Below, in pieces: positions 1 to 64,000 of a stretch of 64,000 nucleotides of DNA. The translations under genes and the position numbers were made by a program. The DNA comes from a virus: the IMG/VR virus record IMGVR_UViG_3300032242_003148, positions 1 to 64,000 of that record; one strand, 5' to 3'. Each line of letters begins with the position of its first letter. Positions within the stretch are counted from its first letter, which is position 1. Under the pieces are notes generated by a model. That model saw only the letters and a list, made by a program, of their open reading frames with translations. It had not been told where the DNA came from and ran no database searches.

Positions 1-1
1 A

Positions 2-2614
2 TTAGAATCAGGTGGTAACCTGGCGAGTTTAAATACTAAGTTGCCAAGCCTAGGACAAGCAACAATGGCTAGTTCTACACCTGTAGTTATAGCTAGCAAC
101 CAATCTTCTATCCCTGTATCAGGGACATTCTGGCAAACCACTCAGCCTGTTAGTGGAACTTTAAACCCAGACACATCGTTTACAGGCGCTATATCCTCTA
201 ATGGTGGGACTGTTGAAATAAATACAACAAGCATGAATAGTGTTTCCTTCCAGGCAGTTTTAACTCAAGGAACAGCACCTACTTTCACAATAATACCAGA
301 AGTTTCTGTGGATGGATCAACATGGGTGCAGACTACATATATATCTGTAACCTCAGGAGGAATAGGCAGTAGCGCATCAGCTGTTCCTATCTATGGGCAA
401 TCTAACTGTACAGGATTTGCAAAATTTAGGTTAAGAGCTACCTCATGGACCGGTGGTACAGGAACACCAACAATAACAGTTACTATAAATGCATCTAGAG
501 GTGTAAGTAACGTTATGTTAGATAACGCTGTTCCTGCCGGCTCTAACACTATTGGATCAGTTCAAATAATAGATAGTTCAACTAGTAATAAAGCTGTAGT
601 AAAGGGAGGTAATTCAGCAGCAGTAGCCGGAGATCCTGCAGTGGTAGTATCTGTTTCTCCAAATACCCCAGTTAAGCTTGATGCAGGAAGTAATGTTATA
701 GGTACTGTTATAATAGGAAATGACGCAAATAGCGTGAATTTAAGCACAATAAATACAAGTCTTACAAATGTTAAAAATGCTATAAATAATCTTATAGATC
801 TAAGTACCACAATTTGGGTAGATAACTCTACCACAACACCAAGATACTATATCAGACGGGAGCAAGCCAACCAAGGAAGCATAACCGTGAGTTGGGAGAA
901 TGTAGATGGAACTGCTGCCTCACCCACAATAGCAAATTTAGTATCTATTGCAGCCGTTCAAGGAATTGTTGTTGAAAATACACAATATATCGCAACAGCA
1001 ACATCCGGATCAGCATATACCACAGGAGATATACTTATTCATACTTACGGGATAGACACAGCTAGTAGTCCAGTTAGTATCTCGTTTAATATTTGGTTTA
1101 ATGCATCCACAGCAGTAATACTTTCTGCTGCACCTACGGCAGGTAATTATGCTACGTCAGCAACAACACAAGTTAGTGGATCTGTTTCTGTTAGTAGCGG
1201 TACCGTAACAGCTAATGCAGGCACTAATCTTAATACTAGTTCATTAGCGTTAGAATCAGGTGGTAACCTGGCGAGTTTAAATACTAAAACCCCAGCGTTA
1301 GGACAAGCAACAATGACTAATTCTCGCCCTGTAGTTATAGCTAGCAATCAATCTTCTATCCCTGTATCAGGAACGTTCTATCAGGCCACTCAACCTGTTA
1401 GTGGATCTGTTTCTGTTAGTAGCGGTACAGTAACAGCTAATGCAGGCACTAATCTTAATACTAGTTCATTAGCGTTAGAATCAGGTGGTAATTTAGCAGG
1501 TATAAATAGTAAGTTGCCCGCACTTGGCGCTGCAGTCAAAACTTCGTCTATACCTGTGAATATTGCTAGCGATCAAACTGTGCCTGTTAGCGGAAGTATT
1601 AGCGTATTAGGGGGTAATGCAAATGCAGTTAAAGTTGATGGTAGTTCAGTAACTCAACCCATTAGCGGTACAGTAACAGCTAATGCAGGCACTAATCTTA
1701 ATACTAGTTCATTAGCATTAGAATCAGGTGGTAATTTAGCAGGTATAAATGGCAAATTACCAAATTTAGGTATTGCCGCTAAAGCATACTCTGTACCTGT
1801 GAATATTGCTAGCGATCAAACTGTGCCTGTTAGCGGAAGTATTGGTATTAGTTCATTACCCGCAATACCCGCAGGAACTAACGCTATAGGAAGCATCACA
1901 AACACGTCATTTGTGGTTAGTCAAACAACTGCAGGGAATCTTAATGCAACTGTGGTTCAAGGGTCAGCGAGTAATCTTAACGCTACTGTGGTTCAAGGCA
2001 CTGCTTCTAACCTCAAGGCTACAGCTTTGGTTAGTGATGGTACAAACACAGCTGCTGTTAAAGCAGCTAGTACAGCAGCGTTGGCGGCTGATCCAGCCCT
2101 GGTTGTATCGGTATCTCCTAATACCCCCATTAAACTAGATGCAGGAACTAACGCTATAGGAAGCATCACAAACTCGGCATTCACAGCGAATCAATCAACA
2201 GCAGCTAGTCTTAAAGCTACAGCTTTGGTTAGTGATGGTACAAACACAGCTGCTGTTAAAGCAGCTAGTACAGCTGCAGTAGCTACCGACCCAGCATTAG
2301 TTGTAGCGGTATCTCCAAACAACACTGTGTCAGTTAGTGGTTCTACGGTGGCTATTACTGAGTATATTACTGCACTAGCCGCTGGCACAGCCTCAACCCT
2401 TTTTTCGTCTAACACAAATAGAAAATATCTAGCAGTTCAGAACACATCACAATATCCTATGTATTTAAGAATAGGCAACAGTGCAGCTATAGGTACAGGT
2501 TTTTATCTAGCTCCATACGGCGGTTCTTATATCGCAGATGGATTTAGTGTACCTAATGGCTCTGTGAGTTTGATTTGCGCATCTGTTGGGACTTATTACG
2601 CCATACAGGGTTAA
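2..2614 (+). CDS. Repeat-rich tail fibre/adhesin-like virion protein (5' partial)
   Basis: The frame is open from window position 2 (LESGGNLASLNTKL), so the real start is upstream. S/T/A/V-rich with internal repeats (GTVTANAGTNLNTSSLALESGGNLA; AVKAASTAA..DPALVV.VSPN). Confidence 0.7.
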   Translation, partial: LESGGNLASLNTKLPSLGQATMASSTPVVIASNQSSIPVSGTFWQTTQPVSGTLNPDTSFTGAISSNGGTVEINTTSMNSVSFQAVLTQGTAPTFTIIPEVSVDGSTWVQTTYISVTSGGIGSSASAVPIYGQSNCTGFAKFRLRATSWTGGTGTPTITVTINASRGVSNVMLDNAVPAGSNTIGSVQIIDSSTSNKAVVKGGNSAAVAGDPAVVVSVSPNTPVKLDAGSNVIGTVIIGNDANSVNLSTINTSLTNVKNAINNLIDLSTTIWVDNSTTTPRYYIRREQANQGSITVSWENVDGTAASPTIANLVSIAAVQGIVVENTQYIATATSGSAYTTGDILIHTYGIDTASSPVSISFNIWFNASTAVILSAAPTAGNYATSATTQVSGSVSVSSGTVTANAGTNLNTSSLALESGGNLASLNTKTPALGQATMTNSRPVVIASNQSSIPVSGTFYQATQPVSGSVSVSSGTVTANAGTNLNTSSLALESGGNLAGINSKLPALGAAVKTSSIPVNIASDQTVPVSGSISVLGGNANAVKVDGSSVTQPISGTVTANAGTNLNTSSLALESGGNLAGINGKLPNLGIAAKAYSVPVNIASDQTVPVSGSIGISSLPAIPAGTNAIGSITNTSFVVSQTTAGNLNATVVQGSASNLNATVVQGTASNLKATALVSDGTNTAAVKAASTAALAADPALVVSVSPNTPIKLDAGTNAIGSITNSAFTANQSTAASLKATALVSDGTNTAAVKAASTAAVATDPALVVAVSPNNTVSVSGSTVAITEYITALAAGTASTLFSSNTNRKYLAVQNTSQYPMYLRIGNSAAIGTGFYLAPYGGSYIADGFSVPNGSVSLICASVGTYYAIQG
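1196..1745 (+). repeat. Near-identical ~70 bp intragenic direct repeats
   Basis: gcggtac(c/a)gtaacagctaatgcaggcactaatcttaatactagttcattagc(g/a)ttagaatcaggtggtaa occurs at about 1197, 1421 and 1664; its 3' part also occurs at the window start. Confidence 0.9.
2018..2275 (+). repeat. ~60 bp intragenic direct repeat pair
   Basis: gctacagctttggttagtgatggtacaaacacagctgctgttaaagcagctagtacagc at about 2018 and 2216. Confidence 0.9.
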
Positions 2615-2620
2615 TACTAC

Positions 2621-4234
2621 ATGAGCTTAGTCACCAGTAACCAGATGGGATCATCCAAGGGGCTGGGCTCTTCTCTAAAGCTATATAGAAATTTAATTCA
2701 ACCAATAGATTATGTAGGAGGTATTGGTGGCGGTGATTTAATTTTTGGAAGACCGTCAGTAAGCACTTATGTTAATTCATCTGGTTTGATAGCCACTGCC
2801 GCTAATAATATTCCGAGATATGAATATACAAGCACAAGTCCTTATACCCTAAGGGGGTTATTAATGGAAATGGCGAGAACAAACTATCTAGCATATAGTT
2901 CTACTTTTACAAACGGTGCATGGACTAAATCAAATCTAACCGTGGCGAATACTGGGCTTATTACAGCACCTGACGGCAATCCGTCCGCATGTACAATTAC
3001 TGATAACACAAATAACGTAGCACATTATATATCTGCTACAGGAACTAATACAGGTATTGCCTCAACGTCATATACTTTTTCTGTTTTTGTTAAACCAATA
3101 TCAACAGCAACCAAGAGATATATACAAATTTCTTTAGGTCCCACAGCCCAATTCAGCAGCACCACATATGCTAACTTTGATCTAGTTTCTGGAACTGGAA
3201 CCGCCACTACAGGTGTGGGTGTGGTTTCGGCGGTGTCCACTTATTACGAAGCCCAGGGTTATTATAGAATAAGTATACAAGCAACAATGGGAACAACCAT
3301 AGCAAACCCAACAGCCACAATAGCTGTAGTCCCAGCAACCAGTTCTACATTAAATGCAGCATACGCAGGAGCAGGAGTAGCTCAGTTTTATATATGGGGA
3401 GCACAGCTAGAAAGATCCACAGCCCCCGTGGGCGCAAACTCAGTGTCAATCCCTACATCATACATACCAACAGATGCCGGGAGTAATGTGGCTAGGCAGA
3501 ATGACACCCTTATTCTCCCAGATAACACCTATACAACAGTCTCAGCAGCGGCATCTATAGGGGCAACCTCTATTTCAGTAAATTCTACTGCAGGAATATA
3601 CGTTGGAACACAAATTTTAGCCACTGGTTTAGCAGAAAACACAACAGTGTCCGCTATAAACGGTTTAGTTCTAACAATAAGCCCTGCAGCCACAGGAGCA
3701 GTTGCCCTTAACGCCAGTGTTAGGATAGGCATATCAGGAACAGGGCAAACCTTTCTCAACCCCAGGCAAGGAACTTTAATAGTAGAGTTAGAGCAGCATG
3801 GTGTAAACGCCACGGCTGGTGGAGAACAAACCGAAATGTTTTATTTTGATTATAATGGTACAGGAACTAATTATATTGCTCTAGAAAGTAATGGGGCAGG
3901 TTCATCTCAAGGCTTTAGGCTATATTCATCCAATAACAGTGCTGCCCAAGTAAATATAACTACAAACACAGGGCTCAATAATACTACGTATAGACTGGCA
4001 GGTTCTTATAACTTTGACGCCAATAGCTATTCTTTCTATTTAAACGGCAGTTTAATAGGAACCACAACAACCTCTAAAACTGCACCTAACGGAACATTAG
4101 ACAAGATATATATAGGTTCTAGCCCATCAAATTATAGTGCTAACGGGCACATTAAATTATTTGCATACTATAATTATGCAATACCCAACTCAGTTCTACC
4201 GACATATAGCAATGTTGGTCAAGCTCTAGTGTAA
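2621..4234 (+). CDS. Phage spike/fibre protein with C-terminal LamG/concanavalin-like domain
   Basis: Motifs GLLMEMARTNYL, YTFSVFVK, GYYRISI, YIWGAQLE and PTSYIPT are typical of phage spike-fibre domains; LamG-like C-terminus (SFYLNGSLIG, NGHIK). Confidence 0.7.
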   Translation: MSLVTSNQMGSSKGLGSSLKLYRNLIQPIDYVGGIGGGDLIFGRPSVSTYVNSSGLIATAANNIPRYEYTSTSPYTLRGLLMEMARTNYLAYSSTFTNGAWTKSNLTVANTGLITAPDGNPSACTITDNTNNVAHYISATGTNTGIASTSYTFSVFVKPISTATKRYIQISLGPTAQFSSTTYANFDLVSGTGTATTGVGVVSAVSTYYEAQGYYRISIQATMGTTIANPTATIAVVPATSSTLNAAYAGAGVAQFYIWGAQLERSTAPVGANSVSIPTSYIPTDAGSNVARQNDTLILPDNTYTTVSAAASIGATSISVNSTAGIYVGTQILATGLAENTTVSAINGLVLTISPAATGAVALNASVRIGISGTGQTFLNPRQGTLIVELEQHGVNATAGGEQTEMFYFDYNGTGTNYIALESNGAGSSQGFRLYSSNNSAAQVNITTNTGLNNTTYRLAGSYNFDANSYSFYLNGSLIGTTTTSKTAPNGTLDKIYIGSSPSNYSANGHIKLFAYYNYAIPNSVLPTYSNVGQALV

Positions 4235-4256
4235 CAAAATCCTTGGGAGTTTCGGA

Positions 4257-4285
4257 TTGCTTATTAGCCTTTAAATTCATAGAAT
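4257..4285 (+). promoter_or_regulatory. Sigma70-like promoter
   Basis: TTGCTT-17 bp-TAGAAT ending 7 bp before the ATG at 4293. Confidence 0.5.
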
Positions 4286-4292
4286 AACTCTT

Positions 4293-5198
4293 ATGGCTGA
4301 TAGCACTATACTTTCAAGATTACCTGTTTCAGGGGCGGCGCTTGTTAGCGGAGGCTCACCTGATGCCAATAAGGTTCCACTACTCAATAGTAGTGGAAAA
4401 ATAGATTCTTCTATGTTTAGTAATACCCTAGCTATTGCTAGTGTTCCTAATCAGGCGGCAAGATTAATATATCCAAATCTAATAATTGGGAATTTTATAC
4501 TACAAACAGACAATAATACACTATATGTACTAAATAGCTTACCTTCGTCTGTTAACAGTAATTGGAGTATTGCAGGCACAACCATATCATACCCTGTTAC
4601 AAAAGTGGCAGGGAAAACAGGAGAAGTTACACTAAGTACTGGCGATATACTAGGTTTATCCACAGCAATCACAAATGGGTCTGCTGTGAGATCAGTTAAT
4701 AGTAAAACAGGAGCAATATCATTAACATCAGACGATATTCCAGAAAGTACTGGAACCGGAACACACAACTTATATTTTACAAATAGCAGAGCCGCTAGCG
4801 CTGCACCAGTTCAAACCGTGGCAGGAAGATCAGGTGATGTAGTTTTATCTAAAACAGATATATCCGGTCTACCGGCATTTGGGACCTCGGCTACACTTAA
4901 TTTTCCAGCATCGGGAAATGCAGGAGCCACAGAAGTGGTTCTTGGTAACGATACAAGATTATCAATAATTCCACCGTACAATGAATTAGATGTAGTATCT
5001 AGAGACATAAATTCTAATCCAACAAGCATAGTTTTAAAAAATGGCGGAGTAATTGTTGGTACATTAAATCAAACCTATACAAATGGAAAATTAAACAACG
5101 TTGTTCTCACAGATGGAACAAATACAATTGCAAATTGGAGTATTACATATGACGGTTCTGGAAATGTATATTCTGTAGTAATAAGCAAAACAAACTGA
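4293..5198 (+). CDS. Tail fibre repeat protein
   Basis: Three V.SV.GK/R.G.V.L fibre repeats plus an NLYFT..RA motif. Confidence 0.65.
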   Translation: MADSTILSRLPVSGAALVSGGSPDANKVPLLNSSGKIDSSMFSNTLAIASVPNQAARLIYPNLIIGNFILQTDNNTLYVLNSLPSSVNSNWSIAGTTISYPVTKVAGKTGEVTLSTGDILGLSTAITNGSAVRSVNSKTGAISLTSDDIPESTGTGTHNLYFTNSRAASAAPVQTVAGRSGDVVLSKTDISGLPAFGTSATLNFPASGNAGATEVVLGNDTRLSIIPPYNELDVVSRDINSNPTSIVLKNGGVIVGTLNQTYTNGKLNNVVLTDGTNTIANWSITYDGSGNVYSVVISKTN

Positions 5199-5211
5199 TA
5201 GAATAAATATT

Positions 5212-8169
5212 ATGTCACTCACAACAGATATTATAGCTTATTGGGATTTACGTCCTAGCCATTATTCAGCAGGAGTAGTTACAGATTTATCCGGAAATGG
5301 GCATAATTTAACACTAACAGGTTCATCAATAACCACAAATAGTTCTGCTTATGGGCCTATATCAACGATTGTGCCATATGATAGTTTAACTTCGTTTTTA
5401 GGTAAAAATAATATATCCGTTTACCAGGGTGGAACTGATCTCGGAGCGAGAATAAATATAAGTTCTGGCGGGTCAATAACTATTGTGGACGGTGGGAATG
5501 GATATCAAACAGGAACAGCAACAATAGGAAACAACACCAGAATATCTATCACACATAATCCTAACTTTTTTGATTGTGTGGCGCTAGCTGCAAATTCTTA
5601 TTTCACAGTTAATCCAAGTATTCTACCTCAGCTGTCTGGTAAATCAGAATTTTCTATGGGTGGGTGGACAGCTGTTTATTTAGTTGGTGACGCTGCAGCA
5701 AGAAGTAATACTATATTTGGTGGCGGGAATAGTTCTATATATGGATTTTCGCTATCGAATATCTATGGTTTGACTCCTCTCGATTATGTTATTTCAGGAG
5801 CTGCCACGATATCTGATGGAAGTGTTGCTAGATACCCTAATTCTTTTGGAGGTGTACAAAGATTTAATCTTCCGATAGGGAATAGCCTAACTGGTCAGAG
5901 TGCGGCGTGGCAGCACATTTTCATGACCTATAAAAAAGGCACTAATGGTCGTGGTACAATATCGATCTACCTCAACGGGGTACCCATAGGAAGAAATCCG
6001 GCGGTTCTAGCAACAGGCAGTAATGGTGGCAAGGTTCCAACATTAACTCAACCTATATTAATAAATGCAACAAGAAATACCTCTGGAACTGTTGTGCCTG
6101 CCTCTACATCTGCTCAGCAATTTTTAGATCTAGGAATTTGGGGTAGACAGCTATCAGATGACGAAGTATTTAATTTATACTATAGAAATAATTGGAATAG
6201 CTATCCTTTTACAAAAAAAACAATAACCCCAGCATTAACAGATAATTTAGAAGCCAGATGGCCTTTAAACCAATCAGACTACGAAGATGCTAATGCTAGT
6301 GAGGAATATAATGTCGTACATAATAGTTATACATCCACAGTTAATGGTCATGTATTAAGTGGGGCGCACGCGAATTATATCAATACAGGAGCTATTAACA
6401 TTCCAGGCCCTTTTGGGGGGGGTATATCTTTTGTGGATGAGCTTGCAGATACTAGATATAGCGTAGGCAAGCTGGATTGTATTATGGCAGGTAATTTTCC
6501 AACAGCATCATTCAGCATTAACACTTGGGTGAGAACCACTTTGTATGCAACAAATATTCTAAAGGTTGTGAACCCTTATGTTTGGAATAAAGATAGTATA
6601 AGTATATTCTGCGAGGGCAATACGATACACGCAGTAATGAAAAATTATTTAGATAATGGAGATGTTGTATCAATTTTTAACAGTAACCTGGGAGGTATAA
6701 CCGTAGATGGAAATTGGGTGAATATTGCTATTACTTTTGACGGAGCATTTATTTGTTATTATCAAAACGGGGCGTTTGTGTCAAAGACTCAGGTTAATTT
6801 AAACACAGATAGTTTTGGAATAATACCAGCCACAGCTGCAAGTCTAGCAATTCCATATAAATACTCAGAGATACAGATTGGCCGTTCGCTTATAAAATAT
6901 AGTGATTTACAAATATGGAGCAGGCCGTTATCGCAGCAAGAAGTAACTTCAATTTATAATAAAATAAATAGTTCAGTTAGTCTTTATGTAGCACCAAATG
7001 GAAAAACCTATACTCCCGCTACCCAGCAAAAACCATTATCGTCCGCACAACGGGCGTGGAGCATCGCCAATAGTCTTTTAAATTGGAACACTCCCCCGGT
7101 TATACACGTGAGTGGAGCCATAACTGGGGCAAATGGTGATTATTTGCCAAATGGGCTTGGAATATCAGACGGTGTCACAACCACATATAAATGGTATCCA
7201 AACGGGGACCACACCTCGCAATATGTTTTATCTTGCACTAAATTAACTAACTCACCCGCCAGCTATGCTTGGCAAATTATAAATAATTATGATTCTAGTG
7301 TTGTGGCTAGCACCGTTCCAACATTGGGTTCAATCTCTTCGCCCGATCCCTGGGTGCGCGATTGGCAGAATATTAACGTTACATATATAAAAGGCAATAC
7401 AGGCACATCCAAAAACATCCATTTTGCAGCAGGAACATATAGTGGAATAAATACATATGGAGAAAATTGGGGTAGCGACATATCAATATCAGGAGACGGC
7501 AAGACCACAACAATCCTAGGAGGAATCTCTGCAAGCAAAGGTAATAATTATTCAGTTAGGGCCATTAATGGTTTATCTGGCGGTTTAACAGTTAGAGCCG
7601 AAGAATCAGGTGGATATATACACATAATTAGTGATAATACTATAGATTTAAGTTTTGTTGATTCTATAGGGGGAGTTCCTGTGGGTAATGGAGGAAACAT
7701 CTCACTAATTGGTTGCTATGTTTCTTATGGTGTAAATACCAGCGCTCAGCCTGCTAGTCTATATGTGGACGGCAATGGAGATCCTATTGTGGACCCTGTT
7801 GCGATTATATATAACCCTGCAGATGACGACGAAAACGGGAATCACAATATTTTAGACACCATCTATCCACCAACAAACCCACTCTCTAGTGCCGCGAATA
7901 TAGGACAAGCAGGTAGTATATATTTAAAAAACTCCACAGTTAATGGAAATATATACGCAAATTCATATGGTTTTAATTGGAAAAATGTTACAGGGGGAAG
8001 TATAGAATTCGTTGACTCTAACAGATTAAATGGAGAAATTGAAAATAATGGTAATAACGGCGGAGGTAGAGGTAGTTTAAAAATCACCACAACAAACACA
8101 GGTAATAACTCAAATAATAGTAATGGAACACTACTTTCCCAGATTTTGAATTTACCTTTTTCACTTTAA
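5212..8169 (+). CDS. LamG-domain virion protein
   Basis: Two LamG-like units: IIAYWDL...WQHIFMTY...IYLNG...IWGRQLS..EV..LY and W.NIAITFDG...YQNG...IWSRPLS..EV..IY. Confidence 0.7.
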   Translation: MSLTTDIIAYWDLRPSHYSAGVVTDLSGNGHNLTLTGSSITTNSSAYGPISTIVPYDSLTSFLGKNNISVYQGGTDLGARINISSGGSITIVDGGNGYQTGTATIGNNTRISITHNPNFFDCVALAANSYFTVNPSILPQLSGKSEFSMGGWTAVYLVGDAAARSNTIFGGGNSSIYGFSLSNIYGLTPLDYVISGAATISDGSVARYPNSFGGVQRFNLPIGNSLTGQSAAWQHIFMTYKKGTNGRGTISIYLNGVPIGRNPAVLATGSNGGKVPTLTQPILINATRNTSGTVVPASTSAQQFLDLGIWGRQLSDDEVFNLYYRNNWNSYPFTKKTITPALTDNLEARWPLNQSDYEDANASEEYNVVHNSYTSTVNGHVLSGAHANYINTGAINIPGPFGGGISFVDELADTRYSVGKLDCIMAGNFPTASFSINTWVRTTLYATNILKVVNPYVWNKDSISIFCEGNTIHAVMKNYLDNGDVVSIFNSNLGGITVDGNWVNIAITFDGAFICYYQNGAFVSKTQVNLNTDSFGIIPATAASLAIPYKYSEIQIGRSLIKYSDLQIWSRPLSQQEVTSIYNKINSSVSLYVAPNGKTYTPATQQKPLSSAQRAWSIANSLLNWNTPPVIHVSGAITGANGDYLPNGLGISDGVTTTYKWYPNGDHTSQYVLSCTKLTNSPASYAWQIINNYDSSVVASTVPTLGSISSPDPWVRDWQNINVTYIKGNTGTSKNIHFAAGTYSGINTYGENWGSDISISGDGKTTTILGGISASKGNNYSVRAINGLSGGLTVRAEESGGYIHIISDNTIDLSFVDSIGGVPVGNGGNISLIGCYVSYGVNTSAQPASLYVDGNGDPIVDPVAIIYNPADDDENGNHNILDTIYPPTNPLSSAANIGQAGSIYLKNSTVNGNIYANSYGFNWKNVTGGSIEFVDSNRLNGEIENNGNNGGGRGSLKITTTNTGNNSNNSNGTLLSQILNLPFSL

Positions 8170-8213
8170 CTGTAGAATTGAGGGGTAGTATAACTCTAAC
8201 AAGATGAACCAAA

Positions 8214-9122
8214 ATGTCCTCCTCAAAACTCTATCTAATAGTTACATATTTTAATTTTACAAATTCTAAAAAAAACAAAGAGAGAATAAAAATTTTTTTA
8301 GAAGAATCGGTTAAATATCCAAATGTAGAATTAGTATTATCAGAGGGTATATTTTCAGACGTAGAGCCATTGCCGGATTTTTCGAGCAGTATATACAAGC
8401 ATCTTAAGTATAACTATACTAGTAAGATATGGATAAAAGAAAATTTGATAAACCTAGCAATATCCACACTTCCTGAAGACTGGGAGTTTGTTAGTTGGAT
8501 AGACAAAGATATATCTTTTGAAAATAAAGACTGGGCGGAAAAAACAATTAAACTATTGGGCGAAAAAGGCATAGTTCAGCCATGGAGAAAATGTTTTTTC
8601 TTAGATGAGCATGGTGAACTAGATATTAAAGCTCATGAATACTTTGAAAATATAAAATTTAATTGTGGGTCTTTAGAAGATGGAATAGGGTCTTTCTGCA
8701 GCCGTAAGATTTGGGGACTAGATGGCCACCCAGGGCAATGTTGGGCTATAAACAAAAAAACTTACCTGAAGATAGGAAAATTAATGGATGTATGTATTGT
8801 GGGTGGTGGTGACGGAGCTATATATGTAGCATTAAATAATAACTTCAGCACAAAACTGTATGATATATATGGTTGTGAAATATATGACTATATATTTAAT
8901 TTTAAGGATGTTGAATCTGGCTATCTTGATGAAAAAATAACTCATAGTTATCATGGGGATATTTCTGATAGACAATACAGGAGTAGATTAGACATATTAA
9001 GCCGGCATGAGTTTAACCCAAGAACAGATATTGGCTATACTCAAGAAGGATTGATATACTTGGAGAACAAAGAACTAGAAAACAGCATATTGGAATATTT
9101 CTATTCTAGAAATGAAGCATAG
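8214..9122 (+). CDS. Glycosyltransferase-like protein (GT-A fold)
   Basis: WIKENLINLA..LPEDWEFVSWIDKD with a DxD motif, plus GGGD and HSYHG. Confidence 0.55.
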   Translation: MSSSKLYLIVTYFNFTNSKKNKERIKIFLEESVKYPNVELVLSEGIFSDVEPLPDFSSSIYKHLKYNYTSKIWIKENLINLAISTLPEDWEFVSWIDKDISFENKDWAEKTIKLLGEKGIVQPWRKCFFLDEHGELDIKAHEYFENIKFNCGSLEDGIGSFCSRKIWGLDGHPGQCWAINKKTYLKIGKLMDVCIVGGGDGAIYVALNNNFSTKLYDIYGCEIYDYIFNFKDVESGYLDEKITHSYHGDISDRQYRSRLDILSRHEFNPRTDIGYTQEGLIYLENKELENSILEYFYSRNEA

Positions 9123-9124
9123 CC

Positions 9125-9841
9125 ATGAATTACAAAATACATCCATTTATATTCAATTGGCCTGGGCAATATGAAAACTGTTTAAAGCTAGAAAACCAGT
9201 TTAAATCTGTTTTTGGTGAGGTTACAGTTATAAACTCTGATGATAGTCATAGAGAAGATAGATGGGTTAATGTAGGAGATGAGATTTATTTCACAGGACA
9301 GTGGAGCTGGGCTATTGAACTTTTTAAGGGAGATATACTGTTTCACACCCAGGCGGATGCTTATTGTGAAGATCTAGAGGGGTTTATTAATTCAGCATTA
9401 TCAAATCTAGAAAAATATAATTGGGGAATATACGAACCAGCTTTTGATCGTAATGATATTATTGGTGCTGACTTATTCACAGCAGATCCTAAAGTAGATA
9501 AAAATATAAAGCTGGTAGCAAACACAGACTGCACTATGTGGTTAATTCATAAGGATGTTATACAAGGAGGCAAAGAAAAATATGATAAGTATTTCTTTGG
9601 TTTAAAATATGGCTGGGGTATTCCTCAGTTATACGCCAGTGAAAGCTACAAATTAAACAGACCGGTGATAAAAGACTATAATTATATAGGGCACCATCCT
9701 AGCGGCACAGGGTATAGCCAGAATGCGGCAGGACTTGAAAAAAAGTTGGTTATGCGAGAGATGTTAAAAAGATGCGAAATTCTTGACAGGTGGGGAGCTC
9801 TAGGAAAAGCTATGCATATACTAACCAGCTGGAGGTCATGA
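9125..9841 (+). CDS. Glycosyltransferase-like protein
   Basis: VINSDD, LFHTQADA, YGWGI and HHPSGTGY give a GT2-like pattern; adjacent to another GT-like gene. Confidence 0.45.
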   Translation: MNYKIHPFIFNWPGQYENCLKLENQFKSVFGEVTVINSDDSHREDRWVNVGDEIYFTGQWSWAIELFKGDILFHTQADAYCEDLEGFINSALSNLEKYNWGIYEPAFDRNDIIGADLFTADPKVDKNIKLVANTDCTMWLIHKDVIQGGKEKYDKYFFGLKYGWGIPQLYASESYKLNRPVIKDYNYIGHHPSGTGYSQNAAGLEKKLVMREMLKRCEILDRWGALGKAMHILTSWRS

Positions 9842-12800
9842 GTTACTCCGCACAACTGGCCAGTAATCCCCCGTTACAATTAGTGCGGGACTGCTTGGCT
9901 TACTGGGGATTTGACAATCTAGAGACTCAGACAATTCTTCGAAACGGGGTGTCTTATACTAGAGGTATACGATATAATACCCAAGGAAATAACCCAGATG
10001 TAGGTACCACTCTAGAGTCTAATAAAATAACCACACTATCAGATTACACTGGTTGGTATGAGAATAATCTAAGTGCATTTGGCAGTGGAGTCCAGCTCTG
10101 CGATGGCGCACCTAATGGTACAATTGGGTCTGATGGTGTTACAGTTACAGCAATATTTAGAGTAACGTCTGTTTATCAGACAGGCTATACAGTTGATCTA
10201 ACGGTAACAAACGCAGGCCCTGAAGACCTAGAAAGATTTTGGAGTATACTGTACTGTGGCTTAGATGAGACTTTAGTTAAAGTAGAGGATCGATATTCGG
10301 GGGCAATATGGGATTATCATGGCCCAACTAATAATAGTTTTGATTACATGGGTACAGACGAGCCTTCTCCAAATTTTTGGGGAGAAGACAACTACTCTGC
10401 AGTTGGTAATCATGGATATCTTTTATCCGCCAGACATACCAGGATACCATCAGGAAGTTCTATAGTATTAAAGCTGACGTTTGATCTACAATTTGGTGAC
10501 GGTGCAGGAATATACTCATTCCCACCAAGTGATAAACATCTATATGCGTATGGTGATATGGTGCCATTGGATATGTTAGTTCCAACGCCATGGGATCCTG
10601 ATCCTCAGCCAACCGTATGGCCACCATTCCGTATGGCAGCAAGACCATATAGTGGATTTCAAGGCTATTTTTTCAACGGACCTAATAGCTATCTTCGTAA
10701 TAACAACAATTCACCAAAAATAGCCAGCATAGGTTCTGGGGACTTTACTATTGGTTTTTTTGTGGCGCCGTCAGGGCCTAATGGAAATCCGATACAAACA
10801 GTGATATCCACAGAGGAAATAGGCACAGCATATCCAGGGTATACAAATGTAGGTTTTTCGGTTTATCTGGATTACACAGCTTATGACCCTATAAATGATC
10901 CTTATAGAGTAGCTTTAGGATTTAAGGTTGGCAATTTTGATCCTGGGCCGGTTTGTTATATTAACACAAATAAAGCTAATTCCGCAAGTGAAATACAAGG
11001 CAGACATGGTACTGATAACTATGGTATTTATGGTAGATTCGGATTTTCAAGCTGGGGCGACTATTCACATATATCAATAGTAAGAAACGAAGGAAAATAC
11101 ACTGTTTATAGAAACTTTCATAAAGTTTTTGAGTGCGATCCAACAGGTATAACTGGGATTGATGTTTTGGCTGCTCCAAGAATAACAATAGGGGGGCAAT
11201 GGATAAATTCTGGTGCAGGTAGTCTTACTAATTTATTTCGTGGTGCGGTTGATGAAATTGGAATTTGGAAAACTGCAATGTGGTGCGGGGAGAGTGAGAT
11301 TTTTATGAATGACCCAGTTATTCCAGACGGTAATCTTGATGGGCTAAGACAAATTTATAATTATGGTGGAGAAGGTGGAGGTGGATTTAAAGGTGATCGT
11401 GAATATATGGATTATCAATACACTTATCCATTTGGATATTATGTATATATACCTGATGAGCTTACAGACTATACAGTTTATTCATATAATAAAATAGATA
11501 TTCCTATAGGGTTAGCAAACGGTTATTTACCGCAGGAATTTTATTTAACTGATGCGACTGCATTAATAAACTATGCGAATCGTGACTCTAGGGATACTGA
11601 CTACGGTATGCAGGGTATTGATTGGGCGCCATTTACATATAACGCAGCCACCCAAACACTATCAGGTAGATACAACGGAATGGCACTATTGAGGGATAGA
11701 ATGTCCAATCTTTTCACTTGGTTTGATGATAATGGTTATGGAGGTTATAATCCTAAAACACACCAAAGTTATAGTTATTATAAAAATCCTAATTTTGGTA
11801 ATGTTGAGGGTCCTACCCCTAGAGGCGATTTTTCTATTTGGTTCTACGATACCGGCGCAGGTATGTCAGATCCTTATGGTAATGCTATTGAGTATAGTCA
11901 GGAATACTTTGCTAGATTAAAGGATATTGTTGCTAGTGGTATAGATGGAGACAGGATGAAAACCGAGAATATAGATATAGCTTATTTAGTCTATATAGAT
12001 ACCTTGAGCACAGTAGGAATGGTAGACCCCGGAAAGATAGCAAGGGTACAGCAGCGATTGAAGTTCAACGTAAATGTACTAAAGGGTTTCACTGAACCCA
12101 AGATAAACAACAATTTTGTAGCAGGAACAACAATACCAGAAATTGTAATAGACTTATCTGATTACCCTCGTGGAAATATAAAACGAGCAGTTGTTAATGT
12201 ATTTAATAATGTGGGATCTCCGTATTATGCAAACCCTCTGCTTGTAGCGCATATGACACCCACGGCGCAGACTCCTAGTACAGAGGTACTAACTGCGACC
12301 ATATCAGGAAAAAAATTAATAATTTCAGGTCTTATTCCGATATATTGGCTAGTACACACTTTCAGTGTAGGATATGGTCCGCAGATAAAAGTTTCTATAA
12401 TTGGAGAGGCGGATACACCTGGTTATGAATATGAAATTTATCATGTCATGGATACTCCCTTACTGGGTGGACCTATAACCCAGATTTCTTTTTCTCCTGG
12501 TTATTTTGAATTAAATGGAGCGCCAATAAATAACACTTTAGATATATATTTTAATCCTAAGCTTACTTTGTCGGAGGTGAATAATGTAATAGCTATGTTA
12601 CGAGATATAGAAGGAATTAACAACAACCAGCTAATATACCGTACATTTACAAATAACGAGAACGGGGATGATCAGCCGCCTGTGGTGCATGATGAACCAC
12701 CAGATATAAATTGGGGGGCAGGTACAGGTTATAGCAGCGTGCTGGGTGTACCTAGTGGACTCACCGTAACTAGAATACCTAACTATTCAATATCGTCTAT

Positions 12801-15800
12801 AGAATCAACTCCTATGGGTACAAAAACTAATCCTTATATACTTTCTGGAGTGGCTAGTAGTGGACTAGTTTTCTGGACAAAAAATGTAACTTATTTTGAA
12901 CTTAACCTACTGTGCTATATAGCACAGGCTCCCCCAAGAGTTCATAACTTTCCAACCAATGGTGAAACAATACCATTAATGTCTAGAGTGGCATACAGAG
13001 ATTTTCCTATTAAAACTGATATAAATATAACTCCAATAAAACATGTGGATATAATTATGGCCCCTGGGCAGCCGATAACAAACAATGTAAACATCCCCAT
13101 AACCATAACTGGGACATTAGTTCCTGACGGACTTCTATCCCCAGGAGTCGGACCATATCCTTATCTTGATTTTAGTTTACCTAATGGAATTTCGATACAA
13201 ACAACACCATCCTATGCTATAGTAGGATCATACCCAGCGCGCCATGCAGTCTACGACGCTGACGGTAATCTTCTATACTATACAGGCGGAGGTGGTGGTG
13301 ACCTAGTAATTTATGCTCAGGGATATAATTGCCTGGTGGCAGCACCAATTGAGTTTCTTGTTGATGAGTTTGAATTTACTCCCAAACAAACTTTTTTAAA
13401 TTTCCATGAAAGGTATGTTCCTCCATTTGTACCAGCAACAAACTACCCTGGTTGGGTAGAGCGTTGGGGTACTCCTATTGGATTACCTCCTGGTGTATCA
13501 CAAGATCCAGCTAGTGGTTTAGTTTCAGGTGCAATAAGAACTGCGGGAAGTGGTACAACCACCTTTAAAGCTATTCATGGCGAGTACACCGTGGATTCTT
13601 ATGGTATTCCCTGGGACATGGTGTATAGCCCACCCCGACCTTTGTATATGATTTTCAATATTCCATTATTTGAATACTCTACAATACAAATACTAACAAC
13701 TGATAATCAATGGCCGTCTGGTAGCATTGGCTTGGAGATAATATCTGGGAGTTTACCTGATGGTATTACTATTGACGGGCAGGCTGGAACGTTAAGTGGT
13801 TACTGCACAGACATCAATTATTCTCCGCAACTTTTAGTTATTCGTTTCTCAGATGACTATGGTGACTTAGGTACGCACACTTATCCAATTTTTACGGCAG
13901 TTAATAGTCTTTTAATTACCCCATCTATTCAACTTAATTATACATTAGGAAATAGTACGTACTCTAAAATAGCTTATAGCGATATACCTATAGATAGGTG
14001 GGTATATAATACTCAAAATTATGCATATACAGGCTATACAAACAATCTACTTCCTTTCGAAATAACAAAAGAAGGCTATATAAAATACACACATTGGACC
14101 AAGGGAGATTATTATAACACTAGAGAATTTAATCTATTTCCTATTGGTGGCAGTACCACATTATTTTATGGTACATCAAATGATCCATATTTTTATTTAG
14201 CTCCCGGAGAATATATTCAGGGTCAAGGAATACCCCCAGGCACCCAGGTAATTGATATAGACTATGTTTCAACACCATATCATTATACTTTAAGTTTTCC
14301 GGCGCAACCTTCCGGGATTATAAAGACCGTGCAGGCGGGACTAGGACTTAAAGTTTATAACAAAAATAATGTATATGAAGTTATCGGTGAAGGGAATTTC
14401 GGGGCTACCCCCCCAGAATTCACAAATGGTAGTGAACAGAATGGTACAGCCATATTAAGATATATATCCAGTTTTTCCGAATACGGAGATACATTCCTAA
14501 CGAAATACGATGCAATCTATGAGACATTGGCTCCTCCACAATTTAAAGTGCAACAGAATTTTTCTACAGGAGGGGCTGAAATAACTGGAATAAGCCATGT
14601 TATAACTTATGAAGAAAAGGGTATACTCTTGGGTGTGATTTGGGTTGTTTCTGGTGGAGACACATTACACAGGTTAGAATTAATAACTCCTGGAGATACA
14701 TTTCAAGAGCGTCACCCAGAAAATAATCCAGATTCTCCTGTACCTAATACATACTCTATACAGGATATTAAAAACCTGCACGATATTTGGGATTCATATG
14801 ACATTATTTACAGACCTACTGTTTATTCATTGAGAGACCTACACAGCATAATACCAGGACCTGGGGCGTATTCTACAGATATATTTATTTCTGCTAATGG
14901 TCAAATTATTCAAGGATCACTAATAACTTATAACGATCCCAAAAGCATAAACTTTAATGTATATTTTACTGGTGGTTCTCTCTCAAATCACGTGTTAAAG
15001 GGATTGGCGTTTGATAAAGACGATATCTTGTATGTAGTAGATAGTACAATGAATAATATATCAAAAATTATAAGCCATACAGACCCAAATACAGGATACA
15101 TCACAAGAGAAGCCGTTGTATATGCTTCTGGCAGTGGCGTGTTTCCATTAAACTCACCATCCTCTATTGCTTTTGATTTAGATTCTAATCTATATGTTAC
15201 AAACCCAGGTAATAACAATATTTTAAAATTTCCACCAGGTGGTGGAAACACTCCAGTGTTGTTTGCTTCGAACATATCATCCACAGCAATAGCTTGTTCA
15301 AATGGCCATAATACACTGTTTGTTGTGGATAAAATAAATTCAAAAATAATAGAATTTTCAACTAGCGGTGAAATTATAAAAACAATATACAGTAAAACTA
15401 TTGATACGGAAAATAGTTTTAATAACCCATCTGCTATAACTTTTCCTAAAAGCGGACTCGACTTTATAGTAGCAAACAGTGTATCCAATCCACAAATTAT
15501 ACATGTCTACAACAACACAGTTTATAGTAATACAGTATTGATAACTATAAATTTAGACAGAGGATTACCAGCGATAACACCTAATCAAACGTTTTCAGGA
15601 ACAATAAATGTATTCTTAGAATTTATTATTTTGAGAGACAACGATAACCAAATAAATAGTTGGCGACTAATAGACATAAATAATGTAAATCTAGAGATAT
15701 CAATAGACCCATACTCAGGCGTGGTATCTGGTGTGCCCGGCATTGCTGGGTTATTCACATATCTTGTAAAAGCCACGAATGACCAAGGTGAGGACACTAA

Positions 15801-16875
15801 AGAAATAACCATAGATATAGCTGGAATTGTCCCTACGATATTGCCTGGACAAGTATTCTCCTTGTTTGTTGGTGATCCTAATAATGCATCAGACGCGATA
15901 CAATACTCAGGAACAACAGCGGATAGCTGGCAAATAGTAAGTATAGTTAGTGGTGGAACACCAGATGTAACTATAAACTTTTTAGGTCAATTCGTGGGAG
16001 CAACCCCAGCTGCTGTTGGTACTTATATAGTTAATATAACCGCCACAAACCGATCAGGAACATCGGCAGTAACTCCTGTAACATTAAATATATTACTACC
16101 CTACCCTGTAGTCACGCCAGGCCAATATGTGTATACAGCAACAAATACAAATATCGATTATGATGTAGCTTATATTGGAAGTACACCAAATCATTGGGAA
16201 TTAGAAATCCCGCAGAATACCACACTAGCTATCTCTAACTCCGGTAAAATCACCGGTAAAATACCTTATGAATCGCAGTTTACCTTGGCTGTGAAGGCCT
16301 CTAATGATTCAGGAATTAGTGAAGAGAGTATAAATATAATCGCTGTGGACTCTCCTCCTATTATAACTACAAACCAAGTATTTAGTGGTCAAATTAATGT
16401 ATATTTTAATAATGCTATACTATATTCAGGCACAGCAAACACATGGAGCTTAACAGAAGAAAATGTTTTACCGCCAGGTTTAACATTAAATACATCAACT
16501 GGGGTTATATCAGGCACACCCACAACCCCGGGAATTTATACAAATATAAGTATAACAGTAATATCTAATAATGGTGGTAGGGATATCAGAACTATAAATA
16601 TAGTTATTTCTAATATAGGAAGCCTTATTCAAATAGCACAAGGCCAGGTAATAAACGCAACAGGAGTAAGTGCATTTACGTTCACGCCAACCTATACAGG
16701 ACGCCCAAACAGGTGGGATGCAGCTAGTCTACCAGCATGGTTAACTATAAACCACACCACAGGAGAATTAACAGGTACAACCACAGGAATAGCTCATGGA
16801 AATTACTCTTATTGCGTATACGCTAAAGATGATTTAGGAAATAGTTCAGCGGCATTTATAAAAATACAGATATAA
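9838..16875 (+). CDS. Giant (~2345 aa) multidomain virion/tail protein: LamG, CBM2-like, Ig-like (He_PIG) repeats and NHL propeller
   Basis: The ATG at 9838 overlaps the upstream TGA (ATGA). LamG (LAYWGFD...FRGAVDEIGIW), repeated LPPGL.LN.STGVISGTP Ig units, NHL repeats (GLAFDKDDILYVVD; PSSIAFDLDSNLYVTN). Confidence 0.75.
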   Translation: MSYSAQLASNPPLQLVRDCLAYWGFDNLETQTILRNGVSYTRGIRYNTQGNNPDVGTTLESNKITTLSDYTGWYENNLSAFGSGVQLCDGAPNGTIGSDGVTVTAIFRVTSVYQTGYTVDLTVTNAGPEDLERFWSILYCGLDETLVKVEDRYSGAIWDYHGPTNNSFDYMGTDEPSPNFWGEDNYSAVGNHGYLLSARHTRIPSGSSIVLKLTFDLQFGDGAGIYSFPPSDKHLYAYGDMVPLDMLVPTPWDPDPQPTVWPPFRMAARPYSGFQGYFFNGPNSYLRNNNNSPKIASIGSGDFTIGFFVAPSGPNGNPIQTVISTEEIGTAYPGYTNVGFSVYLDYTAYDPINDPYRVALGFKVGNFDPGPVCYINTNKANSASEIQGRHGTDNYGIYGRFGFSSWGDYSHISIVRNEGKYTVYRNFHKVFECDPTGITGIDVLAAPRITIGGQWINSGAGSLTNLFRGAVDEIGIWKTAMWCGESEIFMNDPVIPDGNLDGLRQIYNYGGEGGGGFKGDREYMDYQYTYPFGYYVYIPDELTDYTVYSYNKIDIPIGLANGYLPQEFYLTDATALINYANRDSRDTDYGMQGIDWAPFTYNAATQTLSGRYNGMALLRDRMSNLFTWFDDNGYGGYNPKTHQSYSYYKNPNFGNVEGPTPRGDFSIWFYDTGAGMSDPYGNAIEYSQEYFARLKDIVASGIDGDRMKTENIDIAYLVYIDTLSTVGMVDPGKIARVQQRLKFNVNVLKGFTEPKINNNFVAGTTIPEIVIDLSDYPRGNIKRAVVNVFNNVGSPYYANPLLVAHMTPTAQTPSTEVLTATISGKKLIISGLIPIYWLVHTFSVGYGPQIKVSIIGEADTPGYEYEIYHVMDTPLLGGPITQISFSPGYFELNGAPINNTLDIYFNPKLTLSEVNNVIAMLRDIEGINNNQLIYRTFTNNENGDDQPPVVHDEPPDINWGAGTGYSSVLGVPSGLTVTRIPNYSISSIESTPMGTKTNPYILSGVASSGLVFWTKNVTYFELNLLCYIAQAPPRVHNFPTNGETIPLMSRVAYRDFPIKTDINITPIKHVDIIMAPGQPITNNVNIPITITGTLVPDGLLSPGVGPYPYLDFSLPNGISIQTTPSYAIVGSYPARHAVYDADGNLLYYTGGGGGDLVIYAQGYNCLVAAPIEFLVDEFEFTPKQTFLNFHERYVPPFVPATNYPGWVERWGTPIGLPPGVSQDPASGLVSGAIRTAGSGTTTFKAIHGEYTVDSYGIPWDMVYSPPRPLYMIFNIPLFEYSTIQILTTDNQWPSGSIGLEIISGSLPDGITIDGQAGTLSGYCTDINYSPQLLVIRFSDDYGDLGTHTYPIFTAVNSLLITPSIQLNYTLGNSTYSKIAYSDIPIDRWVYNTQNYAYTGYTNNLLPFEITKEGYIKYTHWTKGDYYNTREFNLFPIGGSTTLFYGTSNDPYFYLAPGEYIQGQGIPPGTQVIDIDYVSTPYHYTLSFPAQPSGIIKTVQAGLGLKVYNKNNVYEVIGEGNFGATPPEFTNGSEQNGTAILRYISSFSEYGDTFLTKYDAIYETLAPPQFKVQQNFSTGGAEITGISHVITYEEKGILLGVIWVVSGGDTLHRLELITPGDTFQERHPENNPDSPVPNTYSIQDIKNLHDIWDSYDIIYRPTVYSLRDLHSIIPGPGAYSTDIFISANGQIIQGSLITYNDPKSINFNVYFTGGSLSNHVLKGLAFDKDDILYVVDSTMNNISKIISHTDPNTGYITREAVVYASGSGVFPLNSPSSIAFDLDSNLYVTNPGNNNILKFPPGGGNTPVLFASNISSTAIACSNGHNTLFVVDKINSKIIEFSTSGEIIKTIYSKTIDTENSFNNPSAITFPKSGLDFIVANSVSNPQIIHVYNNTVYSNTVLITINLDRGLPAITPNQTFSGTINVFLEFIILRDNDNQINSWRLIDINNVNLEISIDPYSGVVSGVPGIAGLFTYLVKATNDQGEDTKEITIDIAGIVPTILPGQVFSLFVGDPNNASDAIQYSGTTADSWQIVSIVSGGTPDVTINFLGQFVGATPAAVGTYIVNITATNRSGTSAVTPVTLNILLPYPVVTPGQYVYTATNTNIDYDVAYIGSTPNHWELEIPQNTTLAISNSGKITGKIPYESQFTLAVKASNDSGISEESINIIAVDSPPIITTNQVFSGQINVYFNNAILYSGTANTWSLTEENVLPPGLTLNTSTGVISGTPTTPGIYTNISITVISNNGGRDIRTINIVISNIGSLIQIAQGQVINATGVSAFTFTPTYTGRPNRWDAASLPAWLTINHTTGELTGTTTGIAHGNYSYCVYAKDDLGNSSAAFIKIQI

Positions 16876-16904
16876 TTGACAATACTTAACATGTTTCGTA
16901 TCAT
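16876..16904 (+). promoter_or_regulatory. Sigma70-like promoter upstream of the lysis cassette
   Basis: TTGACA-17 bp-TATCAT. Confidence 0.6.
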
Positions 16905-16922
16905 TCTACTAAAACCATTGGT

Positions 16923-17408
16923 ATGGAAAACGAAGAAAACCAGGTAGATAAGAATTCGCAAGCTATAGTAGACATAAATAGAAAACTATACGATCTTGCC
17001 GCTGATCTCAGATCCACAAGAGATACCGCAAGAGATGCTCTGTCTATAGTTATAGGTGTTGATGGTAATAATGGGCTCAAGAGTTCTATGAAGACTCTCA
17101 CAGAAACGGTGGACAGGATAAAGGAAGATTTCTTATTCCTAAGGGAGACCGCACATAACTATAAGGAATTAAAAGGGCTCATACTTAGATTTTTATTCAC
17201 AGGGGCATTTGCATTCTTATTTCAGCTTGGTGGTGTTATCTGGTTTTTCTCTGCAGATCATAAGTCTAATGAAAATATAAGCGTGCAGATCAAAGAGATG
17301 GCACAGGATATAAAGCAAAACCAGCGAGAGAACATGCAAAGAGATGTTGTGGACGCAAAAACTGCAGAGCAATTAAAAGAGTTATTAGAAAAAATAAATG
17401 AAAAATAA
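16923..17408 (+). CDS. Single-TM coiled-coil protein (lysis region)
   Basis: Hydrophobic segment FLFTGAFAFLFQLGGVIWFF flanked by coiled-coil sequence. Confidence 0.55.
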   Translation: MENEENQVDKNSQAIVDINRKLYDLAADLRSTRDTARDALSIVIGVDGNNGLKSSMKTLTETVDRIKEDFLFLRETAHNYKELKGLILRFLFTGAFAFLFQLGGVIWFFSADHKSNENISVQIKEMAQDIKQNQRENMQRDVVDAKTAEQLKELLEKINEK

Positions 17409-17586
17409 ACATATACTTTTACTCTGTGCATTAGTTCTCACCAGCTGCGCTGTCGCTGCGCCTAAAAAAACACAAATAACCCAAAAAACCAGCGATGACA
17501 TATCATCACTTGGATCAACACTGAGCAAGGCAGAGGGCAAGGCCGTGATACTAAGAACCTGGCTGGAGGCACATCAAGGTGAATAA
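17398..17586 (+). CDS. Small lipoprotein, o-spanin candidate
   Basis: Signal peptide with lipobox LTSC; lies in the lysis cluster. Confidence 0.5.
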   Translation: MKNKHILLLCALVLTSCAVAAPKKTQITQKTSDDISSLGSTLSKAEGKAVILRTWLEAHQGE

Positions 17587-18052
17587 ATATATAATCAGCT
17601 TTGCTTTGCTGATTTGTGGGGCGGGTAGTACTAATGCTTTCCCATCTAAAAAAGATATTAGTGACCTACCTAAGAGCCAGATAATAGCCACAGCAAACTC
17701 TTTGGTTAAACTATATGATGTTGCATCCGCTCAATTAGACTCAGCTAAAAAAGATTTGGCTACCGTACAATCAAAGTATGACTTGAGCTTAGCTCAGCTT
17801 AAAACAGCTCAAGATGAAGCACAAAAATATAGGTTAGAGGCCCATAACAACGCCAAGCAGAGGGATGTTGTGGTGTTTGGGTTTGCTATATTTTTCTCAC
17901 TTTGGTTTGGTTCGTTATTCGGTAACCTATTATCTACATTACCTTCACCATGGGGAGTTATTGCCCCATGGATAATGTATGCCGTTGGGCTAGCCACAGG
18001 TTATGCTCTGGGTAGGTATATTCTTTCTTATCTATCTGCTTTTATTCCATAA
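17579..18052 (+). CDS. Coiled-coil membrane protein, spanin-like candidate
   Basis: N-terminal signal/TM segment, central coiled coil and two C-terminal TM segments. Confidence 0.45.
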   Translation: MNKYIISFALLICGAGSTNAFPSKKDISDLPKSQIIATANSLVKLYDVASAQLDSAKKDLATVQSKYDLSLAQLKTAQDEAQKYRLEAHNNAKQRDVVVFGFAIFFSLWFGSLFGNLLSTLPSPWGVIAPWIMYAVGLATGYALGRYILSYLSAFIP

Positions 18053-18053
18053 T

Positions 18054-18386
18054 ATGCAAAAGTTTACACTATGGATTAAGAAGGTGTTGGCAGAAAACAA
18101 TGGGTCGCCTAGCAGCGTGAGAGTATGCTTATTCTTGCTTGTGGCTGCTGTGGTTGGTTGTGTGGTGTATGTGATAGTGCAGCATACCATACACCATTTG
18201 GATGGAGCTATAATCGACATACCTAAAAATTTAGCAGATCTATTAGCGTTTACAGTAGGAGCATTAGCAGCAGCAAAAACAGGCAGTAAATTCGGAGAAG
18301 AGGGTGCGTCTAGAACATTACCTCCCGCGCCACCAGTCGAAGAGCCGGGCCAGCCAACAGCTAAAGCCACAGATCCTAATATCTAA
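18054..18386 (+). CDS. Holin candidate
   Basis: Likely start is the ATG at 18054. E.NG.PSS.R motif, two TM helices, directly upstream of the endolysin. Confidence 0.55.
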   Translation: MQKFTLWIKKVLAENNGSPSSVRVCLFLLVAAVVGCVVYVIVQHTIHHLDGAIIDIPKNLADLLAFTVGALAAAKTGSKFGEEGASRTLPPAPPVEEPGQPTAKATDPNI

Positions 18387-18397
18387 ATTTAAATAAT

Positions 18398-18979
18398 ATG
18401 GTTCCTCTGGCCAATATAAAAATAGCTGATGTTATTAACTCAGCTTCAGGGTCAGACCAATATCTAAAATGGCTGAAGTTTATACTAGAGTGGGAATGTG
18501 AGATAAACAGGGCCGGCTATATCACTATCGAGAATCTAGGAGATGGAGCAGGTATCACAGTAGCAGGACTAACAGCTAGAGATGATGATTTTCCTGGGGA
18601 GGGAATAACTGCTAAGTGGATAGCAGATAAATTTAAAACAGGTTATTGGGACAAGTGTGGTGGGGATACATTTAAATACCCTATTGGCCCTGTAGTTGCT
18701 AACTTTGGTGTTAACTGTGGAATAGAAACTGCAATAATAATGCTACAGCTGGCCATATGCGACCATGGTTTAAGGGTGGTTTGCGATGGTGAGTTAGGTC
18801 CCATCACAATAAAGTCAGCCCTACAATTACCTAATAGCGTTGAATTAGCACTAGGTGTTATAGCAAAGGGAAGAGCAAGGTATAAGAGATTAGCTGAATT
18901 TCACCCTAACCCAAATGCCAGATTCTTGAAGGGCTGGCTAAACAGAACTGACGCACTAACTGCTACTTTCTGCAGTTAG
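18398..18979 (+). CDS. Endolysin, glycoside hydrolase family 108 with peptidoglycan-binding C-terminus
   Basis: FILEWE, G.T..GLT, YWD, NFGVNCG, DG.LGP.T and FLKGWLNR motifs. Confidence 0.8.
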   Translation: MVPLANIKIADVINSASGSDQYLKWLKFILEWECEINRAGYITIENLGDGAGITVAGLTARDDDFPGEGITAKWIADKFKTGYWDKCGGDTFKYPIGPVVANFGVNCGIETAIIMLQLAICDHGLRVVCDGELGPITIKSALQLPNSVELALGVIAKGRARYKRLAEFHPNPNARFLKGWLNRTDALTATFCS

Positions 18980-19266
18980 ACATTCTCCTCGTCATCATCA
19001 TCCACAGGAGGAGGTATTGGAGGGGGATTTGGGCCCCTATCATCCATCTCCTCCATATGTAGCGCCTGGTTTCTAAGATGTTCCTGGCAAGCAGAAGCCT
19101 GGGCATCAACAAAGTTAAGAAGCCCTAACCTTATTGTGGGGTTATCATAGCTCTCAAAAGATTCTATTTCGCCCCTATCATTTACCACCGCTAGATAGTA
19201 ACCCCTTGAAAACTCACTTAATTGAGTGAGAAACTGCTTGGGTAATTTGAAGCCTCCCGGTTTCAT
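18976..19266 (-). CDS. Hypothetical protein with acidic C-terminus
   Basis: ATG start; converges on the endolysin with a 4 bp overlap. Confidence 0.6.
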   Translation of the reverse strand: MKPGGFKLPKQFLTQLSEFSRGYYLAVVNDRGEIESFESYDNPTIRLGLLNFVDAQASACQEHLRNQALHMEEMDDRGPNPPPIPPPVDDDDEENV

Positions 19267-19303
19267 TTATTTATTTTTATTAATTATATACTAGTTAATG
19301 GCT

Positions 19304-19338
19304 AAAAAAAAGGAAAACCCGCTAGGGCCTTCCTTTTT
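19304..19338. terminator. Intrinsic terminator, possibly bidirectional
   Basis: Imperfect hairpin aaaaggaa..ccc gcta ggg..ttcctttt flanked by A and T tracts. Confidence 0.5.
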
Positions 19339-19347
19339 AAAAATCTA

Positions 19348-19716
19348 TCACATTAATAGTGTAGCAAACAACTCGTGGTTGTCTACTGGTTTTATAATCT
19401 CCTCATGGGAGACTATGTTTTCCTTAGATTTTTTATTAGTTTTAAACTTAACCATATACTCATAGCAATACTTATAATATATAGGTTCGCCCATTGAGAT
19501 AGTAGGTAAGTTTAATTTTTTAACCGTTTCAGCACTCCCACCTAGGGATTTTTGTATATACAACAGGCGTAGACCAGTATGATAGTCTAGTAGATCTGGG
19601 TGTATAATTTCGTGTTCTATTACATCAGGATCTTTCCCGAAGTTGAACTCTACGAATCCTTTGATAGGTAGTGCTTTTATTAGTTTTATAAGATAGTTTT
19701 CACTTGGTTTTGCCAC
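19348..19716 (-). CDS. Hypothetical protein
   Basis: ORF in a tightly packed minus-strand run. Confidence 0.55.
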   Translation of the reverse strand: MAKPSENYLIKLIKALPIKGFVEFNFGKDPDVIEHEIIHPDLLDYHTGLRLLYIQKSLGGSAETVKKLNLPTISMGEPIYYKYCYEYMVKFKTNKKSKENIVSHEEIIKPVDNHELFATLLM

Positions 19717-19936
19717 TTGAGGTTAAACGCTTTCCAAGATATCTTCTCGGATGATTATATGATTTTCTCGCTTCTCCGCGAGCGTTGGCTAACCAAGAGC
19801 CAATTAAAACAGCCAGACTTAGCAGTATTACTGCTGAAGTATAGACTGTTGCATAGGGAGGAATTCCACCCTGAGCCAATTCAACTATCCCTCCGACGAA
19901 AACGCCGAAGAATATACTGTTTATTATTTTTCGCAT
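19700..19936 (-). CDS. Small membrane protein
   Basis: Two hydrophobic segments; overlaps both neighbours. Confidence 0.55.
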   Translation of the reverse strand: MRKIINSIFFGVFVGGIVELAQGGIPPYATVYTSAVILLSLAVLIGSWLANARGEARKSYNHPRRYLGKRLTSSGKTK

Positions 19937-20826
19937 GGATGGTTATCCCAGCCACTCCCGACTATGCAGAAGTTTGCTTGGAAATCAAGATACCTTCGAT
20001 GATTAGGGTGTAAGCCAGGGAACCAATTAACTAACGTCATATCTTTTCTAGCCACCTTCACAGTCATAACGTTATATCTCATCATTTGCGGATTGTTAGT
20101 CAGCACAGGTGGATATGATGGGCATGAGGCTTCTACCTCAAATATCCTCATGTTTACAACTTGCTTAGGAACTATATTAACTTTACCCTCGGCGAACAAT
20201 TCTTTAGGTAGGTCGTACATTTGAATTGCACAAACACTAGCCACATACCCTCTTGGGAGATGAACTCGTAATACCCGATTGAACTTTCCGTCCATTCCCC
20301 AGTATGTGTTCTCAGGAACCACCCTGGACTCGTCTATCATGCTAAACAATTCTGTGAGCGCTTCGATGGAATCTACATGGTGTAGCATATCTCCATCTTT
20401 TTTAGCTACGAATGTGTTTGGCCTGATTTGTTGAGGCTTGGCAATTCTATCTAGCTGAGCGTATCTTTCTACAGGATCCACAGTTAGACCTATCTTGGTT
20501 ATGGTTCTATTTAGTATTTCTGCCAGAGTCAACTTATTGTGAATTTTCTTAGGGGGAGCTTTGTGGGTGCTCGTGTTGTTTTCTGGCGCTTTAACTTCTA
20601 CTGGTGCTGCTGGTGGGGCAGCTACTGGCTCTTCGCAGTACTTGGACATTCTAACTTCTATGTCCTTTCTTACTTCTGTTACCAACCTATCTATACCAGC
20701 AGAACTAAGTGGACCTGATAAGATCTCTACTACTTTTTCAGGTGTAGCAACCATAGGCTGCTTTTTGTTTCTCTTTTGCTCTGCTGCTACTACCGCAGCC
20801 CGTACTTCTTCAGGGATAGGAATCAT
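19924..20826 (-). CDS. Hypothetical protein
   Basis: 300 aa ORF with an A-rich leader. Confidence 0.7.
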   Translation of the reverse strand: MIPIPEEVRAAVVAAEQKRNKKQPMVATPEKVVEILSGPLSSAGIDRLVTEVRKDIEVRMSKYCEEPVAAPPAAPVEVKAPENNTSTHKAPPKKIHNKLTLAEILNRTITKIGLTVDPVERYAQLDRIAKPQQIRPNTFVAKKDGDMLHHVDSIEALTELFSMIDESRVVPENTYWGMDGKFNRVLRVHLPRGYVASVCAIQMYDLPKELFAEGKVNIVPKQVVNMRIFEVEASCPSYPPVLTNNPQMMRYNVMTVKVARKDMTLVNWFPGLHPNHRRYLDFQANFCIVGSGWDNHPCEK

Positions 20827-20931
20827 TTTGTTTTGATTTCTTTTTTGGTTTTGGGTATTACTCTAAGCTAAGCCATAATCCCACTAACATTAGCAGGATC
20901 TCTATAGGCAAAACGGCAGAGCGTTCATAAT

Positions 20932-20940
20932 ATTATACCA
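20932..20940 (-). promoter_or_regulatory. Extended -10 promoter element
   Basis: TGGTATAAT on the minus strand in the gap upstream of the 20826 start. Confidence 0.5.
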
Positions 20941-20968
20941 ATAACAGATTAATAATTTCCCAGGGGGG

Positions 20969-21424
20969 TTATAAATTCTGCTCCACAGGATAATTACTCT
21001 GTAGATAATTTTTTAAAGGCTCTATAACTATTCCAGTTCGTGAATCAGCCTGCTCTTTAACAAATATACCTCCCACACCAGCATAAGATTTATCTTCATA
21101 CATAACAAACACATCACTGCCATGTATATAGCAGAATAGCATGTTATCCTGTATGTTATTACTCATGTCAAAGAAGTTAGAGTAGAGTAGAGTTTGCTTT
21201 AACTTGTCTGCATTCCAGAGTTTATTAATACTTACTTCCTTTTCTTTAGAGGAGTAGATTTTTAAGAACTTTATTCCTGCAGGTAAATACTCTAGTCTTT
21301 CTAATTCAAAATATACCTGGTTGTTATCACATAAAGATTGATCCACAACAGGAGTGTATATTTTCCTGGGGATACCAAAGTGCCTAGCAACTGCCTGTAT
21401 AACCTTTTGTTGATGGCTATTCAT
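20969..21424 (-). CDS. Hypothetical protein
   Basis: ORF packing with an overlapping start and stop. Confidence 0.6.
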   Translation of the reverse strand: MNSHQQKVIQAVARHFGIPRKIYTPVVDQSLCDNNQVYFELERLEYLPAGIKFLKIYSSKEKEVSINKLWNADKLKQTLLYSNFFDMSNNIQDNMLFCYIHGSDVFVMYEDKSYAGVGGIFVKEQADSRTGIVIEPLKNYLQSNYPVEQNL

Positions 21425-22004
21425 CTTTTATTTTTTCTTGTACGGGCTGAGCTATATCTTTCAGGTGGTTAGAATTCTCCACTTTTTGTTTGTGCAGGTC
21501 TATTAGTTCTTGGTTCTGCTCTATCAGGGTATCTAACTTACCCATCAATTTTCTAAGATTAGTGTTCAGTAGGTTTACTTCTATCATCTTGTGTGTTTTG
21601 TTTGGTTGCTTGTAGTTCTGTGTATAGTACATGAGCAGAAACTTTCATAAATCTTAGGAGCTTATTTATTACGTTTATCCTTACTAATAAAACAACGTTT
21701 ATTAATAATGATATAACCGTGATAGCTGTGAGTAGATATATGAATGTTTCTTTTTCCATACTAGAATTCGATTGTTAAACATGTGAGGGCTCGTTCCCTG
21801 GTAGGTCTGTTAAAAGAACCATAGTCAGGAACGAGCTTACCACATATGAATATTGGGAGTTTGTTGTTTATCTTTGTTACTTCTGCTCTATAGCTATGGC
21901 TTAGACAATAGTCTAAAGTCTCATGAAAATCTATAGATGGATCTTTGGTTAGCTCCTCGCCACAAAAGCCTCGGGGGGGAGTTATTGCTAATGAAGCAAA
22001 AGAG

Positions 22005-22805
22005 CTAACCAAGATCAGAGTATTTATGATGTGTGAATGCACCATCCTTTAATATTCCATAATGTAGGCAGGTGTCAAGGTTCCAACATGTAATTTCTTT
22101 TCCATCCAGGCCGTCTATTGTTAGATGTCCTGGTTGGGATAATGTTGTATGCCCTACGATCTGATTGCCAATCTCCTGACTAGCAAACATCTCGTCATTC
22201 CAGTCTAACCATAATGGCCCACCATATGCATCACGACCGCCTCTGGCTACTCCTACGGCACATATAGAGGTATTCCTGGGGTGCATTACATTCCTGAAAT
22301 TCTCCCAAACCTCAGGTAGGAGTACATCCACATGCCAATTTATATCCTTACCATAGGGTAGGTGTTGAGGAATAAACCCAGCATGACTTAGTAGCCAACC
22401 CTGCGCAAATACCGCAATATCAAAGTGATCTATAAAGAAAGTATCCCTAAGGTTATTCTCAAAGAACACTTTTCTAAAGTTGGAACATTTGTTCTGGGTG
22501 TAGCCACTAGCGTAGTAATGGTTATTCTTTACATGCCTAGCTCCTCTTGGGGCTGTGTTATTAAAGATATAGTTAATATCATGATTACCCACCAAAAAAG
22601 TGAAGTCATCTTTCCTGGGGTGTTCAGCTATTAATTCTCTAAGATATACGCAGGTTGCTTCAAATCCTGCCACAAGAGGAGGTTCATAGAAAGAGTCAAA
22701 CCAATCACCCAGGAATATTACCCTGTCGTAGTTTTCTTTTTCTAGAACCTTCTTTACTTGATGGATTCTCTGATGAACGTCAGGAATTATTAGCGTTTTC
22801 TTCAT
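22005..22805 (-). CDS. Calcineurin-like metallophosphoesterase
   Basis: DVH, GDWFD, GNHD, SHAG and GHT motifs; likely start MKKTLIIPD at 22805. Confidence 0.9.
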   Translation of the reverse strand: MKKTLIIPDVHQRIHQVKKVLEKENYDRVIFLGDWFDSFYEPPLVAGFEATCVYLRELIAEHPRKDDFTFLVGNHDINYIFNNTAPRGARHVKNNHYYASGYTQNKCSNFRKVFFENNLRDTFFIDHFDIAVFAQGWLLSHAGFIPQHLPYGKDINWHVDVLLPEVWENFRNVMHPRNTSICAVGVARGGRDAYGGPLWLDWNDEMFASQEIGNQIVGHTTLSQPGHLTIDGLDGKEITCWNLDTCLHYGILKDGAFTHHKYSDLG

Positions 22806-23238
22806 CAGCGCGGAAAAGTTGCATGAACTCGTCTCTTGCATTTATAAATACTTGATACCCCTCTGTCAACATCCAATCCTGGATTGGCTTGTGCCTGCTA
22901 GAGTATACATAGATATTAAAATCTTGCCCTGTGGATATATCTCCATACATAACTGTATGTCCTACGTTTTGTTCTGCTAAGATTTCTCTGTGTCCGTTGA
23001 TATTGTCTCCCCAGATACGGCCTTTGTATGTGAGACTTCTATGGCTAATTTGTATACCTGCTTTGAATTGTTTCTTACCTTCTCCTATGGTTCTAAGCAC
23101 TGGGTTTATAAGAGCCATGTATTGTTCAGGACCAGCTAGTCTTTCCTCTGACCAATGTAGGCTATTTTGAATTACATCAGAATTTAGTCTTTTGCGTGTG
23201 TGACCTTTATCGGTCCATAGTGTGATATATCTTTTCAT
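22780..23238 (-). CDS. Hypothetical protein
   Basis: ORF packing. Confidence 0.6.
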   Translation of the reverse strand: MKRYITLWTDKGHTRKRLNSDVIQNSLHWSEERLAGPEQYMALINPVLRTIGEGKKQFKAGIQISHRSLTYKGRIWGDNINGHREILAEQNVGHTVMYGDISTGQDFNIYVYSSRHKPIQDWMLTEGYQVFINARDEFMQLFRADEENANNS

Positions 23239-23430
23239 CTTGGTATTTTGTAGTAGCGGAATCCCAGAATTAATCTCTGGAGAGTCCTGATTATTATGTT
23301 TGGTCGGTTTTCCACGGCTATTGCGAAGTCTTTAGGATTGCCTGTAGGGGCAAAGACATACCTAGGAACTACTGGTTGCATAGTTAGGTTTGCCTCTGGG
23401 ATATCATCTTGTTGGTATAGGTTCATGGTT

Positions 23431-23580
23431 TTATCGTTTATACCCCCATGTAACACAGGCGGTAATTCCAAATGCAAACACCCAGTATAGGGAGTCTGCC
23501 CACTTTAGTTTAGTTAGCCACCAGATTGCGTTGATGAGATACATCATCATAATCAGGTAGTTGAATATTAGTTGGTTCAT
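23431..23580 (-). CDS. 49 aa membrane peptide (absent from the ORF track)
   Basis: Translated by hand as MNQLIFNYLIMMMYLINAIWWLTKLKWADSLYWVFAFGITACVTWGYKR*; fills the gap after the HNH gene. Confidence 0.6.
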   Translation of the reverse strand: MNQLIFNYLIMMMYLINAIWWLTKLKWADSLYWVFAFGITACVTWGYKR

Positions 23581-23581
23581 T

Positions 23582-24196
23582 TTAAAAATTGGTCGATACA
23601 CTAATTAATTTATTATACTTTCTTATATTTAATTTTGCTGGAAGTATCTGAAGATTTCCTGGGGCGTGGAAACCTCCTTTAGATACCGGAATTATATGGT
23701 CTACATGCATAAGGTTTGGTATACCCATGCATTTATTTATCCTGGTCCTTAGTTTGTATATCTCCCGTATAATTGCTCTATCTTCAGGATTTTCCGGCGT
23801 AGCTATTTTTAACCTATTTTGCCTCTTTAAGCTTTTTCTAGCTGTCAGTTCAGGATTAGCTTCACGATATTTTTTCTCACGCTCAGCTATTTTTTCTTTG
23901 TTAGCTTGATAGTACTTTTCACAGTAACCTTTATGGTTTTTTTTACGTCGCTCAGCTATTTTTTCTTTGTTAGCTTCACGATACTTTTTCCCATACGCAG
24001 CTATTTTTTCTTTGCTATAACTTTTAATTAGCTCAGCTATTTTTTCTTTGTTAGCTTCACGATACTTTTTTGAATATTTAGCTATTTTTTCTTTGTTAGC
24101 TTCACGGTATTTTTTTAGATACTCAGCTTTCTTTTCTTTGTTAGCTTCACGATATTTTTTTAGATACTCAGCTCTCTTTTCAGGGTCTCTCGGCAT
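23582..24196 (-). CDS. HNH endonuclease with N-terminal basic repeats
   Basis: HVDHIIP..KGG.H...NLQIL....N..K.N motif; repeated KKYREANKEKIAE. Confidence 0.9.
   Translation of the reverse strand: MPRDPEKRAEYLKKYREANKEKKAEYLKKYREANKEKIAKYSKKYREANKEKIAELIKSYSKEKIAAYGKKYREANKEKIAERRKKNHKGYCEKYYQANKEKIAEREKKYREANPELTARKSLKRQNRLKIATPENPEDRAIIREIYKLRTRINKCMGIPNLMHVDHIIPVSKGGFHAPGNLQILPAKLNIRKYNKLISVSTNF
23855..24175 (-). repeat. ~42 bp tandem repeats in the HNH gene
   Basis: Recurrent cagctattttttctttgttagcttcacgata on the + strand, about six copies. Confidence 0.85.
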
Positions 24197-24255
24197 GCCT
24201 GGTTTTGAGGCCTCTAGGGGATCGGACCCTATAGCCTCGGTGGTTTAGTTTTAGT

Positions 24256-24633
24256 TTAAGACCACACGCCCTGCTCTGATAAGAGCACGATAGGGGCCTT
24301 GTGAATTGGTTTGTTTATTGTTTTGTTCCTGAATGTCCCATGTTTGTAGGGGTTGTAGGTAATTTTATTTGTAAATTTTAAAATAGGTAGCGGCGTGTTT
24401 TTTGTCAAGCCACGGACAAATAGTGGTTCGCCCTGGACGTAGGCATGTACATTCTTTCTTTTCTCGCGAATGACTCGAGCGCGTCCTGCTTTGCTCACGA
24501 GGAAGGTAGCATCCTTCAATATTACCTCATCACTATGACATAGGACTCTCCAGCCCTTTTTTGTTTTACTCTGAACACTCCATGTCTTTTTGTTGAGATT
24601 ACGGTACACTTTGAATTTTATTGGAGATTCCAT
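24256..24633 (-). CDS. Conserved phage hypothetical protein
   Basis: KVYRNL..K.WSV, GR.RV.REKRKNVHA and TYNPYK motifs recur in phage proteins. Confidence 0.7.
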   Translation of the reverse strand: MESPIKFKVYRNLNKKTWSVQSKTKKGWRVLCHSDEVILKDATFLVSKAGRARVIREKRKNVHAYVQGEPLFVRGLTKNTPLPILKFTNKITYNPYKHGTFRNKTINKPIHKAPIVLLSEQGVWS

Positions 24634-25377
24634 TTACTCTAGTATATAGCTCCAATAGCGGCTGTCTGTTTTACCCTGCTTCTTATCCCAGAATATACAC
24701 CTAGCAATGTACGGTGGGATATTCCACATGCGGCTCATATCTAGCCAATGTTGCTCAATCTTATCATACTGTCTGAGGTCTTTAGCCTGATCCAAGCCAT
24801 AGGCTTGAAACAAGTGAGTGTCTAGGCAGGTTATAAATGCTTCGTTAGGAAAGCACATCTCTAAAGAGAAACTGGTTTTGGCTGGCCCTAGACCCAAGAC
24901 TCTTTTCATGAGCCTGTTTCTATAGCTAGTCCAATTCTCTTCAGAGCTCTTGGTGAACTCTTTTGTGTTGTCCCAGAAGTCATCAGCAAACTTAGAGATA
25001 AACTTGAGCCGGTTGTTATGCAAACCTACTCCAGAATCCTTGATAAGCTTACCCAACTTAGGGCGGTCCACAATCCAGTCTTCCCAATCCTTGATTGCAT
25101 TATAGCCAGCAACATTAGATTTATAGCTAGTGTGCACGCTCATAAACGCAAACAACCACCGTTTGAACAGCTCGGATTTGTTAGCGGGTGTAACAGATTC
25201 CCAATAGGTTCTGTATTCATCTATCTCCATCCTGTTCAAGCCACAGAAGAATTTTTCTACTTTATCATATTTTGGTTTTCTGGAAATGCCCGCCGGTTCT
25301 AGCTCTTGTGTGAATAGTTCTAGCTGAGCATTATCTTTATTCTCTAAATAATTACCTAAAAAGTTTAATTGTGTCAT
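24634..25377 (-). CDS. HhH-GPD superfamily DNA glycosylase-like protein
   Basis: HhH-like LGLGPAKTSF followed by CLDTH (catalytic Asp region) and a C-terminal Y..IE..W....IFWD. Confidence 0.65.
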   Translation of the reverse strand: MTQLNFLGNYLENKDNAQLELFTQELEPAGISRKPKYDKVEKFFCGLNRMEIDEYRTYWESVTPANKSELFKRWLFAFMSVHTSYKSNVAGYNAIKDWEDWIVDRPKLGKLIKDSGVGLHNNRLKFISKFADDFWDNTKEFTKSSEENWTSYRNRLMKRVLGLGPAKTSFSLEMCFPNEAFITCLDTHLFQAYGLDQAKDLRQYDKIEQHWLDMSRMWNIPPYIARCIFWDKKQGKTDSRYWSYILE

Positions 25378-25401
25378 TAACGCATATTTTTAAAAAGTTA
25401 A

Positions 25402-25431
25402 GGCCTCTGATGAAATTAATCACCAGAGGCC
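25402..25431 (-). terminator. Intrinsic terminator hairpin
   Basis: GGCCTCTGGTGA-TTAATT-TCATCAGAGGCC followed by a T-rich tail on the minus strand. Confidence 0.75.
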
Positions 25432-25458
25432 CATTCAAGTCCCTTTAGGGATTTTTAT

Positions 25459-25719
25459 TTACTTCTTTTTCTTCTTCTTGGCTGCTGCTGCTTTTTTGCA
25501 GGTGAACTTATTCATGAGGCAATCATACTTCTCCATGAGCTGATTATACTTTTTGGTTGCTGATGCAAGACGGCCGCGGAGTGACCAGATTGCCGTGCTG
25601 CTGGAGATACCCAGGCGCATGCCTTCTAACTTCTGGATCTTACCTTCGTTAACTAGTTCCTGAAGGGCTGCAATTACTTCCTGTTCAGTGAATTTTTTTG
25701 TGTTGTTTTTCTTACTCAT
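25459..25719 (-). CDS. Small basic hypothetical protein
   Basis: Lys-rich tail; overlaps the resolvase stop codon. Confidence 0.55.
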   Translation of the reverse strand: MSKKNNTKKFTEQEVIAALQELVNEGKIQKLEGMRLGISSSTAIWSLRGRLASATKKYNQLMEKYDCLMNKFTCKKAAAAKKKKKK

Positions 25720-26225
25720 AACGTACGTGTGTTTTTGATTCTTAGATATTCAGCTATGAGGATTCCGTCAGCGTCTACTTTTAATGGTAGTTTCGGGAAT
25801 AGTCTCTTGCCTACATCTAAACTTCCTTTCTTTAGCTCTTCTTTCTTTAAATTTTTAGGAAGAAGAACTGTCTGCCACTCTTTACTATCAAGATATACAT
25901 AGGGGATTTCGGCTGCTTCTAGGGCGATAAGAGTGGCCTCGATAGCCCTCATAGCACTCATAGATGCAAAGAATCTACCGGGGTTGATCATTGGCCGTTC
26001 TAATCCGGCAATCATACCCGCATCAGGTAAACCTGATGCCTTACCTTTTATTTCCAGGAAGATCTCTAATAGTTTTGGATAGTCTATTCTAGATATGTTC
26101 TTGGCTACTTTGGTATAGCTCAATTCTTTCTTAACGGGAGTTTTATAGAGATAGCTTTCCCCATTACTGAGGATTACCCCTACTCCGTTAGAAGATGTTC
26201 CGTTGTCTATGCCTATGTATATCAT
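25716..26225 (-). CDS. RuvC-like Holliday junction resolvase
   Basis: YIGIDNG, LERP, SKEWQ and ADGILIAEY RNase H-fold motifs. Confidence 0.8.
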   Translation of the reverse strand: MIYIGIDNGTSSNGVGVILSNGESYLYKTPVKKELSYTKVAKNISRIDYPKLLEIFLEIKGKASGLPDAGMIAGLERPMINPGRFFASMSAMRAIEATLIALEAAEIPYVYLDSKEWQTVLLPKNLKKEELKKGSLDVGKRLFPKLPLKVDADGILIAEYLRIKNTRTL

Positions 26226-26232
26226 TTTAGTA

Positions 26233-26418
26233 TCAGATGGTCTCGTTGATTATCTTCATAACCTCTTCGTAGTTTTTATGGCTAGCATTTTTTACGTAGA
26301 GGTTGTTCTTTAACCAGCGGAGATCATCATTATGTTTAACTGACTTTCGATAATCAGGCAAATTCATTTTTTTAATGAGCGCCGCTATCTTGGTCAGTTT
26401 ATCCAAATATTCAGTCAT
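26233..26418 (-). CDS. Hypothetical protein
   Basis: Fills the gap between the RecA-like gene and the resolvase. Confidence 0.55.
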   Translation of the reverse strand: MTEYLDKLTKIAALIKKMNLPDYRKSVKHNDDLRWLKNNLYVKNASHKNYEEVMKIINETI

Positions 26419-26419
26419 T

Positions 26420-27613
26420 TTAACTTTCAGTGTCCATTTCTAGCTGCGACTTCTTTTTACGACGGGCCTTGTTCTTCTCTTCTATCACCGATGCAACTTC
26501 AGGTGCCGGCATATCAGGAATACCAAAGGCTTGACGTATTAGTTCTTTAGCTTGAGGGCTGTTCATGAGAACCATGCCTAGCTCCATTTCACGATATTTT
26601 TTATCTGTGTCTATGATTGCTGTTGTGGGTTCTCCTGATGAGCTGTCGGTATATTCCACATTAGGCACTTTCCAACTGTACCATCCTCCTGATTTATTTA
26701 CTAACTCAGGATATGTTTCGCCTAGTAGCCTTACCAATGGACTATACCAATCAATACCACCATTGATATATAGGTCAAATTCAACCTTCTGACTATTACC
26801 CTCCCGGCCAAGCTTGTTACGCTTAACTGTTAAGCTATGAGTCGAACCGGCTTTTCTTTTTACACCCATGTGATCTTCTAGTAGTAGGTCTTTGGTTCTG
26901 GCAACCTTGAGCTGATAGGTAGAGTTAAAGCGCTGAGCCTCACCACCTATCAATGCTTCTGGTTTTTCAGCACCAAATGTAACCATTCCTCCAATTTGTT
27001 CTCTCAACTGATTGGTCACCACTAGCACAGCCTTTTCGCTCTCTAGGAGTGGAACAATGTTGCGGTAGAATCCCGCCATGAGCTTTGCATGCTCACCTAC
27101 CTTGGTTTGACCAATCACATCCTGATCACGCTCATACTCTGAAGCAGCACCTGCAACAGAGTCTAACGCAATCATAATAGGTGTTATTTGATCAGGATCT
27201 GCCTTTGGTATATTCTCAATAATAACCTTGATGAGAGTCAATGCCTCTTCAAGGGACTTAGGATTGTGATATATAACTTTCTTAGGGTCGCAACCTTGTA
27301 GCTCCATAAACCTGAAGTCAGGAGCATTCTCAGTTTCTACCCATATGAAATGTCCTCCTGCCCTGATGAATGTTTTGGCTAGTTCGAAAAGAAAGGAAGT
27401 TTTTGCGCAACCTTTCTTTCCGTATACTAGATAGCATCGACCGTAGGCTACAAACCTACGATCGAATACATATTCCATCAAAGGATTATCGAGGACAATT
27501 CCTGTGGGCGGAAGTTCTTTATCTACAGTGTTTAACTCTAGATTATCAGCTTCATCTTTGAACACTTTTTTGAAGTCTTTTTTAACGCCATTCAGGAGCT
27601 TGTCGATATCCAT
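26420..27613 (-). CDS. RecA/UvsX-like recombinase
   Basis: Walker A variant GKKGCAKTS, ETEN, ALDSV, TNQLR, GG.A..F, RNKL and GGWY. Confidence 0.9.
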   Translation of the reverse strand: MDIDKLLNGVKKDFKKVFKDEADNLELNTVDKELPPTGIVLDNPLMEYVFDRRFVAYGRCYLVYGKKGCAKTSFLFELAKTFIRAGGHFIWVETENAPDFRFMELQGCDPKKVIYHNPKSLEEALTLIKVIIENIPKADPDQITPIMIALDSVAGAASEYERDQDVIGQTKVGEHAKLMAGFYRNIVPLLESEKAVLVVTNQLREQIGGMVTFGAEKPEALIGGEAQRFNSTYQLKVARTKDLLLEDHMGVKRKAGSTHSLTVKRNKLGREGNSQKVEFDLYINGGIDWYSPLVRLLGETYPELVNKSGGWYSWKVPNVEYTDSSSGEPTTAIIDTDKKYREMELGMVLMNSPQAKELIRQAFGIPDMPAPEVASVIEEKNKARRKKKSQLEMDTES

Positions 27614-27620
27614 ATTTTAT

Positions 27621-28652
27621 TTAATTACTTGATAAGAAGCTAGCTGCGGCTTCCTTCGTGCTAAACTTCATCATTGGATTTGGTGGAAGCTTACTTGGGT
27701 CGATGTCACCCGGGTCAACAAATGCAGGTTCTTGCTGCGCTGGACGAGCCGCAGGAATTGCAGTGTTGATAGGAACACCTGCCGGTGCTACAGGCTGACT
27801 AACAGGTCTAGCAACAGGAACCTGCTGCTGAACAGGTGGAACGAATCCACTTGAAACACGCTCTATACCAGGAGCCCTGGCAGCTGCACGAAGACCTGGG
27901 AATCCATCCATGCAATGATCAAATACATCGCCTGAATACATATCCCTGAGCTTTGAAATAATCTCATCGTTGCTCTTAATCACAAGAGCTTCGTCTAGAT
28001 TATACATGTTGTCTGCTAGTTCAAGAGGTAGAACTGCTGGCTGTGATGCCTCTACGTTCAAGTACCATGGGTTAGAACTATTGTCCTTGAGCTGAACAAA
28101 CACAGGAAGGGCGCGCTCTGGATCATTGATCAAGGGGCGGGCATTTCCAGCGATGTCTGTTTTGCTCAGCCAATCATGGATTTGGCTTGCACCATTATAG
28201 CTAGGGATGTCTAGAACATGAACACCAGCAGCAATGTTGCTTGCGTAAACAACGTTGAATATCTGGCGCTTGGTAACCCTGCCGAAGTTTGGATACTTCT
28301 TGAAGGTTTTACCGTTCACGTTAACTGTTGCCCCTGCTTCATCCTGGGCGTAGCCAAGGTTCTTGTAATTGTTAGCGAAATATTCCGCAGGATCATTATT
28401 GCGATTAGGCACATAGTATTTCTCTTTGTACTTATCACCAAAATTATCACGGATTTCAAACGCCTTGTACCAGACACCATTACCGAATGCGTCTGCCTTG
28501 TAGCCAGGCATGAAGTACAGATAAACACCATTTTGATTAGTATTCTTGTTGAAGAGTACTTTCCTCACGTTTTCATGAATATAGGGTGTGTTGTTCTGGA
28601 CTTGTCCTGTTTCTGCTCCGTCGAACTTTAAGCTAGGTTTAATAAATGCCAT
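27621..28652 (-). CDS. Putative single-stranded DNA-binding protein
   Basis: Position directly upstream of the recombinase, gp32-like size and a low-complexity tail; no firm motif. Confidence 0.4.
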   Translation of the reverse strand: MAFIKPSLKFDGAETGQVQNNTPYIHENVRKVLFNKNTNQNGVYLYFMPGYKADAFGNGVWYKAFEIRDNFGDKYKEKYYVPNRNNDPAEYFANNYKNLGYAQDEAGATVNVNGKTFKKYPNFGRVTKRQIFNVVYASNIAAGVHVLDIPSYNGASQIHDWLSKTDIAGNARPLINDPERALPVFVQLKDNSSNPWYLNVEASQPAVLPLELADNMYNLDEALVIKSNDEIISKLRDMYSGDVFDHCMDGFPGLRAAARAPGIERVSSGFVPPVQQQVPVARPVSQPVAPAGVPINTAIPAARPAQQEPAFVDPGDIDPSKLPPNPMMKFSTKEAAASFLSSN

Positions 28653-28654
28653 AT

Positions 28655-28957
28655 TTAGTTGTTATTTTGTGTTGTAGGTTGTTCTTCTTCTAGGTTTGTG
28701 AAAAGGAAATACTCATTTCCAAGTTCTGTACTCATTGCTTTCGCAACTTCATAGATGTTGTTGTACTGTTTAAACCAATATCGCAGGTAACCAGAATATT
28801 CAAGTGGTATTTTGTTCCACTCTCTAATAATGGCTCCCGCGAGCTGGTGATCAACGTTCCATTCATCAAACTGAATATTGCAGGCCTTGCAAACCTTGTC
28901 AAGGCACTCACGCAATTTACTTTCTATAATCCGCTTATTCGTCTCCTGATAATCCAT
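28655..28957 (-). CDS. Hypothetical protein
   Basis: Packed directly downstream of the E1 gene. Confidence 0.6.
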   Translation of the reverse strand: MDYQETNKRIIESKLRECLDKVCKACNIQFDEWNVDHQLAGAIIREWNKIPLEYSGYLRYWFKQYNNIYEVAKAMSTELGNEYFLFTNLEEEQPTTQNNN

Positions 28958-28964
28958 AGAACTA

Positions 28965-29561
28965 TCAGATCATGAACAACTTCTTATCAGTTCGCTCTCC
29001 GCGAATAAAATTCAGGAAAACCTGAACCATCATACCTGCAACTACCGTGGGCAGAGTGTGACTGATGTTTGATTCTTTCTCATGCTTCAACAAGCAACCA
29101 CCACGAATGTCATCGTTGGTGATATATTTTTTGAGCTCTTCTTCTGGTAGCTTTGAATTAAACAAGGCACCCTGGCGACTAGTGCAACGACCATCAATCC
29201 AGAAGTTCTTGTCTTTGTTCTGGAAGCTCCAGTTATATAGTGTGCGGCGGAATTCCATACTGTCCACACAGCTGAAGATAACATCATATTTCTTGAAGTC
29301 CTTCTCCTCCATGAACTTATTAATTCCGTTCACCACATAACGATCTTCTAGCACTTTTACCTTTGGCTTGCCCACATCATCAATCTTATAGTTTTGATGT
29401 AGTAGGTTAGAGGTATCGATGATGTCATTATCATAGATATCAACATCCACACCAGAGTAATCAAATTGCTTACGGTTAAAGCCGTAGTCAAATAGGATAC
29501 CCAATAAGTTTGAACCAATGCCTCCGGCACCGGCTATACCAATTTTTTTTAGTTTAGTCAT
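28965..29561 (-). CDS. ThiF/MoeB/E1-family adenylating enzyme
   Basis: GAGGIG, YD.D.ID.SNL..Q, G.PKV, SCVD and IDGR motifs; candidate catalytic Cys in GGCLL. Confidence 0.92.
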   Translation of the reverse strand: MTKLKKIGIAGAGGIGSNLLGILFDYGFNRKQFDYSGVDVDIYDNDIIDTSNLLHQNYKIDDVGKPKVKVLEDRYVVNGINKFMEEKDFKKYDVIFSCVDSMEFRRTLYNWSFQNKDKNFWIDGRCTSRQGALFNSKLPEEELKKYITNDDIRGGCLLKHEKESNISHTLPTVVAGMMVQVFLNFIRGERTDKKLFMI

Positions 29562-30018
29562 TATAGTTAGTTAGATATTGCAGTGTTTCTAGTCCCATTG
29601 TGAATGTGTGCAGATCTTTCTGCGCTGACCATTCAGAGCATGAGAATTCTCTGTGCTTGTTTGAATATATATAGTTATATTTGAACCCCTGGAATAACTT
29701 GTCGTAATCCAGTTGGCTTGGCATAGGAGAGAACTGTGGGTGAGTATGAAAACTACCATACATGTTCCAGCCTTTATTCATCATAGGGATAATCTTTTCC
29801 CCGAACTCTTTATGGTCTGTTTCATATAAACCGTAAGCAACAGGCTCTCCCTCATGAACGTTTTTAACTTTTACGAAGATAAAGTCCTTATTGTCTCTGG
29901 TTAATATGATACCACCCTCCTCCTCGTTATCCCGGCGACACTCTATAGCGGCACCGGTGATAACTCTGGAGATACGTGTATTTATTTCTTTTATTACGCG
30001 CATGGAATTAATTGCCAT
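29554..30018 (-). CDS. JAB/MPN (JAMM) metalloprotease
   Basis: Complete JAMM motif E..G...HTHP.....PS..D; overlaps the E1 start. Confidence 0.9.
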   Translation of the reverse strand: MAINSMRVIKEINTRISRVITGAAIECRRDNEEEGGIILTRDNKDFIFVKVKNVHEGEPVAYGLYETDHKEFGEKIIPMMNKGWNMYGSFHTHPQFSPMPSQLDYDKLFQGFKYNYIYSNKHREFSCSEWSAQKDLHTFTMGLETLQYLTNYND

Positions 30019-30662
30019 TTCTCGGCGATCTTCTTTGTTAGTAATAGGTCGTTCCTGAGATAGGCTTTGGCCGCCTCAGTATCCCGCTCGTAGGTCTGAT
30101 AGAATAACTCTTCAGACTTATCCTTGTCACCTACTTCAAGGTGCAATGCTAGCTCCTTGAGGCTGGTGTAGTCCTTTCTACGGCAATCCCACATAGCGGC
30201 AAGATCAATAGATCCAGAGTCATATGCAAAACCGCCATCTGTACGGAAGAACTTAGTAAATAGGTTTTTACCATACTTCAATCCCCTGCGGCAAAGGAAT
30301 GGAATATCAAAGTTATTACCGTTAAAAGTAATAATGTTATACGCCCTACCTCCAGGCATGCCGTCAGCTCCGTCAAAGTAGACCAATAGGTCACTGAAGA
30401 TATTTATGAGTTTTTCCTCACTCATACCACAGTATAACTCAGGTTCTTCTTTGCCTATCTCCCAAATACCAATAGCACAGACCTTAGAAGTTAATGCAGA
30501 TAGTGTGCACTTATCGTAGAAGCTAGCTTCTTTACTCCTCAAGTCTTCTGCTACCTTAACAGGGTCTTTTAGCCTGCTATCAGCCTTGAACTCTGGTATG
30601 AATGGCGCTATCTCCTCTTTGGAAAGAGGAGCCGTTTCTATATCTATAATGTATGTGTTCAT
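29994..30662 (-). CDS. DnaQ/PolB-type 3'-5' exonuclease
   Basis: DIET (ExoI), FNG..FDIPFL (ExoII) and YLRND (ExoIII). Confidence 0.85.
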   Translation of the reverse strand: MNTYIIDIETAPLSKEEIAPFIPEFKADSRLKDPVKVAEDLRSKEASFYDKCTLSALTSKVCAIGIWEIGKEEPELYCGMSEEKLINIFSDLLVYFDGADGMPGGRAYNIITFNGNNFDIPFLCRRGLKYGKNLFTKFFRTDGGFAYDSGSIDLAAMWDCRRKDYTSLKELALHLEVGDKDKSEELFYQTYERDTEAAKAYLRNDLLLTKKIAEKWQLIPCA

Positions 30663-30684
30663 AATTTAATTTGTTGCTATGGCT

Positions 30685-30713
30685 TGGTGGGTAAGGATTT
30701 GCCCTACCCACCA
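30685..30713 (-). terminator. Hairpin with GNRA loop (terminator or processing site)
   Basis: TGGTGGGTAGG-GCAA-ATCCTTACCCACCA; U-tail is poor. Confidence 0.45.
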
Positions 30714-30722
30714 TGTTGATTA

Positions 30723-30941
30723 TTACTCAGAGTATCCTCCGTAGTAATCATTATTAGCCATATTGGTTTTTACTCTTACTGCGTCTGATCTGCCTTCTGT
30801 TAGTCTGTGGAATATATTTAATATTCTTATGTATCCCTTATCTGTTTTAACAGAAGATTTACCAAGTCCTGTTACCTTCTGCCTATGATTAAACTTAAAC
30901 TCTAACTGCACTGTTTTTTTATTTTTTTGGGTGCTTTGCAT
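30723..30941 (-). CDS. Hypothetical protein
   Basis: 72 aa ORF filling a gap. Confidence 0.5.
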   Translation of the reverse strand: MQSTQKNKKTVQLEFKFNHRQKVTGLGKSSVKTDKGYIRILNIFHRLTEGRSDAVRVKTNMANNDYYGGYSE

Positions 30942-30964
30942 AGGGTTATATATTTAATAGGTTA

Positions 30965-33037
30965 TTAGGCAGTGAGGTCTAACTGGTCAATTATATCCGC
31001 CACATCATCGCGATCAGGCTGATAGTCATTATGGGCATTCTCATACTGCGGCTGAGCTTCTCCCTTTAGTGTGCCTATTTTGCCCTGCATAACAGAGTCA
31101 TTTTTCAACACATATAGCCTGGCTGCGATATCATCATAGCCAGCACCACGGAAGTGATTATCGTTAACAATACAGCGATATTGCTTTGATTCAAAGTCGT
31201 ATACCTTTGCGTTCTCAACAACTATCGCATATGTTCTAAGACTACCCTTGACCTTGTAGGCTTTCTTGCCCAGGAACTCTATCATTTCTGCTCCTGTTAC
31301 CTTCACAGCACTATCAAGGAAGTTTTTGCTCCTCTCAATAGATTGCTTCTTAGCCTGGTCAGCAACATCAATGATCTTCTTGATGTCATCTGACGTTACC
31401 GTGGTGGTTGTGATGGAATTTTCTGTGCCATCTTCATTTTTTGTAACTGTGGTGAACGTGCAGCAATCCCTGATGGCTCTTGCTAACTCTTCTCTGGCCC
31501 AGCGCCAATTACGGGTTTTGCTAGCCTTGTTACTCCAACGGTCATTGGTTTTCTTGTTAATTGTATCAATTCTAGTAATCAATTTACCAAGACTAACCTT
31601 ACCACCATCATCTCCCTCTACCCTGATCTTGATGCATTTTGCAGCAGGATCAATCCAGAACTTAACAGGTGGAGCAGCAGAGCTGGCTACAGGGCTGTTA
31701 TATTCATCGCGGGTTATAAGGCTATGCATTTTAACAGGCAAGCCATTTGCTATAGCATCATGCCAGCGTATGCTCATTTTGCTGATTCTTCGCACAAACA
31801 GATTATATTCATCCAGGTTGTGATGACAGCTTGCACGATACATAACCTGCTGAACCTCAACAGCATTTATTCTTTTGCCGTTGATCTTTCTGGCTCCATG
31901 TTTGTTCTTGGTAACCTGCACATCAAATCCATTGATTTTAACCAATGGGAATGTATATGTTGCATCGTTAACTTCTTGGGCGTCAACTATATCCTCAAAG
32001 GCATTTGTATAAGTCTCTATGATGGTATAGATGTCAAACTCACCACCAAAGTTGAGTTTTTCGTATAGCACATCAAGTAGGTTATCGCCCTCTATGCTGA
32101 TGTTCTCATACACAGCTGACTTCTTGGTAAGCATGATATTGTTGATGCTGGCTTTTTCAATTTCGCCGGCCTTTAACTTATTGATTACCAGCAGAGAAGT
32201 GTTATTTTGATAATCCTTCTCTATGAACCCTCTGAGCTCATCATACTTACCACGTAGCTTAGGTGGTAGCTTCTTCTCCATTTTCAATCGCATCATCTGC
32301 GCTTCTGTGGAGTGTACAAAGCTGTTATTTTTTAGCATTGTGCATAGCTTAGGATGTAGTGATGCCAGCAGATAGATATGCATTGTGTGTATATCTAGCT
32401 CATTGGTTATAACAATATATCTTTCCTCTTTACCTGATAGGGAAGTATTTGAGAATCCCAGAATAAAGAATCCTTTATCTAGGTAATCATATATAGCGTC
32501 ATCATCACGCCCTATAACAAGTATTTTATTATTTGTATGGGCAGTAGTAACAATCCTATAGGTGTGATTATTCTCCATTACCTCTAGTGGGCTATTCTGA
32601 ATAACATAAGGAGTACGGATTGTATCCGGCATGTCCTTTGGAATAAATCTCATGGTTTTGAACCGCTTGGCAAGTTCAGGGCCATTAGCTTTGTTTATCT
32701 TTTTAGCAGTTCCCTTCTTTTCAGATTCTCCATACTTTAGGGAATCATAGAATTTATGCCCTGGTGTTCCGGAGTTATTCTTATTTGCGAACAAATTTCC
32801 AAGCTCTAGTCCGTTTGTGTTTATTTGTGCTACCTTGGCGTAATTCCATGCAGCTTGAAGTGTTTTGAACTTCAGCTTGTGAATCTTCATGGTGTAGGCA
32901 TTATCATGTGGGAATGGCTTACCATGATTCACTTTTTGCCAGTCGATCTCGAATTCCACAGCACCCTCCGCAGGGAATGCTTTTAACTTATTGAATAAAT
33001 TAATGTATGATTTAAATTTTTTAATAGATAGTTCCAT
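30965..33037 (-). CDS. 690 aa unknown protein; candidate E2-like carrier or target of the Ubl system
   Basis: Directly downstream of the Ubl gene. C-terminal strand-rich segment KVKGSLRTYAI...YRCIV...DDIAARL..LKND contains a lone Cys. Function is inferred. Confidence 0.45.
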   Translation of the reverse strand: MELSIKKFKSYINLFNKLKAFPAEGAVEFEIDWQKVNHGKPFPHDNAYTMKIHKLKFKTLQAAWNYAKVAQINTNGLELGNLFANKNNSGTPGHKFYDSLKYGESEKKGTAKKINKANGPELAKRFKTMRFIPKDMPDTIRTPYVIQNSPLEVMENNHTYRIVTTAHTNNKILVIGRDDDAIYDYLDKGFFILGFSNTSLSGKEERYIVITNELDIHTMHIYLLASLHPKLCTMLKNNSFVHSTEAQMMRLKMEKKLPPKLRGKYDELRGFIEKDYQNNTSLLVINKLKAGEIEKASINNIMLTKKSAVYENISIEGDNLLDVLYEKLNFGGEFDIYTIIETYTNAFEDIVDAQEVNDATYTFPLVKINGFDVQVTKNKHGARKINGKRINAVEVQQVMYRASCHHNLDEYNLFVRRISKMSIRWHDAIANGLPVKMHSLITRDEYNSPVASSAAPPVKFWIDPAAKCIKIRVEGDDGGKVSLGKLITRIDTINKKTNDRWSNKASKTRNWRWAREELARAIRDCCTFTTVTKNEDGTENSITTTTVTSDDIKKIIDVADQAKKQSIERSKNFLDSAVKVTGAEMIEFLGKKAYKVKGSLRTYAIVVENAKVYDFESKQYRCIVNDNHFRGAGYDDIAARLYVLKNDSVMQGKIGTLKGEAQPQYENAHNDYQPDRDDVADIIDQLDLTA

Positions 33038-33068
33038 GTATGTATATGGTTAGTTGTTTAAAATAGAA

Positions 33069-33100
33069 GTGGGAGAAGGGAAATTAATCCCCTCTCCCAC
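33069..33100 (-). terminator. Intrinsic terminator after the Ubl gene
   Basis: GTGGGAGAGGGGA-TTAATT-TCCCTTCTCCCAC followed by TTCTATTTT. Confidence 0.8.
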
Positions 33101-33121
33101 AACATTATTGCCTAACGGCGA

Positions 33122-33385
33122 TTACTTGCTGCCGCCAACAAGAGTTCCAGAAAGAACAATGTTGGTATCCTCAGCTTTACCAAGACGAAGAGCGAGCTTC
33201 TCCTTGTTCTTGTCTGAGGTGACTTCTCCACCATCAAACTCGAAGAGCTGACCGTCGATCCATACCCAGTGGGCGTGTGAGGCCACCTTTTCGGTGATTG
33301 CGGTTACAGCCTGATCCAGGGTCTGGTCAGCGAGTTCAGTGTGTCCGGTGTTATCGGAGATTTTAACGATGTATTTCTTGTCCAT
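33122..33385 (-). CDS. Ubiquitin-like (beta-grasp) protein precursor
   Basis: 87 aa; pattern of N-terminal hairpin, helix, VWIDG and final strand IVLSGTLVGG, followed by an SK extension; E1 and JAB genes lie downstream. Confidence 0.75.
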   Translation of the reverse strand: MDKKYIVKISDNTGHTELADQTLDQAVTAITEKVASHAHWVWIDGQLFEFDGGEVTSDKNKEKLALRLGKAEDTNIVLSGTLVGGSK

Positions 33386-33432
33386 ATGTGTATATGTTGT
33401 TTGTTGTTTGTGTTGTTTACCGAATTACTAAC

Positions 33433-34164
33433 TTACTTCTGCCCAAAAAGCGCCTGAGCAACGACGTGTAGGTTCTCTAGATAGCCTGCATCGATAATCC
33501 TATCGATATAGCTCTTTCCAGAGTAGTTCTTAGCTTTACCCAATCCGATCTCCTCCAAGGTATAACCCTGTTTGCCTAGCTCGATGCGCATAATGCGATC
33601 AAACTGTGCATAGAGTGCCTTGTAGGTATTACGATGATCTTCACGGTCACTTGCCTGAACCTGTTCAGGGGTTAAACCCTTCATCTCGATCTGGCGCATG
33701 GCTTCCTTGTGGACCAACTTGTTGATCTCATCCTTGAGATTACGCTTTAACGTTTCCTCAGGTGATGTGATGTGACTACGCACGGCATCAACAGTGAGCT
33801 TTGGCATCACTGGTTGAGCTTTTGGAATATCCGCTTCAATTTGAGGGATTTCTTTTTGCGCTTCTAGACTCGCACCCTGGGTAGGGTTAACACCCTTGAA
33901 GGTGTAACCCGCTGTGGTTGCGGATTTCTTGATTGGTGTTGGACCGCAAGATGCATTGTATAGATGCACGTTATTGGCCAACACAAACTGGCGATTACGT
34001 GTAACACCATCAATGGTAACGCGTTCTGTGAAGATTGCGTTTTCCTTTTTGAAGGCATTAACAGGAGTCATTCCGGCGTGTTCAACAAGATCACTCACGC
34101 AATATGCGGGGTGTCCGTTGACTGTGGCTGTTCTCAGGTTTGCTGTGTTTATAGGTACTTTCAT
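33433..34164 (-). CDS. Bro-N/antirepressor-like DNA-binding protein
   Basis: N-terminal LRTATVNGHPAYCVSDL resembles Bro-N; helical C-terminal domain. Confidence 0.5.
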   Translation of the reverse strand: MKVPINTANLRTATVNGHPAYCVSDLVEHAGMTPVNAFKKENAIFTERVTIDGVTRNRQFVLANNVHLYNASCGPTPIKKSATTAGYTFKGVNPTQGASLEAQKEIPQIEADIPKAQPVMPKLTVDAVRSHITSPEETLKRNLKDEINKLVHKEAMRQIEMKGLTPEQVQASDREDHRNTYKALYAQFDRIMRIELGKQGYTLEEIGLGKAKNYSGKSYIDRIIDAGYLENLHVVAQALFGQK

Positions 34165-34219
34165 GTGTGCTGTTTTGTTGCGTCCGGCCCATATGGGTGG
34201 ACTTTGTTTTCTGCTATTC

Positions 34220-34954
34220 CTATTTGTGTATAGGAAATTGTATATGCCTCAACTTACCCGTTTTAAGGGGTCTGTCAATGCATGCCCTGCATCTACTGCA
34301 GGCACCGTAATCTTTTGTACTCTTGGTCTGCTTGTTAACAGCAGGACAAGATAGATACTCTCTATCGTTTAAAAGTTCTTCTGGAAAGGTATCACCCATC
34401 CAAGCAATAGCCACATTAGGATAATCCCTGTATGGCTCGTATGCTTTTAGAACTTGTTTTATATTAACAGGGTCACAACTCAGATATATGGATAAGTTCT
34501 TAACCTCTGCTAGGATAGGTATGGCGAATAGAGACCTGGTATACCCCCAGAATCTAGTATTCGGCCATTCCTTCATAACATGGGCCCAAGCTCTTGCGTA
34601 GACTTCGTTAAAGAAATCTCCTCCCATATGCAGCCTGAAGAACTGCTTGGTGTTTCCACCGCCCAATAAAAACTTCAGTACTGTGTTTCTTATTATCTCC
34701 ACCATAAGAGGATAATCAGCTTTCAATATGATGTTGGTATTGTGATCCTCCACCTTTTGATAGTTCTTGTATATCCTGCTTGTGGTACAAGCATAACAAA
34801 CATCCTCACAACCCTCATCTCCACCTGTGGCTCCTGGACAAGTACCACCTCGTTCTGGTTTACCGGTTTTGAGTCCGAATGTGTTTTTATGGTTTTTGTG
34901 AAACCTTGTTTTCCTGTTCTCTGATAACTTAAAGCTTAATAGGCTGTTTAGCAT
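34220..34954 (-). CDS. GP88-family Cys-rich (radical-SAM-like) phage protein
   Basis: TCPGAT...C...CYA, FRLH.GGDF, FWGYTRS and CPA...C..CRAC motifs. Confidence 0.75.
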   Translation of the reverse strand: MLNSLLSFKLSENRKTRFHKNHKNTFGLKTGKPERGGTCPGATGGDEGCEDVCYACTTSRIYKNYQKVEDHNTNIILKADYPLMVEIIRNTVLKFLLGGGNTKQFFRLHMGGDFFNEVYARAWAHVMKEWPNTRFWGYTRSLFAIPILAEVKNLSIYLSCDPVNIKQVLKAYEPYRDYPNVAIAWMGDTFPEELLNDREYLSCPAVNKQTKSTKDYGACSRCRACIDRPLKTGKLRHIQFPIHK

Positions 34955-35157
34955 TAGAAGTATGTGTGTTCTTTTATGTCCTCCCTACTATTTACATACC
35001 CGCCAAAACTTTCGAATTGGCAGGTGTTGCACATAGTAACTTGGTATTCTTTGCCTTTGTCATTTGTGCCCTCCCACGTGGAAACATTTCTGCTCCCGCA
35101 GCAAGGACAATCTCCATCGGCTTCGCTTGTGTATATTGTTTTTCTTTTGATTGGCAT
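34954..35157 (-). CDS. Small Zn-ribbon protein
   Basis: CPCCG...CNTC; likely start MPIKRK immediately after the polymerase stop. Confidence 0.55.
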   Translation of the reverse strand: MPIKRKTIYTSEADGDCPCCGSRNVSTWEGTNDKGKEYQVTMCNTCQFESFGGYVNSREDIKEHTYF

Positions 35158-35158
35158 A

Positions 35159-37846
35159 TTAATGGCTCCAGTCCCATGATTGGGTCTGATTGTTCCAAAC
35201 TGTTTCTTTCTCGAAGAATTTCTTCTTACCTTTCCATCTGTCACTAACAACTAACTCACAACCTAGTTTATCTCCTGTGGCGATTCTTGTGTAATCACAG
35301 AAGACATGTCTTAGTATCTCAGGAAGATAGTTATCTTTCATAAGATCTTTGTGAGCAATCCAGTAGTTAGCATCATGTACCACATTAACAGGATAAATAT
35401 ATTTCATCCAGAGGCCCTCACTCTTTAGGAATTTTCTGATGTTCACAGAAGCATACCACATGAACAACGCCAATTCAGAAGCCACAGGAAAAGCTAAACT
35501 CTCATTCAGCCAACCTGCCTTGATTCCGAAATTGTCTGTTTTTTCATATGATAACTGCATACCTCTGGCATTAGATATTCTTTCGTAAGCGTTAACCTCA
35601 GCATTACATTCTTCTCTATACCCCATGTATGTACTATATCTCTTCCAGGTTTCCAAAGCATATTGAATCAGCTCTAGCGGAACATGTAATCCGTTTTCAG
35701 CGTAGATCTCAGCCTGAATAGGAATTGCGGCATAGTCCAGCCCTGCAGTATAAGAAACACGAAATGTGATACTCTTTGCGATAACATATTTAGAAACATC
35801 TTTCTTGGATAACCCAGGGTCTTGGAAGTATTCTCGCATCTTGGTTTGATGGAAATTTCCTGCCCTGATATCCTTGATAAACGCTTCATCCTTGCTAAGG
35901 AATGCCATAATTGCAAGGTCTGCACCTGCAATGTCTAGCTCTACCCAATGATAATCCTGACTACCGGAGTAGAATATATTCCTGATGTTGTCTGGTAGCT
36001 TACTGTTGTGATTAGCTTGTTCATCCTTGGTCATTAATGAATAACCAGGTACGAAGATATTAGGGATGTGAGCCAACACCTTTGATGCAGGATTTTGGAC
36101 GTTTGGAGAGCTAGATGCTCGGAAGTTTTTAAGAAGCTCAAAGAAGCTTGCATGTACTCTTCCGTCATTAGCAATCGCCGCCCAATAACTCTGCTTTAGT
36201 GGTTCATCATCATCGCCATCCTCTAACTCTGATTCATCCATGACCACACCTTTCTTGGATAAGAACTTAGTAGCGAATACTCCTATTCTGGAAATATTCA
36301 ACAATAGTTCTACCGCCTTGTGCTTGACTTTTAGATCTTCAGAGTCGTTCTCCTCCATATCCTCCTCTAGTTCGAACTTGATGGTGGATAGGGATTTACC
36401 ATTTGTGCTAGGTGAGAATAGCCTTTGTGTTTGGGGGCTCTGCTTCTCGTACCATACTCTAGGCTTTGGTGACTTTCCTGCTTTTGTATAGTATGCAGGA
36501 GGTAACGCCAAAGTACTGAATAAGAATTCTTTCTTTTGCAGTGAAGAGTTAGGATTGAACCCCTTGATACCAAAGTGGTTATCCATAAAGGTATCCATCT
36601 CCTCTCTCAAGCTGTTATATTTATTCAAATATTTATCAGTGATCTCATTTAATACATCAAGGTCTATGGGTATGCCGGTAAGCTCCATATCCAGGAAGTA
36701 ATTTGTGAGAGGTAGATAAACACCGTCATAATAACCCTTTAGCTCTTTTGGGAAACCCTCACGCATTCTTAAACACGCTTCACGATGAGCCACAGCATCA
36801 CCAGCACAATAATGATAATATGTGTCAGGTTCAAAGAACTTCATCTTTGCTAATGCTGCCTTTGGCAACTTATGCTCTTTCATCTTACGATAGAAAGGAA
36901 CATAGTATGGCTCATAGTTAGTAAACTTCTTAATGCCTGTTTCTAGGCCCTTGGCCATTCTAGAGTCAAAGAAAGCCACTGCCTTCATACCATCAAACCC
37001 TAGAGTCTCATCCGCTAGTTTAAACCCTCTATAGGTCAACCTGATATCGTCAGCGCGTATATTCCAGCCTAGCCTATCTGCTTTAGGATGCTCTAGAATA
37101 AGCTTCATGGTATCTAGTAGCTCACGGTTCTCTGTTACACCATCCTTGGATATGTTAAGAACCACGGCCACATGCTTTTCGCAAGAGTATTGAAACTCAT
37201 ACATCACCTCGTCATCAGTGAACTTACTCCCATACCACTCAGCATCATAACCAATAGAAAACATTTCCCTGGATATATAGTCTTTTAGTATGGCTATATT
37301 CTCTTCAGGACTATCCACTATCTTGTATGTATACTCTTGGTACTGGAGATTATTATCCACTGCTTTTTTGGCTAGCATGAATATATCTCTAAACTCAGGA
37401 CGTTTTGTAGGGTCCTGAACTGTGACCATTCCTGGTGAATAATTAGCTAGTAGCTTACCGTATGGGGAATCTATGATTTCGCCGAGGTAGTCTCCTACCT
37501 TCATATTGGTTTTCATGATTCTCTTGAATACTTCAGCGCCTAGACTAATGATTAGCTGTGGTTTGATTTCTTCTATCTCCTTATCCAGCTTTTCACTCCA
37601 GAATTCTATATCTTCTGCTGGTGGCTTTGGCTTGCTACCTATGCCATTTCTTACCATAGCAGTGAAGTAGCATTCTTCTACTGGTATCTCTGCCTCTTCC
37701 AGGGCATCTAATACTTCGTTGGCTGATCCCCCAGACCTACCAAAATGAGCAACCTGAAGGTCGTCCTTGGTGGGATGGGAGAATACGATCATATATTTCG
37801 CCCCCGGTCCTCCTCTGGGTTTTACTTCTACTTTTGTGTCGCTCAT
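35159..37846 (-). CDS. Family A DNA polymerase with N-terminal UDG-like domain and 3'-5' exonuclease (SPO1-like architecture)
   Basis: UDG-like EI..IKP.LIISLG; exonuclease motifs DAE, NIRAD and YCAGD; polymerase motifs RASSSPNVQN, A (DIAGADL), B (AKSITF...Y) and C (VHD). Confidence 0.9.
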   Translation of the reverse strand: MSDTKVEVKPRGGPGAKYMIVFSHPTKDDLQVAHFGRSGGSANEVLDALEEAEIPVEECYFTAMVRNGIGSKPKPPAEDIEFWSEKLDKEIEEIKPQLIISLGAEVFKRIMKTNMKVGDYLGEIIDSPYGKLLANYSPGMVTVQDPTKRPEFRDIFMLAKKAVDNNLQYQEYTYKIVDSPEENIAILKDYISREMFSIGYDAEWYGSKFTDDEVMYEFQYSCEKHVAVVLNISKDGVTENRELLDTMKLILEHPKADRLGWNIRADDIRLTYRGFKLADETLGFDGMKAVAFFDSRMAKGLETGIKKFTNYEPYYVPFYRKMKEHKLPKAALAKMKFFEPDTYYHYCAGDAVAHREACLRMREGFPKELKGYYDGVYLPLTNYFLDMELTGIPIDLDVLNEITDKYLNKYNSLREEMDTFMDNHFGIKGFNPNSSLQKKEFLFSTLALPPAYYTKAGKSPKPRVWYEKQSPQTQRLFSPSTNGKSLSTIKFELEEDMEENDSEDLKVKHKAVELLLNISRIGVFATKFLSKKGVVMDESELEDGDDDEPLKQSYWAAIANDGRVHASFFELLKNFRASSSPNVQNPASKVLAHIPNIFVPGYSLMTKDEQANHNSKLPDNIRNIFYSGSQDYHWVELDIAGADLAIMAFLSKDEAFIKDIRAGNFHQTKMREYFQDPGLSKKDVSKYVIAKSITFRVSYTAGLDYAAIPIQAEIYAENGLHVPLELIQYALETWKRYSTYMGYREECNAEVNAYERISNARGMQLSYEKTDNFGIKAGWLNESLAFPVASELALFMWYASVNIRKFLKSEGLWMKYIYPVNVVHDANYWIAHKDLMKDNYLPEILRHVFCDYTRIATGDKLGCELVVSDRWKGKKKFFEKETVWNNQTQSWDWSH

Positions 37847-37854
37847 GTGTTTTA

Positions 37855-38142
37855 TTATTTTTCTAAATCTATACCTGTGGATGGTTCATCGTATTCATAT
37901 CCAAGATGCGCTCCATCCGGCAAGCTATACCCAAGAGCCAACAAGAATCTTTCAAATGATTCTATGGCTTCGGGTAGCAGGGCATCAGTAAACATATTAA
38001 AATGTACTGTGGTGTGCGGGGCAGTCATCCAAGATGGTGTTGTTACTGTGAATGTGTGTTGTCTTTTCTCATTGTTCGTCATATTCGTCGTAATCTTCTT
38101 GTTTTGGTAGTTCCCCGAAAAGATTAAGCATGATATTTCCAA
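37855..38142 (-). CDS. Hypothetical protein
   Basis: FERFLLALGY motif; the start may be further downstream (MTNNE). Confidence 0.55.
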   Translation of the reverse strand: MEISCLIFSGNYQNKKITTNMTNNEKRQHTFTVTTPSWMTAPHTTVHFNMFTDALLPEAIESFERFLLALGYSLPDGAHLGYEYDEPSTGIDLEK

Positions 38143-38617
38143 ATATTCCTATGTCATTAGTAATATCTAGCCCTGCTTCTCTCCAGCTCACTCCTGTGAA
38201 TTTGTTTTCTGTTTTCTCGTACACCACGCCTTTTTCTACCTTTAGGCATAGGTGGGGCTCTATAGAGCTATCGAATACTCTAGGATAGTTTACATTCATG
38301 CTCTCATCAGAGCTGTCCATGAATAACCCACCTATCTTTCTTTCTGAAATGATTTCATAATCATCCCTACCCAACTGGCATGAGAATCTTATTAGATCTT
38401 TTCCGTGTGTGTCTGAATAAGATGCTGATACTAGATAAACCGCGTCAAAACTCCTGGATAAGCATGTATACTTTCCGAACGTATATTTCATGTCGAAGGG
38501 ATGTTTCCCTACGACTTCATTATCCAAGAAGTCAAAGACTCCCAAGACAATATAGTCCTTTGTATGGTTAGCTTTTCCAAGAGCAAAGAATATACTATCT
38601 TGGGAGTGTATTTGCAT
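38069..38617 (-). CDS. Hypothetical protein
   Basis: Start coupled to the helicase stop codon. Confidence 0.6.
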   Translation of the reverse strand: MQIHSQDSIFFALGKANHTKDYIVLGVFDFLDNEVVGKHPFDMKYTFGKYTCLSRSFDAVYLVSASYSDTHGKDLIRFSCQLGRDDYEIISERKIGGLFMDSSDESMNVNYPRVFDSSIEPHLCLKVEKGVVYEKTENKFTGVSWREAGLDITNDIGIFGNIMLNLFGELPKQEDYDEYDEQ

Positions 38618-40044
38618 TACATGAATTTACCGTTAGGGGAAGGAAGTAACTCCTCCTTTTCAGGTATGTTCTTGAAACTTGTTTGTTTTGATTTTTTGTT
38701 TTTCTTACCTGTGAGTTTAGGCACAAGTTCGAGTTCGATTTGTTCTCTTGCTTCTCCTCCAACATCTGCGGTATCAAACCTCATGAATTCCATATTGGCT
38801 CTGTGAGGTACAAAGAAGTTCTTGGTATGCCTAGACTTCAGAGAAAAGATATTTGCTATCTTTGCATCTGGACTGTCCTTACCTATACCAACAACTATAT
38901 CTGCAGGTTTGATAACACCCTTGAATCCGGATATTTCAGCGTTACTGAAGTGTCCTTTCATTTTTCCTGTGGCCTGGTGAAGTAACCACACAGAGAATTT
39001 ATGTTCTCCTAGGATTAGATGGTTAGAAAGCTCCTCTACCTCAAAAGAGATAGTCTCGTATTTCTGCCATTGAGCATCGTAGGTTTTGGACGGTTCCATA
39101 TAGTCCATCTGGTCTATATACACAACCTCAGGAATAAACCCTGACTTTTCCGCTTCTCTGTCCAAGAAGTTTGCTATATCTTTGGCGGTTTCAACATCAC
39201 TATCTTTCATGTTAATAACTCTGATATTTGCCATCACCTCTTTCTCGTCGTTAGTCATATCATGCCATTTACTCATTACCTCAGACTGAGCAATAGCTTT
39301 TCCATGGTGTAGATCAGAATAGCTCACATGAAAGTAGTTTGCATATATTCTGGCGAATATAGGCTCTTTTGGTTCTTCCATGCTTAGGAACATAACCTTG
39401 TAACCTAGCTTTGCTGCTTCTATTGCTGAGTGTATTGCCATTGCGGTTTTACCCCCACCAGAATAACCAAGGATTATTCCGTATTCCTGTACACCTAATC
39501 CCTTGATTATAGCGTCGATATCCTTGAATCCTGTTGGGAACGTTTTCTTATGCTCGGCGAATATAGGACGCTCAAAAGGATTGAATGTCATCTCTTCTCC
39601 ATTACTAGATGCATTTTTGAAATCAAATACTAATGAGTTCAAACTGGCAGCTACTGAGTCAGCATCTTTGGTATCACCCCTGAGGATAGCCCCAAATCTT
39701 CTGGCTTTTAACATTTTCGGCAAGTGCTCTATTATATAATCAGAATTCAATGGATCATCATTATAGATATACCCATGAAAATCCCCTATCTGCTCTTGCT
39801 GTCCTTGGCTTATCTTGCCATTAGTAATTGCCTCTTTCAACTTGATAAGCATGAGCTTAGGATTGATAGGCGCCTCATTAACATCCAGGGCTATTTGTAT
39901 GAATGCTCTGTATACATCCACACCTCCTAGATCTTCTGGGACTATTTTTAAGCTTTTGGCTAGGTTGAATACTTTTGCATCTCTTACGATATGCTTTATA
40001 ACCAACTCCATGAAGTCACCGTCTTGATATATATCATTAATCAT
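38617..40044 (-). CDS. DnaB-like replicative helicase
   Basis: PTGF..ID, GYSGGGKT, SMEE, YIDQMD, LHQ and KSRH motifs. Confidence 0.88.
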   Translation of the reverse strand: MINDIYQDGDFMELVIKHIVRDAKVFNLAKSLKIVPEDLGGVDVYRAFIQIALDVNEAPINPKLMLIKLKEAITNGKISQGQQEQIGDFHGYIYNDDPLNSDYIIEHLPKMLKARRFGAILRGDTKDADSVAASLNSLVFDFKNASSNGEEMTFNPFERPIFAEHKKTFPTGFKDIDAIIKGLGVQEYGIILGYSGGGKTAMAIHSAIEAAKLGYKVMFLSMEEPKEPIFARIYANYFHVSYSDLHHGKAIAQSEVMSKWHDMTNDEKEVMANIRVINMKDSDVETAKDIANFLDREAEKSGFIPEVVYIDQMDYMEPSKTYDAQWQKYETISFEVEELSNHLILGEHKFSVWLLHQATGKMKGHFSNAEISGFKGVIKPADIVVGIGKDSPDAKIANIFSLKSRHTKNFFVPHRANMEFMRFDTADVGGEAREQIELELVPKLTGKKNKKSKQTSFKNIPEKEELLPSPNGKFM

Positions 40045-40583
40045 ATTATTCTATTAACCGACAAGTTTTGTTCACGAAGAAAGGCAACCAGCTCAGGTGA
40101 AGCTTCTTTCTTCGCTGTTTCACTATATAACCTGATAATTTCAGGGACCGGTTCTTTGGTGGCGAGTATTCTAAACCAAGCATAGAAGCTCAGCCTGGGG
40201 TTCAATAATGTCTCTATAGGATCTTTTCCTAAGTCAACAACATGTCTCCTAAGCATTTCTTTCTGATGCTCGTATAGATCTGATGGGTGTACGCAATATT
40301 CCTTGCTGTATGTGAGTGCCGCCTGATTTCCAGAAGCCGATCCAAAATAACTAGGATAGAAATTTTCCTGGTGACCACTCAGGCTTTGAAACAACCCCAT
40401 TGCATATTGCTCTGGTGTTATTCTTTGAAGTTTGCAGAATTCTGCAGCTTTCTTGAATGCCTTATCGTGGGCGGGAGTACTGTTGTATAAGTAGTGGGAT
40501 TGCACCAAGCCACGTAAACGAACATACTCATTCTCTATCCGAGTTTTTAATTCTTGAATTTGTGGATCACCTATTTGTTCCAT
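40041..40583 (-). CDS. Hypothetical protein between primase and helicase
   Basis: Overlaps both neighbouring genes. Confidence 0.6.
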   Translation of the reverse strand: MEQIGDPQIQELKTRIENEYVRLRGLVQSHYLYNSTPAHDKAFKKAAEFCKLQRITPEQYAMGLFQSLSGHQENFYPSYFGSASGNQAALTYSKEYCVHPSDLYEHQKEMLRRHVVDLGKDPIETLLNPRLSFYAWFRILATKEPVPEIIRLYSETAKKEASPELVAFLREQNLSVNRII

Positions 40584-41494
40584 AATGATGTGACGATATT
40601 GTTTAATTCCTCTGTTGTAGCTTCATCGGGAGAATCAAAGCCATAATCTCTAGGATCAACATTAATACACTGACGGCCGTTGATCCTAAACTCTTCTGCC
40701 AACTCCCTGGCCTTTTCTTGGGTATTGTCTTCGCCATCGAGGATCAATGTAATCTTCTTCCATTCTTGAATCAACTGTTTTTGCGTGTGTGATATACCTT
40801 TCCCTAAAGTAGCAACAGCGTTCATTGCCTTTAATGCCTTCTTAGCTCCTTCAACCACAATAACATGTGGATGATGCAGCTTGGCATTATCGTAGTTGAA
40901 TAAATAATTGCCTTTGGGGAAAAGATGAAGGTATCTCATGAACTGAAAACGGTCTCCGTTGAAAGTTCCTGGGATAAATCTAATCTGCCAGCCAACATAT
41001 TCTCCCCTGTGAAATATAGGAAAGTGTATGCTCTCTGCTGTGTTGATCTTTGTTCCTGAGTCGAACGTTAGGTTTGTGCCTCCGTCTGCAGGTATATATC
41101 CTACACCTATAGAGGCATAGTAATTAAAATTTGTAAGATGATCTTTCTTTAGAAATTGTATAGCCGGATGATCTTCTGCTAACGAACTAAAGTCCTGCAG
41201 CTTTGTATATGGAGGAGTTTTAGCATATGGATAATTTTGTTCATCATTAACCCCTGTCTCAGGAGCTGCTGACTCAAAACTGAAGTTGTCTCCCTTGAGT
41301 AGCTCGCTTACTTTCAATAGCTCACCACAGATAAAGCAGTTACTCACAGCCCATCCAGGAGAGATATAACGCTTCATCTTTTTAGCGTTCTTTGCCTCAC
41401 AGGTGGGGCAATTAACTCTGTAACTACCACCACTTACTCCTTTGGCTTTTCCAAATCTTTCTTTTAATAATTTGAGTACGTAGGTATTTACCAT
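40571..41494 (-). CDS. DNA primase (Zn finger plus Toprim)
   Basis: CPTC...CFIC; GWQIR; LFNYD; IVVEG; A.LGK; ILDGE. Confidence 0.85.
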   Translation of the reverse strand: MVNTYVLKLLKERFGKAKGVSGGSYRVNCPTCEAKNAKKMKRYISPGWAVSNCFICGELLKVSELLKGDNFSFESAAPETGVNDEQNYPYAKTPPYTKLQDFSSLAEDHPAIQFLKKDHLTNFNYYASIGVGYIPADGGTNLTFDSGTKINTAESIHFPIFHRGEYVGWQIRFIPGTFNGDRFQFMRYLHLFPKGNYLFNYDNAKLHHPHVIVVEGAKKALKAMNAVATLGKGISHTQKQLIQEWKKITLILDGEDNTQEKARELAEEFRINGRQCINVDPRDYGFDSPDEATTEELNNIVTSLWNK

Positions 41495-41511
41495 GTTGTG
41501 TGTTTGAAAAG

Positions 41512-41539
41512 GGTGTGATGGAAATTACTCCACCACACC
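41512..41539 (-). terminator. Intrinsic terminator hairpin
   Basis: GGTGTGGTGGA-GTAATT-TCCATCACACC followed by CTTTTC. Confidence 0.7.
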
Positions 41540-41558
41540 ACGTATTGTCAAATGAAGT

Positions 41559-43034
41559 TTACTTGAGTTGCTTTTTTTCGCCGGTATTATGCCAGTCGAT
41601 CTGTTCAACCCTGTCAACTTCGTGAATTGTCCAACCCTGTTCTTTATAGTATTGGATTCTTTTTTTAGCCATTCCATTTAATACAGGATCATGGTTATCC
41701 ATGAAATCAACCAGAACAAAGTGAGTTTTATCGGTTAATCCGAATTTTTCCTTTTGTTCTTGTGTTAATATTCTGCTTCCTCGAAGAGCCTCCTGAAGAA
41801 CCTCTACTTTTGATGAACCTCCCGCACCCTGTATAACAACGCGACAGTTCGGAATATCCACACCAGCACGAAAAGCGTCAGTAGCAATTAACCTTTGGAA
41901 TTCATTATTAGCGAATTCTGTGGCTGTGTCCCTCTGTTGCTTGTTTGTGAGTGCGAATGTACCAACGGATTTTTTGCTGCTCTCCCTGTGTAGATATTTT
42001 GTTCCTGGTGGGAGATATTTATACAATGGAATCAGGTGATCCTTTACATGGTCTACAAATATGATTGTCTGCCATCCTTCTGGGATGTTGTTGCAGACTT
42101 CTCCTATCATTTCGTGACGAACAACGCAGGATTTTATACCATGCTTTATTTTCGCCTCTATAGAGCTGTATAGGTTGAACTCGTAGTCCCTGGGCATGTT
42201 TAGCATATAAACAACCCCAGGAACAACGGCACCGGATTCCTCTGCATCCATATATGGAAAATATATGAGATCTTCACCAAACAGCCCTACCAATAGCTTG
42301 TCACTATTGTTAAACAAGCCGTCTGTGGTAGCACTAAAACCAAACATCCTTTTAGGTCGCAATATCTCCATGCAATTCTTGAAAGTAGGACTTCCTGTGG
42401 ATTGCATTTCGTCTACCAGAAGTAATTCACATTTTTCCAGGGAACAACTCTTCAGGCTCTTGAACGTGGTTATCGTGATATCATTGCTAATATCATGACT
42501 TCCATCGCCTACCAAGCCCACATGTTTCTCCGGGAAGAATATTTTAAACTTCTGATATGTTTGCCTGACTACCTCCTTTAGAGGAATTGCCAATATCGTG
42601 TTCAAGCCATTCCATGCAGCATAAGTGATAGCAGCAAGATGTGTCTTGCCAATACCACCTGCGGCATTAATAACGCCACTATCTTCCGCTCCCTTTAATA
42701 CAAGGTCTGCTACGAGCGGTATCTGATAGTCTCTTAACTTGAACTCTTTTATTCTATTCCAATCTATAGGAGGTAGCGGTGTGCGCAAATCCGTCACCTG
42801 ATAGGTATCGTGATTCTTGTGTATCATCACGGTAATCTGGTAGAAGAACCCAGGGAGGGTAAATGCATATCCGTCACTATCCACGGAGTAGAGCATCTTC
42901 TCAACGAAAACGCATTCTCTCTTGTAGTTAAATGACTGCATTTCCCTATGGTGGTACCTGAGATACTTCATTAGGTATGGCGGAATAGGTTTAAACCTAA
43001 GACCTCCATCGAATCTGGTGATTTCTATATGCAT
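41559..43034 (-). CDS. Superfamily 2 helicase (UvsW-like)
   Basis: LRDYQ, GIGKT, VDEMQ, FSAT and GVDIP motifs. Confidence 0.88.
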   Translation of the reverse strand: MHIEITRFDGGLRFKPIPPYLMKYLRYHHREMQSFNYKRECVFVEKMLYSVDSDGYAFTLPGFFYQITVMIHKNHDTYQVTDLRTPLPPIDWNRIKEFKLRDYQIPLVADLVLKGAEDSGVINAAGGIGKTHLAAITYAAWNGLNTILAIPLKEVVRQTYQKFKIFFPEKHVGLVGDGSHDISNDITITTFKSLKSCSLEKCELLLVDEMQSTGSPTFKNCMEILRPKRMFGFSATTDGLFNNSDKLLVGLFGEDLIYFPYMDAEESGAVVPGVVYMLNMPRDYEFNLYSSIEAKIKHGIKSCVVRHEMIGEVCNNIPEGWQTIIFVDHVKDHLIPLYKYLPPGTKYLHRESSKKSVGTFALTNKQQRDTATEFANNEFQRLIATDAFRAGVDIPNCRVVIQGAGGSSKVEVLQEALRGSRILTQEQKEKFGLTDKTHFVLVDFMDNHDPVLNGMAKKRIQYYKEQGWTIHEVDRVEQIDWHNTGEKKQLK

Positions 43035-43035
43035 T

Positions 43036-43227
43036 CTAGTCTTCTATTAGGTCTTTGAGAAAGTTCTCCACTATAGGGTAGAGTAGAACTCCTCCTAAGC
43101 CACCTATAATGAAGTTAATCCAAGGCTTGTCCAATATAAAACTAATAATGATAGCCAAGAACATACAAGTTCTCCAAACAGGACTTAAACTATAAGATTT
43201 AAGCTTTTGGATTTCTTGATCGTCCAT
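43036..43227 (-). CDS. Small membrane protein
   Basis: Two hydrophobic helices. Confidence 0.5.
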   Translation of the reverse strand: MDDQEIQKLKSYSLSPVWRTCMFLAIIISFILDKPWINFIIGGLGGVLLYPIVENFLKDLIED

Positions 43228-43408
43228 TATTATTTTTAGGTGGTCTGTTATAAGTCTTTTGTTTCTTTAGCACCCGTTCGGAGGCAGAAGAGGCAATATC
43301 TGTTAGTGTCTCACTCTTATCCTTACCTAATGCCGCACTAGCTATGGACAGTAATGAAATACCAATAGATATTAAGTTTTGTTTAAGCTCATTTTTATCT
43401 TCGCTCAT
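43199..43408 (-). CDS. Hypothetical protein
   Basis: Start coupled to the SbcC stop codon. Confidence 0.5.
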   Translation of the reverse strand: MSEDKNELKQNLISIGISLLSIASAALGKDKSETLTDIASSASERVLKKQKTYNRPPKNNNGRSRNPKA

Positions 43409-45462
43409 AATTTAATTGTGTTGTCGACCACATCAGAGAGATCCTCGTCGTGATCGATAATTATTATTTGTTTCAGTTTGCTCATGTTCTTCATATTCTT
43501 GATGACTTCGAAATAGTTTTTCTTGCTCTCTTGGGAGAGGTGCACAGAACCCTCATCGAATATCATCATAGGAAATGCTTCACCGAACATACTGTGTAGG
43601 GCAAGCCTCAATGCTACGCCAACCATTATCTCCTGACCTCCAGACACACACGGCAGTTTTCTACCCTGGTAATCAAATACATCTATACCAAAGCTATCAT
43701 TAACCTCTGCCCTATAGGGGAAGTTAAATTGCCTTAGATTTTCTGATAAGTACTCTGATACCGTGGAGCTGTATGTCTGTATTAGCTTTCTAGGAAACTG
43801 AGAAGTCGCCAGCATTTCATAGATTTCGTTAAGTATATTAACATACTTATTTCTAACCTTGTTCTGCTCTTTGGTTCTATTGTTCCTGTCTAGCTCCTCT
43901 TGCTTGAGTGTTAGTAGATTATTATATCCAGACAGCTCATTTTGTTTTAATTTCTGTTTTTCCTGATCTTCTTTTATATTTTTAATCCTACTGGCGATAT
44001 ATTCCTCCTCTACCTCTATAGTGATCTTGGCATAGTCGTAAGTTGTGAGAGTTATATTACTCATGTTCTGTGCCATTAGATTATCTTCTACACCATTTAA
44101 GGCAGCCACCAGAGTCTTTCTAGACTCAACGAAACTGCTATATTGAGAAACCACCGCAGAATAAATCTCGTAATCATTCTGGTCGAAAGAAATATCCTTT
44201 ATAGGATCTAGTCCGGCCAGAACTTTAACATTGTCGCTATTCCAGTTATCAAAAGTAACTTTCCTATATTCAATATCTGAGATACTAGACGTTACTTCTG
44301 ATAACTCTTTCTGAGCGGCTACTATTTTAGACTGTAGCTCTTCAACCTTTTTGGATACATGGGATATATACTCCCCTATATCTTTGAGGGTTGAACCGCA
44401 ATGAGGACAGTTATCAACATCTACTAAACCTTTTTCTTTGTATGTTTGAATAGTTTGATTTGATTCGTTGTACTCTTTAGATAAGTTATCATACCCAGCT
44501 TGCAGTAACCCCTTGTGGCTGTGTAAATACTCCAGCTCTGAAATATCTTCAACCGTAGGTTCTGCTGGTTTTTTACTTTGTAGTTCGGCTAATTGTTTTT
44601 CAAACGAGGTTTTTTTCTCGTATAGAGGACGACTCAGCTTTAGTTTCTCTAGGGATGAGGTTATTTCTGCGATATCCACAGTAGCCAATTTTGAATCTAT
44701 CTTGGTTATTTCACCTTTAATTTCTTCTTTTCTAGCTTCTAGTGCAGCTATTCTATCTGCTATTTCTATTCTCTTGGATTCTGCTGCCCTGCAAGAAACA
44801 AGATAGTTTGATCTAGAAATTAGGTCAGCATAAGTATCAGACAAATCTGGTGGAAATTTAGCCAGTTCTATTTGCGCAGTATCACGCATTTTTTTTATAT
44901 CCTCTATTTCAGAGATATACTGATTCTCATCTAGCAATGGGTATTCAGGTGGCGCGGTTTTGATATATTTATTCCATATAACATCCCTTACCTTTGTGGT
45001 GTTAGGGACGAGAAATATCTTTTGGAATATCTTTTCTTTTGTACTGTTATCACCAGAGAATAGAAGAGCTATGTCTCCCTGCTTGGCCACAACAATATTT
45101 TTAAAGATATTCTTGTCTATCTGAAACAGCTTATCCCAAATCTCTGCTACCTCACCTGATTTCTTGTATGTAATTCCATCATACTTGAATGCCACCTTAG
45201 AAGTGTCTAAGTGACGCTCTAGTACTGCCTCTTTGCCATTTATGTCTATGTGACCTATAACATATCCAGATTCCTCACCAACTGAAAGCATATCGGCTTT
45301 AAACCCATAGCCCTCACCAGTGAAGAGGAATATTATAGCCTCCACAATACTAGACTTGCCTGCACCATTAGTGCCAACAATTCCAGTAATACCCTGCTGG
45401 AAATTAATTTCCAGCTTACGGTGTGTTCTAAAGTTCTTTAGGTTTAATTTTTTAAGTTCCAT
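43405..45462 (-). CDS. SbcC/Rad50/gp46-like ATPase
   Basis: GTNGAGKSS, Q-loop, coiled coil with CPHC zinc hook, SGGQ signature, FDEG and IDHD. Confidence 0.93.
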   Translation of the reverse strand: MELKKLNLKNFRTHRKLEINFQQGITGIVGTNGAGKSSIVEAIIFLFTGEGYGFKADMLSVGEESGYVIGHIDINGKEAVLERHLDTSKVAFKYDGITYKKSGEVAEIWDKLFQIDKNIFKNIVVAKQGDIALLFSGDNSTKEKIFQKIFLVPNTTKVRDVIWNKYIKTAPPEYPLLDENQYISEIEDIKKMRDTAQIELAKFPPDLSDTYADLISRSNYLVSCRAAESKRIEIADRIAALEARKEEIKGEITKIDSKLATVDIAEITSSLEKLKLSRPLYEKKTSFEKQLAELQSKKPAEPTVEDISELEYLHSHKGLLQAGYDNLSKEYNESNQTIQTYKEKGLVDVDNCPHCGSTLKDIGEYISHVSKKVEELQSKIVAAQKELSEVTSSISDIEYRKVTFDNWNSDNVKVLAGLDPIKDISFDQNDYEIYSAVVSQYSSFVESRKTLVAALNGVEDNLMAQNMSNITLTTYDYAKITIEVEEEYIASRIKNIKEDQEKQKLKQNELSGYNNLLTLKQEELDRNNRTKEQNKVRNKYVNILNEIYEMLATSQFPRKLIQTYSSTVSEYLSENLRQFNFPYRAEVNDSFGIDVFDYQGRKLPCVSGGQEIMVGVALRLALHSMFGEAFPMMIFDEGSVHLSQESKKNYFEVIKNMKNMSKLKQIIIIDHDEDLSDVVDNTIKL

Positions 45463-45998
45463 TAGGTTAATTCTTCTTCATCTAATCTATTGCTAGCTTT
45501 AGCGTGATCAGGGCATAGTGTTCTATACCAGCCTCCTGTATACGTTTTTCCAGGCTTACCACATTCTTCACAGGTTCTGCCTGATAGATATTCTGTATAG
45601 GTTTCGTATGCCCTTATGGTTGTCCATACTTCCGTGAATACTTCTTCTATAGATTCTTCATCAAACATGTGATGATTCTCAGGCTCTTCTGCGTGAGTTA
45701 TACTATGATAAAGGCAGAGAGTGCCAAACTTTTCTTTTATTTGAAAGAATTTCAGAGAGGGAGAGGGATAAGGAGCACACACGTTATCACCATTATGATA
45801 CTCTGGTTTGAGTTTTACATAACGGCGATTAGGTTTGAGTGCATGCTTAGCCAGCCTACAGAATGTGTCTATAAGCTCATACCATCCATCCCCACACTCA
45901 CAGCCAAAGGCCATGAGGTTTTGCGTGAGTGGTTCATTTCTGCCCACAAAGAAATCAGGATAAGCCTCTACTAGCTTTTGTTCTAGTTCAGCGTTCAT
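45462..45998 (-). CDS. Conserved phage protein with C-terminal Zn finger
   Basis: CGDGW, QIKEKFG.L..Y and TCEECGKPG...W..TLC..H. Confidence 0.7.
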   Translation of the reverse strand: MNAELEQKLVEAYPDFFVGRNEPLTQNLMAFGCECGDGWYELIDTFCRLAKHALKPNRRYVKLKPEYHNGDNVCAPYPSPSLKFFQIKEKFGTLCLYHSITHAEEPENHHMFDEESIEEVFTEVWTTIRAYETYTEYLSGRTCEECGKPGKTYTGGWYRTLCPDHAKASNRLDEEELT

Positions 45999-46324
45999 TT
46001 CTTTTCTTCACCATCTTTTGTGGTTTCCTCATTTTCAAGGCGGTCTAATCCGGCCTTGAGCATATCCACAATTACATTATTAGCACTAACATCCCTGTCA
46101 CAGGATTCAGCTATAATATTTTCTAGGATCTCACGAGGGAGTTCAGAGAAGTCCACCTCTAGTTTAACATATGGCTTCATAAGCACATGTCCATCAGGAG
46201 TTAACTCAACACTGAAATTTTGCCCAGCCTCTAAGCCAAGTTGATCAACCTCCTCTTCTGTGAATTGGATATATACATCTTTGCTGGGCAGGATCTTTTT
46301 AGTTAATGTTGTTGATTCGTCCAT
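45995..46324 (-). CDS. AbrB-like hypothetical protein
   Basis: YIQFTEE...QLGLEAGQ.F.V......V.MKP pattern. Confidence 0.45.
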   Translation of the reverse strand: MDESTTLTKKILPSKDVYIQFTEEEVDQLGLEAGQNFSVELTPDGHVLMKPYVKLEVDFSELPREILENIIAESCDRDVSANNVIVDMLKAGLDRLENEETTKDGEEKK

Positions 46325-46325
46325 A

Positions 46326-47429
46326 TTATTTTGGTTGTTGTAGTAAAATTTCGTTCTTCAGACTATCCAGAACTTTCGCCGTGTCATCCTCTGTTAGTAA
46401 TTTTACTGCTGTGTTATATATGATATCGCTATCATCTTTACCGTTTGTGAGTTCGTGAAGAACATTAAATATACGATCTGCGGTTTTAAGCTCAGACCTT
46501 ATGTTGATATGTTCTTCCTGATTATTTTTATCTAGTTTTACTCTAGTGAATTTAACCATGCCAATCTTGTACAAGAACTGGAGCTTGTCTAGTTGGTCTG
46601 ATACCTCATGGGTATATTTACAAAGAAACACAGGTTTATTCTCACTCATCACATATTCTGCATATAGGGACGGAGAGAAGTTATCTATGTTATCTTTTGT
46701 AATATTCAAGGTAACAAACTTCCTAGGTAGCTGGTACTCAACTATTTCTAACTTATCGCCATTCCAATAGTACATGCCGTCCTTCTCTGTTTCATCAGCT
46801 GCTGTGACTCCTAGACTTCCGCAATAACCTACAAAGATTTTACGGTCACACACAGGGTCGTGATACCACATCTCTAGACGTTTATGAATATCTCCAAGGA
46901 ATATAGCCTGTATTGATCCGCATTGATTAGAGAAGTCTATATCCTTTATAGATACTTTTTTCTTCTCTGATATAAAGTGAAATAACTCAGGAACCTGCTG
47001 GTGCAGGAAAATAAACTTAACAGAGTTTGCTGGTCTGCTGTTTAATTCCATATTCAACAGGTCTATAACATGTTGAGGGTTATCATTATAATCTATTCCA
47101 ACGAACTCATTTTCTGTGTTAATAGGATCAAATCCTGCGATTTTTTCCCAAGTAACACCATCCACAGGTTTGCTGTGATCTCCAGCAATACCCAATGGAA
47201 TTATGTTTGCCCTGCGAAGCCTTCTAAGCTCTCCAGACACGAAGTCTATTGTCTCTGAAGACGGCTTGTTGTTGTCGAACAAGTCACCAATGCTAACAAG
47301 GTAGTCCACACCCAGCTCTATGGCTGTGTCTATGGCCTTTGTGAACACTACCCTACAATCATTTTCTAGCTCTGGGAAGTTGTATAATTTGCTACCCAGA
47401 TGTTCATCGGATATTGCTAAGAATTTCAT
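46326..47429 (-). CDS. SbcD/Mre11/gp47-like nuclease
   Basis: SDEHLG, GDLFD, GDH, HQ, GDIH and YCGS motifs. Confidence 0.9.
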   Translation of the reverse strand: MKFLAISDEHLGSKLYNFPELENDCRVVFTKAIDTAIELGVDYLVSIGDLFDNNKPSSETIDFVSGELRRLRRANIIPLGIAGDHSKPVDGVTWEKIAGFDPINTENEFVGIDYNDNPQHVIDLLNMELNSRPANSVKFIFLHQQVPELFHFISEKKKVSIKDIDFSNQCGSIQAIFLGDIHKRLEMWYHDPVCDRKIFVGYCGSLGVTAADETEKDGMYYWNGDKLEIVEYQLPRKFVTLNITKDNIDNFSPSLYAEYVMSENKPVFLCKYTHEVSDQLDKLQFLYKIGMVKFTRVKLDKNNQEEHINIRSELKTADRIFNVLHELTNGKDDSDIIYNTAVKLLTEDDTAKVLDSLKNEILLQQPK

Positions 47430-47827
47430 ACTTCTAGTTTTCTGTGTTGTTCTGTGAATACCACTTTAGGGGTTTCACTGATTGTGCCTGCGTTATAACC
47501 ATCCACGTATTCTTTCGTGTAGTCAAGTAGATGTGATAATCCCGTGAGATTATCTCCATCCTGTACAAATGCGTAGCCTCCATCAGAATTTTCACCACTT
47601 GACCTGTTTTCTACAGCAAGTTCGTAAATGTCTAAGGCTAATGAATCAGCCATCCAGACTGCAGCTATTTCTGCCTTACTGTACTTTCCAGTTTTGGTGT
47701 GGAATAGATTTTCAAATACATAGTACATGTTATTGCTATTCTTTACCAATTCTATGGCCATCACCTCAGTTATATTGCCTGCATGTATTTCCGCTTTTTT
47801 AAGAAAGCAGGTTTTGATTCTTTCCAT
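47426..47827 (-). CDS. Hypothetical protein
   Basis: ORF packing. Confidence 0.55.
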   Translation of the reverse strand: MERIKTCFLKKAEIHAGNITEVMAIELVKNSNNMYYVFENLFHTKTGKYSKAEIAAVWMADSLALDIYELAVENRSSGENSDGGYAFVQDGDNLTGLSHLLDYTKEYVDGYNAGTISETPKVVFTEQHRKLEV

Positions 47828-48071
47828 AGTCTTCCTCTATTTTTGTGTTTAGATAATCTCGTTCTATCTCTATAAGTTTATCTCTAAACTCATGTACGCC
47901 TATGATGTTTCCATCTAGGTCCACTGCTTGCCATTTTTGAATTCTTGGATTGAACTCAATGTTAGAGACCCGCTGAACCGCCCTCCTACCGAGGGCAGCC
48001 AGCTTGTCGAATAGATTATCAGAAAGACCCGAAAGATTACCTTCCTTGTCGATATAGATAACGCTTCTCAT
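47799..48071 (-). CDS. Hypothetical protein at the end of the DUF2997/DUF1257 module
   Basis: ID..G.L.GL...LG...VQRVS.IEFN....W pattern; coupled to the upstream gene. Confidence 0.55.
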   Translation of the reverse strand: MRSVIYIDKEGNLSGLSDNLFDKLAALGRRAVQRVSNIEFNPRIQKWQAVDLDGNIIGVHEFRDKLIEIERDYLNTKIEEDYGKNQNLLS

Positions 48072-48265
48072 AACTCTATAGTATTACCGCCGTTTTCAAT
48101 GGGTTTGTTATATTCTTCGGTCATCTCTCTGGTGCTCTCCTCAGCACCGCCAAGACGATCCTCTATGAGTTTAGTTGCCTCAAGACAACCAGAACCATAG
48201 CCTTCTACCTTGTCCACTTTCACATTCCCATCGCTATCAATGATGAATGTGATACTCTTAGACAT
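48068..48265 (-). CDS. DUF2997-family protein
   Basis: I.F.ID.DG.V....V.G.G..C.EAT..IE..LG......T.EY; likely start MSKSI at 48265. Confidence 0.75.
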   Translation of the reverse strand: MSKSITFIIDSDGNVKVDKVEGYGSGCLEATKLIEDRLGGAEESTREMTEEYNKPIENGGNTIEL

Positions 48266-48521
48266 ATTGCATTGTGTTTCTGAGGAACCGTCCCAGCTTA
48301 TCATGCTGGAAACGGATGTTTACTGTGTGGAGTTTTTCTCCTGGGCAATAAACCACATATGTTACCTTTGCCCTTGCCCACCCGTGTGACCTCTCCGGGA
48401 TCAGGCTATAGTTGTGAACATACACCCTTGCTGGTGGGTATGGCTGACACTCCTGGTAGAGTGTTTCCACGATGGATCTTTCTAGCTGCTGCTTGATGGA
48501 GTCAAATTCTTGGTTAGTCAT
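48258..48521 (-). CDS. Hypothetical protein
   Basis: ORF between the DUF1257 and DUF2997 genes. Confidence 0.55.
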   Translation of the reverse strand: MTNQEFDSIKQQLERSIVETLYQECQPYPPARVYVHNYSLIPERSHGWARAKVTYVVYCPGEKLHTVNIRFQHDKLGRFLRNTMQYV

Positions 48522-48531
48522 ATATGCGTAT

Positions 48532-48921
48532 TTATTTGGTTGCGATTATTTTTAGTTCTCCTGACTTTAGGGTCTCTACCTGGTAGTTGAGATCCTCCTC
48601 ATTCATAAACTGCTTTAATTCAGTTAACGAATAATTCTGCTTAACATTCTTCAAGTTCTGTCCTAGCTGTCTAGCTATAGAGCTATCAAAGAAGTCGCAG
48701 GTGAATGTTGCCTCACCATCGCTATTTATATCAATTCCCACATCATATCCGCGAGGAGATGGATTTAATGCTACGTATTGATGAACAATGTTTCTACTGG
48801 GATCAGAGGGATACGTTGTGCATTTCTGATTCTCGACAATTTTCCATCCGAGATTTTCAAAAGTACTCAAAAGTAATCTCTTGTTTTTAAACTTTGTTTT
48901 GATTTTTACTGAGTGGCTCAT
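48532..48921 (-). CDS. DUF1257 (Ycf35-like) protein
   Basis: MSH...IKT......L......LG, YDVG, D.F and KQ.Y pattern. Confidence 0.78.
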   Translation of the reverse strand: MSHSVKIKTKFKNKRLLLSTFENLGWKIVENQKCTTYPSDPSRNIVHQYVALNPSPRGYDVGIDINSDGEATFTCDFFDSSIARQLGQNLKNVKQNYSLTELKQFMNEEDLNYQVETLKSGELKIIATK

Positions 48922-49247
48922 TGTGTTATTAGTATTTGTATAACGTCATTTGTTTTTGCCGGCTGAACGCTAAGTCGCGTTATTTTCTTCTTTTTGAACC
49001 CCTGGTGTTCCAATGCGTCATTGAGTTCATATTCTATGGCTTCCTTGAATTCTCCGTGCGAGAGTTCTATGTTTTCTTTTTTATGCGATACAATGATATC
49101 AGTTTGAGTAATTCCTATTATTACTCCGTTGATTACCTCGCAACACGGAACTATCAAGCTAAAGGTACCCTCTGGATCCCCCCTAAAGGAGATCCAGAGC
49201 ATATCAAAAGAGGGAATATTCATTACTGTTTCTTCTCCCTCGTACAT
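48918..49247 (-). CDS. Hypothetical protein
   Basis: Likely start MYEGEE at 49247, directly after the upstream stop. Confidence 0.5.
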   Translation of the reverse strand: MYEGEETVMNIPSFDMLWISFRGDPEGTFSLIVPCCEVINGVIIGITQTDIIVSHKKENIELSHGEFKEAIEYELNDALEHQGFKKKKITRLSVQPAKTNDVIQILITQ

Positions 49248-49248
49248 A

Positions 49249-50253
49249 TTATACCTCAAGCTTACGGAAGTATTCCCCAGAGATATTGGCCACATCGGTC
49301 ATACTCTTGGCTTCCGAGATAACATTGGTTAACACTCCCTGCAGTTCTTTGACTGCGTCCTTGTCCTTAGCAAAGTCTGTTTCTCCTTTAAGGAGCTTTT
49401 CGACCTTGCTAAGCTCTGCCTCTATGGTCTTATCTTCTATGAAGTTAAGATCACGGAACTCGTTGATGTGTTTCATGAGTGTTTTGATGCTGGTCTCGGA
49501 AACAACCTCTTTCTTTGAGATTTTACCAAGTACAACAGAGCAATGTTCAACCACCTTGCTACGCAGGGTGTTGATAACATCGCCAACGAACTCGTTGATT
49601 TTACCCATGTGAGTATCCAACTGGTTCTTGTACTCCTGCTTGTACTGACGCGCAGCTGCAAGTTTAGCTTCACCAGCAGCCTGCTCACGATTGATTTCAG
49701 TATGAATATCAATGTCAGCAAACTCAGTAGGCAGTTTAACCTCGAAGGATACAATTTCGAATGAGAACTTGCTCTTCACGTTTTCAACGCTAGGATATAG
49801 ATATTCCATATCATCAACATTGATCTGGTCTGCAAACTGCTTGTAGTACTCTATAGCCTCCTCCTTGTAGGTTGGATACTTCTCGATAAACTCATCACGC
49901 ATTTGGATGAACGCTTCTTTATACTCATTCAGCTTCTGATAGACCTCTACATACCTTGCCTTAGGGACAAAGTGTGCTTGAGGAACCAGTGGAAACTGGA
50001 ATGAGTTGGCGTACAAGTAGTTACGGGCCTTGGCCTGTAGACTGCGGAACAGGTTATGTACCGCAGGCTTGATAAGCATTTTCTTGCCGAGCTGAATAAC
50101 CTCAGGAAGTTTGTTATCTAATTTGATATCTTCTTCCGTGAGGCTGTAGCTCATTCCCCACATTGCTATGTGTACATTCACAAGCTTTCCATCTTGGAAT
50201 ACCTTGTCGTAGTACTGCTGCAGTGTGTCTGATATTTTGTGTTCTCTTTCCAT
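49249..50253 (-). CDS. DUF3150-like protein
   Basis: LVNV.I..W....L...D.....LG.K.LI, AR.YL and FVP motifs; helical C-terminus. Confidence 0.6.
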   Translation of the reverse strand: MEREHKISDTLQQYYDKVFQDGKLVNVHIAMWGMSYSLTEEDIKLDNKLPEVIQLGKKMLIKPAVHNLFRSLQAKARNYLYANSFQFPLVPQAHFVPKARYVEVYQKLNEYKEAFIQMRDEFIEKYPTYKEEAIEYYKQFADQINVDDMEYLYPSVENVKSKFSFEIVSFEVKLPTEFADIDIHTEINREQAAGEAKLAAARQYKQEYKNQLDTHMGKINEFVGDVINTLRSKVVEHCSVVLGKISKKEVVSETSIKTLMKHINEFRDLNFIEDKTIEAELSKVEKLLKGETDFAKDKDAVKELQGVLTNVISEAKSMTDVANISGEYFRKLEV

Positions 50254-50254
50254 A

Positions 50255-51823
50255 TTATTCCATTGAGATGCTAAGCTTTCGCATAGCGGTTTCTATTGTT
50301 TGGGTTTCGCCCTGATCGTTAAGCATGACTAGCTTGCCGCGGGCTTGTTTACGCATGGTCTGAAGATCTTCCTCGTGCGAATGGGCAAAAGGAATAAACT
50401 CATCCAACTCTGCTAATACATCCTTATCGGATATTTCTTTACCAACATCAAATGCCCTGAACAATGCAGATTTAACCACATCTTCAATCTCAGCACCTGT
50501 GAATTCATCTGATTCAACAACAAATTTCTTTAGATCGAAATCTGAGGGATTGCGGCCATATTTCTTCAATACTACATTGAAGATTTCACGACGTTCTTCA
50601 TCGCTAGGTAGATCAACCCAGAATAACTGGTCAAACCTACCCTTACGAATAAGAGGTGTTGGTAGTATGGTATGATCATTAGAGGTTGCCACAATAAAGG
50701 CAGGATTAGTCCTGTCATTGAGCCAGCCAAGGAACGTACCAAAAATACGAGAGCTAACACCCGTATCCCCCTTACCTGAAACTGCGTCCTTACTAAGACT
50801 CTTTTCAATCTCATCAATAAGGATTACGCATTTACCAATGCTCTCTATAACCTTGATTGCTTCTCGCATGTTACGCTCACTATTACCAACATGAGAATCA
50901 AAGATAGACCCCATGTCGAATTGGAACAATGGGCAGTCAAACTCCTTGGCAATAGATTTACTCACTAGAGTCTTACCCACACCAGGCACAGAGGCCAGCA
51001 ATATACCCTTTGGTAGAGGCAGCTTATAGTCTCTTGCATCCTGTGAATACGCCTTTTTCCTAGAGCGAATCCAACGTTTTAGGCCGTTAAGCCCACCCAC
51101 ATTATCAAACGATATATCAGATGGGATATAGGTTAGCAGTCCATTTTTCTTCAGCTGCTGAATCTTCTCATCGAATACCGTACCCACAAATGGCTGTTCA
51201 AAGCTCTTCGTGGTGGTGTATGCCATAGCAAAAGCATTCTCAATTTCACCAAAGGTCATACCCTTGGCTGCTTCTACTGCCGCTTCTTTGATTTCTTCAG
51301 GAACCACTAGGGCGTCCATTTTATTGTCCTCCCGGGCCTTGTTAACAGAATCAATAATAAATGCTAGACGCTCCTCTATGCTCTTTGCACCAGGGAGATC
51401 GTAGTCTATCAACTGAATCTCTTTTTCCATTTCCGCAGGTATTGCGAATTTATGGCCAACAAGAACCAACATGTTACCCTTGGTCTTTAGAATATTCCAA
51501 AGGTTCCTGAGCAGGCGGATGTTAATCACCTTGTCGAAGTGAAGGTGGAAGTCTTTTAGGATAAAGATATTATCCTCTTCTCTGTAGCTCTGTAGATACT
51601 TGAGAAGCTCTGTGCTGTTATTTAGCCCTTCTGGGTGAATTTGATTTGTATCTTTAAGATTAACCAATCCACGTTGGGCATCCCAGGTGTGTATCTTTGT
51701 TACCTCATCCGTGGAGAATAGCTCCAGGATATCTTTTACTACCCTCTCCTCCTCATGGGTTAGGATGAACAGGCTAGGATAGTGTGCTTTGTAATAGTTT
51801 TTGAATTTTTGTGTGAATTCCAT
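50255..51823 (-). CDS. Ycf46-like AAA+ ATPase
   Basis: T.EEER, LKDFH, VGGL..LK.W, VPGVGKT, IDEIEK, RKGRFD and FTGAEIE motifs. Confidence 0.9.
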   Translation of the reverse strand: MEFTQKFKNYYKAHYPSLFILTHEEERVVKDILELFSTDEVTKIHTWDAQRGLVNLKDTNQIHPEGLNNSTELLKYLQSYREEDNIFILKDFHLHFDKVINIRLLRNLWNILKTKGNMLVLVGHKFAIPAEMEKEIQLIDYDLPGAKSIEERLAFIIDSVNKAREDNKMDALVVPEEIKEAAVEAAKGMTFGEIENAFAMAYTTTKSFEQPFVGTVFDEKIQQLKKNGLLTYIPSDISFDNVGGLNGLKRWIRSRKKAYSQDARDYKLPLPKGILLASVPGVGKTLVSKSIAKEFDCPLFQFDMGSIFDSHVGNSERNMREAIKVIESIGKCVILIDEIEKSLSKDAVSGKGDTGVSSRIFGTFLGWLNDRTNPAFIVATSNDHTILPTPLIRKGRFDQLFWVDLPSDEERREIFNVVLKKYGRNPSDFDLKKFVVESDEFTGAEIEDVVKSALFRAFDVGKEISDKDVLAELDEFIPFAHSHEEDLQTMRKQARGKLVMLNDQGETQTIETAMRKLSISME

Positions 51824-51824
51824 T

Positions 51825-52304
51825 TTATACGGGTTTGTGTGTTTCTTTTAATGCTTGACCAAGTTCTGTGCCTCTTATGGCAAAGAAATCAAGGATATGC
51901 TCCATAATAGTGTTTAATGGAGTGGTGCCTCTCTTTCTAGCCATTTTCTTAATATACTCCTCCTCATGTGGTGGCAGCTTGGAGAGTAACCACACAGAGC
52001 CATTATATAATGGGTGTGAGGCTATCTGTAGCTCCTGAGGAGATTGCGGGGTGTCATTGTACCCCATCGCAGGTTTGCTTCTTATAGCAAGCTTCACGGG
52101 CTTTCTAAACCCTGCCAGCTTGTCTTCCTTCTTAAGTGGAGCCGGCAATGGTGTTTTAACCTTTGGGGGCCTTCCACGTCTTTTAGCCGGAGTTACCTCT
52201 ACAGCTTTAACCTCTTTTCTAGGTCTACCCCTACCTCTTTTAACGGGAGGAGTCTCATTCTTAATTATTTTTTTGTTAACCTTTTTCTTTTTTCTTCTTT
52301 TCAA
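51825..52304 (-). CDS. AT-hook-containing basic DNA-binding protein
   Basis: KRGRGRPRK and KRRGRPPK; TTG start preceded by an ACACACA leader. Confidence 0.65.
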   Translation of the reverse strand: MKRRKKKKVNKKIIKNETPPVKRGRGRPRKEVKAVEVTPAKRRGRPPKVKTPLPAPLKKEDKLAGFRKPVKLAIRSKPAMGYNDTPQSPQELQIASHPLYNGSVWLLSKLPPHEEEYIKKMARKRGTTPLNTIMEHILDFFAIRGTELGQALKETHKPV

Positions 52305-52325
52305 TGTGTGTGTTGTTTTGAAGGG

Positions 52326-52517
52326 TTATACCTTTTTAGGTCTTGGTGGTTGTTGCATAGGTTTCTGAACTGGAGGTTCAGGAATATGCGTTAACTCTTT
52401 GCGTTGCTGAGACTTGCTGCTATCTGTATAATACTGACTAAGAATTGGTCTTAATACCGGCTCTACATATCCGCAAAGTCTGTCCCTAACTTTATAATAT
52501 ATTGCTGTTTTGCTCAT
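52326..52517 (-). CDS. Hypothetical protein
   Basis: Short ORF just downstream of a TGTATAAT element. Confidence 0.45.
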   Translation of the reverse strand: MSKTAIYYKVRDRLCGYVEPVLRPILSQYYTDSSKSQQRKELTHIPEPPVQKPMQQPPRPKKV

Positions 52518-52687
52518 TAATTAATTATACACTACTTCTTTCCATAGATTGGATAATATTTTTTATTTCCCTTCACTTTAGGTGTTAGGGTGGATATTAG
52601 CGAATCTAATGATCTGTATGTAAAATCATATAGTGCAACAAAGTTGTTGCCTTGTTGCGGTTTTTTACTTAACTTCTTTCTTGTTCT

Positions 52688-54391
52688 ATGTCCCATTCTG
52701 ATGTCAAAGATACTATAGAAAAACTTTTCCAGGTTGGTACCAAGGATGCTGTTTTTCGTGCTCGACAGCTGATGTTTTCGGTACTTCCGCCCTCTCATTT
52801 TGTCGAGAACTATTTGTTCGATAACGAGGGGAGGCTTCAAGATTTAACTGATTTCCCGATGCTTAAACATGTGTATGACCACATGCCACAGAAACTGCTC
52901 CTTAAGTGTAGTCGTAAGACTTTAAAGAGTACACTTTTGAGTAACTTCGTGTGCTTGAATATGTTGAGATGGAACTACTACAAGATGCTCTATATTGGCC
53001 CTCAGGAATTAACTGTTAAGTATTTCTCTAGTAATTACCTTCCACCCAGATTTGATAGCCCTAAGGTTAAGAATATGTTGGTGAAAGGTTGGGATAAGAA
53101 TGATGTGTTTGAAAAAATTATGGGCGATACCAGAAGCAGTATCTTGTTTCGTTATGTTAAAGATGATGCTACGCGAGTCCGTGGACCTGCGGTTGATTGT
53201 ATTGTTTATGACGAGGTGCAAGACATGATGTATGACCAGATTCCTATTATCCAGGAAACTATGGCATTGAGCCCTTACAAAAGAGAGATCTTTGCAGGTA
53301 CTCCTTTGGATAGCACGAATACTATTCATAGTTTATGGAAAACAACGAATCAGCTTGAGTGGATGATGCGCTGTGGATGTGGTCATTGGAATAGTCTCAC
53401 AGAGGGTAATGACCCAATGAAAATGATTTTGGAGCACGGTTTGAGTTGTTCTAAGTGCTCTAAACGTATTAATGCAAGAGATGGTGAATGGGCGGCAGGA
53501 AATCCTACTAACTTCCTGATGACTGGTTATCATCTAGCCCAGCCTATACTGCCATTCTTTAATGAAACTGAAAAAGAGTGGAAAGAAATTTATGAAAAAT
53601 GTACTAGTGGTAAGTACGATCATAAAAAGATAATGAACGAAGTGTTTGGGCTTACTTTTGATATGGGTACAAAACCCATCACAGAAGAAGAACTTCGTCG
53701 TGTTTGTGTGTTAGGTAAGATGTTGGATAGTAATGGTAAAAAGCTTATTCATGAAAAGAACCGGCCGATGTATAAGATATACACGGTGGGAGTGGATTGG
53801 GGTGTTTCTATGGTTCAAAGCAGAACTATATGCACTGCAGGAGCCATGAGAAACGATGGAGTGTTTGAGATTTTCTATGTAAAGATATTCAATGGATTTG
53901 ATCATGAAGGGCATATTAGAAACATCTCAGAGTTAGCTAATGATTATAATGCCTTTTGTGTGGCTGACTCCGGTCCTGACCCTATCAGAGGAATTAAACT
54001 GTGTGAATTAACAAGCCCTACACGTTCGCAATTAGCAACATATAGGAGAAGTAAAGTTATTCAGTATTTTGATATGGGAGATTACGATTGGAGGCAAAAC
54101 CGTTGGGTGCTACATAGATCTGATGTTATTTCATTGGTTATACGCCAAATAAAGGCAGGTAAAATATTGTTCCCTAATTGGGAAGAGGTGTCCGACTATA
54201 TGCAGGACTTATTGAATGTTTATGTAGAAGTAAAGGATGGTATGTACGGTCAGGAAATGTTCTATAACCACAACCCCAACCAGCCTGATGATGCAATGCA
54301 CAGTCTTGTGTTTGCTGTTTGCGCCGCCTACATGGCCGCTGGAGATATTAGTCTCCAGGGCGCAAGTAGTAGTGCAAGAGATGTTATTTAA
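52688..54391 (+). CDS. Terminase large subunit (lambda gpA-like)
   Basis: L..FP, KCSRKTLKST (Walker A variant), RG..VD..VYDEVQD, GTP, Zn motifs CGCGH/CSKC, nuclease GVDWG and PDDAMH. Confidence 0.85.
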   Translation: MSHSDVKDTIEKLFQVGTKDAVFRARQLMFSVLPPSHFVENYLFDNEGRLQDLTDFPMLKHVYDHMPQKLLLKCSRKTLKSTLLSNFVCLNMLRWNYYKMLYIGPQELTVKYFSSNYLPPRFDSPKVKNMLVKGWDKNDVFEKIMGDTRSSILFRYVKDDATRVRGPAVDCIVYDEVQDMMYDQIPIIQETMALSPYKREIFAGTPLDSTNTIHSLWKTTNQLEWMMRCGCGHWNSLTEGNDPMKMILEHGLSCSKCSKRINARDGEWAAGNPTNFLMTGYHLAQPILPFFNETEKEWKEIYEKCTSGKYDHKKIMNEVFGLTFDMGTKPITEEELRRVCVLGKMLDSNGKKLIHEKNRPMYKIYTVGVDWGVSMVQSRTICTAGAMRNDGVFEIFYVKIFNGFDHEGHIRNISELANDYNAFCVADSGPDPIRGIKLCELTSPTRSQLATYRRSKVIQYFDMGDYDWRQNRWVLHRSDVISLVIRQIKAGKILFPNWEEVSDYMQDLLNVYVEVKDGMYGQEMFYNHNPNQPDDAMHSLVFAVCAAYMAAGDISLQGASSSARDVI

Positions 54392-55509
54392 GCTTTACCA
54401 AAGCCAATAACTCTATCTTCTTCTTTATCTTCTTTGTGACGATTATCTTCGTCTAAATAATAGATATCAGCAATAGACATACTCTCTGTTGCGGTATGTT
54501 GTATACCTAGAGAGTCTATTAATTTCTGACTATCTTCTACCGATAATTTCTTGAACTCATGACTGACTTTCAACCTGCCTTTTCTTAACAAGGCCTTATC
54601 AAGATTTTCCTTTTTGGTATTGAATGTAGCAATAATACTTACATTCAAGGTACTGCTTATAAAGCTATCCGTAAGATTAAGTATGGTTGATACCAGTGAT
54701 GAGTTTCCTCTATCTTCTTCCCGGGATAATAGTGCCTTTTCTGCGTCTTCTATAACAAGAATCATGTTCCTATTACTCATGAGCAGTGGCAGGAAGTTTG
54801 GCGATGTCAGGCTATCAATAAGGCTAATAGGGATATAAACAATCTTTCTATTTTTTACTGTTGATAGCAGATGTTTGATATACGAGGATTTACCTGTGCC
54901 TGGATCCCCATAAAACAGGTATAAACCAGAGGATTTATTCTTTAATGAGTCTATAACACTATCATGTACTTCTTTAAACTCAGTACCGTAATTCAAATCA
55001 AGGTTAGTGTCTAATACAGGCACATCTAGTGGCTGTAAATCTGTATCCCCATGTTGGCTTACTAATAGGTATATCTTTGCTTCTGCTTCATGTTTGAACT
55101 TAGACAACTCCTCACCTAACTTTTTTAGTTTTTCAGGGGAGCCACCACAAGCCTGAACAGCGCAGGTTTTTACTTGTTTAGGTTTATTAAGATTATAACT
55201 TTCTTCGCTAATGTACGGCAGATATTCTCTTGATCTTCCGTAATCGCTAACCTCAAGAATAATATCCAGATATTCTCCTTTACCTAGCCAGAATCCTGAT
55301 TCTGATAGTTTTCCCCCTTTAAACGCAAATTCTGAATTTAATGGATCAAAATTATCAGATATAAACTGGCTAGTCTTTTCTAAATCAAGCGGATCTCCAA
55401 CGTATACCTTAGATGGTAATGTTCCGTTTTCTTTATTATATAAGTATTCTACTCTAGTGTCACCTAATCCAGACGGACGGTCGAATAGGTCTGTGTGTGC
55501 TTTTTTCAT
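54388..55509 (-). CDS. AAA+ ATPase
   Basis: GDPGTGKS, IEDAE, ILN.TD and D.ALLRKGRL; C-terminal IGF. Confidence 0.88.
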   Translation of the reverse strand: MKKAHTDLFDRPSGLGDTRVEYLYNKENGTLPSKVYVGDPLDLEKTSQFISDNFDPLNSEFAFKGGKLSESGFWLGKGEYLDIILEVSDYGRSREYLPYISEESYNLNKPKQVKTCAVQACGGSPEKLKKLGEELSKFKHEAEAKIYLLVSQHGDTDLQPLDVPVLDTNLDLNYGTEFKEVHDSVIDSLKNKSSGLYLFYGDPGTGKSSYIKHLLSTVKNRKIVYIPISLIDSLTSPNFLPLLMSNRNMILVIEDAEKALLSREEDRGNSSLVSTILNLTDSFISSTLNVSIIATFNTKKENLDKALLRKGRLKVSHEFKKLSVEDSQKLIDSLGIQHTATESMSIADIYYLDEDNRHKEDKEEDRVIGFGKA

Positions 55510-55511
55510 CT

Positions 55512-56066
55512 TTATTTAATGTCTGTCATATATTTCGTCACATTATCAATTTTCATATTAAATATTTCTTCTAGTGCCAGATTTTTTTCTTTGTCATCTC
55601 CGTCGGTTGGGGAACCTTCTGGCATGATAGCATTAGGAAAGATATCAGGAGCTTTGCAAAAACCGTATTCATGAAATACCCAGCCAGCATAAGCTTTAAC
55701 AGAGTCACTATATTCTAGCTGTTCCATTTTAAGCAATAGTGCTTCTGTAATTCCAATAACGGTCTCCTCTGCTTCTGAGGGCTCGAAGTCTTCAAAATCT
55801 TGATGATTATGATTTGTTAAACTGTTGAGTACTTCGAATGTTCGTACATCCGTCTCATACATATCTGTGGTTAACATAACAATCACAGCCTGAATCTTAT
55901 CGGACTGCAGATCAGTTATTTTTATGTCATACTTAGTCTCTAGCTCGTTTCTGAGAAGTTGAGGTTCCCATGTAAAAGAGTCCACGCCAAATTCCTCCTG
56001 TATAACGTAGGCCAAAGCCATTAGCGGAGCAGTTTGATCTTTTAATATTTCCTTAGAGGATTTCAT
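55512..56066 (-). CDS. Hypothetical protein
   Basis: 184 aa acidic ORF. Confidence 0.65.
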   Translation of the reverse strand: MKSSKEILKDQTAPLMALAYVIQEEFGVDSFTWEPQLLRNELETKYDIKITDLQSDKIQAVIVMLTTDMYETDVRTFEVLNSLTNHNHQDFEDFEPSEAEETVIGITEALLLKMEQLEYSDSVKAYAGWVFHEYGFCKAPDIFPNAIMPEGSPTDGDDKEKNLALEEIFNMKIDNVTKYMTDIK

Positions 56067-56083
56067 TTAGGTTTTATTAGATT

Positions 56084-56155
56084 TGGCAGAGGCAGGAGTT
56101 GAACCTGCTGTCTCAACGTTATGAGCGTTGCGAGATACCGTTTCTCTACTCTGCG
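56084..56155 (-). tRNA. tRNA-Met(CAT), initiator-like
   Basis: Cloverleaf CGCAGAG/CTCTGCC-A with a C1:C72 mismatch, A11:U24, anticodon arm CAACG-CTCATAA-CGTTG and T-loop TTCAACT; no encoded CCA. Confidence 0.88.
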
Positions 56156-56174
56156 TTAAATCTTAATTCTTGTT

Positions 56175-56203
56175 AAGATATCAATGTTTCATATCTTTTG
56201 CAA
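56175..56203 (-). promoter_or_regulatory. Sigma70-like promoter for tRNA-Met
   Basis: TTGCAA-17 bp-TATCTT on the minus strand, about 20 bp upstream of the tRNA. Confidence 0.5.
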
Positions 56204-56211
56204 GTTGTAGA

Positions 56212-56697
56212 TTAGGCCTGGTTCAAGATAAAGTAATCTTTACCCTGATCGTATACTGCTTTAATTGCTGCTGCTGCCCATACCACGTGCTCTACAGGGG
56301 TGTGCGCATAGTCGTAGAACTGTACCCTGTTGGTTGTCCATGGTGTTTCCGCAGCATCTCTGGTTGAGAAATAAATACGTGCAGAAGTTCTAGCCCACAG
56401 ATCAAACTCAGAGGGTTCGTAATTTTCTTGGGTATTCACATATGGCTTATCTAATAGAGTATGAACCTCGCAATAAGCCTTAAAGAAGGTTTTGTGCCAT
56501 AACTGAGGATCAGCGTGCACCATAGTGTTGTAACCCTCCATTCTGCATTGATGTAGAACATCTGCAAGATCTGGTCCGTTTTTCCAACTCCATTTGTATA
56601 CGTCTGCTCCCCATCTACGAACATGTCCGCAGTCATTCCAAAGTACTTTAATTCTAGCTTCCATTTGTTGTGTGTTTATATTTCCCAGAAACCCCAC
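56212..56697 (-). CDS. Hypothetical protein
   Basis: ORF present; the start may be MEARI. Confidence 0.55.
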   Translation of the reverse strand: MGFLGNINTQQMEARIKVLWNDCGHVRRWGADVYKWSWKNGPDLADVLHQCRMEGYNTMVHADPQLWHKTFFKAYCEVHTLLDKPYVNTQENYEPSEFDLWARTSARIYFSTRDAAETPWTTNRVQFYDYAHTPVEHVVWAAAAIKAVYDQGKDYFILNQA

Positions 56698-56867
56698 TCT
56701 ACTTGAGGGAGTGTGTTTTCTGGTTTGAATGTAGGTATTTGTGATCCGTCCGAGTACTTACCTACACGTAGTATTTCGGCGGCTTTGTCTTTCGCATCCC
56801 AGGGGGCATCAGCCTCCACGGATATAATAGTAGTATATATTCTCTTAACCTTTACCTCATACTTCAT
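56676..56867 (-). CDS. Small hypothetical protein
   Basis: MKYEV.V.......VEA....A pattern common in small phage proteins; ACACA leader. Confidence 0.55.
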   Translation of the reverse strand: MKYEVKVKRIYTTIISVEADAPWDAKDKAAEILRVGKYSDGSQIPTFKPENTLPQVEWGFWEI

Positions 56868-56886
56868 ATTGTGTGTACAATAAAAA

Positions 56887-56923
56887 ACCTCCCTGGTGCG
56901 CTTCAGTGAGAGGCGTGGGAGGT
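56887..56923 (-). terminator. Intrinsic terminator
   Basis: ACCTCCC...GGGAGGT followed by TTTTT on the minus strand. Confidence 0.6.
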
Positions 56924-56945
56924 ATTATTTTATTTTTTTACTTTT

Positions 56946-57998
56946 TTATACTGGGCGGATACCCGAGATCTCTTCGAACAGCTTGATGTCTGAACGTGGC
57001 ATTGTAGGGAATACTTCTGCAAGCTTTGTGGAATCTGCTGGATCCAGGTCGAATCCAAAAGCTTCCTCATACTTGTCCTTACCTACCTTTTGAAGGTCAT
57101 CAATGAGATACTTGTCGCCGTGAGCCTCAACAAAGTTAAGATCACTTGCAACTTTCTCTATGCTCTTCGTGAAGATCATGTCAACAGGGTCACGAAGAAC
57201 CTGTGCGACTTTAACATTATCATATAGACCTTCCATATTCTCAATATGGGCTAGGGTCTCTGCGAGTTTCATAACCTCTTCTGATGAGCTTATGTTTTCG
57301 ATATCTGCAGAGATTTTCTCATACATCTCTTTATGTTCTGCTTGCTTGAGCTTTGTGCTTCTTCTCCAGACTTCTGTTTTTAAACCAGCAAAGTCAGGAT
57401 AGAAATAACCGGCATACTTAAGGAGCAGATCAGGAACCTCGTCCACGCCTAGCTCACCGGCGACCTTAACGGAATTCTCTGCTAGCTTGGTTCTCCACTC
57501 AAATGGATAGTTATGGATGTTGTTTACAATGTGGTCCATATTCTCCCTGAGGTCAGCTGCAGTTTTAACAGGATAAAGATCCATAGCACCCAAACCGGCA
57601 AGTTCAAAGTTACCTAAGTGTGTTTCTGGATAATCTGAGCTAGCCTGTTTTGTGAACTCATTAGAGTAACTATTGATATCTTCCTCAATTTGGAATATCT
57701 CAGCGGCCTCTTTAATCTTGTTTTCTAGTTGACGAACATACCCATCACCGTATAGCTTTTCTATATCAGCTTTCTTGCTGATGAAATAAGCATTACTCAC
57801 ATATGTACGGGCAGCACTATTCAGGGGATAAATCCTACGATCTTCATCCGCAAACGCCTCTTTGGGTAGGCCTTGGAGGGTATCATAGTCATCCACAGAA
57901 GCGGTCTTCACATATTCAGGAAGTGCTGCAACGCGGAGTAATTGATAAAGCTCCTTATTGGAGTAGTCGGTGGATTGGTCAAAATTTAATGAACTCAT
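56946..57998 (-). CDS. Hypothetical (possibly virion) protein with recurring K-x-A-S/A motifs
   Basis: KTAS, KEAA, KQAS, KTAA and KVAS; FA....R.YPL motif. Confidence 0.65.
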   Translation of the reverse strand: MSSLNFDQSTDYSNKELYQLLRVAALPEYVKTASVDDYDTLQGLPKEAFADEDRRIYPLNSAARTYVSNAYFISKKADIEKLYGDGYVRQLENKIKEAAEIFQIEEDINSYSNEFTKQASSDYPETHLGNFELAGLGAMDLYPVKTAADLRENMDHIVNNIHNYPFEWRTKLAENSVKVAGELGVDEVPDLLLKYAGYFYPDFAGLKTEVWRRSTKLKQAEHKEMYEKISADIENISSSEEVMKLAETLAHIENMEGLYDNVKVAQVLRDPVDMIFTKSIEKVASDLNFVEAHGDKYLIDDLQKVGKDKYEEAFGFDLDPADSTKLAEVFPTMPRSDIKLFEEISGIRPV

Positions 57999-58023
57999 AA
58001 TTTTATATTTACCTTATTTTAGC

Positions 58024-59307
58024 ATGAATATCAACGACTTTAATAGCAAAATTAATCTGCCTCGTTTAGTATCCAAACTGGGGTTGAAAGTGGATGATTT
58101 CGATTTTGTAAGAATACCAGTCTTTGGCTGGTTTGCAAGGTCTAAAACCTCTAACTTTGTTGGTACAGTATTTGACTTTTTTGAGGGTAAGGACTGGCCT
58201 ACCCTATATACCACAGTATTAGATAACTTTGATGACTGCTTGGATTTTAAACTTCCTAGGTCTGAATATGCGGAAAGGAAGCTATGGAATAACTATTATC
58301 TACACGCCCAGTATCAAGGGGCATGGCAACTCTCTAAAGAGGAAGCCAAGAACCATAGAGCAAGGCACGGAGATAAGGTTATGTATTTTAAAGATATATT
58401 AACTGTAGGAGGTATGCCTGGGTTCTTAGAGAACGAAGTAGGATACCTCACAGAAAATGTGGTTAAGGCCTTTCCTAAATTGAATCTGGGCCCTAAGCAG
58501 AAGTATAAGAAGGTTTTGCTCATACCTTCATTTGTATCTCCTAAACATATTTGTTCTCTAGAGCTGGCTAAGTTTCAAACACCAGCCGAAAGAGAAAAAC
58601 TATATATGAATGCCGAAATGGGTTGGTATGGTAAAATTGGCTCTGAGGTTCTAGGAGATTTCAATGAGCTAAAAATCAGATCCGGTTTTACCTGGAACTA
58701 CAAGGCTGATTGGTGGACGAACCAACCTATCAAATTATCTGATAGTATTGATACGTCCAGCCTAATCAAAATATGGAGTGAGGCAAAAAGGTCAGAATTT
58801 AAAACAAACCCTATGGATTTACTCATAGGCAAAGAGGGAACCACTAATCTTCATCACTATGTGGCAAACCTATCCTATGAGCAGGTAAAAGAGCTTGGAG
58901 AGCGCTCTGGAGAGGATTTGATGCGCTCCTGGAGAGAATCCAGAGAGCAGCAATTCACTGTGCAGGGTAAAACATTCGTAAGAAGAGGAACCTCATACTT
59001 TCTTGTTAAAGAACGTGAGGAAGAACAACTTACAAATTTTGCACTAGAAATTAACGAAATCCGTAAAAAGACAGAAGATAATGAAGAAGCGTTCTACTGG
59101 AGTGGTATGATTCATCATGGAAATAGCGTTGTGCCTTTCCAGATGAGCGATAAGTTCTTCAATAGCTCACATCTGTTCTCTAAAGGAATTAGAAAGCAGT
59201 TTATGACCTTAGGTATGGGTATACCGTTCATTAACGAAAGATATGTCCGACAGGTGTTAAATATGATTCAACTTACATCATACAAGGTACCTATTATAGC
59301 AGAATAG
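58024..59307 (+). CDS. Hypothetical protein
   Basis: Long ORF divergent from the 57998 gene; likely ATG at 58024. Confidence 0.7.
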   Translation: MNINDFNSKINLPRLVSKLGLKVDDFDFVRIPVFGWFARSKTSNFVGTVFDFFEGKDWPTLYTTVLDNFDDCLDFKLPRSEYAERKLWNNYYLHAQYQGAWQLSKEEAKNHRARHGDKVMYFKDILTVGGMPGFLENEVGYLTENVVKAFPKLNLGPKQKYKKVLLIPSFVSPKHICSLELAKFQTPAEREKLYMNAEMGWYGKIGSEVLGDFNELKIRSGFTWNYKADWWTNQPIKLSDSIDTSSLIKIWSEAKRSEFKTNPMDLLIGKEGTTNLHHYVANLSYEQVKELGERSGEDLMRSWRESREQQFTVQGKTFVRRGTSYFLVKEREEEQLTNFALEINEIRKKTEDNEEAFYWSGMIHHGNSVVPFQMSDKFFNSSHLFSKGIRKQFMTLGMGIPFINERYVRQVLNMIQLTSYKVPIIAE

Positions 59308-59310
59308 GCT

Positions 59311-59346
59311 GACCTCCCCCTAATTTGCGGGGTTTAAGGGGAGGTT
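59311..59346. terminator. Hairpin between convergent genes
   Basis: gacctcccc...ggggaggtt directly after the stop codon. Confidence 0.45.
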
Positions 59347-59432
59347 GCCTGATCCACACCATCCAGCATTAGTGCTATCGTTTTTTTAAACCTTCACACT
59401 ATGGATGCAGGGACAGAGTCAATAGCTGTATG

Positions 59433-59807
59433 TTACCACCAGCTAGAATAATATACTAGTCTTCCTTGACGGATTTCATCTCTGGATTTACGAATAAACT
59501 CCATGTCATCCTCTAATGAATCTTCATCAGGAGGGTTATTTCCAAAGAAGAATCCTGTGGTAGGAGGTAATCCTTCCATCTTAAGGTCTTTTTCTAACCT
59601 ATCCAGATCTTCCATATCTAGATTTACATATTCACAGTTGAACTCTTTGGTTCCGCCTTTCTCTAAATATAGCTTGTGCATCCAACCATGAAGGTCATGA
59701 TGCTTTCTCCAATAGTGTATTTCACTACTATCGTTATTTGGTTTAACTTTTACAGGGCCAAGGGTATCCACGACCTTGTAGCTTCTTGCATACATGTCTA
59801 ATCCCAT
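59433..59807 (-). CDS. Conserved phage hypothetical protein
   Basis: MGLDMY, YWRKH..LHGWM, FNC, LP.T.GFFFG and YYSSWW. Confidence 0.8.
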   Translation of the reverse strand: MGLDMYARSYKVVDTLGPVKVKPNNDSSEIHYWRKHHDLHGWMHKLYLEKGGTKEFNCEYVNLDMEDLDRLEKDLKMEGLPPTTGFFFGNNPPDEDSLEDDMEFIRKSRDEIRQGRLVYYSSWW

Positions 59808-59814
59808 ATGTGTG

Positions 59815-60006
59815 TTATGATTTGGTGTTTGGTTTGGTTTTTACTGCGGCAATATATACTGCCCCTAGTAATGTTTCTTCTGATTCCTTAGCACCGAGTC
59901 TAATCGCTGCCTTGGCATCTTTAATGAGGTTATGTGTGTAGTTTTTGGACAATACTATATTGCCAACTATCAACTGCTCTAATCTATTCAGGTACTTTAC
60001 TTTCAT
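59815..60006 (-). CDS. Hypothetical protein
   Basis: ORF packing. Confidence 0.5.
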   Translation of the reverse strand: MKVKYLNRLEQLIVGNIVLSKNYTHNLIKDAKAAIRLGAKESEETLLGAVYIAAVKTKPNTKS

Positions 60007-60199
60007 CTTTAACGGTCTTTTTGGGTTTGTAGTACATTCCCATATATCCAGCTATTAACTTTTCTTTGTCGAATGTGAGGTCTGGAAATAGCTCCAGGTC
60101 CTCAGCAGCTTTCTTTTTACAATACTTCAAGCATTCCACTTCTGTCATTTTTTCAGTAGCCTTGTAATGGTCTATTTTATTTTCTTTTGTTTTAGTCAT
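59984..60199 (-). CDS. Hypothetical protein
   Basis: Likely start MTKTKE at 60199; the longer upstream extension overlaps a structured RNA candidate. Confidence 0.55.
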   Translation of the reverse strand: MTKTKENKIDHYKATEKMTEVECLKYCKKKAAEDLELFPDLTFDKEKLIAGYMGMYYKPKKTVKDESKVPE

Positions 60200-60221
60200 A
60201 TTGTTTGTTAATAAAAATATA

Positions 60222-60353
60222 CTCATCTGTAGTGTGTTCGAATCCTGTGCTGTCGAATTCCTCCCAATGTCTGGTTCTAAGTCTACTGTAGCAGACCCCA
60301 CTCTGGGTTTTCCGTAAAGGGACGTAGATACACACAAGCACCCTACAGATGAG
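60222..60353 (-). ncRNA. Candidate structured ncRNA
   Basis: Perfect 11 bp terminal stem CTCATCTGTAG/CTACAGATGAG with internal hairpins. Confidence 0.55.
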
Positions 60354-60361
60354 CAAATTGA

Positions 60362-60424
60362 ACGGGGCGCGACTATAGGGCCATCGTCGTTTAATACAAC
60401 CCGACCGCAAAAGGTTGTACCCGC
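60362..60424 (-). ncRNA. Candidate three-way-junction small RNA
   Basis: GCGGG/CCCGT closing stem; hairpins TACAACC/GGTTGTA and CGAC/GTCG. Confidence 0.4.
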
Positions 60425-60426
60425 TA

Positions 60427-60505
60427 GCCAAACTAGGGTAAGCCTTTGTCGTTTACCTAGGAACTTACAGGACGGGGCATGGAGCCCCTTTTCCCCTAGT
60501 TTAGC
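60427..60505 (-). ncRNA. Candidate structured small RNA
   Basis: 12 bp stem GCTAAACTAGGG/CCCTAGTTTGGC whose U-G pair favours the minus strand; GGGGC/GCCCC hairpin; starts 4 nt after tRNA-Tyr. Confidence 0.55.
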
Positions 60506-60509
60506 AAAT

Positions 60510-60594
60510 TGGTGGGTAGAGAAGGACTCGAACCTTCGAACTCCAAGGAGAGGAGATTTACAGTCTCCGGCAATTGCCGCTATGCGATCTACCC
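60510..60594 (-). tRNA. tRNA-Tyr(GTA)
   Basis: GGGTAGA acceptor, GGAGA-CTGTAAA-TCTCC, long variable arm and encoded CCA. Confidence 0.95.
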
Positions 60595-60604
60595 ATTAAA
60601 ATTG

Positions 60605-60677
<73 letters not shown>

Positions 60678-60678
60678 G

Positions 60679-60753
60679 TGGTGCACGATGAGGGGATCGA
60701 ACCCCCGACCTTGCCCGTGTAAAGGGCCTGCTCTACCGCTAAGCTAATCGTGC
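60679..60753 (-). tRNA. tRNA-Val(TAC)
   Basis: GCACGAT/ATCGTGC, anticodon loop TTTACAC and encoded CCA. Confidence 0.93.
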
Positions 60754-60759
60754 ATTAAT

Positions 60760-61200
60760 TTATTTATTTTTAATCTTTTTTGCTCCAGGTGCAACTATTT
60801 TATAACCTAAAGAAGATAAAGTTTTTTTACTACTCTCTATTTTCTCAGCTATCAGTTTAGCGCAACGTTTTTCAATAGCCTTCAAGGTCAATTTAGCTGT
60901 CTTCCATTCAAGCTCGTTTACTTCAAAATAGAAGTCTGAACCTAACTCTGCTAGTTCATAGTCCACAGGTTCTCCATCTGAGTTTCTTTCTAGGATACTG
61001 CACTGATTTCCGCAGGCACAAGTAACCCATTCACTAGACATCTTGATTTCTTTCTTAAAGCGCTTTCTAGCTTCTTTAATATAATCATCAGACATGTCGA
61101 GATAACTTTTTATTTCTTTTGGCTGTTCTGCTATACGCTCGTCTAGGAATTTATTCCAATCAAACTTTTCTTTATTTTTAGTCTCTGAATATGTTTTCAT
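60760..61200 (-). CDS. Hypothetical protein
   Basis: WVTCACG motif; (AC)n leader. Confidence 0.7.
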   Translation of the reverse strand: MKTYSETKNKEKFDWNKFLDERIAEQPKEIKSYLDMSDDYIKEARKRFKKEIKMSSEWVTCACGNQCSILERNSDGEPVDYELAELGSDFYFEVNELEWKTAKLTLKAIEKRCAKLIAEKIESSKKTLSSLGYKIVAPGAKKIKNK

Positions 61201-61293
61201 TTGTGTGTGTGTGTTAAGATTGTGCGAGTTTTATTTTTATCTCATTGGCCTTTACTCGCATTTGCCCTTCAGTTGGGTGCGACCACAACATAT

Positions 61294-61367
61294 TGGCTAC
61301 CCCGCATGGATTTGAACCATGAATGTTAGTGCCAAAAACTAAAGTGTTACCGTTACACTACAGGGTA
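61294..61367 (-). tRNA. tRNA-Gln(TTG)
   Basis: TACCCTG/CGGGGTA-G-CCA; TTAGT-TTTTGGC-ACTAA. Confidence 0.92.
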
Positions 61368-61376
61368 ATTTAAAAT

Positions 61377-61451
61377 TGGCTCCTGATGCTGGGCTCGAAC
61401 CAACAACATGCGAGTTAACAGCTCGCTGCTCTACCATTGAGCTAATCAGGA
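61377..61451 (-). tRNA. tRNA-Asn(GTT)
   Basis: TCCTGAT/ATCAGGA-G-CCA; GCGAG-CTGTTAA-CTCGC. Confidence 0.95.
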
Positions 61452-61455
61452 GTAG

Positions 61456-61639
61456 TTTTGACGGAACGATCCTGCAGAACCTTTTCAACATCCGGGTTAC
61501 CATGGTTAAAGAAGTTACTCAGCACTATTATAGTGTGCCAAACATAAGAGCCCTTCTACCCGACCACACCGGCGCACCTACACCATCGGGGGATGGGGGA
61601 AGGGGCACTCCGGTCGTATTTATGATGCTGCCGTCAAAA
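61456..61639 (-). ncRNA. Candidate ~184 nt structured ncRNA
   Basis: Terminal stem TTTTGACGG/CCGTCAAAA; GC-rich internal helices; abuts tRNA-Asn. Confidence 0.55.
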
Positions 61640-61645
61640 ATCATA

Positions 61646-62275
61646 TTACATATTTCTAAAGATCCAAAATCCTAGCTTGTCTAGGCCTTGGCCTGCTTTT
61701 CTTGAGGTTTTTGCTATGAACCTCCAAGTAGCTGCCCAGTAACCAAAAGATACCTTGTTTAGCACCTTTCTGGTTTTGTTCCATGGATGATTCAGGTCAG
61801 CGTCAAGTCTGGCCCTGAATTCATCATCAGCTTTTTTAACTTCTGCGGCTGTTCTGGTTAGCTCTATTCTGTGGGCTTTAAGTGATAATAACTTACCACC
61901 ATTAAACACAGCCACAAATTCTAGCCACCATTCATTGCCGTCGTTATCGTCTCGCCCTGTGTAGAAATTAACACTCTGGGTAATTTTCTGTTTAACTAAA
62001 GATCTTCCGGTCTCCGTGAATCTAATGTTTGGAAAATACCGGTGCTTCTTCTTTTTAATTTCTTTAATCTCTTTTTCTGACAGCTCCTCGTAAGTTCCTT
62101 CAATTTTTTCTAACAAAAGGTCACCATTCTTTTTGAGGTAATATGTTTGCATACATTCCTCTAGATCTTTCGTCTGGAAATCTACTTTACCCCAATCTTT
62201 ACCCTTAAAAGCTTCTTTGGCTTTCTTGGGCAGGGGCAGGGCTTTTTCTACTATAATGGTATCAAATAATCCCAT
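61646..62275 (-). CDS. Conserved phage hypothetical protein
   Basis: MGLFDTI, FQTKDL and W.EF.A.F..G motifs. Confidence 0.75.
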   Translation of the reverse strand: MGLFDTIIVEKALPLPKKAKEAFKGKDWGKVDFQTKDLEECMQTYYLKKNGDLLLEKIEGTYEELSEKEIKEIKKKKHRYFPNIRFTETGRSLVKQKITQSVNFYTGRDDNDGNEWWLEFVAVFNGGKLLSLKAHRIELTRTAAEVKKADDEFRARLDADLNHPWNKTRKVLNKVSFGYWAATWRFIAKTSRKAGQGLDKLGFWIFRNM

Positions 62276-62276
62276 A

Positions 62277-62483
62277 TTATTCTTTATCCTGGGTGAACCT
62301 AGGATCTTTCTTTAATAGGTGTTTTGGGACTTGGTTTAAAACAATAAGTTTTTCCATCTTTGCGTTAGACACCATTTCTTTCCATTCGTCATCTTTCAAA
62401 CCCTTGGGTCTGTTAGCCATCATTTTTTTAACGTCCCATGTTGGAAGGGATTTAGTAATTTGTTTGGTTTGCCAAATGTGCAT
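62277..62483 (-). CDS. Hypothetical protein
   Basis: ORF packing. Confidence 0.55.
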   Translation of the reverse strand: MHIWQTKQITKSLPTWDVKKMMANRPKGLKDDEWKEMVSNAKMEKLIVLNQVPKHLLKKDPRFTQDKE

Positions 62484-62504
62484 AATTTTATGTGTTAATT
62501 TTAA

Positions 62505-62645
62505 TGATCTGGATGGTCACTACTCCATCACTGTTTTGGTTTCCCTCGGCTTGCAAGCTCGCCCCCGGAATTTCCAGAAGCACAGGGTTGCTGCGGACAA
62601 CTTACCGCGTAGCAAATGTATGTTCTTTTCCATACTGTCAGATCA
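62505..62645. ncRNA. Candidate multibranch ncRNA
   Basis: tgatctg/cagatca closing stem; hairpins gatgg/ccatc, ttgctgcgg/ccgcgtagcaa and gtatg/catac; AT-rich flanks. Confidence 0.45.
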
Positions 62646-62670
62646 AATTTTTATTTATACTGTTGGTTAA

Positions 62671-62973
62671 TTATTGTTCTTCGTATCCTGCGATAATAGC
62701 TGCACAACGGATATAACCGATAGCATCAACGAAGTTATCGCGCTTGGATGTATATACATCCCTGGCCACCTTTAGTAGCATCATCATCATTGCTGCGTCG
62801 TAGGCAGAAATCTCTGCCTCTGGATCTTTTCTAACTGATAGATAAGCATTCCATAGTGTGGATATTCTTTCGTGATTTGGTGCTGGGTGGTCATAGTCTC
62901 TACGACGATCACCAGACGTCAAACGAAGGGCTTCCTCTAGGATGCTTTCTTTTTGTGTGGTAGTTTTACTCAT
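62671..62973 (-). CDS. DUF6378-like protein
   Basis: ILEEA..L..GDR...Y..P...RI..LW.AYL...M.LLK.AR....D...D..GY pattern. Confidence 0.75.
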   Translation of the reverse strand: MSKTTTQKESILEEALRLTSGDRRRDYDHPAPNHERISTLWNAYLSVRKDPEAEISAYDAAMMMMLLKVARDVYTSKRDNFVDAIGYIRCAAIIAGYEEQ

Positions 62974-63006
62974 GGATTTTGACCCTAAGCTAGTATTGCA
63001 GCCCTG

Positions 63007-63228
63007 TCAAACGGATTTCTCGGAATATTTTTCAATAACCTGGTCAGGTCGTTTACCTACCCAAAATATAGCCAAATATGGGGGAGTGTTGTATTGGGCT
63101 ATCTCTTTATAGCTTGTGTTTAATCCTGCTAGGCTGTACGCCCTTTGCATATTCCAGAAGTCATTATAGTTGTCTGCTGTTGCTTCCCACCATTGTGGAA
63201 TTTCTACTGTGGTTTTTTTGTGTGTCAT
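63007..63228 (-). CDS. Hypothetical protein
   Basis: 73 aa ORF with an A/C-rich leader. Confidence 0.5.
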   Translation of the reverse strand: MTHKKTTVEIPQWWEATADNYNDFWNMQRAYSLAGLNTSYKEIAQYNTPPYLAIFWVGKRPDQVIEKYSEKSV

Positions 63229-63256
63229 GTGTTTTATGTTGATAGCTAAAAATTAG

Positions 63257-63337
63257 AGCTCAGGACAGGACTTAAAATACTCCACGTGCCATTGGAGCAT
63301 ACGCCTAATACCAGAGGGTTATTGGTTGTCCTGAGCT
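63257..63337. ncRNA. Candidate structured small RNA
   Basis: Perfect 11 bp stem agctcaggaca/tgtcctgagct enclosing two hairpins. Confidence 0.5.
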
Positions 63338-63608
63338 AGAATCACATTAGCCCTATATAGGCTATGTGGCAAATAAAATTTTCCGGATTGTGTTAGTCAC
63401 TGCCGGACCAGTGCTCCCAAGCCTGAGTGTGTCAGATTTAGAAAATGGTTAATGGTTGTTACTTTATAGGGCTAGAATAAATCTACAGGTTTGGACCCCT
63501 TTGAATTATTCTATCTGTTATTTTTTTGGGCGGGAAAGATATGATATCTCGCGGCCACAGACGGTTGTAACATTAATGATTTAACCGATAAAATACATTA
63601 CCAAATTT

Positions 63609-63767
63609 TCCCAGTAGTTGTAGCTCCTAGATGGTTGATTTCCTTTGTTCTCACATTCATCACCTGTATGCCTATGAGAGGATGTATCGTTTATCTTCAG
63701 GATTTCCACGTATACACACGGCGGCTGACGTGCTTCTCAGTGTGGGTTTTATATACAACTACTGGGA
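63609..63767. ncRNA. Candidate ~160 nt structured ncRNA
   Basis: Perfect 14 bp stem tcccagtagttgta/tacaactactggga in a region with no long ORF. Confidence 0.55.
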
Positions 63768-64000
63768 TAAAAAGTGTTCCTCCACCCGCAGCTAGCTTCT
63801 CTCCCCCATGATGACTAGTCATGTTTCTTATTACTCATGCCTGATATAATAGAGGGATTACACGTGCAGGGAACTGCGGTCTCTTTCGCTTTAACGATAA
63901 CTGTAGTCGTGCAGTATTCGTCAAGCTATGAGCAAGGGGAGCGACCTCACCCTAGGAGGAAAATTAATTGACCTATTCGCCCAAAACGTCTTCGGTCTAC

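What the first reader, a model, noticed from the sequence alone, without database searches (positions are those of the whole stretch)
28965..33385. Candidate phage-encoded ubiquitin-like conjugation system (Ubl-GG-SK, JAB protease, E1, possible carrier)
Seen: a co-oriented cluster of an 87 aa protein ending LVGGSK*, a 690 aa unknown, an exonuclease, an intact JAMM protease (HTHP-x5-S-x2-D) and a ThiF/E1 enzyme whose start overlaps the JAB stop. Known: E1 enzymes adenylate a free C-terminal GG, JAB proteases trim extensions and reverse conjugates, and E1/E2/JAB/Ubl sets act in bacterial anti-phage systems such as Bil and CBASS Cap2/Cap3. Inference: the SK tail makes the Ubl a pro-protein that needs the adjacent JAB, so the phage would carry its own writer, eraser and modifier. 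No thiG, moaE, rhodanese or cysteine desulfurase gene is visible in the window, which favours protein tagging over cofactor synthesis. Possible roles are modifying replication or virion proteins, tagging host proteins, or jamming host Ubl defence.
Basis: partly seen in the sequence, partly recalled or inferred. Interest (0 to 1): 0.95.

Follow-up and report, generated by a model that had tools for sequence, protein, structure and literature searches.

The report
Phage-encoded ubiquitin-like tagging module
An uncultured 166-kb lake phage carries a conserved four-gene kit (a small ubiquitin-like tag ending in Gly-Gly, a minimal activating enzyme, a JAB protease and a 690-residue cysteine protein that probably carries the tag); such machinery has been studied in cells, in bacteria as anti-phage defence, and I found no paper on a phage-encoded version.

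Summary
All the genes lie on the minus strand at the stated coordinates.

- **Tag.** The 87-aa protein is predicted to fold as a beta-grasp. Its Gly-Gly is kept in 49 of 49 homologues, followed by tails of 0 to 109 residues.
- **Enzymes.** The JAB protease has an intact JAMM site. The E1 is a 198-aa bare adenylation domain with one invariant cysteine.
- **Core set.** The core is Ubl, p690, JAB and E1. All four recur in every untruncated one of 73 viral loci. These include a clade with about 25% identity, a different gene order and different neighbours.
- **Not core.** The exonuclease and the small ORFs are variable inserts.
- **p690.** It has two invariant cysteines. One lies in a C-terminal domain whose model has E2/UEV/RWD topology, but the fold scores are weak.
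- **Sulfur route.** The 165.6-kb record holds no known sulfur-transfer partner.

I read this as a self-contained Ubl conjugation pathway (confidence about 0.55). A novel sulfur-carrier pathway is the main rival. No conjugate has been shown.

I found no paper on it and no copy in cultured phages. This scan has already reported the same module on other phage DNA, and my results agree with those reports.

The parts
33122..33385 (-). Ubl: 87-aa beta-grasp protein ending LVGG-SK (the modifier or carrier)
   Evidence: ORF. AF2 model has pLDDT 84 with b-b-a-b-b-a-b order and a disordered tail at 82-87. The Foldseek top 50 are all ubiquitin, SUMO, ISG15, NEDD8 or FAT10 entries, best E 4.9e-3. VIA Z is about 5 to PB1, ISG15, Fubi and SUMO and 4.1 to MoaD and TtuB. 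GG is invariant in 27 of 27 close and 22 of 22 distant homologues, with tails of 0-109 aa.
33069..33100 (-). Terminator-like hairpin between the Ubl and p690 genes
   Evidence: 13-bp stem with 8 GC pairs, a 6-nt loop and a T-rich tail; sequence read. The inference is that it attenuates read-through, giving more Ubl than enzymes.
30965..33037 (-). p690: 690-aa protein, the fourth core component, a candidate E2-like carrier or ligase
   Evidence: It is co-conserved with Ubl, JAB and E1 in every untruncated locus. The family has at least 411 clusters at 50% identity, mostly 600-790 aa, and these are full-length homologues. C404 and C622 are invariant across 35 divergent members. AF2 model has pLDDT 83 and pTM 0.48. 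No sequence family matches except weak DUF7737 hits in 16 of 17 members.
31058..31402 (-). C-terminal domain of p690 (residues about 546-660) with UBC/UEV/RWD-type topology; invariant Cys622 at codon 31172-31174
   Evidence: Predicted order is helix 561-581, four strands 584-614, a loop carrying C622, then helix 635-645. VIA hits over 556-669 are Vps23 UEV Z 4.0, Tsg101 UEV 3.9, UBE2S 3.8, Ube2W 3.7, Ubc9 3.6 and RWD domains 3.3-3.4. The second look gives Knl1, CENP-P and Ctf19-Mcm21 RWD domains, plus a 146-residue chain (8tz0_C) of the entry 'bacterial E1-E2-Ubl complex', probably its E2 by its size, at Z 2.5. All scores are weak.
31826..31828 (-). Codon of invariant Cys404 (RASC motif) in the middle domain of p690
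   Evidence: Invariant in 17 of 17 close and 35 of 35 divergent homologues; codon checked.
30723..30941 (-). 72-aa ORF, variable, not a core component
   Evidence: Found only in the near-identical locus L001; no family match.
29994..30662 (-). 222-aa RNase H-fold 3'-5' exonuclease-like gene, a variable insert inside the module
   Evidence: Matches RNase_H_2 at 6e-6 and DNA_pol_B_exo1 at 4.5e-4. Absent in L009, L012, L013, L015, L016 and L018 and in the distant clade.
29554..30018 (-). JAB/JAMM metalloprotease, 154 aa
   Evidence: Matches Prok-JAB at 7.5e-10, PADLOC JAB models at 1e-7 and desampylase NF041370 at 1e-4, below its cut-off. The motif E..HxH-x7-S-x2-D is intact here and in all homologues.
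28965..29561 (-). Minimal E1-like adenylyltransferase, 198 aa; invariant Cys156 at codon 29094-29096
   Evidence: Matches ThiF at 2e-19 over residues 6-191. The invariant positions are G11, G13 and G14 of the GAGGIG loop, D44, K67, D100, R105 and C156 across 23 sequences of both clades. The best named relative for all 23 is TIGR03736 PRTRC_ThiF, always below its cut-off. There is no rhodanese domain, Zn CxxC motif or separate Cys domain.

Best explanation
The module is a self-contained, phage-encoded ubiquitin-like conjugation pathway with four core parts.

1. The 87-aa beta-grasp Ubl is made in excess, because a terminator follows its gene. Where it carries a tail (SK here), the JAB protease trims it to expose Gly-Gly.
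2. The 198-aa E1 adenylates the terminal glycine. It probably takes the Ubl onto its single invariant Cys156.
3. The Ubl is then passed to invariant Cys622 in the E2-like C-terminal domain of p690. The large N-terminal and middle regions, with a second invariant Cys404, would choose the target or act as a ligase.
4. JAB also removes the tag again.

The module lies among early replication and nucleotide-metabolism genes. Its targets are therefore most likely phage or host proteins handled early in infection, and they are unknown.

Shown here: gene content, fold predictions, active-site motifs, invariant residues and strict co-inheritance. Inferred: every chemical step, the order of transfer and the targets.
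For: - Ubl: the model is a beta-grasp and its structural neighbours are Ubls.
- GG is invariant in 49 of 49 homologues, while the residues after it vary freely from 0 to 109. This is the signature of a processed, C-terminally activated modifier.
- E1 and JAB catalytic motifs are intact in all homologues.
- Ubl, p690, JAB and E1 travel together in 73 viral loci, through a change of gene order and of flanking genes.
- p690 has two cysteines invariant at about 20% identity.
- Its C-terminal domain has helix, four-strand meander, Cys loop, helix topology. In one search, 11 of the 50 listed VIA rows were E2, UEV or RWD proteins over that same stretch; one search adds RWD and UEV domains.
- E1 has exactly one invariant Cys.
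- The 165.6-kb record has no rhodanese, cysteine desulfurase, PP-loop ATPase, PALP enzyme, ThiG or MoaE.
Against: - No conjugate, thioester or cleavage has been observed; everything is inference from sequence.
- The E2 assignment rests on weak structural scores (Z 2.5-4.0), which the tool itself places in the range of chance arrangements.
- No E2 sequence model matches p690 or anything else in the genome, and the HPN motif is absent.
- The E1 lacks the Ubl-binding C-terminal domain and the Cys domain of conjugating E1s.
- Its nearest curated relatives, apart from the uncharacterised PRTRC ThiF, are sulfur-carrier ThiF enzymes.
- E1 + Ubl-GG + JAB + one further enzyme is also the layout of sulfur-carrier systems such as CysO/Mec+/CysM and QbsCDE (own knowledge).
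- The record is only about 85% complete, and the host could supply sulfur.
Confidence: 0.55

Rival explanations
1. Sulfur-carrier pathway. E1 adenylates the Ubl, and a host persulfide converts it to a thiocarboxylate. p690 is a new sulfur-using enzyme, for example one that thiolates a nucleotide, DNA or tRNA base or makes a small thio-metabolite. JAB trims the tail and releases a Ubl-product adduct, as Mec+ does for CysO-cysteine.
For: - The E1 is a bare ThiF-type adenylation domain. Its curated neighbours include ThiF at 6.8e-13 and MoeB.
- The structural neighbours of the Ubl include MoaD and TtuB at Z 4.1, within 1 of the Ubl hits.
- The four-part layout parallels CysO/MoeZ/Mec+/CysM and QbsC/D/E (own knowledge).
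- In both clades the module sits beside nucleotide-metabolism and replication genes: PolA here, and RNR, dNMP kinase and PolA in the distant clade. Phage base-modification genes usually lie in such regions.
- The phage carries a large tRNA island (earlier scan notes).
Against: - The 165.6-kb record holds no rhodanese, desulfurase, PP-loop thiolase, PALP enzyme, ThiG or MoaE.
- p690 resembles no known sulfurtransferase.
- Its C-terminal domain looks E2/RWD-like rather than enzymatic.
- The E1 has no fused rhodanese domain.
Confidence: 0.2
2. E2-less conjugation of the SAMP/UbaA or TtuB/TtuC kind. E1 alone activates the Ubl and transfers it. p690 is not a carrier but the dedicated substrate, or a scaffold whose activity the tag switches, and JAB reverses the tag.
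For: - No sequence-detectable E2 exists in the genome.
- The JAB's only NCBIfam match is the haloarchaeal desampylase model (1e-4).
- UbaA is among the E1's weak matches.
- Strict co-inheritance of p690 fits a dedicated substrate as well as it fits an enzyme.
Against: - Two cysteines invariant at about 20% identity are more typical of catalysis than of a lysine-modified substrate.
- Fold hits of the UBC type recur over the Cys622 domain.
- The desampylase and UbaA matches are far below their cut-offs (22 against 130 bits; 16 against 450 bits).
Confidence: 0.15
3. Other C-terminal activation chemistry, of the MccB or PaaA type. E1 adenylates the Gly-Gly terminus so that p690 can attach a non-protein group, or cyclise or amidate it, giving a modified protein or peptide product rather than a tag.
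For: E1-like enzymes also act in peptide maturation (own knowledge: MccB in microcin C, PaaA in pantocin). p690 has many invariant polar residues (N369, R383, N386, R389, N391, E394) around Cys404 that look like an active site.
Against: The substrate here is a folded 85-aa beta-grasp with the classical GG tail, not a short peptide. A JAB deconjugase partner is unexplained in this reading. No transporter or immunity gene lies nearby.
Confidence: 0.05

Closest known systems
BilABCD (bacterial ISG15-like) anti-phage systems, Types I and II (PMC10557695)
   Same: Both are four-part sets of Ubl, E1, E2-like protein and JAB protease. In both, the Ubl has a universally conserved C-terminal Gly followed by up to about nine non-conserved residues, which in Bil the JAB removes. 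A 146-residue chain (8tz0_C) of the entry titled 'bacterial E1-E2-Ubl complex', probably its E2 by its size, appears among the weak structural matches of the p690 C-terminal domain (Z 2.5).
   Different: This module is encoded by the phage, not the host. Its E1 is a 198-aa single adenylation domain with no inactive adenylation domain or Cys domain. The putative E2 is the tail of a 690-aa protein with a second invariant Cys, not a small stand-alone protein. No sequence-level homology to Bil components was detected.
PRTRC cassette (ParB-related, ThiF-related cassette of plasmids and ICEs; TIGR03736 ThiF member)
   Same: It is the nearest named E1 family for all 23 E1 sequences tested (best 2.2e-19). 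It too is carried on mobile elements and is uncharacterised.
   Different: All scores are far below the family cut-off (51 against 144.75 bits for the window protein). No ParB-related gene and no other PRTRC protein family matched any module protein. A cultured jumbo phage, Acinetobacter phage ME3, carries a ThiF gene and a gene annotated 'PRTRC system protein A', but it lacks p690, this Ubl and this JAB.
Archaeal SAMP/UbaA/HvJAMM1 and Thermus TtuB/TtuC (E2-less Ubl systems with a dual sulfur and conjugation role)
   Same: Both have a small beta-grasp ending in GG, a MoeB/ThiF-type E1 with one key Cys, a JAMM protease that reverses or matures the tag, and no recognisable E2 sequence.
   Different: Those E1s are about 270 aa or longer and serve housekeeping sulfur pathways that have identifiable partner enzymes. 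Here there are none in the genome, and an obligatory 690-aa partner is present instead.
CBASS type II Cap2/Cap3
   Same: Both pair a JAB protease with an E1-type adenylation domain. The JAB matches PADLOC CBASS-type JAB models at 1e-7 and the E1 matches E1-E2 models at 8e-5.
   Different: Cap2 is an E1-E2 fusion that conjugates the CD-NTase itself. Here there is no CD-NTase, no fusion, and a dedicated Ubl is present.
Sulfur-carrier sets that include a JAMM protease: CysO/MoeZ/Mec+/CysM and QbsC/QbsD/QbsE (own knowledge)
   Same: Both have a Ubl-GG, with a trimmed tail in QbsE, an E1-like adenylyltransferase, a JAMM protease and one further enzyme.
   Different: The further enzyme there is a PLP cysteine synthase or a known biosynthetic enzyme, and the E1 carries a rhodanese domain. 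Neither is present here.
Lambda and T1 tail-assembly Ubl (TAPI) with the JAB-containing TAPK (PMC1779556)
   Same: It is the only phage Ubl + JAB pairing I found in the literature.
   Different: It has no E1, lies in the tail-assembly module, and its Ubl is fused to another domain. This module lies among replication genes and has its own E1.

Membership tests
Ubiquitin-like beta-grasp modifiers | beta-grasp fold | tested here: met
   AF2 model has pLDDT 84 and pTM 0.75 with b-b-a-b-b-a-b order. The Foldseek top 50 are all Ubls, best E 4.9e-3, probability up to 0.97, TM about 0.4. VIA Z is 4-5.3 to PB1, ISG15, Fubi, SUMO, MoaD and TtuB. The scores are modest.
Ubiquitin-like beta-grasp modifiers | conserved C-terminal Gly-Gly on a flexible tail, with a free or trimmable C-terminus | tested here: met
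   GG is invariant in 49 of 49 homologues. 21 end at GG and the others carry non-conserved tails of 1-109 aa. Model residues 82-87 are disordered.
Ubiquitin-like beta-grasp modifiers | covalent attachment to targets | not testable with these tools
   This needs biochemistry or proteomics.
JAMM/MPN+ metalloproteases | E ... HxH-x7-S-x2-D zinc site | tested here: met
   H91, H93, S101 and D104 plus the NEEEGG Glu are present and conserved in all homologues. Pfam Prok-JAB scores 39.1 bits against a 25-bit cut-off.
E1-like (ThiF/MoeB/UBA) adenylyltransferases | Rossmann-type adenylation domain with a Gly-rich loop, a phosphate-binding Lys and a Mg-binding Asp | tested here: met
   Pfam ThiF scores 70.1 bits against a 28.1-bit cut-off. 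G11, G13 and G14 of the GAGGIG loop, D44, K67, D100 and R105 are invariant.
E1-like (ThiF/MoeB/UBA) adenylyltransferases | catalytic Cys that takes the Ubl as a thioester (conjugating E1s only) | tested here: inconclusive
   One invariant Cys, C156, lies after the last core strand, where the crossover loop is expected.
E2 / UBC superfold (for p690 residues about 546-660) | helix, four-strand antiparallel meander, Cys-bearing loop, helix topology | tested here: inconclusive
   The predicted secondary-structure order fits. In one search, 11 of the 50 listed rows are E2, UEV or RWD proteins over residues 556-669 at Z 3.2-4.0; one search adds RWD and UEV domains at Z 2.4-3.6. These Z values are in the tool's chance range, and the domain could not be folded alone.
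E2 / UBC superfold (for p690 residues about 546-660) | match to UQ_con or Prok-E2 sequence models; HPN motif | tested here: not met
   Pfam gives no hit at E<=1 for 17 members. The whole genome gives no hit to PF00179, PF14461 or PF14457 at E<=1. There is no HPN motif before Cys622.
E2 / UBC superfold (for p690 residues about 546-660) | invariant active-site Cys | tested here: met
   C622 is invariant in 17 close and 35 divergent homologues.
BilABCD | E1 (BilD) with inactive and active adenylation domains and a Cys domain; separate small E2 (BilB) | tested here: not met
   The E1 is 198 aa, with one ThiF domain covering residues 6-191. No small E2 gene is present. Bil features are taken from PMC10557695.
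PRTRC cassette | ThiF member scoring above the TIGR03736 cut-off, with ParB-related and PRTRC A-F partners | tested here: not met
   The score is 51 bits against a 144.75-bit cut-off. No other PRTRC family matched any module protein.
SAMP/UbaA/desampylase | equivalog-level match to UbaA and to the desampylase | tested here: not met
   UbaA scores 16.2 bits against 450 and the desampylase 22.2 bits against 130.
ThiS/ThiF, MoaD/MoeB, CysO/CysM and TtuB/TtuA sulfur-carrier pathways | a partner enzyme that uses the thiocarboxylate (ThiG, MoaE, PLP CysM, PP-loop TtuA) and a sulfur donor (rhodanese, cysteine desulfurase) | tested here: not met
   The 165,606-bp record has none of PF05690, PF02391, PF00291, PF01171, PF00581 or PF00266, while the control genomes score. 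Caveats: the record is about 85% complete and host enzymes could serve.

The most novel reading that the evidence does not exclude
Phages of several uncultured lineages encode a complete ubiquitination-like cascade that runs through three invariant cysteines: E1 Cys156, then the p690 E2-like Cys622, then p690 Cys404, so that p690 would act as an E2/E3 hybrid. The phage would use it early in infection to tag host or phage proteins, for example to disarm host defence or to control replication. That would be a viral counterpart of the bacterial Bil and CBASS conjugation machinery.
Probability: 0.3. Interest if true: 0.9.

Novelty: new variant of a known kind. Interest (0 to 1): 0.8.

Why it matters
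In the papers I could search, ubiquitin-like conjugation in bacteria has been characterised as a host weapon against phages (Bil, type II CBASS, probably Bub).

A conserved phage-encoded writer, eraser and tag would turn that picture around. It would give phages a post-translational tool of their own. It would also supply a very small E1 (198 aa) and a new E2-like architecture for studying the minimal chemistry of Ubl transfer.

If it instead proves to be a sulfur carrier, it points to an unknown thio-modification made by phages next to their replication genes.

Either outcome can be tested directly with four cloned genes in a laboratory E. coli strain.

Tried and rejected
**Searches that found nothing**
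- INPHARED phages: no DNA or protein match for the module, E1, Ubl or a distant p690 homologue.
- Distant ThiF genes in cultured jumbo phages (Acinetobacter ME3, Bacillus WH1 and others) were inspected. They lack this Ubl, JAB and p690, so they are a different system.
- PDB by sequence: nothing for E1 or p690, and only marginal JAMM hits for JAB.
- Foldseek of p690 against PDB: no credible match. BFVD gave three unnamed viral proteins.
- ESM Atlas: no usable hit, tried twice.
- Literature: four full-text searches found no paper on a phage-encoded E1/JAB/Ubl module; a fifth, on PRTRC and ThiF, found only genome-annotation mentions of that cassette. 'DUF7737' occurs in no paper. Subscription journals are not covered.
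- Longer fused forms of the Ubl: none found, which is weak evidence.

**Candidates ruled out**
- The exonuclease, the 72-aa ORF and the 100-aa ORF downstream of E1 were considered as components or a hidden E2. All are variable across loci and match no family.

**Cellular genomes**
- The p690 pattern scan found none in 185,579 species genomes.
It returned only unrelated ThiF genes, one of which proved to be a housekeeping gene beside rhodanese and a desulfurase.
- This is only weak evidence that cells lack the module.

**Tools unavailable**
- I therefore could not inspect contexts of database hits by identity or look for expression.

Full report
**What is there**

In order of transcription they are:
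- Ubl, 33385..33122, 87 aa, ending LVGGSK
- p690, 33037..30965, 690 aa
- a 72-aa ORF, 30941..30723
- an RNase H-fold exonuclease-like gene, 30662..29994
- JAB, 30018..29554
- E1, 29561..28965

Pfam places JAB in Prok-JAB (7.5e-10) and E1 in ThiF (2e-19). The Ubl, p690 and the 72-aa ORF match nothing above threshold in Pfam, PHROGs, NCBIfam or PADLOC.

The JAMM site reads H91-x-H93-x7-S101-x2-D104 with the upstream Glu, which is the canonical spacing. The E1 start overlaps the JAB stop by 8 nt.

A strong terminator-like hairpin at 33100..33069 separates the Ubl from p690. This supports the idea, noted earlier in the scan, that the Ubl is made in excess.

The window belongs to a 165,606-bp virus record estimated 85% complete. 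The surrounding genes are a replication block:
- a UDG-PolA fusion, a DnaB-like helicase and an SF2 helicase
- SbcC-like and SbcD-like genes
- a RecA-like gene

**The Ubl**

Sixteen clusters of close homologues exist among 5.8 billion proteins. With those taken from related viral contigs, 27 sequences align.
- Gly-Gly is invariant.
- What follows it is not conserved. Five sequences end at GG and most carry 1-9 unrelated residues.
- One lineage (L019) carries 109 further residues that occur nowhere else.

In a second, much more distant clade, 22 further Ubls all end in GG. Sixteen of them have no tail.

The AF2 model built on the 27-sequence alignment has pLDDT 84 and pTM 0.75. Its order is strand-strand-helix-strand-strand-helix-strand, with a disordered tail at 82-87.
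- Foldseek's top 50 PDB matches are all ubiquitin, SUMO, ISG15, NEDD8 or FAT10 entries. They are weak, with best E 4.9e-3 and TM about 0.4.
- An exhaustive structural scan gives Z about 5 to PB1, ISG15, Fubi and SUMO, and 4.1 to MoaD and TtuB.

I take the beta-grasp fold and the activated-C-terminus signature as established at the level that prediction allows. The scores do not separate a ubiquitin type from a ThiS/MoaD type.

**What belongs to the system**

Nineteen IMG/VR loci carrying a close E1 homologue keep the order Ubl, p690, JAB, E1, except where a contig end cuts the locus. In L019 the Ubl escaped tblastn and was found by ORF inspection. Among the 16 distinct loci that cover that interval, the exonuclease is absent from six. 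The 72-aa ORF and the 100-aa ORF downstream of E1 are variable. None of these is core.

A profile of the p690 C-terminal domain, searched against 1.84 billion representatives, found 411 clusters at E<=1e-3. Most are 600-790 aa proteins with the domain at the very end, and they are full-length homologues.

Fetching viral loci with a divergent set of them revealed a second clade, L020-L049. There p690 is only about 20-28% identical.
- The gene order there is p690, Ubl, JAB, E1.
- The neighbours are ribonucleotide reductase, a sigma-70 factor, PolA and a dNMP kinase, not the window's neighbours.
- All four genes are present in every locus of that clade. Across all 73 loci, the only ones lacking a gene are cut by a contig end.

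Co-inheritance through a rearrangement and a change of context is the strongest evidence that p690 is a working part of the module. In both clades the module sits among replication and nucleotide-metabolism genes.

**The E1**

An alignment of 23 E1s from both clades keeps G11, G13 and G14 of the GAGGIG loop, D44, K67, D100 and R105, and exactly one cysteine, C156.

At 198 aa the protein is little more than the adenylation domain. It has no rhodanese domain, no zinc CxxC pairs, no separate Cys domain, and no C-terminal sheet of the kind that holds ThiS or MoaD in ThiF and MoeB (the comparison is from own knowledge).

All 23 score best against TIGR03736, the ThiF member of the uncharacterised PRTRC cassette of plasmids and ICEs. 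All are far below its cut-off, and ThiF proper comes next. So this is a new E1 subfamily, not a member of any named one.

**p690**

The AF2 model has pLDDT 83 but pTM 0.48, which means confident domains in uncertain mutual orientation. Two cysteines, C404 and C622, are invariant in 17 close and 35 divergent homologues.

The last domain is predicted as a long helix (561-581), four short strands (584-614), a loop carrying C622, and then a helix (635-645). This is the order of the UBC fold.
- In the exhaustive structural scan, 11 of the 50 listed matches fall on residues 556-669. They are E2, UEV or RWD proteins: Vps23 and Tsg101 UEV, UBE2S, Ube2W, Ubc9, UBE2E1, a Plasmodium E2, Fts and two RWD domains (Z 3.2-4.0).
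- A second look at Foldseek's candidates adds the Knl1, CENP-P and Ctf19-Mcm21 RWD domains and BRE. It also adds a 146-residue chain of the entry titled 'bacterial E1-E2-Ubl complex' (8tz0_C, Z 2.5), which I take to be its E2 from its size.

Each score is within the tool's chance range. A 690-residue query also weakens single-domain matches. The recurrence of one superfold on one stretch is suggestive, not proof.

No E2 sequence model matches p690 or anything else in the genome, and there is no HPN motif.

Sixteen of the 17 close homologues weakly match Pfam DUF7737 (best 0.0024). No paper mentions that domain. Earlier scan notes recall it as the C-terminal module of DUF4132 proteins, which I could not check.

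**Conjugation or sulfur transfer**

The genome has no rhodanese, class-V aminotransferase, PP-loop ATPase, PALP enzyme, ThiG or MoaE, while the control genomes score for each. That removes every known user of a Ubl thiocarboxylate. It does not remove a new one, and p690 could be it, because the host could supply the persulfide.

JAB cannot serve only to mature the Ubl, because 21 of the 49 Ubls need no trimming. It must therefore also act on a product. That product could be a conjugate, which fits tagging, or a Ubl-product adduct as in CysO/Mec+, which fits a sulfur carrier.

Three things tip my reading toward conjugation: the single invariant Cys in the E1, the two in p690, and the E2-like topology. 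My confidences are:
- 0.55 for an E1 to p690 to target cascade
- 0.20 for a sulfur carrier
- 0.15 for E2-less conjugation with p690 as substrate or scaffold
- 0.05 for other C-terminal chemistry

**Comparison with known systems**

The module works most like Bil: a Ubl with a conserved Gly and a disposable tail, an E1, an E2 and a JAB (PMC10557695). It is not a member of that family, because the E1 architecture and the stand-alone E2 are not met and no sequence homology was found. It is also not a member of PRTRC, SAMP/UbaA, CBASS Cap2/Cap3 or any sulfur-carrier family by their cut-offs.

The only phage Ubl + JAB pairing I found in the literature is the lambda and T1 tail-assembly pair, which has no E1 (PMC1779556).

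Five further full-text searches found no description of a phage-encoded E1/JAB/Ubl module. INPHARED holds no copy. A pattern scan of 185,579 species genomes found no p690.

**Relation to earlier scan notes**

The scan has reported this same module on other phage genomes. Those reports describe a roughly 700-residue partner with two invariant cysteines, a tail predicted to be E2-type, PRTRC as the nearest E1 family, and recurrence in many viral contigs.

I reached the same points independently before reading them, so they agree with my results. They are not independent evidence.

**Limits**
- Nothing here shows a covalent product.

Noticed in passing
L073:9161-10935 (the same contig as L017, IMGVR_UViG_3300027749_000235): In one related phage the E1 gene is split just after the DIYDDDTV motif by an insert of about 1.15 kb. 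The insert carries a 323-aa ORF with two LAGLIDADG-like motifs (ILGFVYADGC and IRGYVDGDGSF). It is probably a group I intron or a free-standing homing endonuclease that targets a conserved part of the E1 gene.
   Followed up: partly
L019:4816-5403: In the most divergent member of the close clade, the Ubl continues for 109 residues after LLGG. This acidic and then structured extension is found in no other locus. It is either a natural Ubl-fusion precursor that JAB must cleave, or a lost stop codon.
   Followed up: partly
window 49249-51823 (- strand): A classical AAA ATPase of 522 aa (PF00004 at 3.6e-25, with AAA_lid_3) lies next to a DUF3150 protein in the same phage. A protein unfoldase beside a Ubl system invites the question of whether tagged proteins are handed to it. 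No link was tested.
   Followed up: no
window 35159-37846 (- strand): The DNA polymerase is a fusion of a uracil-DNA-glycosylase-superfamily domain (residues 12-153) with a very divergent family A polymerase. DNA_pol_A scores only 34.1 bits, just under its 34.3-bit cut-off.
   Followed up: no
window 34220-34954 (- strand): A Cys-rich GP88-family protein (PF17338, 4e-31; phrog_1392, function unknown) lies upstream of the module, between PolA and the Ubl, in nearly all close relatives. It was not detected within about 7 kb of the module in the distant-clade loci sampled.
   Followed up: partly
L082 (Acinetobacter phage vB_AbaM_ME3, KU935715.1:131501-141833): This cultured jumbo phage carries a 350-aa ThiF gene, followed by a 72-aa ORF ending ...IIVLG and a 549-aa unknown. 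A gene annotated 'PRTRC system protein A' lies 3 kb away. It is a different and also unstudied E1-containing set, one that could be tested in the laboratory.
   Followed up: partly
Ubl residues 10-17 (window 33335-33358) and homologues: The loop between the first two strands of the Ubl keeps a S-x-x-G-H-(T/D)-E motif in nearly all members of both clades. This is unusual for ubiquitin-like proteins and marks a conserved contact or metal site of unknown role.
   Followed up: no

Follow-up and report, generated by a model that had tools for sequence, protein, structure and literature searches.

A 690-residue phage protein encoded beside Ubl, JAB and E1 genes: a candidate E2-like carrier

The protein considered here, called X690, belongs to a family of unannotated proteins. 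In three phage clades that have diverged deeply, members of this family occur together with a Ubl that ends in GG and an E1 of the minimal ThiF type. Near its C-terminus X690 has an invariant cysteine, Cys622, which in the predicted structure lies between a strand and a helix. The leading reading, which we place above that of a dedicated acceptor or partner, is that X690 combines a divergent, E2-like thioester carrier with a large targeting region, and that it is the Ubl-handling part of a Ubl/X690/JAB/E1 system. Our confidence in this assignment is middling, the chances of its being right or wrong appearing to us about equal.

The cassette and its linkage across phage clades

The DNA comes from an uncultured lake phage with a record of 165.6 kb (~165 kb), and the window, that is, the whole stretch that was analysed, covers positions 1 to 64,000 of this record. 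The features of the cassette are the following:

33122 to 33385, minus strand: Ubl gene, 87 aa, C-terminus LVGG-SK, with Gly84-Gly85 invariant
33069 to 33100, minus strand: hairpin with a GC-rich 13-bp stem followed by a T-tract, between the Ubl and 690-aa genes
30965 to 33037, minus strand: X690 gene, 690 aa, ATG start, an orphan multi-domain alpha/beta protein
31058 to 31945, minus strand: conserved core of the X superfamily (X690 residues 365-660), with the RINxxE...RASC(404) motif
31826 to 31828, minus strand: codon of Cys404 (RASCHH), the second invariant Cys of the long forms
31058 to 31393, minus strand: C-terminal Cys domain (residues 549-660), weakly UBC/UEV/RWD-like, with a sub-threshold DUF7737 match
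31172 to 31174, minus strand: codon of the invariant Cys622, the proposed thioester site
30723 to 30941, minus strand: 72-aa ORF, found in the closest relatives only, a facultative cassette insert
29994 to 30662, minus strand: exonuclease gene, 222 aa, RNase H-fold (DnaQ-like), a facultative insert between the X690 and JAB genes
29554 to 30018, minus strand: JAB/JAMM metalloprotease gene, 154 aa, Prok-JAB E 7.5e-10
28965 to 29561, minus strand: E1 gene, 198 aa, minimal ThiF-type (ThiF E 2e-19), with no extra domains

The X690 ORF begins 84 nt downstream of the Ubl ORF, and the adjacency on which an earlier note on this DNA had built is thus borne out. The hairpin in the gap looks like an intrinsic terminator. 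The X690 ORF is real and not a chance one, because it has 37 close homologues and 470 protein-cluster representatives (E<=1e-3); all relatives found are phage or metagenome sequences. In the window the cassette is surrounded by a conserved replication/repair module (PolA, GP88, RecA-like, RuvC-like, glycosylase). The 72-aa ORF was also considered as a second Ubl, an option rejected since its GG varies among relatives.

In the Ubl alignment, G14, W40, G84 and G85 are invariant. The relatives have 0 to 9 residues after the GG, some of them ending exactly there, and the Ubl itself was assigned to no family by PHROGs, PADLOC or NCBIfam. The JAB has the complete motif E...HxH...S...D (H91, H93, S101 and D104), and the E1 has the GxGGxGS motif, D100, R105 and Cys156 (codon 29094-29096), the last being invariant in 41 sequences. 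The best NCBIfam match of the E1 is PRTRC ThiF (E 1.2e-13), followed by ThiF (E of the order of 1e-13) and by weaker matches to MoeB and the SAMP-activating UbaA, those to ThiF and MoeB being below cut-off.

We now turn to the linkage between these genes, which was followed in IMG/VR loci only. The three clades differ in gene order, spacing and genomic neighbours, with identities of 13-30%. In group 1 (25 loci) the order is Ubl-X-(optional 72-aa ORF, exonuclease)-JAB-E1, often with translational coupling of X, JAB and E1 (intergenic distances from -4 to +3 nt) and with the DnaQ-like exonuclease gene present in 12 of the 25 loci. Group 2 (32 loci) has X proteins that are 20-30% identical to X690, the order X-Ubl-JAB-E1, and as neighbours a class II RNR, a sigma factor and a different PolA. 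Most of its Ubls end exactly at GG and the JAB is still kept, which fits a role of the protease in deconjugation rather than in maturation alone. In group 3 a short X form of 383-486 aa, the Ubl and the E1 are spread over ~4 kb.

The linkage was also examined in the reverse direction. There are 215 related E1 loci in IMG/VR, and 80 E1-anchored loci were considered, seven of which are cut upstream and were left out of the X count; an X-family protein is present in all of the remaining ones (73/73). The JAB is found in most loci, while it was undetected by profile in some group 2 loci and in the group 3 cassette. Two loci, L116 and L121, lack the JAB and retain X, Ubl and E1, which indicates that these three form the core. 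It is important to point out that all relatives are viral or metagenomic, and co-inheritance in viral lineages therefore contributes to the linkage; the permuted gene orders argue against its being the whole cause. The association with Ubl and E1 genes that the earlier note would have expected of homologues is thus seen at every informative locus, and that with a JAB at most of them, in permuted orders and unrelated contexts.

The X690 family and its C-terminal domain

The family comprises long forms of 630-790 aa and the short forms of the third clade. The two can be aligned to each other with an hhalign probability of 98.7% (E 2.7e-16), residues 365-660 of X690 corresponding to 87-393 of the short form. 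Cys622 is invariant in alignments of 30 close, 38 distant and 74 mixed sequences, and its motif is retained in the short proteins, so that the conservation which the earlier note had made a check of its proposal is indeed found. The signature common to the family is C-[IV]-x9-G-x(0,1)-D-x4-R-x2-A-x2-N-D-x8-T. Cys404 is invariant among the long forms, and the N-terminal ~540 residues of X690 carry the motifs ExxxGxxTYR and YDYLDKGF. In the alignment of the 38 distant sequences there is no invariant lysine, and a lysine at a fixed place is for this reason less likely to be the acceptor.

Searches with known families and structures returned little. X690 matches no Pfam profile above cut-off and falls into none of the families in PHROGs, NCBIfam and PADLOC. 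It has no tblastn match in 50,697 GenBank phage records and no usable match in the ESM Atlas, and the family profile has none among PDB sequences. Two pattern scans of ~185,000 prokaryote genomes, with narrow patterns, found no homologues. In BFVD there are three viral proteins of 416-452 aa (E 5e-8) without annotation, which are probably short-form relatives. A search for a stand-alone C-terminal domain gave fragments on contigs shorter than 3 kb and, on a contig of 7.4 kb, one protein of 369 aa, and among the close relatives of X690 there is no evidence of a free mini-domain. Full-text searches of the literature found no paper that deals with DUF7737 or that describes the present cassette of phages. 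The possibility that X690 is a TtuA/Ncs6-type thiolase or a known sulfur enzyme was also considered and rejected, no such Pfam family being matched.

Cys622 is the sole cysteine in the last 110 residues and lies within QYRCIV. The AlphaFold model (pLDDT 84.6 for full-length X690; pLDDT 89.9 and pTM 0.79 for the domain alone) has a helix at 549-581, strands at 584-588, 591-597, 602-606 and 612-614, the Cys622 loop and a helix at 635-645 (IAARLYVLKND), and the arrangement of strands, lone cysteine and helix that had been read from the letters is thus reproduced. In both the full-length and the domain-only models, Cys622 comes after strand 612-614 and before helix 635-645. In E2s, the catalytic cysteine likewise follows the last strand and precedes the next helix. 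The predicted order of a helix, four strands, a Cys loop and a helix places the cysteine of X690 in the same way.

The structural comparisons point in the same direction with low scores. Among the 50 best VIA-wide rows for the domain model, ~33 are E2/UEV/RWD chains by manual count, and the match list of the whole 690-aa model is likewise enriched in such chains. The best match is the Vps23 UEV (Z 4.6, rmsd 3.5, 83 residues aligned), and further ones are Ubc9 (Z 4.0), E2S (Z 3.9) and 9eav_D (Z 3.8), the chain which we take to be the Bub E2, together with Cap2 (7to3_A, Z 3.1) and CdnG-E2 (8hsb_B, Z 3.0). No Z-score exceeds 4.6, the rmsd values are 3.5-4.5 Å, and the tool itself warns that a Z below 8 may mean a mere common arrangement. 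Foldseek against the PDB gave noise for the whole model and, for the domain model, rows for frataxin and kinetochore proteins, none of them significant; the frataxin that it prefers scores Z 2.1, below the E2-type chains. The fold search proposed earlier has therefore a divided outcome, in that E2/UEV/RWD chains dominate the lists, while the best Z is only 4.6 and Foldseek gives nothing significant.

At the sequence level, UQ_con (PF00179) gave no match for X690 and 74 relatives at the cut-offs used (E<=0.1 or E<=10). When all six frames of the 165.6-kb record were searched at E<=1, neither UQ_con nor any of Prok-E2_A to E (PF14457, PF14461, PF14459, PF14460 and PF14462) was found, which extends to the full record the earlier statement that no recognisable E2 is encoded elsewhere in the window. 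The Prok-E2 families are also absent from the family matches of the 74 relatives. Residues 540-690 of X690 contain no HPN motif, as had been stated from the start, and the conserved polar residues N625/D626 and N646/D647 are all downstream of Cys622. E2s carry ICLD around the cysteine, and the hydrophobic-Cys-hydrophobic-Asp pattern of the X family (ICID or ICIVD) recalls it. With canonical E2/UBC, UEV and RWD domains X690 shares in the prediction the N-terminal helix, the four-strand meander, the Cys loop and the helix. It differs from canonical E2s not only in the absence of HPN and of a UQ_con match and in the low Z-scores, but also in a much longer first helix and in that the cysteine is followed by only one or two short helices.

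DUF7737 (PF24879) alone recurs in the sequence searches. It is matched by 32 of the 74 X members, any other family being matched by at most two, and the span always runs from the helix end over the strands to the region of the cysteine (positions 10-62 of the 103 in the profile). The top score is 17.2 bits against a gathering cut-off of 27 (E 0.005 for the domain; lowest E in a relative 7e-4); all X-family matches are below the curated cut-off, and X690 has no DUF4132 region. A complex prediction for the E1, Ubl 1-85 and the C-terminal domain gave no answer, with a median score of 0.01 (runs of 0.36, 0.01 and 0.00). A Vibrio plasmid PRTRC cassette was dropped as a source of an E2 comparator, a single sequence giving no useful profile.

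Proposed mechanism and alternatives

What the analysis shows is that the genes are linked, that certain residues are invariant, that the catalytic motifs of the JAB and the E1 are intact, and in which order the secondary-structure elements are predicted to stand; the chemical steps given below, and the targets, are inferred. Where a tail exists, the JAB would trim the residues after Gly-Gly. The minimal E1 would then adenylate the Ubl C-terminus and take the Ubl onto Cys156, from which it would be transferred to Cys622 in the divergent UBC-like (DUF7737-like) C-terminal domain of X690. The ~540-residue N-terminal part of X690 may select the targets or serve as a built-in E3-like stage, and the JAB would probably also remove the tag again. 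The earlier proposal of a thioester carrier fused to a targeting region stands thus in part: the position of the cysteine and the match lists rich in E2/UEV/RWD chains speak for it, while Z-scores of 4.6 or lower and the absence of an E2 profile match speak against it.

A different option is that X690 is not a carrier, and is instead a partner dedicated to a system that has no E2, either as the main acceptor or the substrate adaptor of a Ubl that the E1 activates by itself, similar to sampylation or urmylation, or as the enzyme that receives the Ubl (thio)carboxylate. In the latter, sulfur-carrier-like version, an active site would be formed by invariant residues (Cys, Asp, Arg and Asn), and X690 would be to the Ubl what MoaE, ThiG and CysM are to MoaD, ThiS and CysO. 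The E1 is in line with this option, being a bare 198-aa adenylation protein without an E2-recruiting domain, like the E1s of E2-less systems such as ThiF, MoeB, PRTRC and UbaA; its nearest named matches are PRTRC ThiF and ThiF. The JAB is as well, its sole NCBIfam match being a desampylase (E 1e-4, far below cut-off), and the combination of a JAB, a GG-tailed Ubl and an E1 is known in the sulfur-carrier pathways CysO/Mec+ and QbsE/QbsD. The weak evidence for an E2-like fold, with no E2 profile match, can be added here. On the other hand, the X family has no invariant lysine and its invariant nucleophiles are cysteines, and a Cys-bound Ubl is carrier chemistry. Furthermore, the proteins scanned from the cassette and its surroundings in three clades include no rhodanese, cysteine desulfurase, PP-loop protein or known synthase, though the host might supply such factors, the JAB is kept where the Ubl needs no trimming, and the structural lists are enriched in UBC-superfamily rather than synthase folds. 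All in all, we regard the E2-less partner as a possible but rather unlikely explanation.

X690 could also be a DNA replication or repair protein that is independent of the Ubl genes, their proximity coming from a gene order inherited in one lineage. Its place inside the conserved PolA/GP88/RecA-like/RuvC-like/glycosylase module would be natural in that case, and in one database a 110-aa fragment belonging to the family bears the name 'negative regulator of replication initiation'. However, the X-Ubl-E1 link outlasts changed order, changed neighbours and the shortening of X to ~400 aa in clades with 13-30% identity, and an X-family gene is missing from none of the 73 informative E1 loci. This explanation is thus very improbable.

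Relation to known systems and significance

Bil operons contain, in this order, genes for a Ubl, an E2, a JAB and an E1. The nearest known systems to the phage cassette are these operons (BilABCD), CBASS Cap2/Cap3 and the Bub pathways (PMC10557695, PMC10097602, PMC11601596). Like Bil, the cassette has a GG Ubl, a JAB-type protease and a ThiF-type E1 with a conserved Cys, and X690, the fourth and Cys-bearing protein, occupies the position of the Bil E2. Its structural matches include the putative Bub E2, the Cap2 E2 domain, CdnG-E2 and a Bil E1-E2-Ubl chain, with Z-scores of 2.7-3.8. In contrast to the three bacterial systems, the cassette is phage-encoded and lies in a replication-module context rather than in bacterial defence islands, and its E1 is half the size, without extra domains. 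Compared with Bil, there is moreover no recognisable (BilB-like) E2 and no PADLOC match in X690, which is in a family of 630-790 aa proteins (383-486 in the short forms).

The minimal E1, the GG Ubl and the JAMM deconjugase are also shared with SAMP/UbaA/HvJAMM1, TtuB/TtuC and Urm1/Uba4, to which a weak desampylase match of the JAB and a weak UbaA match of the E1 can be added. These E2-independent systems lack an obligatory fourth protein, whereas an X-family protein stands beside every informative E1. The GG Ubl and the adenylating ThiF-type E1 are likewise found in ThiS/ThiF, MoaD/MoeB and CysO, with the difference that the scan of the phage cassette and its neighbours in three clades found no sulfur donor (rhodanese or cysteine desulfurase) and no known synthase partner.

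More tentatively, one can speculate that the DUF7737-like Cys domain is a very divergent, unrecognised E2-like branch, present in environmental phages and in bacterial DUF4132 proteins, a Deinococcus member of which is DNA-damage-induced, and that phages run their own ubiquitin-like tagging pathway inside the cell. Where its surroundings were checked, in two clades, the cassette lies among or close to genes of replication and nucleotide metabolism, which suggests that the targets of such a pathway could be replication/repair proteins, or else host defence proteins. The Deinococcus operon drA0165-drA0166 is DdrO-regulated, and DRA0166 carries DUF4132 (bioRxiv 10.1101/2021.07.07.451423).

The bacterial Ubl conjugation systems characterised so far (CBASS Cap2/Cap3, Bil and Bub) are anti-phage host defences. 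If the proposal is true, the present cassette would be the mirror case, a compact Ubl/E1/JAB set in many large uncultured phages, the obligatory fourth component of which is a sizeable unannotated orphan family. Should Cys622 carry the Ubl, this family would be a new lineage of E2-like proteins. The function of DUF7737 would then become approachable for the first time, and that of DUF4132 proteins too if the link between the two holds, and phages would be seen to tag proteins during infection.

Gene cassette and its linkage across phage clades

The source is a 165.6-kb record of an uncultured phage, and from about 20 to 52 kb of the window every gene lies on the minus strand. Along the direction of transcription, the order is family A DNA polymerase, GP88-family protein, 243-aa ORF, Ubl, hairpin, X690 (the 690-aa protein), 72-aa ORF, exonuclease, JAB, E1, two unknown ORFs and RecA-like. 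The features of the cassette are:

33122–33385, minus strand: Ubl, 87 aa, with the C-terminus LVGG-SK
33069–33100: strong hairpin with T-tract, between the Ubl and X690 genes
30965–33037, minus strand: X690, 690-aa ORF
29994–30941, minus strand: 72-aa basic ORF and 222-aa RNase H-fold (DnaQ-like) exonuclease
minus strand: Prok-JAB protease, 154 aa (E 7.5e-10)
28965–29561, minus strand: ThiF-type E1, 198 aa (E 2e-19)

The polymerase (895 aa, 35159–37846) is the best-conserved neighbour, with 65–86% identity within group 1, the phage clade of the window. Its nearest GenBank phage relatives reach only ca 24% identity at most, over half its length, which indicates that the phage lineage as a whole is without a cultured relative in that collection.

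The gene contexts were all taken from IMG/VR loci. In the 25 loci of group 1, the order Ubl-X-JAB-E1 is kept, X denoting the family of X690, and in many of them X, JAB and E1 are translationally coupled. The 72-aa ORF (5 of 25) and the exonuclease (12 of 25) are optional inserts; where they are missing, the genes for X, JAB and E1 adjoin or overlap one another. Since the group 1 phages have the whole replication module in common, this linkage alone could be inherited gene order.

The 32 loci of group 2 have the order X-Ubl-JAB-E1, and their X proteins are 28–39% identical to the group 2 query, P0115, and about 17–21% identical to X690. None of the window's neighbour genes was found near these cassettes; the exceptions are one locus with PolA and two with the exonuclease. 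In the single group 2 locus checked by Pfam (L034:4689–14952), a class II (B12-dependent) ribonucleotide reductase lies to one side of the cassette, and a metallophosphatase, a sigma-70-type factor and a 608-aa PolA, the latter differing from that of the window, lie to the other. A similar ORF of ca 655 residues precedes X in L030, L037 and L044. The genes are unrelated to the window's, but the surroundings once more belong to nucleotide metabolism and replication.

The reverse test, a search anchored on E1, gave 215 related viral loci. From these, 80 were retained; apart from seven that are truncated upstream, every one (73) carries an X-family gene no more than about 3 kb away. Among the results that would refute its proposal, the earlier note had named a lack of linkage between X homologues and E1, JAB and Ubl genes; linkage to Ubl and E1, usually with JAB as well, is found in groups 1–3, and X is linked to E1 in the reverse test. 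Mere synteny is effectively excluded as its cause. Two group 2-like loci have X, Ubl and E1 but no JAB, which leaves three constant components: a Ubl ending in GG, the minimal E1 and, within X, the Cys domain.

A third clade, group 3, also came up in the search anchored on E1; its X has only 383–486 residues, and its Ubl (67–85 aa, ending in GG plus 0–2 residues) is located 1–3 kb upstream. In L123:3433–8678, as in L120, L127, L134 and L105, the order is Ubl, three small ORFs, short X (about 400 aa), a 289-aa protein, a 140-aa protein and E1. A Pfam scan of one group 3 locus, L123, assigns a TFIIB-type zinc-ribbon and HTH to the 289-aa protein, and gives weak zinc-finger/RING-like matches for the 140-aa one (Prok-RING_4, E 0.007; zf-C3HC4_3, E 0.03). 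The latter, adjoining E1, could be an E3-like partner. Downstream, in the loci of this clade, are a 179-aa protein with a weak Prok-JAB match (E 0.01) and a GroEL-type chaperonin.

X690 family and its C-terminal domain

No family in PHROGs, PADLOC or NCBIfam matches X690, and in Pfam none does so above the cut-off. A word-indexed search yielded 37 homologues, none of them named and several on contigs of 150–190 kb, while searching 1.84 billion cluster representatives with a profile gave 470 matches at E≤1e-3, 321 of them with E≤1e-10. All-against-all BLAST clustering divides the family into two large groups. Cys404 and Cys622 (X690 numbering) are invariant both among close relatives and in the distant alignment (17–34% identity to X690), where R161, D187, E394, G432, L574, Y603, R640 and D647 are invariant too. 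The best-conserved part is the C-terminal 90 residues. The short form aligns with residues 365–660 in a profile-profile comparison (probability 98.7%, E 2.7e-16), and the signature C-[IV]-x9-G-x(0,1)-D-x4-R-x2-A-x2-N-D-x8-T is common to all three clades.

Two N-terminal motifs, ExxxGxxTYR (E152, R161) and YDYLDKGF (Y183–F190), are conserved between groups 1 and 2 (window 32477–32584, X690 residues 152–187), and the invariant R161 and D187 lie inside them. As judged from the alignments, they suggest that the long forms, unlike the short ones, contain a second functional site.

The earlier note described the tail of X690 accurately: a lone Cys622 (QYRCIV) with short strands before it and a helix after it. 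The model of residues 540–670 alone (pLDDT 89.9, pTM 0.79) predicts a helix of 33 residues and a meander of four strands, then Cys622 at eight residues from the last strand and, 13 residues beyond it, another helix. The suggestion that this is an E2-like domain is supported in part. In an exhaustive structural comparison against 48,161 PDB representatives, about 33 of the top 50 matches are E2, UEV or RWD chains, such as Vps23 UEV (Z 4.6), VPS37A (4.3), Tsg101 (4.2), Ubc9 (4.0) and E2S (3.9), but every Z is below 5, a range in which, by the method's own warning, a match may reflect no more than a common arrangement. Matches from bacteria include Cap2 (Z 3.1), CdnG-E2 (3.0) and 9eav_D, presumably the Bub E2 (3.8). 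The whole 690-residue model finds the same families, always over residues 560–660, and so does a second comparison on Foldseek's candidates, with frataxin lower; Foldseek itself gave no significant match with the domain model. Also against the suggestion, the domain has no HPN motif, and UQ_con and five prokaryotic E2 profiles find no match at E≤1 anywhere in the phage record.

The one recurrent sequence link, below threshold, is to DUF7737 (Pfam), matched by the same stretch in 32 of 74 family members; other families are matched by at most two members each. The Deinococcus operon drA0165-drA0166, in which DRA0166 carries DUF4132, is strongly induced upon DdrO depletion (bioRxiv 10.1101/2021.07.07.451423).

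Partner proteins and the role of X690

G14, W40 and G84-G85 are invariant in the Ubl family. In group 1 the GG is followed by 0 to 9 residues, in group 2 mostly by none. The JAMM motif of JAB is complete. Most of the group 2 phages with a Ubl that requires no trimming still keep the JAB gene, an indication on genomic grounds that JAB also acts in deconjugation.

E1 retains the nucleotide-binding and catalytic residues, and its invariant Cys156 presumably corresponds in position to the loop cysteine of MoeB and ThiF. Its best named relatives are PRTRC ThiF and ThiF, the top curated match being the PRTRC-system ThiF TIGR03736 (E 1.2e-13), and the only plasmid tblastn matches are PRTRC ThiF genes on Vibrio plasmids, beside 'PRTRC system protein C'. 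In L082:5682–7456, a locus from the same phage as L011, E1 is encoded in two pieces of 48 and 157 aa, about 1.15 kb apart, while the gene is intact in relatives; from its layout, this looks like an insertion (intron, homing endonuclease or similar).

Two readings of X690 are weighed here, and the remaining probability belongs to roles not named. In the main rival, X690 is the dedicated acceptor, or the partner enzyme, of a system that does without an E2, as in SAMP, Urm1 or sulfur-carrier pathways. The bare E1 speaks for this rival. Against it, X has no invariant lysine, no sulfur-donor or synthase gene was found in or near the cassettes scanned in the three clades, and JAB is retained. We consider this reading the less likely of the two. 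The most economical model, to which we give about an even chance, is that X690 is itself the component that accepts and transfers the Ubl. The Ubl would be taken up as a thioester at Cys622, on a very divergent UBC-like/DUF7737-like C-terminal domain, and then passed on, while the N-terminal 540 residues, with Cys404 and the two conserved motifs, would form a targeting or E3-like part.
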